The notes below the pieces were generated by a model. That model did not search any database and was not told the origin of the DNA. It worked only from the letters and a program-made list of their open reading frames with translations. Both the position numbers and the translations under genes were made by a program. A stretch of DNA of 64,000 bases from assembly GCF_009914755.1 (NCBI RefSeq), contig NC_060931.1; one strand, given 5' to 3'. Numbering within the stretch: position 1 is the stretch's first letter; the number at the start of each line of letters is the position of its first letter. The DNA comes from the human T2T-CHM13v2.0 reference genome, Homo sapiens. Below, one piece after another: positions 1 to 64,000 of this stretch.

Positions 1-377
1 GTAATTTTTCTGTTACGCTGCTAATCCATAGATGCTCAATTTCAACACTGGCACTTTTCCATCGTAGCTTTTGCTTCACCTAAAGTTAGTTATTTTAAGT
101 GATTTGAAATAAATTTAATATTTTGGTTGACACGAAGTGAAGAATACTTAGAATAAAATGTATAATGATACATTTTGACAATATGTATTTCATATTCAAT
201 AAAAAGGGAAATTTAGAAATATTCCCCAAAACCTGAGAGGAAAAAGAAAAGGCATTATTTGTTCCTCATTCTGATTTTCTTTGTGTATTGTAATTCCAGA
301 AATTTACCTATAGTTTGTGCAGATAAATGAAGTTGTAATTTTTTCATTTTAAATATTTCCTTTGTTTTGTCTTCCAG

Positions 378-494
378 ATAAAATCAAAGACAAAATTAAA
401 GAGAGAGACAAAGAAAAAGAGAGAGAAAAAAAGAAACATAAAGTAATGAATGAGATCAAGAAAGAGAATGGAGAAGTAAAGATTTTGCTGAAAA
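378..494 (+). CDS. RSBN1L: RSBN1L coding exon 2 (117 nt; Lys/Glu-rich DKIKDKIKERDKEKEREKKKHKVMNEIKKENGEVKILLK)
   Basis: Acceptor tttgttttgtcttccAG|378 and donor AAAA|gtaagt at 495. Phase 1-1, joining exon 3 in frame (LLK-S-GKEKP). Confidence 0.93.
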
Positions 495-1707
495 GTAAGT
501 TTTATTCAGTGATTTTAGTTCTACTTTATTATACTGTTCAGTATCTTTATTGGCTAAGTGAATAAAATAAGAAATGTTATTTGGTGCTGAATTTTGCGGA
601 GAATGAACAATGATGAGGAAATGAAAAGTAAATGTAACAACGGAGAGTTCTAATCTGTATGGTAACATGTCTTATAGTATATTTAGTGAGCCATTAAAAA
701 GTTAAAAGGTTAAGCTTCGTTAAACTTAATTTCTTAAATTATTTTAAAATAAGTTAATTCTATGTTTGCATTACTAGTCTTACTCATATTTAGATAATCT
801 AAAAGGAAGAAATTAAGAAAAATTGCCGAAGCAAGTTTTAGTATGATAGGGATGGTGAAGTAAGTGATCTTCTTAAAAATATTTGACTGTCATCACCATA
901 CCATAGTCTAGCATTTAGAGGGAACATTTTACTCTGAGCTAAATCAGAAGCGGTATGTTTCTTGTATGTTTAAGAATATCCTTGTTTTATTCTTTTTTTT
1001 CTCTGTTACAGTTGCATTCATTTGCTGTTTATATATGAGGGTGGGGTGGAGAGAAGAATTTGGGGGGTAGGTGGTTGGGTAATAAGTATACTGCAAATCC
1101 TGTCAATAAGTCTGAACTTGTAAAGAGAGAATTTGTGGTAGAATAGACGTAAGGATAGTCTTAAATTCACTCAGATGTCAAGGTAAGAAGAATCCGTGGC
1201 ATTCGGTTGCTAGACAACTAGCGAATTCACTAGCTAGCAAATTTACTAGTGCTATCATGTTGATAGTTGATGATGAGAATATGTTGACCTTGATTAACTT
1301 CATATTGAATTTAATTGTTGATAAGGCTTTATATTTGCTTGAGGGGGAAAGACCACGACACTGCATATGTAGCAAAATAACTGGTAGTTTATATTATCTA
1401 AGATAAAGAGTATTAGATTCTGTATTTTCATTGCATTCTTTGTCATGTTTTCAGATATTCGTTTTCTATTATCTACATGTCAGAACTTCATTTTCTACGA
1501 TATTCTTTCAACCTTGAAGAAATACGTCAGAGCTTAAGTTGATGGCTGCTTATTAGTTAATGCTCATGATCCTTTTGTTCTGTTTCTTTTGCCTGCATAT
1601 TCTATCTGTGTTGTCTAATTAGATTGTAAGCCTTTGAGGCAGGAATTGAATATAACCACACTAGTTATTTATAGCAGCTAGTGATGAATGCTTGAAAAGT
1701 CTGCTTA

Positions 1708-2025
<318 letters not shown>

Positions 2026-2572
2026 TTAACTTTACCCTTGGTTTAGCCCAATAGCCATTTTTTTTTCTGATTTAATCAAATAGTTTTCTTATTCATTTGA
2101 AAATATCATGCTGTAAATTCTATTACTTGAGAAGGAATCTGTTTTAGAAATACTTTATAAAAGCCTCATATGTTCTTGATTGAATACTGGATTCCTAACA
2201 TAATGTGAATTATGTGAATCCAGAGATTACACATGAAAATAAAATTTAAAACAGCCTAAAAATTGAGATTTTTAAAAAATGAAATATACGATATTAACTT
2301 TGAAGTAGACAAAAATTTAGGTGATATTTTGAACCGAGTTAAACTGAAACTAGTGATGATTAAGGTAAAAGAATGAGATAGATGTGGAAATTAATTTGTG
2401 ACTTCTGGGATGTCCATGGAAAAATTTAGGGAAAATGTATTCACAGTGGAGGTAAGTAATAATTTAATTACTGCCTTACAGTGTTACCAAGATTAAATGA
2501 GGGAAAGTATGAGGAAAGTGCCAAGTATAGAATCTGGCTCACAGGTACTTACTACTGAGTAGTAAATAGTTA

Positions 2573-2978
<406 letters not shown>

Positions 2979-3398
2979 TTAAGTGAATAAACACATGATT
3001 CATTGGGAAAACAGTGCTTGTCGCATTGAAAGCACTGAGTGTTATCTGTTGTTACTATCTACGAGAAAGAATTTGCTTAGTATGTGGGGCCATTTCCCAA
3101 GTGAGCCTGTGGTGGTGGTAGGGAAAGGCATCTTTTGTTGTTGGTGACTTGGAACAACAAATCATTTACTTTGCTGAGGGAAAATATACTTTCATTTACT
3201 ACTGTGTGCCACTTTTTTCCTTGTGGCCTCCAACTTTTATTCTATCCTTGTAATTTTTTTCTTCTGTTAATGATAATGTTGCAAGCTGTGGTATACACAG
3301 GTGTTGATGGATGATGGCATTTGAAAATCTAAAATAGATGTCAAGTATGTCACACCAATTCATTTTCTCCAGGTTTTTCTTAAAAATTGTGTCAGGTA

Positions 3399-3701
3399 GG
3401 CTGGGCGCAGTGTCTCACGCCTGTAATCCCAGCACTTTGGGAGGCCAAGGCGGGTGGGCCACTTGAAGCTAGGAGTTTGAGACCAGCTTGGCCAACCTGG
3501 TGAAACCCCATCTCTACTAAAAATAGAAAAATTAGCCGGGCGTGGTGGCGCTCGTCTGTAATCCCAGCTACTCGTGAGGCTGAGGCAGGAGAATTGCTTG
3601 AACCCAGGAGGCAAAGGCTGCAGCCGAGATTGTGCCACTGCACTCCAGCCTGGGTGACAGAGCAAGACTTGGTCTCAGGAAAAAAAAAAAAAAAAAAAAA
3701 A
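3399..3701 (+). mobile_element. Alu, left arm of a tail-to-tail pair
   Basis: Full dimer with A22 tail. Confidence 0.95.
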
Positions 3702-3707
3702 TGTGTC

Positions 3708-4141
<434 letters not shown>

Positions 4142-4719
4142 TAAAGGAACAAATAAGTTTGAAACAAAGCTTATTTAGTGGGTCTTATTTTATACTAAAG
4201 TTCACCAACTGCTTTTTCTGATTGTATGCATTATGTTCCAGGCATTTTTATGTTGTTTATTAATGATAAAGTGTGAGAACATGTGTTATGATTATAGTAT
4301 TTTTTAGAGTAAATGTTTGTCATTATAGCATTTTAAATAAGTTTGCTGGTGAGCAGTTAGAATGAGGGTTGAAAGAAGCCAGTGTCCAAGGTGACTGGTA
4401 GTGTACTAAAGGTCACAGGTAGGTAAATCATGGCTGGAAGAGTGACAACATTGCAGTGCAAAAAAAGCAGATTCGAATCCCAGAGGCCAAAAGTTGAGAA
4501 TAACTAAGCTAATTAGTACTTTTTTCCTATATGTAATAATGGGATGGGGGAGAGAGAAAGATAGATATAAATTTTATAAATTTTTCTGAATTTTGTTTTT
4601 CACTTTATTAATACAGAAAGTATACGAAAATTAGTGGTAGAATTAACTCAATGAATTTGTGATCTTAAAAGTTTTTTTTTATTTTTCTTTTCATAATTAG
4701 CCATTAACAACACATGCTG

Positions 4720-5710
<991 letters not shown>

Positions 5711-5896
5711 TTAGTGTAGGAGAAGCAAATTGGTATTTAAAATGGCCTTTTTCCTTATTTTAAAATTTTCTGCATACATATCTACTGCATTTCATATGTA
5801 GAGATAGGAAATGAGCGAGAGATTACATAAAGCTCTTAATCTATCTGGTGAATGCTAGTACCCCAGTTTGGTTTCATGTAAAGAATGCATTTTGCC

Positions 5897-6139
5897 TGTG
5901 TCCACTGGGATTCCTAAGGCTACTCCCAGGGCCTGTGATTTGCTGAAAGGATTCACAGGACTCAGCATATGGTTGTACTTATGGCTATGATTTGTTATAG
6001 TGAAGGAGGACAGGCATGGTGGCTCACAGCTCTTATCCCAGCATTTTGGGGAGCTGGGGCCGGAGGATTGCTTGAGCCTGGGAGTACGAGACCAGCCTGG
6101 GCAACGTGGCAAGAACCCATCTTTAAAAAAAAAAAAAAA

Positions 6140-6185
<46 letters not shown>

Positions 6186-6980
6186 CAAGAATCCATCTTT
6201 AAAAAAATATACAGACACACAGTGAAAGGATACAAAGTAAAATCAACAAGAAAAATAGCACTTGGTGCAATTTCTGAAAGAAACTAGGCACAAGTTTCTG
6301 AGAGTCCTTTCCCAATGTTGTCACATGTGATGTGCTTAATTCTTGCAGTGGTGAATTGTGACAACACATGTGAAATCTTGTCTGCCAGAGAAGCTCATTA
6401 AAAACTCAGTGCCCAGGGTTTTTCTTGGACATTGGTCATATAGGCACCATTTGCCTACCACAAACTAAAATTCCAGACTCCCAGAAGGAAAACAAGTGTT
6501 CAGCAAAACCATGTTGTTTAGGCCTGGTGTGGTGGCTCACACCTGTAATCCCAGCACTTTGGGAGGCCGAGGCACGCAGATCACTTGAGGTCAGGAGTTT
6601 GAGACCAGCCTGGCCAACGTGGTGAAACCCCGATTCCACTAAAAATACAAAATTAGCCAGGCGTGGTGGTGCATGCCTGTAATTCCAGCTACTCAGTTGG
6701 CCGAGGCAGGAGAATCGCTTGAACCCAGGAGGCGGCGGAAGTTGCTGTGAGCCGATTGCACGATTGCACTGCACCCTGGGCGACAGAGTGAGACCCTGTC
6801 TTAAACAACAACAACAACAACGAACTATATTGTTTGCACAGTTTTGGCACAGTGAAGACTCTTACTTATGGAATGGGGGGAACCCTCCAAAAATAAGAGT
6901 TCCTAGATGCTAGCCGAGAGTCAGCCTTGCAAACAGGACTGAGAATAACAGTCTCAGGCATATTATCTCTTCTGCATACA
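5897..6980. mobile_element. MER21-like ERV LTR interrupted by an Alu monomer (about 6012-6140), a (CA)n repeat and an Alu (6521-6821)
   Basis: Recalled MER21 motifs: ggactcagcatat.gttgtact.atggctatgattt, aactcagtgcccagggttttt, aaattccagactcccagaaggaaa. Confidence 0.7.
6142..6183 (+). repeat. (AC)n microsatellite, about 21 units
   Basis: Read directly from the sequence. Confidence 0.97.
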
Positions 6981-7024
6981 GTGCTCATTTCAGTATTTAA
7001 TTACAGAATAGTTTTCCATGGGAA

Positions 7025-9271
<2,247 letters not shown>

Positions 9272-9583
9272 CTATAAGCCTCAGGTAGTCTGTTAGTGAG
9301 ACAGATTTTTTCATTCATACTTTCATTAAATATTCTTATGTAGCAATATGCCAGATACTATGAGGGATATAATGATGGAAAAGGAGGTATCATTTCACTC
9401 TAAATTAATACAAAGGTTATTTGTTTCACTCATAGTGTTGATTGACATATGGTATACAGGTATCCTATGAGAGAAACATGTAACTTTTGTAATATATGAC
9501 TTAGGAGTGAAGTGATTTCAGTTCTAATTTGAGAAATGAGGGAAAGCAACATGAAGGAAAGGATATAAGAGTTGTCTTTAATG

Positions 9584-10085
9584 CAGTGGTCCCCAACCTT
9601 ATTGGTACCAGGGACTGATTTCACGGAAGACAGTGATTCCATGGACAGATGGGATGGTTTCGGGATGATTCAAGGACACTACATTTATTGTGCACTTTAT
9701 TTCTATTATTATACATTATAATATGTAATGAAATAATTATATAACTCACCATAATGTAGAATCAGTGGGAACCCTGAGCTTGTTAATCTGTATTTGGAGC
9801 AGCTCCCAGCACTAGTATCATCTCAGATCGTTAGGCATTAGAGTCTCCATAAGGAGCAGGCAACCTAGATTCCTCACATGCATGGTTCATAATAGGGTTC
9901 ACCCTCCTATGAGAATCTAATACTGACAGGAAGTGGAGCTCAGGCAGTAATGTGAGCGATGGGGAATGGCTGTAATACAGATGAAGCTTCGCTGGCTCGC
10001 CCACTGCTCACCTCCTGCTGTGTGGCCTAGTTGTGACAGGCTGTGGACCAGTACCGGTCTGTTGCCCTGGGATTGGGGATGCCTG
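9584..10085 (+). mobile_element. MER1A-like hAT-Charlie DNA transposon
   Basis: TIRs cagtggtccccaa ... ttggggatgcctg. Degenerate 8-bp flanks ctttaatg / cattaaag. Homologous to the element at 50062. Confidence 0.85.
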
Positions 10086-10098
10086 CATTAAAGGATAG

Positions 10099-11902
10099 TG
10101 TATTAGTCCATTTTTGCACTTCTATAAAGAAGTACCCGAGACTGGGTAATTTATAAAGAAAAGAGGTTTAAGTGGCTCATGGTTCTGCAGGCTGTACAGG
10201 AAGCATGGTGCTGGCATCTGCTCAGCTTTCGGGAGGCCTCAGGAAACTTTCAATTATGGTGGAAGGTGAAGGGAAAGCAGGCACGCCGTACATGGCCAGA
10301 GCAGGAGAGAGGTGGTGATGGGGGAGGTGCTGCACACTTGTAAACAACCAGATGTCACTCACAATGGTGATGCAGAACCAAGGGGGAAATTCACCCCCAT
10401 GATTTCAGTTACCTCCTACCAGGCCCCACCTTCAATTGTAATTGGGGATTACAGTTCGACATGAGATTTGGGAGGGGACACAGATCCAAACCATATCATT
10501 TCACCCCTGGCCCCTCCCAAATATCATGTCCTTCTCACATTGCAAAATTCAGTCATGCCTTGCCAACAGTCCCCCCAAATCTTAACTCATTCCAGCATTA
10601 ACCCAAAAGTTCAAAGTCCAAAGTCTCATTTGAGACAAGGCCAAGTCTCTTCCACCTATGAGCGTATAAAATATAAAACAAGTTAGTTACTTCCAACATA
10701 GAGGGGGGTGGGTATAGGCATTGAGTAAATACTTCTGTTCCAAAAGGGAGAAATTGGCCAAAAAAAGGAGCTACAGACCTCATGCAAGTCCGAAACCCAG
10801 CAGGGCAGTCATTAAACCTTAAAGCTCCAAAATAATCCCCTTTGACTCCATGACCCACATCCAGGACACTCTCATGCAAGAGGTGGGCTCCCAGTGCCTT
10901 GGGTAGCCCCACCCCTGTGGCTGTGTAGGGTTCAGCCCCTGTGGCTGCTCTCAAGGGCTGGTATTGAGTGCTTGAGGCTTTTTCAAGTGCGTGGTGCAAG
11001 CTTTTGGTGGATCTACCATTCTGGGGTCTGGAGGACAGTGGCCCTCTTCTCATAGCCCCACTCTGCAGTACCCTGGTGGAGACTCAGTGTGGGGGCTCCA
11101 ACCCCACATTTCCCCACATTACCTTTTCCAAACCATAAAGGTTTGGAAAATTTGCAGTCTGGCCATGTGGTAGAAAAGAAAAGCCTATTGTCAGGGAAGA
11201 GTTCAAGCAGGCTGCAGAAATTTGTGTAAATAACTGCAGAAATTTGTGTAAATAAAACGAAAGAGCCAACTGCTAATAGACTAGACAATGGGGGAAAGTC
11301 CTAGAAGGCATTTCAGAGAACGTTGTGGCAGCTCCTCCCATCACAGGCCTGGAGGCCTAGTAGGACTGAGTGGTTTCCTGGGCCAGGCCCAGGGCCCTGC
11401 TGCTCTGCACAGCCTCAGGATACTGCTCCCTGCTCCCCAGCCATCCCAGCTCCAGCTGTGGCTCAAAGGTGCCCAGGTATAGCTTGAGCCACTACTTCAA
11501 GGGTGCCAGCCATAAGTCTTGGTGGCTCTATGTGGTATTAAGCCTGCCAGTACACAGAATGCAAGATTCGAGGCTTGGGAGCTTCCACCTAGTTTTCAGA
11601 GGCTGTATGGAAACACCTGGATGTTCAGGCAGAAGCCTGCTAAAGGAATGGAGCTCTCATGGAGAACCTCTCTACTAGGGCAGTCACTTCCACATTGTCA
11701 GATGTCTTTATAGCAATGCCCCATTCCTCAGTACCAGTTTTCTGTATTAGTCCATTCTTATACTGCTATAAAGAAATACTTCAGACTGGGTAATTTATAA
11801 AGAAAAGAGGTTTAATTGGCTCATGGTTCTACAGGCTGTACAGGAAGCATGATGCTGGCATCTGCTCAGCTTCTCGGGGGGGGGCTCAGGAAACTTTCAG
11901 TC
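10099..11902 (-). mobile_element. MST (MSTA-like) MaLR: LTR 10099-10498, rearranged internal region, truncated second LTR 11743-11902
   Basis: Two direct repeats beginning tgtattagtccatt...gactgggtaatttataaagaaaagaggttt flank THE1/MST-type internal sequence. Confidence 0.88.
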
Positions 11903-12409
11903 ACATCAAATGGATAGAAAAGAGTTCATTTGTAAATAATGAGCAAGTGAAGTGTATTTTAAGGAGAGGAAATACCTTTGCCAGTAGAGTTATGTTTTAT
12001 AAGAAATTGTAAATAAATAGTTCAGTTTGACCAGAGTATGAGGTACTTGAGGGCACTGTCTTTGGATTCCAGACTGAAGAGATTATAGGTAGACATTGAG
12101 AGCTCTTGAAAGCAGTTTAGCTAAGGAATGAATATGATCAAAAGAATACATAAAAATTATAGAAAGGTTAATATGGCTGTAGCATTCAGGATGAGAGACA
12201 GTTATGCAGCTGTTAGACCAAAAATTAAGACAGTGGCATCAAGGAATTCAGAAGTAATCAAGGATGAGCTGGATAATTCTGTCAAATCACGGAGACACCA
12301 GAAAAAATGACTTGAGTAAATATGACTGGATTTGATATTTCAACATTCTGGGAAAGCAAATTTAAACAGATTGAAAACAGAACCAGAATTTAAGCAGTAA
12401 GAATGATAA

Positions 12410-13225
<816 letters not shown>

Positions 13226-13383
13226 CTAAATATTGATTATCAATTCTGTAAAAAATGAGTCCTAAATATATAATTCTGAGTAAATTTTCAGAAGTAAACT
13301 TCTTACTTAGACAAAACTGTTCCTAAAGCATGGTTTTTAAAGTAATTAAAATATGGAGTTTCAAAAAACATTTTTTCCAACAG

Positions 13384-14024
13384 GTGGGAAGGAGAAACCA
13401 AAAACAAATATAGAAGACTTACAAATTAAAAAGGTAAAGAAGAAAAAGAAAAAGAAACACAAAGAGAATGAAAAACGGAAGCGTCCGAAAATGTATAGCA
13501 AATCTATTCAGACCATCTGCTCAGGATTGCTAACTGATGTTGAAGATCAAGCAGCCAAAGGCATCCTAAATGATAACATAAAAGATTACGTTGGGAAGAA
13601 TTTGGATACCAAGAACTATGATTCCAAAATTCCAGAGAACAGTGAGTTTCCATTTGTCTCATTAAAGGAGCCACGAGTTCAGAATAACCTCAAAAGGTTG
13701 GACACTTTGGAATTTAAACAACTCATTCATATAGAGCACCAGCCTAATGGAGGTGCATCGGTTATCCATGCCTACAGTAACGAACTCTCCCACCTGTCTC
13801 CTATGGAGATGGAGAGGTTTGCAGAAGAGTTTGTGGGTCTAGTGTTCAGTGAAAATGAAAACTCTGCAGCTTTCTACGTGATGGGTATTGTTCATGGGGC
13901 AGCTACTTATTTACCTGACTTTTTAGACTATTTTTCATTTAATTTTCCCAATTCACCAGTGAAAATGGAGATATTGGGAAAGAAAGATATAGAGACAACG
14001 ACTATGTCCAATTTTCATGCTCAG
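13384..14024 (+). CDS. RSBN1L: RSBN1L coding exon 3 (641 nt; poly-Lys NLS-like tract and start of the conserved RSBN1 domain)
   Basis: Lies within the 228-aa ORF 13353-14039. Acceptor ttttttccaacAG|13384, donor CAG|gtaaga at 14025. Motifs HIEHQPNGGASVIHAY and YVMGIVHGAATYLPDFLDYF are typical of RSBN1/RSBN1L. Confidence 0.96.
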
Positions 14025-15110
14025 GTAAGAGGTTTTTAGTTTTATAAAATAACTTTTAATTATATATTTTTAGATGAGTTTCTGTTTTTTGTTCCTAATT
14101 ATAGGGCTGAAATAAAAAGGTAAGAATATAATGAAACCATTTGGGAGTATTAAGAGTAAATTACTTTCTTGATGTGAGCATCAGAATTTAAAATTCAATT
14201 TTCACTTATGTATGTTTTTTTTTAAAGACAATTAATGAAATAATTAAGATTCTGTGTTTTTTTTTTTTTTTTTTTTTTTTTGCAAGGAGTGGTCTTGAAC
14301 CTAAGGAAATGAATTTAGCCATGTATTTTCCAGTCCTTAAATAGTTTTCTTACCTGGAAATCACCTAAAATTGTCTTCTAGCTTTAGGATGCTTTAAGAT
14401 ACTTAGCACCAGGCCCATCACATGGTAGGTACTGAAGAAATGTTGGCCATTAAAAATATTGTGGTATGAAGGAATCATCAGTTACTGTGTAATGATGTGT
14501 TAAAAGTAGCAATCAGTATATTGAGCTAATTTTCATTTCCTACCCTTCTCTATGGTGGAGAATATATATTATTCTGGAAAGCAGACAGAATAGAGTCTGC
14601 TGGGTCTTGAACATCAGTGTGGGCCCATCTGAAAGGCTGGTGCCATTATCACCCATCCTCAGATTGGGACTGTTTAGTCTGGAGATTGGCCAGTTCTCAC
14701 ATTTATTGATGCTGTAGTTTTTGGTTTTCTAGGAACGGTTTTTGGTTTCTAGGACAACATTCTAGTTTGGAAGGAGGGAAAAAGTAAAGGAAGTCTCAAA
14801 TGGATCTTAGTGATTATTTATCCCAACACCTCTCAATTTACAAATAAGTAAACAGACGTAGAGAGAGAGGAGTAAGGTATTGTTTAACATTGTCAGCAGT
14901 GTCAGGATTAGAACAAAATCTTAATCTTCATCCAGGGCTCCTTTCCTTATTCTGAATATGTTCCTTTTTGGATGGGTGCTCAAGTTATAGTTTCCACTTT
15001 AAATGGTAGTCTGGATGTTCAGTCACATCCACATGTACCCCGCCCCCAATAGTATGAGTATGTTTGGTGTATATTCTGTAGTAGATTGTAGTCTGGAAAA
15101 TAATGTGGTG

Positions 15111-15399
<289 letters not shown>

Positions 15400-16589
15400 T
15401 AATTTTTAATGTGCGTATGTGGGAATTATTCTCTAACATGTTTGAGAATTGAAAATTAAATATTTTCTAAACTAGATAGGGAGCTATAGAGCATCCATTA
15501 CTAGCCCTGTCATTTTATAGAAACCCAAAATGGTGAGTTACTTGTCTGAGGTTACACCTGAATATAATGGCAGAATCAGGACTGGCATCTAATAATAGTG
15601 TTTACTATTTATTGAGTACTGACTGTGCCAAGGACTAGTTGTTCTGAGTATTTTATATGTAGTAACTCATTTAATCCTCATTATAATCTTACTTTAGCAG
15701 TGAAGAAACAGATCCAGTGAGAGAAGAGATAACATGTTCAAAGTGCCTTATCACCTTATCATTCATTTGTCGTTTATTGCATGTCTCCTAAATGTCCGGT
15801 TTTCTATTGGGCCTCTTGGCTCCCATTCCCGGTTATTTCCACAATACCACAAACTTTCTTGCTTTGATACTATGCAAGTTTGCTTCAGTAACCTTTTAAA
15901 TGTGACAGTACATTGATGTGCATCACATTACATGCTTTTCAGATGGTTTTTCAAATAAGTTTAGGAATTATTTTATACTAAATGATAAAAATTTTCATCT
16001 AAACTATGTAATATGTACACCATGAAAACTGCTTTTGTTACTAAATAAAATGAGATGCTGGACTTGTTAATCATGGCAGTGTGTGCCTGGGATGTGGATC
16101 TCAAGTCCTTGATGAGCCACCTCCTCTGGTTGTCACCATGTCTTCGGGCTTCTTGGGTAATATATATTGCAAAGAGGAAACTCCAGGCAGATGGATCCTG
16201 TTTTTTACCAGTTGTGGTTCTGGCCCCATATCTGTGTGATCTGCTACCCTGGTGACCTAAGCATGTCAGCTGCAGGGACTACTTTTGCTTCTTTAGCTTT
16301 AGACTTAAAGGCAGGAAAGTACATGTGCAAGGCCCGTATTCCTTTTATCACAAGATTCTTCAGATCTTATCATTCCTGTGAGTGGGGAAGTTGTTGTGTG
16401 CAGATTGGGGAGGTAGCCTTTGATTTGTCCTTAGGCACTGGCTTTATGAAACTGAATGGGATCCAGAAGAGAGAGCAGTAGGAGAAAAATGAGCATGCTT
16501 CTTCTTGCACAGTTCTATTTCTCATCCCTGGAGTCCTCCCAGTTAAAGCTCTCTCAGCCTACATTGAAGTGTCCCTCCAGGAGTTGATT

Positions 16590-18470
16590 TTATTTAGTAA
16601 ACTTTTTATTGAAGTGTAATGTATGACATAGTATACATATTATAAATGTATAACTTGATGAATCTTCACAGGGAACACACCCATGATTTTAAAAAGCCAA
16701 ATATTGTTAATAGCCAGAAACCATCCCCGAACCCTTCTTTATCAGTACTGTGCCAACCCCCCAGTCCCACCACATGAACAAATACCCAGGTGATCACTGT
16801 CCTGACTTTGAACATCACTGATATATTTTGCTTCTTTTTGAACTTAGGTGGAATCAGATAGTACGTACATTGTTGTGTCTGGTCTCTTTTCTGTAGTATA
16901 ATGTTTGTGAGATTCATCCATCTTGTATGTAGTGGTACTGCTGTATGGTATTCCACTGTGTTAGTATACCAGTGTTAATATACCACAGCTTGTTGATCTT
17001 GTTACCATATGGATGGACATTTGAGTTGTTTCCAGTTTGAGGCTGGTAGAACACGGATGCTATGAATATTTTTCACATGTCTTGATGAGCATATGTATGT
17101 GTTTCTTTTGAGTATATACCTAAGATTAGGATTTCAGGATCAAAACATATGCACCTATTCAGTTTTGCTAGGTACTGCCAGTGTTCCAAAGTTAAATGTG
17201 CCTATTTACATTCCCAGTGGCAGTGTTTCACATCCTTTGCCACGGTTAGTAGTGTCTTTTTCATTTAAGTCATTCTGGTGACTATGTAGTGGTAGCTCCC
17301 TGTGGTTTAATTTGTATTTCCCTGATGACTAAGGATGTCAAGTACCTTTTTATATGATTATTATCCAGTTGAATATCCTCTTTTGTAAAGTACCTGTCCA
17401 CTCTGTCAATTTCTTATTTGCTTTTTTTCTAGTTGATTTGTTGGACTATTATATATGTAGATAAGAATCTTTTGTCAGCTAACTGTATTGCAAATATTTC
17501 CTCTCACTTGGTGTCTTACCTTTTCACTCATAGATGTTTTTGGTAACTAGAAGTTCCTAAGTTTAATGTAATCTAATTTATAATTTATAATCCATTTATG
17601 ATAACTGTTTCTTACATTCTGTTTTAGAAATCTTTGCCTACCACAAAGTCATTAATATATTCTGTGAAGTTTTCTTCTGGAAACTTTTATTGTTTTACCT
17701 TTCATGGTTAAATCTATAGTTAATAAAACAGCAGCTAAAAGTATTGGAAAAATAATCTGTAGTTCATCTGGAATTGATCTTTGTATATGGCATGAGGTAA
17801 AGATCAGGGTTTATGTTTTTCCATATAAATATATCCAAAAGACCCAGCATCATTTATGGAAAAGATACCCCTTCCTCATTGTATTGTAGTGTCACCTTAA
17901 ACCAGCTAATCATATGTGTGTGGGTCTGTTTCTGGGCTCCCTTTGATTCCATTGTTTTGTTTGTCTAATTGTTACAGCTTTATAATAACTCTTTCTATTG
18001 ATTGATTGATAGATACAGGGTCTTGTTCTATCAGCCAGGCTAGAGTGCAATGGTACGATCATAGTGCTTTGTAGTCTCAGATTCCTGGCCTCAAGTGATC
18101 CTCCCACCTCAGCTTCCTGGGTAGCTGGGACTACAGGTGTGAGCCACTGTGCCTAGCTTTATCATTAATCTCAATAATCTAGAATCGGTTTGCCAGCTTT
18201 GTTCTTCAAGATTTCCTTGGCTCTTTACATTTCCACATAAACTTTCGAATCAGCTTTTCAAGTTTCAAAGAGTTATCTGCTAGAATATTGCTTAGTATTA
18301 CATTAAGGCTATAGATAAGTTAGGGTAGAATCGATGCCTTTACAACATTGAGTCTTCCGATCTGTGATCATGGTATTCCCCTTCATTTGTCTTTTTATTT
18401 TCTGTCAGTAATATTTTTTGGTTTTCAGCATAGAGGTCTTGCAGATTTTTAAGATTTATTCCTGTATATT
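16590..18470 (-). mobile_element. Old L1 (L1M-type) 3' fragment with an Alu monomer at about 18010-18157
   Basis: Antisense L1 phrases such as gatggacatttgagttgtttccagttt, tgtatttccctgatgact and gggtctgtttctgggctc. Confidence 0.8.
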
Positions 18471-19242
18471 CAAGACCTCATGTTGTTAATCACCCTTTTT
18501 GAGAACATGGAAGTTTTCAGCACTTCTTAGAATATGACATTAACATTCATCCTGAGAAACTGAAACAGTATTTTGTACTCCATTTATCTTCCAACATCCC
18601 CCTTTCCCTTATCTGTGGTACTGTCATGCATATGCTAGTTATTTGGAATGTCAGAAGTTTAGTAATTAGCCATGGCACTATTCAGGAGGCTGAGGCAAGA
18701 GGATCACTAGGACCCAGGAGTTTGAGCCCAGCCTGAGCAACATAGCAAGGCCCATGTCTCTTTGAAAATGAAGAAAATCACAGCACTGCACTCCAGCCTG
18801 GGCAGCAGAGTGAGATCCTGTCTCAAAGAAAACCCCAAAAAACAAAAACAAAAGTTTAGTAATTAGGTTTTATGAAATTTAGAAAAAACTAGTTTTCCAT
18901 TAATGAATGCTTGTTATTAGAATATAGTGAATATCTATTCACTATATATATATTCACAAAATATAGTGAAACTGTATATTTTGGTGCTGTCAAGTGGATC
19001 AGCCTACATACTGCTGTGTGAAATTGCTTTCACCAAAAGAATTGGTTGAGACGACATTAATTGAGCTAATGTGAGTCAGTATTCTAGGGGAAGGAAGAGC
19101 AGAGGTACCAATATTGGAATGTAGTTTTACTTAATATAAACCACAGCAAAAACAAATTGTGGATAATAAAGCCAAATTAATGTTAAAGTGTTTGCTCAGG
19201 AATCAAACTTGTTGATTTGGTCATGATGATTCCTCAGTAACT

Positions 19243-19797
19243 TCAGCTGCTCCTCAACTTACGCTAGGGCTGCATCCTAATAAACCTGTAAGTCAAAAAT
19301 ATTTTTAAGTTGAAAATGCATTTAAAACTCTGATAAGCAGCTGGGCGTGGTGGCTCACCCCTGTAATCTCAGCACTGTGGGAGGCCGAGGCAGTCGGATC
19401 ACCTGAGGTCAGGAGTTAAGAGACCAGCCTGGCTAACATGGTGAAACTCCGTCTCTACTAAAAATACAAAAATTAGCTGGGCATGGTGGTGGGCACCTGT
19501 AATCCCAGCTTCTCGGGAGGCTGAGGCAGGAAGAATCACTTGAGCCCTGGAGGCGGAGGTTGCAGTGAACCGAGATCGCGCCATTGCACTCTAGCTTGGG
19601 TGACAGAGTGAGACTTGTCTCAAAAACAAAACAAAAAACAAACAACCTCTGATAAGCCCACTGAAAAAAAAAATTGTAAGTAAGCTGAACCATCTTAAGT
19701 CCTGATGCCGCTTGACCTAACTATGAAGTTTCAACCTGATAAACCCGTAATAAAGTCAAAAAATTATGAGTTGAACCTTCTGAGTTGGGGACCATCT
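19243..19797. mobile_element. MER47/Tigger-type DNA transposon split by an Alu (19339-19645, +)
   Basis: Ends cagctgctcctcaacttacg ... gagttggggaccatct. Alu TSD ctctgataagc. Confidence 0.7.
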
Positions 19798-20076
19798 TGA
19801 CTAAGTTCACTAGGTTCAGTTCAGTAGAACCTGCTCTTGTTATGAGATGATAATGCTTTCTACAGAGCAGAGGAAAGCAGAACTGTAGAGAAAAGTTCTG
19901 TACCTGACATCTTTGTAATTCAGTAACTATCCTTCAATTCCCTTTTCTGCCTTTTATATTCTGAAAAATCTTTGATCTAGTTAAAACTAGTCCAAAAGCA
20001 GTATTCAAAAGATCTAGAAAAATGTGGGAAGACAGAGTAGAGTGAAGATGATAGAGAAAAATGGTGCAAATCTGAC

Positions 20077-20772
<696 letters not shown>

Positions 20773-21467
20773 TTAAGTAGCACCATTTTTAATCGATAAA
20801 AGAGTATATATAGTAATGCTATATGTGTTTTGTATTTTCTTATATAATGATAGAAGCTGCGCACTGCAGCCATTCAGTGATGTGAATGGCAGTCCCTAGG
20901 TTGTGCAACCTGATGGTACTGACCACCAATAGCTGTGGAACCCAAACCAAGTTCATGATGAATTTGTATCCTCATGAGCCTAGTTTTCTGTTTTTGTTAT
21001 TGTTCTTAAATTACAATCAGGGCAACCAAAATAATTTGCTTTAAATTCTGTAGAAACTAAAAGATGACAAATTATGTAGCTGTTTCTATGATTTTTGTAG
21101 TGATAGTGTTTATCTCTGTAATAGTATCTTGTAGCTTTCACAAATACTCATTTTTACATCTGTTCAACTTTATTAAACACATATACACAACACTGACAAA
21201 GGATTAAAACATCCCTGTTCTTTTGTCTTCGGTTTTGGAATTCTTTTTACTTGTATAATTCTGTTTTCCATCTTCATCTGTATCCTTGCAGGTTGCCTGA
21301 AAGGTTTGAAGACCATGTGGTATTATATATATTTTAACAGGTCATGTCATTTCTCTAATGCTGTGGCCCTGAGGTTAGTGATATATTAGGAAACTGTATC
21401 ATGAAAGTCCGTTTGAGGATAGAAACATATGCATGGACTTTTCCCAAAGTTTGTAACCTGTCCATAT

Positions 21468-22660
<1,193 letters not shown>

Positions 22661-24589
22661 GTTCGTTTTAGGTTTTCTAGCATCTGTATTTCATTCAAAT
22701 ATTCACTCAGACATTTATTGTGCTCCTGTGTTCTACCGTAGGGATAGAAAAAGGCAAATAAAATAGGAATTTTCTCTGTCAAGAAATAAATTAGATTTCT
22801 GTCTTGTCACTATGTTTAATCAGTGTACATACTCTGGAACCCTGTACTAAGAACTGTGAGAATGTGAAAACTGGAGTAGTTGTTTTCTAACCACCCTTCC
22901 TCCACTTCCAAACTCTAAATCTTATTTTTATTGTATTGTGGTTCTAAGTTATTTCTCAGGTAACTTATGTCAAAGTGTTAACTGATGATTAAAAGTCTAT
23001 TATTTTAATAATGAAACTTATTAAATCTGATCTGACTGTTAGACCTGCTTCACTGTAGAGTTGGGGCAGAACACTAGCATTTGTTGAATTTGTGCTGGGG
23101 CCATTCACTGTGTTAGGCTACTAAAAGCAATTTGATGTTTCATCTTTGAAACATTGCTTGCCTTTGTACTAAATTTTCATTTTGACCAATTGTGCCTGCC
23201 CCATGCTCCCCAAATACTTAAGAACTGATCTATACAAAATATCGTGTCAGGGACCAGATGCTCTAATAATAATCAAAAAGCTTTCCCCCTTTATTTTACT
23301 AATTTTAAAATGGATAATACTTTCGTTCTTATTTTAGTTGCCGTTATATGGGTATTTTTGAAATAAAATGTTGGTTAAATATTGCCTATTTTGATTAGAA
23401 ACCATCTGCCAGAAGTGATGGATAATGGCTCCCCCTTGTGGCACAGTCATTTATGACATGTTTAGATTGCCTCAGAATGTCCTGAGCAGGCCTTGTTTTT
23501 AAAAATAAGGGACTCTCCTCCCCACCCGCTAAAAAAAACCTCAGCAGAATTGAATCAACAGCTTCTGCTCCCACCCCCCTCAATTCTTTGGCTCTAATAA
23601 TGATCCTGTTTTTGTATTTTCTTCACATTGGTGCTGATACAAGCTAAAAATATCTGTATCTCCATATTTATGGTGGATCACTATGAAGGTATTCTGAGGA
23701 ACTTTTAATATCTTGGAATGTTGATAGGTATACTAAAACAAGTACAAAAAAAACAGGTTTTGAAGTCCAAAATAGTGTAATGCTGGACCAAATAAGTAAT
23801 ATTTGTTTGCAGTGAGACTCCTCAGAAACTTTAATAGCCAGTGTGCGTGGTGAGCCTCCTAAACAAGAAGGGTTTTCCAAACTTAGTGGACTGTAGAGCT
23901 CTCTCTTCAGGGAACATGTTTTGGGAAACAGCAGGTTGTTTCAAGTGAGTCGTTCTTTGGGGTTTTTTAAAAAATTACTTGTTATTACTATATTTGCCTT
24001 TTCCCCCTTGCAGCAGTTTTCGTAATTACATAAGAGAAAACAGCAATAAGTAAAAAATCTTATAGATTTGTTTTTGGCAACATATTTCCTGTTAAGAATA
24101 GGCTACTTTTTTCCCTTTGTAGCAAGCCCACCTCAGAATCCTAAAGTGTTTTTTTTAAAGATTACATTATATAAGTCGAATATTAGTTTAAACAATTATT
24201 TCATTTTATGTTAACCAAAGCTTCTCAGATTTTGGTATTGACACTTACTGGCAATGGGTACAATAGGTCTCCTACTTCTGCTTTCTTTTTTCCCTTCATA
24301 ATATTTATAGAGAATATACAAGGGGAAAAGTGAAAATGTGGCCATGATGGTCATGGGGTTTTGTGGGGAGGGGGAGGAGATTTAGATTAAATATGTTATA
24401 TTTCTTCTGAAGGCCACTATTTAAATATAAGCTTTTCCACAAATACATAATTATCATGCCTGTCTTTTATTGTGTTCTGACACATCTATATACCTAAATC
24501 AAGAGGAACTATATGTATAATCTTTGTAATTCAGTGCATTTCTTTTTTTAGAAAGCAAGTATATTCTATTATTATTTTTTATTTAGTTA

Positions 24590-28873
<4,284 letters not shown>

Positions 28874-29362
28874 GTGATTCTTAATTTCTAGTAGTTTCTC
28901 ATGAGAGTTAATAATAGGTATATAAACTGGTTTCTAGTTAATATGGTAAGATCAAAAAAGAAGAGCATCCCTGGTGGCCTTTTAGTCATATAAGCCACTG
29001 TTGATGGTTAAATGTTTTCAGAGGGTCTAATTTTGAAAATGTTGATGAAAAGATATGAACTTCATTTCACTTTAGAAAAATGCAGGTACACCAACTTTTG
29101 AATACTCAGATAATGAGTTCCTCTGTTCTAAGGAGATGTTAGTTGTCTAGAATTAATGCTTATTTGTCTTAACTCTGTTTTCATAAGCAGTGTGTAGGAA
29201 TAGTTAGAGAAAGTAAAATAGCTTGATTTAGTGCAAGTTTTATTTTTAAAATGCCTTATCTGTTACTGTTAGTAAAGTTTTGTTTTGCTTGCCTCATTAT
29301 GATATAATATTCTGAGATAATAATTTATTGCTACAAAATGATAGCAAGCATTATCTTATGTG

Positions 29363-29453
29363 TAACTTTTAATTAAATCCATATTCTTCAGGTAAAAAGA
29401 ACGTATTTAACTTTTAATTAAATCCATGTTTCTTCAGGTAAAAAGAACGTATT
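29363..29453 (+). repeat. Tandem duplication (45 + 46 bp) spanning the RSBN1L exon 4 acceptor
   Basis: taacttttaattaaatccat(a/gt)ttcttcaggtaaaaagaacgtatt occurs twice. Confidence 0.97.
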
Positions 29454-29575
29454 CTCATGGTACTTACAGAGCTGGCCCAATGAGACAAATAAGCTTGGTG
29501 GGAGCAGTTGATGAAGAAGTAGGAGATTATTTCCCTGAGTTCCTTGACATGTTGGAAGAGTCACCATTTTTAAAA
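29438..29575 (+). CDS. RSBN1L: RSBN1L coding exon 4 (138 nt; VKRTYSHGTYRAGPMRQISLVGAVDEEVGDYFPEFLDMLEESPFLK)
   Basis: Translated by hand. Acceptor gtttcttcAG|29438, donor AAA|gtaaga at 29576. Phase 0-0 with no stops. Confidence 0.95.
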
Positions 29576-30200
29576 GTAAGAGACAATCTGTCATGGGATT
29601 AGAGTTTTTTTTTTAAAAAAGGGAAGAAAAACCAATATGAGTAATCTAAATTGTGATTGTTTCTTTCATGCTACATGCAATATAAATGAATGGCTGTTTC
29701 AGAAATAGAAACGTTTTGGTTTTATTTGAACTGGAGGGAAGGAGAGCAAGAGATGGGAAACTGACATAATTCTTGTGTAGTGTGTACATGCGACATCTCA
29801 GGTTCTAATTGTAATGGCAAAGCTAAGTGGTGGGCCATGAAATAACACCTCTTAACACTTTAGGAAATTAGGTTCCATGTGTTTATCAGCTCTTTGTAAA
29901 CTAAGTACTAAAGGACTTAAGAAGTACAGGAAGGATTCTACTACAAATGTTTAAGACAAAGGAATGGCAGTTTAGCATTCCTAAACTAAATTCCAGGAAA
30001 ACTCGCCTGGGAAATTACACACCCATATTTTAGCCATGGCTGTACTTATCTGGGTTGGGCAAGCCCTTTAAACTTTCTGGGCTTCAGTTTCATCATCCAT
30101 AAAATAACATGTTTAGACAATGTAGCCAAAGGCCCCTCTATTTAATTTATTTTTTTGAGACAGCCTCACTCTCTGCCCAGGCTGGAGTGTAGTGGTGTAA

Positions 30201-30440
<240 letters not shown>

Positions 30441-30942
30441 TAAATAGTTTGTAGCCAGATTCCTTTTTTTTTTTTTTAAAGCCTCTTGATTTTCAAAAAG
30501 TATTTCTTATTGTGAGGTGCTAGGGCTATCCCACTGAGAGAGGAATCTCTGAGCTGTGTGGTTAGGTTAATTATTTAATCAGTAACTCAAAGGTCAATGC
30601 TGCAAACCTACACTGAAATTCAGGGTCCAGGTAAGCTGTGGAATGTGACAAGATTTCTGATACCACATAATCTATAGGACATCTCTTCTTTTATTACTTC
30701 TGTTTGCTTGGTGTTTTTACCCTATATGTACATATATCTTTTTCTTCCCTTTCTCTTTAACCTTGTTCCATTCCTTTTTCTCTTTTCCTTTTAAACTTTT
30801 TGTTCCTTTTCTACTTCTCTCTAGTAGTTACATCATGGAATTAGGTTGCATTTATTATTGAACTATATTTAAAAATTACCAAATATTACTTAAATGGTTG
30901 CTTCAAGTTTAATTTTCAAAGCACATGAACTAAATGCATTAT

Positions 30943-31057
30943 TTCTCCTTTCCTTTCCTTCCCCTTCCCCTTCCCTTTCCCCTTCCCTTCCCCTTCCCCT
31001 TCCCTTTCCCCTTCCCTTCCCCTTCCCCTTCCCTTTCCCTTTCCCTTCCTTTCTTTC
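30943..31057. repeat. (TTCCCC/TTCCC)n pure polypyrimidine tract
   Basis: Read directly; occupies the tail position of an Alu monomer. Confidence 0.95.
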
Positions 31058-31231
31058 GATGGGGTCCTGCTATGTTGCCCAGGCTAGCTTTGAAGTCCTG
31101 GGCTCAAGCAGTCCTCCTGCTTCAGCCTCCCAAAGTGCTGTGATTACAGACGTGAGCCACCCACACCCAACCTAAATGCATTGTTTCTAAAGAAATTTGA
31201 CAAGCCTTTTTGAAAAGGGGGTGTGTGGTGA

Positions 31232-31474
<243 letters not shown>

Positions 31475-31556
31475 TAGGCTAATTTTTTGTATCTTTAGTA
31501 GAGATGAGGTTTCTCCATGTTGCCCAGTCTGGTCTCAAACTCCTGAGCTCAGGTGA

Positions 31557-31916
<360 letters not shown>

Positions 31917-32599
31917 TGAGTAGCTGGGACTACAGGTGCGCGCCACCATGCCCAGCTAATTTTTGTATTTTGTAGAGACGGGGTTTCACCGTGCTGGCCA
32001 GGATGGTCTCGATATCTTGATATCTTGACCTTGTGATCCGCCCGCCTCGGCCTCCCAAAGTGCTCGGATTACAGGCGTGAGCCACTGCGCGCCCAGCCTT
32101 GTTCTTTCATTTTAAAATACTTTAGTCTCTGGTTTAAGCCAACAACCTCTTCAAGAAACTGCTGAACAGAAATATGTTTTGATTTTGTTTTGTTTTGTTT
32201 TTAATTATCATTAATCAAAGAGGTATCCAGTTTTTAAACTTAAATTTAATTGTTCATTTTTATAGATTCTTATGAGAGCACTTGCTTATTTAGTCCGTTA
32301 ACATCATATGATCTATATGGTAGAAGGAAGAATAACAAATGATGAATATAGTGAATCATACCTCTAGCAGGGTATAGGGACAGAACCATCCAAGCATAAT
32401 TATTTTCTTGGTGTGTTTGAAACAGTTTTTTGAAGCAAAGTATATCAATATATAGGGATATATTCAATATTATGTATTTCAGATGCTTAAGTATAAAGCT
32501 GTGTATGAAAGTGTGTTTGTCAGGGGAACAATATTATTAACATACACTTGAAGATACATTTTGAAAATAATTGCAATCTGCATAATTATTTATCTCCAG

Positions 32600-32742
32600 T
32601 GTACACTGCCATGGGGGACGCTATCTAGTCTAAAATTACAGAGTCGAAAAGATAGTGATGATGGTCCCATCATGTGGGTTCGTCCAGGAGAACAAATGAT
32701 CCCTGTGGCTGATATGCCAAAGTCACCTTTCAAAAGGAAAAG
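32600..32742 (+). CDS. RSBN1L: RSBN1L coding exon 5 (143 nt; CTLPWGTLSSLKLQSRKDSDDGPIMWVRPGEQMIPVADMPKSPFKRK)
   Basis: Acceptor tatctccAG|32600, donor AAG|gtatgt at 32743. Phase 0-2. Contains the SDDGPIMWVRPGEQ motif. Confidence 0.95.
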
Positions 32743-32899
32743 GTATGTTGTATACACATTTTTATTGGAGGGGATGAGTGTTTGTATGTTGGGGTGTGTA
32801 TGTTAGTTGAAAATTGGAGGAAGGAGGAATGCAAAGTTTAGAGCATAATTGGAATATAAATTTAAAAATAGCGATACATGCTAATACAATTTGTTATAA

Positions 32900-34850
32900 A
32901 ACCTAAAATGTAAATAAAGCATGAGAAATGTAGGCAAATGACAAGAAATTGTAATGATGGATGGAAAAAATGTCATAAGATATAAACTATTTTAGAATAA
33001 ATGTAATATTCAGAACCTATACTAAGAAGACTAAAATGTTTTGTGGAGGATATAAAGTAAGATCAGAACAAATGGAAAGCCCTGCTGTGTTCTGGATTGG
33101 ATAAAAATGATAGTTCTTTAAAATTTTCTGCATTTCAATTGGACTAACACTTCCAGTCCTGGATAAAATTATTTTAAAATTCATAAGGAAGTAAACTTTT
33201 CAGTGAAAGAGAAGATTAGTGAGAGGCAGCTTATGATACAGGATATTAAAAATTACTATAAAGTTCAAATAGATCATTGGAATAAGAGTCCAGAAATAGA
33301 TCTAAGTATATTGGGAACTTAATATATGAGATAGGTGGGAAGAGGAAGATGTATTTAATGAATAATGCTGGCATATTTGGCTCTCATAAAAACAAAGGCA
33401 GAGCCCCTACCTCATACAAGAAGTAAATTAGAGAATTAAGCATCACAGATAAAACAGTTAAAATATTAGAATAAAATTGTTTAAGCCTGGAGGAGACCTT
33501 CCTAAGCAAGACCAAACAATGCAGTGGCAATAGTATTTGGGGGGGAAGCGACATCAACAATGAGGTTCAAAATTATGATAGACTGGACTAAGACATTTGG
33601 AACTCATGACACACCAAAGTTAATGTACAAAGAGCATTCTCAAGTGTAAACAACCCAGTAGAAAAATAACCTCAGGTAGTTAAGTTTATTTTAAAAGAAC
33701 TATGAGATATTTTTATTCATTATATTGGCAAAAATTATGAATATAGCATTAATATTATAGGCTGGTAGGTATGTGAAGAAACAATTTTTTATATATTGTT
33801 GACTGGAGGATGAGCTGCTGTAATTTTGTGAAAGTAATCTGGCAGTAGATCATAAAATTTAACATAAAACTCTTTGATCTAGCACTCCTACTTTTGGGAA
33901 TCCCAAGGAATAAAAACACGAAAGGTAAATAAATTTGTGGTAAGAAAAACATTTTAAAATGGTCTGAATGCCTGTCAGTAGGGGAATGGTTGAATAGATT
34001 TCATACATTCTTATTGAAGAGTATAGTTAGGCCGGGTGCAGTGGCTCACGCCTGTAATCCCAGCACTTTGGGAGGCTGAGGCGGGTGGATTACCTGAAGT
34101 CAGGAGTTTGAAGATCAGCCTGGCCAACATGAGGAAACCCCGTCTCTACTAAAAATAGAACAAATTAGCCCAGCGTGGTGGGACATGACTGTAATCCCAG
34201 CTATTCAGGAGGCTGAGGCAGGAGAATTGCTTGAGCCTGGGAGATAGAGGTTGCAGTGAACCCAGATCGCTTCACTGCACTCCAGCCTGGCCGATAGAGC
34301 GAGACTCTGTTTCAAAAAAAAGAGTATAGTGAAATACGCCAGGTGCAGTGGCTCTTTCATGTAATCCTAGCACTTTGGGTGGCCGAGGTGGGAGGATAAC
34401 TTGAATCCCAAGAGTTCAGGACCAGCCTGAGCAACATAGTGAGATGCCGCCTCTACAAAATAATTTTAAAAATTTAGCCAATGTGGTGGTACATGCCTGT
34501 AGCCCTAGCTACTCGGAAGGCTGAGTCAAGGGCTGCTTGAGCCCAGGAGTTTGAGGCTGCAGTAAGCTATGAGTACATCACTGCACTCCAGCCTGGGTGA
34601 CAGAACCAGAACCTATCTCTTAAAAAAAAAATGGTGAAATAGTTAAAGTTTTAAAAAATGTCTTGATCTGGATGGATATTCATGACATTTGAAAACAGCC
34701 AAATGTAGAGTAATGTATCTAATATGATTTTGTTTTTATCCAAAGAAATAACAAAACCCTACTATGTGTGATTGTGTACTTATGTGAGCACAGAGAAAAG
34801 TGTGGAGAAAATGTACATTAGGTTAACGTGGATTGGAATGGATGGAGATG
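32900..34850 (+). mobile_element. Highly decayed L1 3' region interrupted by Alus 34030-34321 and 34338-34631
   Basis: L1 phrases (gagtccagaaataga, gatctagcactcctacttttgggaat, gcctgtcagtaggggaatggttgaata). Confidence 0.65.
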
Positions 34851-34869
34851 ATGCTAGGAGAGATTATAG

Positions 34870-35757
<888 letters not shown>

Positions 35758-37088
35758 TGATTCTTAATTTTTTTTTTCTTTTTTTTAGAATGTATGGATC
35801 ATTTTGAGAATCTGAAAGTCTCTTCTCAGAACAATACAGATAAATACAAACTTTTAGATGTACTTTAAGGGGGTTCACCACTACCTTGAGGAACTTCCAT
35901 TCACTTCAGGGTATACAACCCATGGTATATACGATAATAATAGTCTAACAAAAACAGTGTCAGGCATTGTGTCAAGTGCTGTACAGTCTTAATTCATTAG
36001 AATGTGGTATTTATGCAGCTAAATTTGTGGGTTTGAGAACCTGTTAGGTTTCCAGAGGAAGCAACACCATCTGGCATTGTGACACATGTAGAACATTATT
36101 CACAAAGAACCAAAAAAAAATTATTATGTATATGTGTAATAAGACTGTAATGCAGGGGTGCACAAAGAGTAGTTAAATAATAGAGATTAAGGGTGGGAAA
36201 GTAGAGAACCAGTAAGGAAGAGTGATCCCTGGGAAGATAGACAAGGATGAGAGGAGACAATTATGGGGGTAACACAGAGTTGCATCTGGAAGAAACAAAA
36301 ACCGTAGAGGAAGATAAAATGATGACTCTCTGCCAAAGAAATTCTTACCCTTTTCCTTGCCTACAGCAAAACTGGAGAGGTTTCTGCAATGAGTGAGGCT
36401 AAGTAGGCAGCAACTTCTGCGTGTATATGCATTCTAGAAGGAAAGTGGTGGAGGAGAGGGCCAGTGGGAAATAGCTGTCTTCCAAGACAGAGCTAAGGTT
36501 TTCCTTTCTACCTCCAATAAAGCATGCATGTTTTGTGGAAGCACTTACTGCTGGGTGTTTACTGCTAAATCTGTTTTTTGATTCTTCCCTCACTAGACAG
36601 ACTATAAACTCCCACGAGAGTGGGGTCCTCTTCTGTCTTATTTGCTATTGTCTCATTCACTGGCCCCAGTTCTTAGATAGTACCTAGCACATAGTATGTG
36701 TCCTATCAATATTGAATTAATGCATTTTTAAAAGTTACCCATTTGTTTCAGATATATATCTATCTTGTGTTACCCAAGAGATCTGAGTGGGGGCATGGTA
36801 CCCAAACCCCAGGTAAAGATTCTGTGTATAGGGAAACTTGGGTAAACAACACCATTTGTAATTTAATTTTTTATCCATGTGTTTCCTTACAACTGTTCCT
36901 GTTGTGAAGGTATATTAGAAAAATGAGGGTATCGTATTTGTGTTTTTGTTTGTTCGTGTTCATTTTAAAGATAGAATTTGATTTGAGAGCAAATTTCATA
37001 TATTTTTGTCTGAATTATGTGATTATTGAATGTTTGATAGCAATTAAGTGTCACTATATAAATGTAATTTTCTTTTTTTAAAAAACAG

Positions 37089-37256
37089 AACTACCAATGA
37101 AATAAAAAATCTTCAGTACCTACCTCGAACAAGTGAGCCCCGTGAGATGCTCTTTGAAGACAGGACAAGAGCTCATGCAGATCATATAGGACAAGGTTTT
37201 GAACGACAGACTACAGCTGCTGTTGGAGTGCTGAAGGCTGTGCACTGTGGAGAGTG
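37089..37256 (+). CDS. RSBN1L: RSBN1L coding exon 6 (168 nt; contains the H-x-D motif RAHADH)
   Basis: Acceptor aaacAG|37089, donor GTG|gtatat at 37257. Phase 2-2. Within ORF 37048-37266. Confidence 0.93.
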
Positions 37257-37424
37257 GTATATATAACTACCGCTATTTTAATGAAAGAATTTCTTGGCTT
37301 CTACAATTTTTCTTGGAAAATCTTAGTAATTCCTCCTTACTGTGGGAAAAAAGTTTCATTTTTTACCCGTGTTTGGATATCTTAATTGTATAATTGTACT
37401 AAAGATTTTAAATTGCTAGAATCT

Positions 37425-41680
<4,256 letters not shown>

Positions 41681-42281
41681 TTAGCATCTCTTTAAAAATG
41701 TATTTATATATTCCTAATTAATTGAAGAATTTGAGAGTTTTTTAGAATTATATTTAAAGGCATGAGTAACCTCAGCAAATACCAAGTTTATTGTATTAGT
41801 ACTTTTCCAATGAAGTCTCTTAATTTATAAAGTTATTTAAGAGTTTTATGCATCAGTATAGTTATATGTATCTTCTATGGAAATAAAATACTCCCTTTTC
41901 CTCATATTTACTTCTAATTTTTATGTAGTGTTTTCAACTTTAGCACTTAAATTTATGAAGCATTGATCTTATTCTTCAAATAGAACACTTAATTTTCTTG
42001 GTTTGTATAATTTACCAATTCAGATCATTTCAATTTTCCAAACTCTTGTGACAAATGTTTATATAAAAACGAAGTCAGTTTTTAATCTGTGTCTAGGTTG
42101 AAAGTCATGGTGTTGGCCCTTTCTTTAAATATGTGAAATGGCTTTCCAATTAACAGTTTAACTTTATTTGTAAGACAGTACTATGGTATTGACCATAAAG
42201 TATTTTTGCTTTGAGTTTAATAAGGACTCAAAAGAGTGAAGCATTTATGGCAGATTCTTGTTATCTCGTTTTCTTTTTTAG

Positions 42282-42390
42282 GCCTGATCAACCCCGTATA
42301 ACCAAAGATGTAATTTGTTTTCATGCTGAAGATTTCTTAGAAGTAGTTCAACGAATGCAGTTAGATTTACATGAACCTCCACTGTCCCAG
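42282..42390 (+). CDS. RSBN1L: RSBN1L coding exon 7 (109 nt; [36 protein letters not shown])
   Basis: Acceptor ttcttttttAG|42282, donor CAG|gtattt at 42391. Phase 2-0, followed by an 83-nt intron. Confidence 0.95.
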
Positions 42391-42473
42391 GTATTTTTAA
42401 TACACTTACTGTCTTTGGTTTAGTTTTTATTATGAAGAGAGTTATTTGTATTTCTTGTTTTATTATTTTTTAG

Positions 42474-43112
42474 TGTGTCCAATGGGTTGATGATGCAAAA
42501 CTGAATCAACTGAGGAGGGAAGGCATTCGCTATGCCAGGATTCAGCTATATGATAATGACATTTATTTTATTCCAAGGAATGTTGTTCATCAGTTCAAGA
42601 CAGTTTCAGCTGTATGCAGTTTAGCATGGCATATTCGGCTCAAATTATATCACTCAGAGGAGGACACTTCTCAGAATACAGCTACTCATGAAACAGGCAC
42701 ATCATCAGATTCCACATCATCTGTTCTTGGACCTCACACTGACAACATGATTTGTGCTGTAAGCAAAGCCTCCTTGGATTCTGTTTTTTCAGATAAACTT
42801 CATTCTAAATATGAATTACAGCAGATTAAACATGAACCTATTGCATCTGTAAGAATCAAGGAAGAACCTGTGAATGTTAATATTCCTGAAAAGACTACAG
42901 CACTGAATAATATGGATGGCAAGAATGTTAAAGCAAAATTGGATCATGTTCAATTTGCAGAATTTAAGATTGACATGGATTCTAAATTTGAAAATAGCAA
43001 CAAAGATTTAAAGGAAGAATTGTGCCCTGGAAATCTAAGTCTAGTTGATACAAGGCAACACAGTTCAGCACATTCAAATCAAGATAAAAAAGACGATGAC
43101 ATTTTGTGCTAA
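42474..43112 (+). CDS. RSBN1L: RSBN1L terminal coding exon 8 ([53 protein letters not shown]...DDDILC*)
   Basis: Acceptor tattatttttTAG|42474, open to TAA at 43110-43112. In-window coding total is 1955 nt, which fits a protein of about 846 aa if exon 1 (outside the window) supplies 586 nt. Confidence 0.96.
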
Positions 43113-43573
43113 ATTTGCATATACCATCTAAAATCCTTTTTTAAAAAAATTTAATGTAATAAAGATTCATGAATTCTGAAAGCAAGCCAAGGACTTGCTC
43201 CTATGTCTGTTACAAAACATAGTTTATGTAGCTTTGTAACATTCCTCAGTGCCTGTCCATAACTGTGAAGTATTAAGCACTTAGGGCCAGATGCACTGTA
43301 AACATTGCAGGTTTAAACATAAAGGAGTCTTTAAAAAAAAATCATTTACGTTGGAATTTTAGGTTTTAGAATAGAGCTGACATTAACATATATATATATA
43401 TAAATATATATATATATTTTGTAATATGAGCCAGAATTCTTTTTCAACAATTTAAAGCTTTTCCATAGAGCTTATTTATATCCTTTTTTTTCATTTTAAA
43501 TGTGTCAGCACTGTAGTGTAAATAGCTTTTAAATATCTTTTTAGTGTGATTTATACTGAAATGTGAGCCACTT

Positions 43574-43603
43574 AATAAAGGTTCATATGTTCATATTAAT
43601 AAA
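43574..43603 (+). terminator. RSBN1L: Proximal poly(A) signals of RSBN1L (AATAAA 43574-43579 and 43598-43603; another at 43158-43163)
   Basis: Canonical hexamers with an upstream TGTA element and downstream GT/T-rich sequence. Confidence 0.6.
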
Positions 43604-43757
43604 TATGTTTTCTGTTGAGTCTGTAAAGACAAACTGACAATTCATTTAAGTCATTTGATAATGATTCTCTGCTGGTATATCTATTTAGTGTGGTATTGTA
43701 GTGCAAATGTACGTAATTCAAATCTAGTAAATATTTAAGTTCCTCACACTGTGCAGG

Positions 43758-44071
43758 CTTTTTTTTTTTTTTCTTTTTTTCTTTTTTTTGATACGGAGTT
43801 TCATTCTGTCACCAGGCTGGAGTTCAGTGGTGCGATCTCGGCTCACTGCAACCTCTGCCTCTCGGGTTCAAGTGATTATTCTCCTGCCTCAGCCTCCTGA
43901 GTAGCTGGGACTACAGGCACGCACCACAACACCCAGCTAATTTTTGTATTTTTAGTAGAGATGGGGTTTCATCATGTTGGCCAGGATGGTCTTGATCTCT
44001 TGACCTCGTGATCCGCCCACCTTGGCCTCCCAAAGTGCTGGGATTGCAGGGGTGAGCCACAGCACCCAGCC
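43758..44071 (-). mobile_element. Antisense Alu in the RSBN1L 3'UTR
   Basis: T tract followed by an antisense dimer. TSD-like tgcaggc. Confidence 0.95.
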
Positions 44072-45644
44072 TATGCAGGCATTTTTAACAACCAAGACTC
44101 AGTTAAGAAAGTGTGCATCTGCGTGTGTGTGAATGTGTATATATATGTATATATATATCATATTTCGCATAATTTTCTTAAATTGCTGAATAAGATCAAT
44201 ATGTGAAATTCCTTAGCCCTTCTCCCCAAAATACATTGAAAAAAGTTTTATATTAAACTATTAAGAAAGCAGTTTAGGTAATAGAAACAGTTTTAGAAAG
44301 TTGGGAGAAACAAGGTATGTTAATGATAACAAAGGCTTCTAACTAATAGTTACGTGGCCAGATTACATAGCCTACCATAGATTTTTTTTATTGTGTATGG
44401 GATGATAAGAAGTTTAGAGAATTTTCTTACTAGTAAGTACCTTTACTAAGTAATAGCTAAGTATAAAATCTTTAGTTACAGAAAGCTTGTGAGCAATTAA
44501 AATCCTTTTACATTTTTCTTGCAGAATGGGAGAAAAATATGGCAAATACAAAACTGTAAAATAAGGGCAATGACAATGACTCAACTGCCATATAGAGATA
44601 TAATTAACAAAATACTTTGTGGTACCTCTTATCTCTCAGGATCTCCTCCCTACCCTAGCAAGGCAAACAACTTGGAGTACTTCCTTTTCGAAAGAAGTTC
44701 TAGAAATTAAATTGAGGTAGGAGACGGATTGACAGTGCCTAACTAAAGATGAGTAAAACAGACCTCTTTAATGATAGACTCACTATTTGACACTGCTTCT
44801 ACTATTGTAATTAAAAATCAGAAGTCTTTGATGTATGCGTTGCTGTAAGAAACTCTGCTCATTGCAAATCTATTTTGTTTGTTTTTGGTATTATTCTGGG
44901 CACATACTTTGGTTGATGACTTTCAATTGGGGTTCTTTCTGCTGCCTTTTGGGTTACTGTTGGTATTTCCATTTCTGGCTTAATTTATGGTAACCATCAA
45001 AACTGCTTATATTTCTGGTTAGGGCGAAGCCATTTAGGAAGAAGCATTTCACCAGAACAAGTAAAAGTTAATTGCAGCAATGATGTCAGTTTTGGCCCCT
45101 AGTTTAATAAAAGGATAGGCAAATATCATAGGAAATCTTCATGGTTTGTAGGAAATCAGTGTTTGCAACGTAGGAAGTTTCATGGGATAGGGAAGGTATA
45201 AATCAAGATAGTAAGGGTTTTGTTTTATATGTCATTGTCTTACCATGCTCCCCACCTATTTAATCTTCTGTTTTAAGCTAAATTTATGGATTTGCACCTA
45301 CCTTTTTGAGTGGCAGAAGTTCTTAACAAACCAGTATTGAGAAATAAGAAGGGATGTAGTTAAAATGGTTTTCTGTTTCTCTTTAAAGTTGAAGAATGAT
45401 ATATTTAACAAGAGTTGTGTTTTATTTCCAGTTTTCCAGTAGCATATATGTAGATGCATTGAGGTCATACTGTGAGAAAATGTCTTTAGGGTATCCCTCC
45501 AAAATAGGAGCCTTAAACTTTTTAACTTAAAGGAAGGCATATCTAAAAACCATAGTGGTTGCTTTTAGGTATAGTTTCCTATATAACCTATAGTCAGACT
45601 TATCTATAATATGAAAATTTAATTGTTTTAAAAATGCATACATC

Positions 45645-46084
<440 letters not shown>

Positions 46085-46941
46085 CTACCTTTGTTACATG
46101 CAAAAATTTTCTATTTTAATATTGCATTATATTAATGGTTTCATAGTACATTCCAGTTCTTTATCTGAATACAAGCGTTTTGCTTTTATTTCCAGTTTCT
46201 TGGACCAGAACAATAAAATACATAAGACATCGTTTCTATATGGTCATATACTATATAGAATAAAGAATTGTTATGTAAATTATTAAATGAGTATACAGAC
46301 CTTTACATAAAAACTAAGGTACCTCAGTGGAATCTGCTACAGTGCTTCCCCCTCCCTACCCCTCCATTTTGTTTATAACCTTTTAGCTATCTAAATAATA
46401 CGTATTCCATACTCAGGATAGCTGGTTAGCTAGCAAAAGAATTAACATTTGTGATATTTACTTGCAAACTTTACTGAAGCCATATTCATTATCTTCCTTG
46501 TCACCAAGGCTGTTGACCTTAAATAAACATTAAGTTGATTTTGCACAACACTGTATTTGTGTGTGTGCATGTGCCTGTTTTTGTGTGTGTATGTTTGTGG
46601 GAAATAATTATGTTTGTTTCCGCATATATTCATTTTTAATGCATTCTGTAACTTTTCTCGAGTGGTGGTCATTGAGGGTAGGGAAGATTTTATTTTTTAA
46701 GTTGTCGTTAAGGTATTTCATTAGTGTTCCTGAGTGTAAAACAGTTTTTTCCCAAATACTTATGGCAGATAAGAGCATTTTTGTAAATAATAAACTAGCA
46801 CCGTTTGGGTAAATTTGCATTATTTTTTGGACAGGTTCATTGTCATGTAAAACAAATATCTCAAAATTCATTTTACATTTAGCAAAGGTGCAACATTTGT
46901 TTTTGGAGTTTGAGAGATATTTTCCTTGTCTTCCATCATTC

Positions 46942-46947
46942 AATAAA
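46942..46947 (+). terminator. RSBN1L: Distal poly(A) signal of RSBN1L
   Basis: AATAAA followed about 20 nt later by cagtctttttacttttgtaattattttctt. Confidence 0.7.
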
Positions 46948-47986
46948 TACTAAAATTGATAACCACAGTCTTTTTACTTTTGTAATTATTTTCTTAAAAT
47001 TGACATTTTAATCTTGTCAACTTTAAAAGTTCTTTTCTGTCTTCAGTAGAAACCGTAAAATCTTGAATTGACTCCAATTTGAATTTTTTTTTTACTCTAA
47101 AGCTAATTATCAAAAGTTGACTTACGCCAACAGAGACAGATATTGAGGATTATCTTAAACAAGGTCACTAAACTAGGTATGGGTGCTGGGAATGGTATGA
47201 TAAATACCTCTCTTGTCCTACTAGACATAATGATTTCTGTCCCAGGAAGGGAAGACAAAAGTGCCATTCTTTTCAAAATACTTTTAGGCTGCTAAAACAT
47301 GATGGGTTTTAGGTGTGGTAGAATAGATCTCACTCTTTCTCTTACTTGATGTAACTACATTTATATGTAAACAAAATTTTACTGGTTTTAGAATGCATTG
47401 CCTGTTTTATCAAAGAGTTATGTTTGAGGTTTGGCACTGACAGTACACTTCAGATATGATAATTAAGAGGACAACTCAGGAGAGCTTGTAAGTCCTTTTG
47501 TCTTCTGTCCTGGCTTTTCTTTTCTTTCTGTAACCCAGTACATACTACAGATGGAAATGATTGCTTTTTAGAACATCAAGCACACACAGCCTAAAAACAA
47601 AAATGTCTTTTCCTTGTAGCTTTATAGGCGTTGTATAGCAGTCATATCTCTGTTGAGAGAGCAGGGAAAGGAGGGGAAAACATCCTGCATTTCAGGTTAT
47701 CTTCACTTCCAGCTCTTCTTGGACTTCAGACCCAATCAGAGAATATGAATGAGCTGAGAACAAAATATGGTCTGGGCGAGTAGAATTTATGTTAACTAGA
47801 AATTAAAATTTATAACTTGTGTGTTTTATTACTATGATCTGCCTACTAAGAACTGCACTGTGAACATGTGAGAACTCGATCCTTCTGTACATTTTGAAAT
47901 TCAGAACTTACGCATCTATGTTGTTAGAATGTTAAATCTACACTTTTCTGTAAAGTTCATTGCTGTTGTACTACTTAAGACTACTT

Positions 47987-49551
<1,565 letters not shown>

Positions 49552-50061
49552 TCCTGTGTCCAATTTGTTATGAGATTGAGTCAATCCCAGAAATACTTAA
49601 AATTCATCTATTGCTCTCTTGTCACATCACAGTTATAGTAGATGTTCATCTCACCTGGATTCAAAATACCCTAAAGTGTTCTAGTCCTGTGCCCTTTCCC
49701 TCTTTATTCCATTCCATTCTTTGTGTTACCAACAGATTTAACCTTTCTAAAATATAGAATTATTATTCTTTGTAGAAGTACTCCTTGGCTTCTCCTTTGC
49801 TAAAGAATAAAGGTCAAATGCTTAGCATAGCACTGAAGAGCCTTTATTATTGGCCCTCCTTTTCCAGCTTCATGTAACACAATTTCTTCTATTTGATGTG
49901 ACCAGTTTTCCACTTTACCAGATGGCAGTCATTGCCATTTCCTTTGTGAACTTTTAAAATTCTTTTACTTTGCTGGGGAAGTAAATATGTGGAATACAAC
50001 ACAGTGAAATCTTATTTCTCTTTTCAAAACTCAGACATCATCTCCTGTACTGTCTTTACAG

Positions 50062-50387
50062 CAGTGGTCCCCAACCTTTATGGCACCAGGGACCAGTTTT
50101 GTGGAAGACAATTTTTCCACGGACAGGGGTTGGGTGGGGGATGGTTTCCACCTCAGATCATCAGGCATTAGATTTTCAGGAGCATGCAACCTAGATCTGA
50201 ACTGCATGTGCAGTTCACAGTAGGGTTTGCGCTCCTATGAGAATCTAATGATGCCACTGATCTGACAGGAGGTGGAGCTCAGGTGGTAATGCCCACTTGC
50301 ACCCCACTCACCTCCTGCTATGTTGCTTGGTTCCTAATAGGCCACGGGCTGGGACCAGTCTATGGCCCAGGGGGTTGGGGACCCCTG
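50062..50387 (+). mobile_element. MER1B-like hAT-Charlie element
   Basis: TIRs cagtggtccccaacc ... ggttggggacccctg. Perfect 8-bp TSD ctttacag. Confidence 0.9.
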
Positions 50388-50662
50388 CTTTACAGTACAG
50401 GGTTTTATAGGCTTTACAGGGCACATCTCCAACTGTCCCCTCACCCAGAAGTTGGTATAGACCCAAATCTGTCTGCTGCCCTCTGCTCAGAGCATTAAAT
50501 ATACATATTAAGTACATGTTGGACTGTAGCTAAACTATGAGCTAGAAGTTAGGAATTTTATCACTTTGCATCCCCAACACCTAATATGTTGTATACTTGG
50601 TGTTCCATAAATACTTGAAGGAACATATTGTACACTAGGGGTGGGGGAAAGTTAGGTAGGTT

Positions 50663-55015
<4,353 letters not shown>

Positions 55016-55660
55016 CCTTGTCATAGTTTCAAGTCTTATAAAAAGTTATTTTGTGCACAGGTTGCTTTTACTCAGATTGTTGATGACAAATCTTTTGCCC
55101 AAACCAGAGTGAGTTACATCCATGCTAACCTAGAAAAAATCGGCTTTGGTAAGAACCTCTGATGTTTAAGTTTCTTTCATGAGGCATTGTGTGTTTAATC
55201 TTAAAAAACGTCATTGGTAAATATCTCTGTAATACAAAGGAAGAATCCTATAACTAAAACCTAGGAAGGTATTTTTGTACAATACTAATTGTTTACATAT
55301 TAGTCCATTTGTTTTGATTTTTCTACCTGTAAGCATGATTTCTATCTTTAATGTCTTTCATTACGTAATGTTTTAATGTAACACACTGATGTGTGTATTG
55401 CACATATCCATGATAATTTATTGTGCTGCTTCAAGTGTTTATTTAGTGCGGCAGTTCTACTTTCTGGGAATCCTTCAGATGCTGTTAAAATTCATTGACG
55501 CTTGTGTAAACAGGTCGGTTATTGTGTTGCAGTTTACATACAATTCTTACTTAATCTCTCTCTTCCTTCCTCGTAGAACTGTTTGGGGGAGCAAGAGACC
55601 TGTTCTACCTTTCCTCTTAACGTCTCATACAGAATTCCATTATGCTTTTATTGCCTAGCA

Positions 55661-55970
55661 CAGGGGTCAGCAAATTACCTCCTGTAGGCCATATCTAACC
55701 TACCACCAGTTTTTCTATTGTGTGTGAGGCAAGAATGGTTTTTATGCCATTAAATGGTTGAAACAAAAGTAAAAATATTTTGTGATGTGAAAATCATTTG
55801 AAATTTAAATTTCATGTCCATAAATAAGGTTTTATTGGGATATAGCCATGGTCTGTGGCTGCTTTCTCTGCCATAAGGACTGAGTTCAGTAGTTGCAAAA
55901 GAAACCACATCACCTAAAAGCCTAAATATTTACTGAGAAGCCCTTTACAGAGAAATTTTGCTGACTCCTG
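55661..55970 (+). mobile_element. MER58(B)-like hAT-Charlie element
   Basis: TIRs caggggtcagcaaa ... tttgctgactcctg. TSD gcctagca / gcctagct. Confidence 0.85.
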
Positions 55971-56695
55971 GCCTAGCTGATTGTTTGCTGTGGTGCCATC
56001 CCTTCTTTTCCTTTTCCCTGTACTCCAAAATCCTCTTGGCTGGTTTCTTAGAGAGATGTAAGCTTTCTTCTACTTTGAATTTATTTAACGATAGATCCCA
56101 TAAACCAAAGTATGCATCTCTCAATTGAGTTAGAGGTATCTGATCAAGCCTGGAACATTCCGTTCCCAGTACTAACTGTTCTCAATCCTATTTTTACATA
56201 CTGAAAATACTAATTATTGTCAATTATAAGATGAAAACTTTGCAGTTGATTAGTTTTTATTTATTTAGCCTAGCTCTCTAGTTTCAAATGCCTAATGAGT
56301 TAAGCTGTATTAATCTGTTGTATTGTGAAACTTATGTTATCTGTCATTACAAGGGAGAACTAGACCTTCTGTATCAGTAGCCAGAAATCACTTTTTTGTT
56401 TGATTTTTTTAAAACGGAGAAAAAATCACTTTAGGTTTCTCTTAAAGCTAAAAGTGAGGGTTGCATAGGGTAAGAACAATCATCGTGCTTCAGGGTTATA
56501 AGACACTTCAACCTCTTTGGAATTTTTATAAGTACTGTCACCTCTGCTTCATTGGAATTGATTAGTACCTTGGGAGGGTGATAATATGCTTTCTCAATTC
56601 AAGACACTTCTAATTGTGAGGGGGCACTAATTCCTTGAGACCCCAGGACAATAGGTATATAAACTGGGCCTGTCCTGACAGAATCAGGATTATAG

Positions 56696-57583
<888 letters not shown>

Positions 57584-57672
57584 TAAAGGTTTTATATTTA
57601 GTTACTTTAGATATTGACCACATACAACAGATTATTCAAGAGTCATGTAGAAAAATGAGGTCCAAAACAAAC

Positions 57673-57678
57673 TTTATT
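57673..57678 (-). terminator. TMEM60: TMEM60 poly(A) signal
   Basis: tttatt on + (AATAAA on -), about 220 nt past the stop codon and preceded on - by TGTA. Confidence 0.8.
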
Positions 57679-57899
57679 TACATAGAGATAATAAGGATCT
57701 CAATAACTCAAATGCTGAATAATTAAGCTGTAGGTTGACTAGAAGTCCGTGATTCACCAATCTTGTTTTATGGAAGTAGTATAAAACTACATTTGGTATT
57801 TTCCCTCAGTTCTCTGGTATTCTTGAAGCTTGACAGATTCAGAACACTTTAATGGTAACTTGTTGAACAGCAATAGAAAGGAGATGATGTACTTAGAAG

Positions 57900-58301
57900 T
57901 CAGTCTCTCACAAAAAAGACATTATATCCGAGTTCTGTTAAAGCCCCAGCCAGCAAGGCCCATAAAGGAATGAAGACATAGGATAGATTCATGGTAGTAA
58001 ACTGTTCCAGTTTAGCACAGAGTGCGAGGCAGAAGGCTAATTTAAGTAACATTGCAATGAGGTACCAGGCTTTTTTTTTAATATTGTGTGATCCATGTCG
58101 AGGGTCAAAGCCAGACTTACACCGCCCAGCCATTTTCACAATCAGCAGGACAAGAAGGATAGTATCAAATATCCAGACTGGAATAAATATGAGGAACCAG
58201 TTCCAAGGTGCTTTCTCATCCAGTTTCAACACCAACATGATCAAGAAGAGTAGTGTGAAAAGCCAGGTGAGTAGTACTCTCTGAGCCAAGGACATTCTCA
58301 T
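57900..58301 (-). CDS. TMEM60: Transmembrane protein 60 (133 aa, about 4 TM helices, TMEM185/TMEM203-related family); CDS lies in a single exon
   Basis: Intact ORF MRMSLAQRVLLTWLFTLLFLIMLVLKLD...WNWFLIFIPVWIFD...YVFIPLW...FFVRD*. The LKLD and FIPxW motifs are characteristic of the family. Confidence 0.97.
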   Translation of the reverse strand: MRMSLAQRVLLTWLFTLLFLIMLVLKLDEKAPWNWFLIFIPVWIFDTILLVLLIVKMAGRCKSGFDPRHGSHNIKKKAWYLIAMLLKLAFCLALCAKLEQFTTMNLSYVFIPLWALLAGALTELGYNVFFVRD

Positions 58302-58351
58302 TTAAACAGTTTAAAGAGGCTGTTGCAGGATCGGAAAAAAGGAAATATACC
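58302..58351 (-). other. TMEM60: TMEM60 exon 2, 5'UTR portion and splice acceptor
   Basis: Minus strand reads ctttttctccttctcttAG|GGTATATTTCC, with the AG at 58353-58352. Confidence 0.85.
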
Positions 58352-58806
58352 CTAAGAGAAGGAGAAAAAGTCAAGATTGTTTTGATACCAGAAAAAAAGT
58401 ATCACTTCCATTCCTAATGAACAAAACTGGTTCTTTCCCAACTGACTTCCTAATTTTGAAAACATTCTACTATTCTTCCTTTCAAATCCTCTAAAACTTA
58501 GTGATCATTGACATTATATCCACCATTCCTTACAGCCCATGACAAAATACAATTTTTATTATATCTACTGTATAAGCTCTATTCAAAATGTCAGGTGATT
58601 CCTTTTCAGTGCTATCACTCGAGTCCAGGCACTTACAACTTTATTCCTGCACCTCAAAGATGTTCTTAATCTTCCTATACATTTGCAAATCTAATTTTTA
58701 ATTCAATTTCAAGGGGTACAAAGAAAAAAGCATTCAAAGTAGTGAAAAAGTGAAAGGTGGGTATCAAGCTGAGAAGAGAGAGAGTTTTAAAAGAAGGGAA
58801 TGGGAA

Positions 58807-60163
58807 GGGTGCGTGGCTCATGCCAGTAATCCCAGTATTTGGGGAGGAGAAGGCAGGCATATCATTTGAGCCCAAGAGCTCCAGACCAGCCAGGGCAAGA
58901 GTGAAACCCTGCCTCTACAAAAAATAAAAAAATTGGCAAGGCGTGGTGGTATGCACCTTGTAGTCGCAGCTACTGAGAGGCTAAAGTGGGAGGATTGCTT
59001 GAGTCCAGGAGGTCGAGGCCGCAGTGAGTGCCCCGTGAGATCATGCCACTACACTCCAGCCTGGGCAAAAGAGTGAGATGCTGTCTCAATCAGTCAATCC
59101 ATCAATAAAAGGAGGGAATGGTTAATAAAAATCACAAGAATATAAAGTAGAATTAATATTTTAGTGGCTGGGTGCAGTGGCTCACACCCACAGTCCCAAC
59201 ACTTTGGGACTCTAAGGCAGGTGCATCTCTTGAGCCCAGGAGTTCAAGACTAGTCTGGGCAACATGGCGAAACCCCGTCTCTACTAAAAATACAAAAAAT
59301 TTAGGTGCAGTAGCACGTGCCTGTATTCCCTGCTACTCGCGAGGCTGAAGTGGGAGAATCACCTGAACCCGGGAAGTTGAGGCTGCAGTGAGCCGTTGCA
59401 CACTGCACTCCAACCTGGGCGATGGGAGTGAGACCACTGTCTAAAAAAAAAGATTGTAAAGAGGTTGTTGGGCTATATAATATAAAAGGCACTGATAACA
59501 CTGGATTTTCATATAATTTGAAACATATTCTTAAATTCTCACTTATTTTCTCATAAAAATTCTTACAAATATCTTTCTTGGTATAATAGTTTTTTTCCTT
59601 TTAACAATAGTCTCACTGATTGGTGGTGTATATATGTATTTTTTTAAGCTACTTGTTATCCATTCAATAATCAGGACCACCTAATAAACTTTTGATGTTT
59701 TGTGATTATTAGATGCTAAATTTTGGGGGCTATTTCTTATATCACTATTCTGCCTCATTGATCTATATGTTTCTCTTTTGCACTAATACTATATGACTTA
59801 GTGTTGCTCTAGGAATGTATTAATATCTGGAAGGCCTAGTATCTACTCGTTGTTCTCTTTTCTAGAATTTTTTTTTTTTTTGAGACGGAGTCTCACTCTT
59901 GTCACTCAGGTTGGAGTGCAGTGGCACGATCTCAGGTCACTGCAGCCTCTGCCTCTCGGGTTCAAGTGATCCTCCCACTTAAGTTTCCCAAGTAGCTGGG
60001 ATTACAAGTGTGCGCCACCACGCCCAGCTAGTTTTTGTATTTTTAGTAGAGATGGGGTTTCACCATGTTGGCCAGGCTGATCTCGAACTCCTGACCTCAA
60101 GTGATCCACCCACCTCAGCCTCCCAAAGTGTTGGGATTACAGGTTTGAGCCACCACGCCGGCC
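58807..60163. mobile_element. Alus in the TMEM60 intron: 58807-59110 (+), 59166-59450 (+), 59868-60163 (-)
   Basis: Consensus matches. The last has TSD ctcttttctagaat. Confidence 0.9.
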
Positions 60164-62180
60164 TCTTTTCTAGAATATTTTCTATTTTGCCCTTACAGTT
60201 TTTCAATGCTAAATTTGCTGATTCTTGAAAACCTAGAATTTTGATTATGAATGCATAAAACTTAGCTTGGGATAGCATTTATTATATTTAATCTTCACAT
60301 ATAGGTTTATGATATGTTCCTCTACTTAAGTTTTTTATACCAACCTTTATGGCCACTTGGAAAAAGGATAAGTAGAATGGGAAATCAGAAGCCAGACTGC
60401 ATGCAGCTGGGTAAGGAGTTAACAGAAGACCAAGAAATGGAAACAATTGAGAACATTTTATTCCTTTGAGGCATTTGGAGAAGAGAAAAATGAAAGATAG
60501 GGTATATGAAACTGAAAGAAGAAATTTTCAGGAAAGGAAGAATTTATGACTATAAACAGAAATAAGCCAATGGGGAATGACACTGAAGATGAGAGAGGAT
60601 ACTTGATGGAAAGAGAAAAAGATCAGAAGGTGCTAGGGATAGGAACAAAAGCATGCGTGGTAGGAGGAAAGATGCAGGAAGATAACAGGGAAAAGGTGAA
60701 GGAACTGGCTAATTGAGCCAAATACCCTAGATTAGCGTGCTCAATTATATTTTAGAACTAACTTTGATGTACTGTGCAACATCTCTACTACTTTAAATAG
60801 TGGGTGGCTATCACAGTGCAAGAGGACACATCTGTTCTATTTCAACAGTTAAGTATGAGTCTCCTAACTCACCTCTTTTCCCTTATACCCATCTAGTGGC
60901 ACTTAAACTTGTTTACTTAATTGGCAAAGGCTTCATACTGCAGTAATTTTGCTTCTAAGGAGGCATTTTTCTGTGTTGGTTTCCTTTCCCGGCCAGAGGC
61001 TGCCATAGAGTGGGATGTGGGACTGAATTTGGAAGCAGGGTTGGAGGGGTGTGTGTTGATTAATAACCATGGATGGATTTCATCCCGTAAACTGCACAAT
61101 CCCCACCTCCAATCTATCAGGCCGTTTTTGTGAACCTCTGAAAAACGGTTTATGATTATACACTTGCTTAAACCTAACTGTTCCATCTGCTATCGGATAA
61201 GACAAGCTTCATTTTTTTCTTACATTTGGCTGCACTTACCACAGGTGCTTTAGGGCTGGAGGTGAAAGGATGCAAGTAACAATCTTATTGTGCCTACAAG
61301 ATTTATAATGTGGGATGCAACAAAATTCTGTTATGTTCTTGCACGGAAATACCCTCAATGGGGAAGCACTGCTGATACTTAAATGACGATTGAAGGATTG
61401 TACGCCTGTATGCTGAGCTACAACGATGACATACGATCCCAGTTTTACATTTACGTCTTCATCAATTTGAGCAGTCGTTATGTTTCCTACTATTCTCTCC
61501 ACAAGAAAGGGGGAGGTGCGTACTCCAAAAATGTGCTCAACTAAAATGTTTCCCATTTAAGGTGGTTATTTCTGGCACTAGGAAGACAGTTAAATATTTG
61601 TTAATGATTCCTTACTCATTTTTAAAACCTTCGGAGTTACCCCTGTATGGACATATATAGAGCCCCACCCACATAGCCCACGGCTGGGTATCAGCCCCCA
61701 TTTCCCTTCTCTCGCCACTGCCAGTAGTCTACCAAGTGAACCTGCCTCATCCCAAAGATAATTTTGCTTCATGAGCCCACATATTTATTCTTCTTCATAA
61801 TGAGTCGCTTTTGAAAAGCCCGTGCAGCAACAGCCTTGGCCAAAGGAACAGCGTTCTGCTTACAACTTAGCTCATCTGGGGGCCTATTTGCCCCTGGAAC
61901 TTCAGGACGCTCCTAAACTATACTTGCCCTTCTGCAAACACCGACAGTCGGCTCGCGGCGCCCCACCGGGACGCTCCCCTTTCATGGGCTGTAAGCCCAG
62001 CACATGCTGGAGTTTAACACGGTTCCTGCTGGATGCGCACAGAAGCCCTGGAGCCAAGCAGGCGTGTGCGCGTTTGGGGCTGGCTGTGTGATGGGTTGAG
62101 GGTCGGCCGCACAGCCCACGGAAGCATCAGGAGACCAGCGCCGGCGTACGGTGCGGGCTAGGGCAGAGCCCCAGACTCAC

Positions 62181-62360
62181 CTGGCAGCGCTGCCGGCCGG
62201 AAAGCGGAGAGGGACGCGAAGATCAGCAAATTCGCCAGTTTGGATCCTTGTCCTTTTCCGCCCTTTTCCCCCCATTAAATCCAGAACCCGTCACATGATA
62301 ATTAAGAAAAAACTTCAGTTCCGCCTCCTCAAACGACTGCGGTAGAGGATCTCTCAGTTC
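62181..62360 (-). other. TMEM60: TMEM60 exon 1 (5'UTR; 5' end approximate)
   Basis: Perfect minus-strand donor CAG|gtgagt at 62181/62180 inside the CpG island. Confidence 0.8.
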
Positions 62361-62699
62361 TACCTCAGTGCCGCGCCCACATCCGGGGCTGGTTCTCACC
62401 GCCCCTGAGCCTACCCTATAGGTAGAGAGGACGCCAATCTGGATTCAGAGGTCCCTTTTCCGCGGTAATTGGACCATTTGTCCGCCAGTGCAAACCAACC
62501 GACCTTTCCTTACTTTCGGGTTCGACAGAAAGGCGGCAATAAAAAGACCCATTGGTCCCGCCTCTCTACTGTCACGGGTTAGTAGGGAAGTCAGTCCAAG
62601 ATCAGCCTGGAGTTTCCGTGCTCCCATTGGGCCCACAGATGTTAATCAGAGCAGCCGGCGCTCAGCTCCGCCCTCTCGGGACGCCCCGCCCCTCCTCCC

Positions 62700-62898
62700 A
62701 TCCTCCCTGCCCGCGCGCAGTGACTGCAGGCTCCGGCGCAAAATCCTGCGGGAGAGGGGGTGGGGCAACCCTCTGGAGGCAGCGCGCCCGCGGGCAGCCT
62801 CGTTGTGGCTCCTTGGGCTCTGTTGGCGGCGGCGCTAGCTTCGGAGTCTCCCGCGCGCACCTCAGCCGCCTCCTAGCGGCGCGGCGCTCGCTCCTACG
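62700..62898 (+). other. PHTF2: PHTF2 non-coding exon 1 (start approximate)
   Basis: GC-rich, ATG-free segment ending at donor ACG|gtaaga (62899). Gene identity rests on the recalled head-to-head TMEM60/PHTF2 arrangement; no PHTF2 coding sequence is in the window. Confidence 0.7.
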
Positions 62899-64000
62899 GT
62901 AAGAGCGGCATCACCTCCGCGCTCGGGTGGGCAGTGTGGAGGTCGTCGAGTTCTGACAGAATTTCGAGGATGGATCGGGACGAGGGAGGAGAGCGGTCGT
63001 CGGGATGGAGGTGGGGGCTCCGGGGCCAACGCGTCGCCCTCCGTCGCCGGCGACTTTCCCGGCAGTCTCCCGTACCTGAGGGCCGGGGTCAGCCGCGACC
63101 CCTTCTCATCAGTCGGCCGGTGGCGGAGGCTCAGCCGCCTTCCTCCCGAGCTCGCGCGGTCCTCAAGTCTTGATGGTGACGGGCCGAAGCCCAGCGCGCC
63201 ACCCGCCCCTCGGGCCCCGCTTCCAGGCCCCTGTCCTTTGCTTCCTTCCCTTGGCGCTGTGCTGAGGGGTCGTCGGGTCCTGGAAGGGCGTTCAGGGGTC
63301 TCGGGTGGCTAGCCCGGCTGGCGGGGAGATGTCAGCTAGCGGCCGGAGGAGCGGGCTCGGGAGGGGGCGGCGGCTCGCGCGCTGGAGGAGGTGGAAGGAG
63401 GGTCGCTGCCCTGCCCCCTCTGAGCAGGCGGCAGTCGAGTTTTCTGATCCCAACACGGCGGAGTGGGTGCTTAAGGCATGGGCCTTAAGGGATAGTTCCC
63501 GTCTGGAAACAATACCGTGCTCCATCAGCATGCTTCAGCTTTTCTTATTTTTATCTGCCCAGTGTTGACAGCCAGCATTCTGGTATTGTCCTTCGAGTCA
63601 TGGCTTTCTAACTCAGCACCTCCTTGTGTAACTTCAGGGATCATTCTGTCACTAATCTGTCACCCTTCTTATTTTTAGCGTGGCGAAAACAAGGAACTGC
63701 CTTATACTAACCTGGGCAGTGCAGAATCTGGAACAATTTATTAATCTCAGTGTGTACTTTACATGCCAAGTAATTTTGAAATTCATGGTGAATATTAAAT
63801 ATTTTGTAGTTTTCGGTTGCTTTCTTTGTTAATAGTATATCCTCCTTGCTTTGAGACTACTTTTCAGGTGTGATACTTTAATCTTAAGGTTTTTGGTTAG
63901 CTTTTGCCATTTTTAAACGTTTCTTTCATTTTTTTTTTCTCCAAGACTTTGGCAAGAGACTTAGTATTTGATCTTGTTTTCAGGTATTTTTGTAAAGTTT

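What the first reader, a model, noticed from the sequence alone, without database searches (positions are those of the whole stretch)
62273..62296. AUG-UGA start-stop element ahead of the overlapping uORF: an ATF4-like leader in TMEM60
Seen in sequence: the minus strand reads aattatcATGTGA (62296-62291, A at -3), 15 nt upstream of the overlapping-uORF ATG. Established: a short, reinitiation-permissive uORF followed by an inhibitory overlapping uORF is the ATF4/ATF5 delayed-reinitiation design. Inference: ribosomes that use the start-stop element would tend to bypass the nearby uORF and reinitiate at TMEM60 about 160 nt later. The ratio of TMEM60 to microprotein could then depend on ternary-complex availability (eIF2alpha phosphorylation). 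The 15-nt spacing is much shorter than in ATF4, so the element may act as a constitutive bypass rather than a stress switch.
Basis: partly seen in the sequence, partly recalled or inferred. Interest (0 to 1): 0.7.

Follow-up and report, generated by a model that had tools for sequence, protein, structure and literature searches.

The report
Known DENR-dependent start-stop in TMEM60 leader
A start codon followed at once by a stop sits in the leader of the human TMEM60 message; it is already published as a DENR-dependent one-codon upstream frame, and it likely acts as an always-on gate, not an ATF4-like stress switch.

Summary
In detail: ATG-TGA at 62296-62291 (minus strand), A at -3, 15 nt before the ATG (62275) of a 76-codon uORF that overlaps the TMEM60 CDS out of frame, and 160 nt before Met1. 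Both parts are in print. The start-stop is TMEM60 uORF #3 of Schleich 2017, a 1-aa 'stuORF' whose leader reporter needs DENR-MCTS1. Endogenous TMEM60 translation efficiency halves in DENR-knockout HeLa cells (log2FC -1.01). The overlapping uORF is Ribo-seq ORF c7riboseqorf64: translated, conserved, negative PhyloCSF. The ATF4-like stress-switch reading is not supported. Under arsenite TMEM60 has Z 0.68 against ATF4's 8.16. Under tunicamycin its efficiency changes 0.83-1.09-fold against 5.9-fold (low counts). The gap is 15 nt against ATF4's 87. Best reading: a constitutive DENR-MCTS1-dependent gate that likely lets part of its ribosomes skip the overlapping uORF. The bypass is untested, and a 17-nt gap in Asb8 still allows reinitiation. 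One new point: the printed primer puts the overlapping uORF in frame with luciferase in the 2017 reporter, so that reporter could not test the interplay.

The parts
62291..62296 (-). Start-stop ATG-TGA (1-aa uORF); Schleich 2017 TMEM60 uORF #3; Bohlen 2020 ENST00000257663_3_212
   Evidence: mapping to the published position; TIS score 94
62276..62290 (-). 15-nt spacer (5 sense codons) keeping the start-stop in frame with the overlapping uORF; stop context UGA-C
62181..62275 (-). Exon-1 part of the overlapping uORF c7riboseqorf64 (ATG 62275, T at -3, G at +4, TIS score 70)
   Evidence: orthologous ORFs
58216..58351 (-). Exon-2 part of the overlapping uORF; ends 86 nt inside the TMEM60 CDS
58299..58301 (-). 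Annotated TMEM60 Met1, weak context (TIS score 63)
58293..58295 (-). In-frame Met3, strong context (TIS score 100); likely a second, perhaps main, start
57900..58301 (-). TMEM60 CDS, 133 aa (PF10269 in all 120 listed homologues)
   Evidence: hub annotation
62181..62361 (-). TMEM60 exon 1 (RefSeq select); start-stop lies 65 nt after the annotated 5' end
   Evidence: hub annotation
62365..62382 (-). 5-aa uORF, only on the longer leader (5' end 62507) used in the DENR papers
62445..62477 (-). 10-aa uORF, only on the longer leader

Best explanation
The ATG-TGA in the TMEM60 leader is a start-stop element that likely captures a sizeable share of scanning ribosomes under all conditions, and DENR-MCTS1 likely clears them so that they rescan, partly skip the overlapping-uORF ATG 15 nt downstream and reinitiate at TMEM60. 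Shown in sequence: position, frames, spacing. Shown in print: the leader reporter needs DENR/MCTS1; endogenous TMEM60 translation falls about 2-fold without DENR; the overlapping uORF is translated; no ISR induction in two tables. Inferred: that this codon pair is what confers the DENR dependence (it is the only 1-aa uORF, but no mutant was seen), and that reinitiating subunits partly skip ATG 62275. With a 15-nt gap most skipping would already happen in unstressed cells, so lowering ternary complex would add little. Output would be set by DENR-MCTS1 activity and start-codon stringency rather than by eIF2alpha phosphorylation.
For: Published as uORF #3, 1 aa, carrying all 25% of the predicted DENR dependence; the other 2 listed uORFs 0%; reporter fell on DENR and more on MCTS1 knockdown (figure values not seen; PMC6547434 says the fall was in the predicted range). 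DENR KO HeLa: log2FC TE -1.01, rank 127, flagged hit (517 genes were hits). TIS scores 94 (start-stop), 70 (overlapping uORF), 63 (Met1), 100 (Met3). Arsenite: TE fold change 0.23 against a median of 1/5.4, Z 0.68, threshold 4; ATF4 1.3, Z 8.16. Tunicamycin: TE ratio 0.83, 1.06 or 1.09 for the 3 possible untreated column pairs, ATF4 5.88. Gap 15 nt against 87 nt in ATF4. Toy delayed-reinitiation model: stress/basal 0.59-1.64 in 12 TMEM60 settings, 1.24-4.36 in 6 ATF4 settings (invented parameters, illustrative only). Reinitiation improves with distance up to 79 nt (Kozak 1987 as cited in PMC3561293). Start-stop reporters respond minimally to stress (PMC13338717).
Against: Asb8, a start-stop 17 nt before its CDS, reinitiates in about two-thirds of terminations in vitro (29 vs 13%), so a short gap need not cause skipping. 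40S build-up on this stop codon in DENR KO is 0.70 log2, rank 2316 of 9982, not among the 891 hits. Mouse Tmem60 TE fell only about 8% on Denr knockdown. Its score of 94 is at the edge: Schleich's text says uORFs under 94-95 give no DENR dependence. A DENR effect can also be a roadblock by unrecycled 40S rather than lost reinitiation. No start-stop mutant of TMEM60 was found in the texts searched. ISR counts are low (88 to 25.5 reads; 54 reads against 49-126) and CDS counts may include the 86 of 402 nt shared with the uORF.
Confidence: 0.5

Rival explanations
1. Plain gate, no bypass: the start-stop is a DENR-dependent repressive gate that lowers flux to everything downstream; subunits that rescan are competent within 15 nt and split between the overlapping uORF and TMEM60 just as leaky scanners do.
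For: Asb8 17-nt gap with efficient, DENR-dependent reinitiation; DENR-MCTS1 is proposed to remove the minimum-distance requirement (review PMC5972666, speculative there); mutating start-stops raised reporter output in 3 of 3 example genes. Explains the DENR and ISR data as well as the best reading; the toy model gives a reinitiation share of at least half in 12 of 18 settings with or without skipping.
Against: Distance dependence up to 79 nt (secondary citation); the ATF4 start-stop lowered uORF2 translation (though that readout cannot separate gating from skipping).
Confidence: 0.33
2. ATF4-type delayed-reinitiation stress switch: low ternary complex makes post-start-stop subunits skip the overlapping uORF and induces TMEM60.
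For: Order of elements matches ATF4 (short uORF, then out-of-frame overlapping uORF); DENR dependence is shared with ATF4; a mild effect of up to about 1.3-1.6-fold is inside the Poisson limits and arsenite TE is 1.24-fold above the median.
Against: No induction or resistance in 2 of 2 ISR tables; gap 15 vs 87 nt; overlapping ATG in a below-median context (70) unlike ATF4 uORF2 (G at -3, G at +4).
Confidence: 0.06
3. Readthrough feeder: because the start-stop is in frame and its stop is UGA-C, readthrough would send ribosomes into an 83-codon form of the overlapping uORF and so repress TMEM60.
For: Same frame, no other stop in the spacer; UGA-C as a leaky context is recalled, from no call; P0133 has Gln (CAR) next, which keeps C at +4.
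Against: Same frame arises 1 time in 3 by chance; termination at start-stops looked normal genome-wide; none of 5 non-identical full-length orthologous ORFs starts 7 codons earlier.
Confidence: 0.04
4. Near-neutral motif: the ribosome mostly leaks past it, and the DENR effect on TMEM60 is indirect or due to other features.
For: Start-stops are common; T at +4 favours leaky scanning (58% in Asb8); 40S accumulation not significant; small mouse effect.
Against: Reporter and endogenous data agree in human cells; strong TIS score; a non-human spliced copy appears to keep the ATG and its context.
Confidence: 0.07

Closest known systems
DENR-MCTS1-dependent 1-aa stuORF / start-stop elements (Schleich 2017 PMC5473865; Bohlen 2020 PMC7494916; Rendleman 2026 PMC13338717)
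   Same: It is a listed member: TMEM60 uORF #3, 1 aa, strong context, DENR/MCTS1-dependent reporter, DENR-KO hit.
   Different: Those papers, in the parts seen, do not list or discuss the overlapping uORF 15 nt downstream; Table S3 gives 3 uORFs and omits ATG 62275.
Human ATF4 leader (start-stop, uORF1, overlapping uORF2)
   Same: Short upstream element, then an out-of-frame uORF overlapping the CDS; DENR dependence; a start-stop is present in both.
   Different: Gap 15 vs 87 nt (start-stop to uORF2 156 nt); no separate 3-codon uORF1; weaker overlapping ATG; no ISR induction.
Asb8 start-stop (Meurs 2025 PMC11790910)
   Same: DENR-dependent start-stop with a very short gap (17 nt) to the next ATG; little eIF2alpha-P effect.
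   Different: In Asb8 the near ATG is the CDS; in TMEM60 it is an inhibitory overlapping uORF.
KSHV ORF35-37 uORF2 and HBV C0 (PMC3561293 passages); C/EBPalpha/beta uORFs (named in a review passage; mechanism recalled)
   Same: A short uORF routes ribosomes past a nearby ATG to a distant one, constitutively; closest working analogy for the bypass reading.
   Different: KSHV uORF2 overlaps the skipped ATG, which forces the bypass; here the stop ends 15 nt before it, so skipping is only kinetic.

Membership tests
Start-stop / 1-aa stuORF, DENR-MCTS1 target | ATG directly followed by a stop in the 5' leader of the expressed mRNA | tested here: met
   listed among 9982 uORF stops with 40S footprints in HeLa
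Start-stop / 1-aa stuORF, DENR-MCTS1 target | Strong initiation context | tested here: met
   Noderer score 94 (87-102), row 15,183 of the ranked table, same as the consensus control; borderline by Schleich's cut-off
Start-stop / 1-aa stuORF, DENR-MCTS1 target | Main-ORF translation falls on DENR/MCTS1 loss | tested here: met
   Published data read here: reporter, endogenous log2FC TE -1.01; mouse only about 8%
Start-stop / 1-aa stuORF, DENR-MCTS1 target | Dependence is lost when this ATG is mutated; 40S accumulates on the stop in DENR KO | tested here: inconclusive
   No mutant found; 40S ratio +0.70 log2, not a hit
ATF4/ATF5 delayed-reinitiation leader | Short reinitiation-permissive uORF upstream of an out-of-frame uORF overlapping the CDS | tested here: met
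   overlapping ORF translated per catalogue row
ATF4/ATF5 delayed-reinitiation leader | Gap long enough for basal reinitiation at the inhibitory uORF (87 nt in ATF4) | tested here: not met
   15 nt
ATF4/ATF5 delayed-reinitiation leader | Translation induced or resistant when eIF2alpha is phosphorylated | tested here: not met
   Z 0.68 under arsenite; TE ratio 0.83-1.09 under tunicamycin; low counts, mild effect not excluded
ATF4/ATF5 delayed-reinitiation leader | Mutating the first uORF lowers, mutating the overlapping uORF raises main-ORF output | not testable with these tools
   needs reporters
Conserved peptide-coding uORF (functional microprotein) | Protein-coding selection or peptide detection | tested here: not met
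   PhyloCSF -79.64 (primates), -841.45 (mammals), 0 MS studies; exon-1 identity 14-27 of 31 in 5 orthologous ORFs, high identity mostly where it overlaps the CDS

The most novel reading that the evidence does not exclude
The start-stop is a protective decoy: placed 15 nt ahead of a conserved inhibitory overlapping uORF, it raises TMEM60 output by carrying ribosomes past that ATG, making DENR-MCTS1 level the dial for the TMEM60 : c7riboseqorf64 ratio. It would be an activating start-stop, opposite in sign to the repressive norm, and hidden so far because the published reporter fused the uORF to luciferase.
Probability: 0.25. Interest if true: 0.5.

Novelty: already known. Interest (0 to 1): 0.22.

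Why it matters
The element and its cofactor are known, so the finding adds little as a discovery. Its use is as a compact natural test of an open point: how soon a 40S leaving a start-stop can recognise the next AUG, and whether DENR-MCTS1 makes it competent at once. TMEM60 has only two leader ATGs, 15 nt apart, with readable outputs in two frames. The frame check also flags that the 2017 TMEM60 reporter likely scored initiation at the inhibitory ATG as signal, which may explain why its predicted and measured effect (about 25%) is smaller than the endogenous 2-fold drop.

Tried and rejected
Retrocopies in the human genome that might keep an older leader: none, only the locus itself, for exon 1 and for exon 2. 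RNA structure: leader MFE -67.1 against shuffled -68.8 +/- 4.8, z +0.37, 200 shuffles; the start-stop lies in a mostly unpaired stretch; no special hairpin claimed. A functional 76-aa microprotein: rejected on PhyloCSF and MS columns. Direct DNA conservation of ATG-TGA across mammals could not be tested: no mammalian genomes are held; only protein-level proxies were available. The sigma-70 promoter scan does not apply to a human promoter and was ignored; the true major TSS was not tested (no CAGE data). Kozak 1987 and Calkhoven 2000 are not held. Supplements of PMC13338717 and PMC13010147 were unreadable, and those of PMC6547434 and PMC11790910 were not opened; any of them may list TMEM60's start-stop, its footprints or the mouse leader. 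Earlier scan findings were not available. TMEM60+PHTF2 literature: 11 papers listed, none on translation by title or abstract start.

Full report
Observation. The minus strand reads ttaattatc ATG TGA cgg at 62296-62291. On the spliced RefSeq model the leader is 231 nt with 2 ATGs: the start-stop (mRNA 66) and ATG 62275 (mRNA 87), 15 nt after the stop. The second opens 76 codons that cross the intron and end at 58216, 86 nt into the CDS, out of frame; Met1 is 160 nt after the start-stop. Both upstream ATGs share one frame. In 20,000 dinucleotide shuffles of the leader a start-stop arose in 3.9%, one upstream of an overlapping uORF in 1.05%, with a gap of 20 nt or less in 0.125% (post hoc criteria). 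Start-stops occur in 1417 of about 19,000 human genes (PMC13338717). The motif is common; the pairing is less so, but expected in some genes by chance.

The element is in print. A search for TMEM60 with uORF gave 3 records, 2 listed. Schleich 2017 (PMC5473865) lists 3 TMEM60 uORFs at 25, 120 and 206, of 10, 5 and 1 aa, with predicted DENR contributions 0, 0 and 25%. Mapping their leader onto the window (5' end 62507) puts ATGs at 31, 126 and 212, each 6 more than the listed position, and 212 is 62296. Their leader reporter fell on DENR knockdown and more on MCTS1 knockdown (text only). In Bohlen 2020 (PMC7494916) endogenous TMEM60 is a hit in DENR-KO HeLa: log2FC TE -1.01, ribosome occupancy -0.65, RNA +0.29, rank 127 (517 genes were hits). 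Against: 40S accumulation on this stop is +0.70 log2, rank 2316 of 9982, not among 891 hits, and mouse Tmem60 TE fell only about 8% (PMC6547434).

The overlapping uORF is catalogued as c7riboseqorf64, biotype uoORF, 'conserved', 0 MS studies, PhyloCSF -79.64 and -841.45 (PMC10032668 supplement); its peptide equals the one computed. 'Conserved' there is sequence similarity, which 30-35% of overlapping ORFs meet. Protein searches add independent support for the ATG and spacing. A red deer gene model begins with the exon-1 part (18 of 31 identical). Of 13 hits to a 76-aa relative, 1 is identical to human, 5 non-identical ones start at the aligned Met-Gly with the Met1-overlapping residues at the same position 49, 1 starts 4 codons later, 5 match only the exon-2 part, and 1 (P0133) is a frameshifted spliced copy. 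These are 90% clusters from mostly unnamed contigs, not species counts. P0133 reads FFLIIM-W-QVLDL where human reads FFLIIM-stop-RVLDL; 4 of its 5 Trp align to human TGA codons (2 of them on weak local matches), so I infer a gene caller reading TGA as Trp and an intact ATG-TGA in a non-human copy. Its DNA was not seen; this is weak evidence. Selection therefore seems to act on the ATG and frame, not on the peptide.

Start-site strengths from Noderer 2014 (PMC4299517 supplement): start-stop 94 (consensus control 94), overlapping ATG 70, Met1 63, Met3 100. The score for the start-stop was measured without regard to the stop.

Test of the ATF4 reading. From the genome, ATF4 has 57 nt from its start-stop to uORF1, 87 nt from uORF1 to uORF2 and 184 nt to the CDS (the last two match PMC11790910). 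TMEM60 has 15 and 160. Arsenite (PMC4383229): TE fold change 0.23 on 88 to 25.5 reads, Z 0.68; median 1/5.4; threshold Z 4; ATF4 1.3, Z 8.16. Tunicamycin (PMC4341466): I saw the count rows but not the column labels; taking columns 3-4 as tunicamycin from the ATF4 peak and scaling by ATF4's published fold changes, TMEM60 TE changes 0.83, 1.06 or 1.09 for the 3 possible control pairs (95% Poisson limits 0.53-1.59 overall), ATF4 5.88. A 2-fold induction is excluded on counting noise alone; a mild one is not, and CDS counts may include uORF footprints over 86 of 402 nt. Start-stop reporters in general respond little to stress. A toy model with invented parameters gave stress/basal 0.59-1.64 in 12 TMEM60 settings and 1.24-4.36 in 6 ATF4 settings.

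Bypass or plain gate. Distance dependence up to 79 nt (Kozak 1987 as cited in PMC3561293) argues that many subunits leaving the start-stop skip an ATG at +15. Asb8 argues the other way: 17-nt gap, 29% reinitiation against 13% loss, mostly DENR-dependent, in vitro. The DENR effect does not decide: a reinitiation share of at least half arises in 12 of 18 toy settings across both regimes, and the single start-stop mutant lowers output in 10, raises it in 7. I put partial bypass at 0.5, plain gate at 0.33, the constitutive DENR-dependent reading together at about 0.83.

A new detail. The printed reverse primer adds 5 nt between the leader and the luciferase ATG. That moves ATG 62275 from 145 to 150 nt upstream, in frame, with no stop between. 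If the assembled leader equals Table S3, the overlapping uORF became an N-terminal extension of luciferase, contrary to the paper's general statement that no uORF forms a fusion, and Met1/Met3 were replaced by a strong context (98). So that reporter likely measured reinitiation at either ATG and could not show the interplay. Internal assembly primers are not printed, so this is inferred.

Not found in print: a description of the start-stop acting on the overlapping uORF of TMEM60, in searches TMEM60+uORF, TMEM60+translation+ribosome profiling (19), TMEM60+open reading frame (29), TMEM60+PHTF2 (53), start-stop+overlapping uORF+bypass (60), TMEM60+DENR (66); TMEM60 is absent from the main text of PMC13338717 and PMC11790910. 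The library lacks most subscription papers, and unseen supplements (PMC13338717, PMC13010147, PMC6547434, PMC11790910) may bear on this.

What I saw of each paper: PMC5473865 parts 1-2 of 5, Plasmids section, supplement 3 whole, rows of 2 and 4; PMC7494916, PMC4383229, PMC10032668 passages and supplement rows; PMC4341466, PMC4299517 supplement rows only; PMC13338717 abstract, sections 26, 28, part 1 of 30, passages; PMC11790910 section 9 and passages; PMC6547434, PMC5972666, PMC10275272, PMC3561293 passages; PMC13010147 search listing only; Kozak 1987 and Calkhoven 2000 nothing.

Verdict: real, already known as a DENR-MCTS1-dependent start-stop; works likely as a constitutive gate with partial bypass; fails two defining tests of the ATF4 family. 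Interest 0.22.

Noticed in passing
window 58301-58293 (-): TMEM60 begins Met-x-Met with a weak Met1 (63) and strong Met3 (100). Among 120 homologues, 109 matched the anchor motif; all 109 have the Met3 equivalent, 84 show Met-x-Met, 22 start at Met3, 3 lack Met1. The real main start may be Met3.
   Followed up: partly
window 62275 (-) and PMC5473865 Table 1: The published TMEM60 luciferase reporter appears to put the overlapping uORF in frame with luciferase (150 nt, no stop).
   Followed up: yes
window 62507-62362 (-): The longer leader used in the DENR papers adds 10-aa and 5-aa uORFs; the 5-aa uORF's stop, upstream of the RefSeq 5' end, has 40S footprints in HeLa, so some transcripts start further up.
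   Followed up: partly
window 62291 to 62181 (-): The start-stop's TGA lies 110 nt upstream of the only exon junction, a position that could invite NMD by the 50-55 nt rule (recalled); the overlapping uORF crosses the junction. Not tested.
   Followed up: no
window 62275-62177 (-): If the intron is retained the overlapping uORF stops after 32 codons at a TGA formed in the splice donor.
   Followed up: no
window 62361-62700: TMEM60 and PHTF2 are head to head, annotated 5' ends about 340 nt apart (hub table); listed in a head-to-head gene paper (listing only).
   Followed up: no
protein P0133: Spliced, frameshifted non-human TMEM60 leader copy, likely a retrocopy translated with TGA as Trp; P0008, P0017 and P0052 ('TMEM60-like' in rat, degu, bat) also look like retrocopies, while human has none.
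   Followed up: partly
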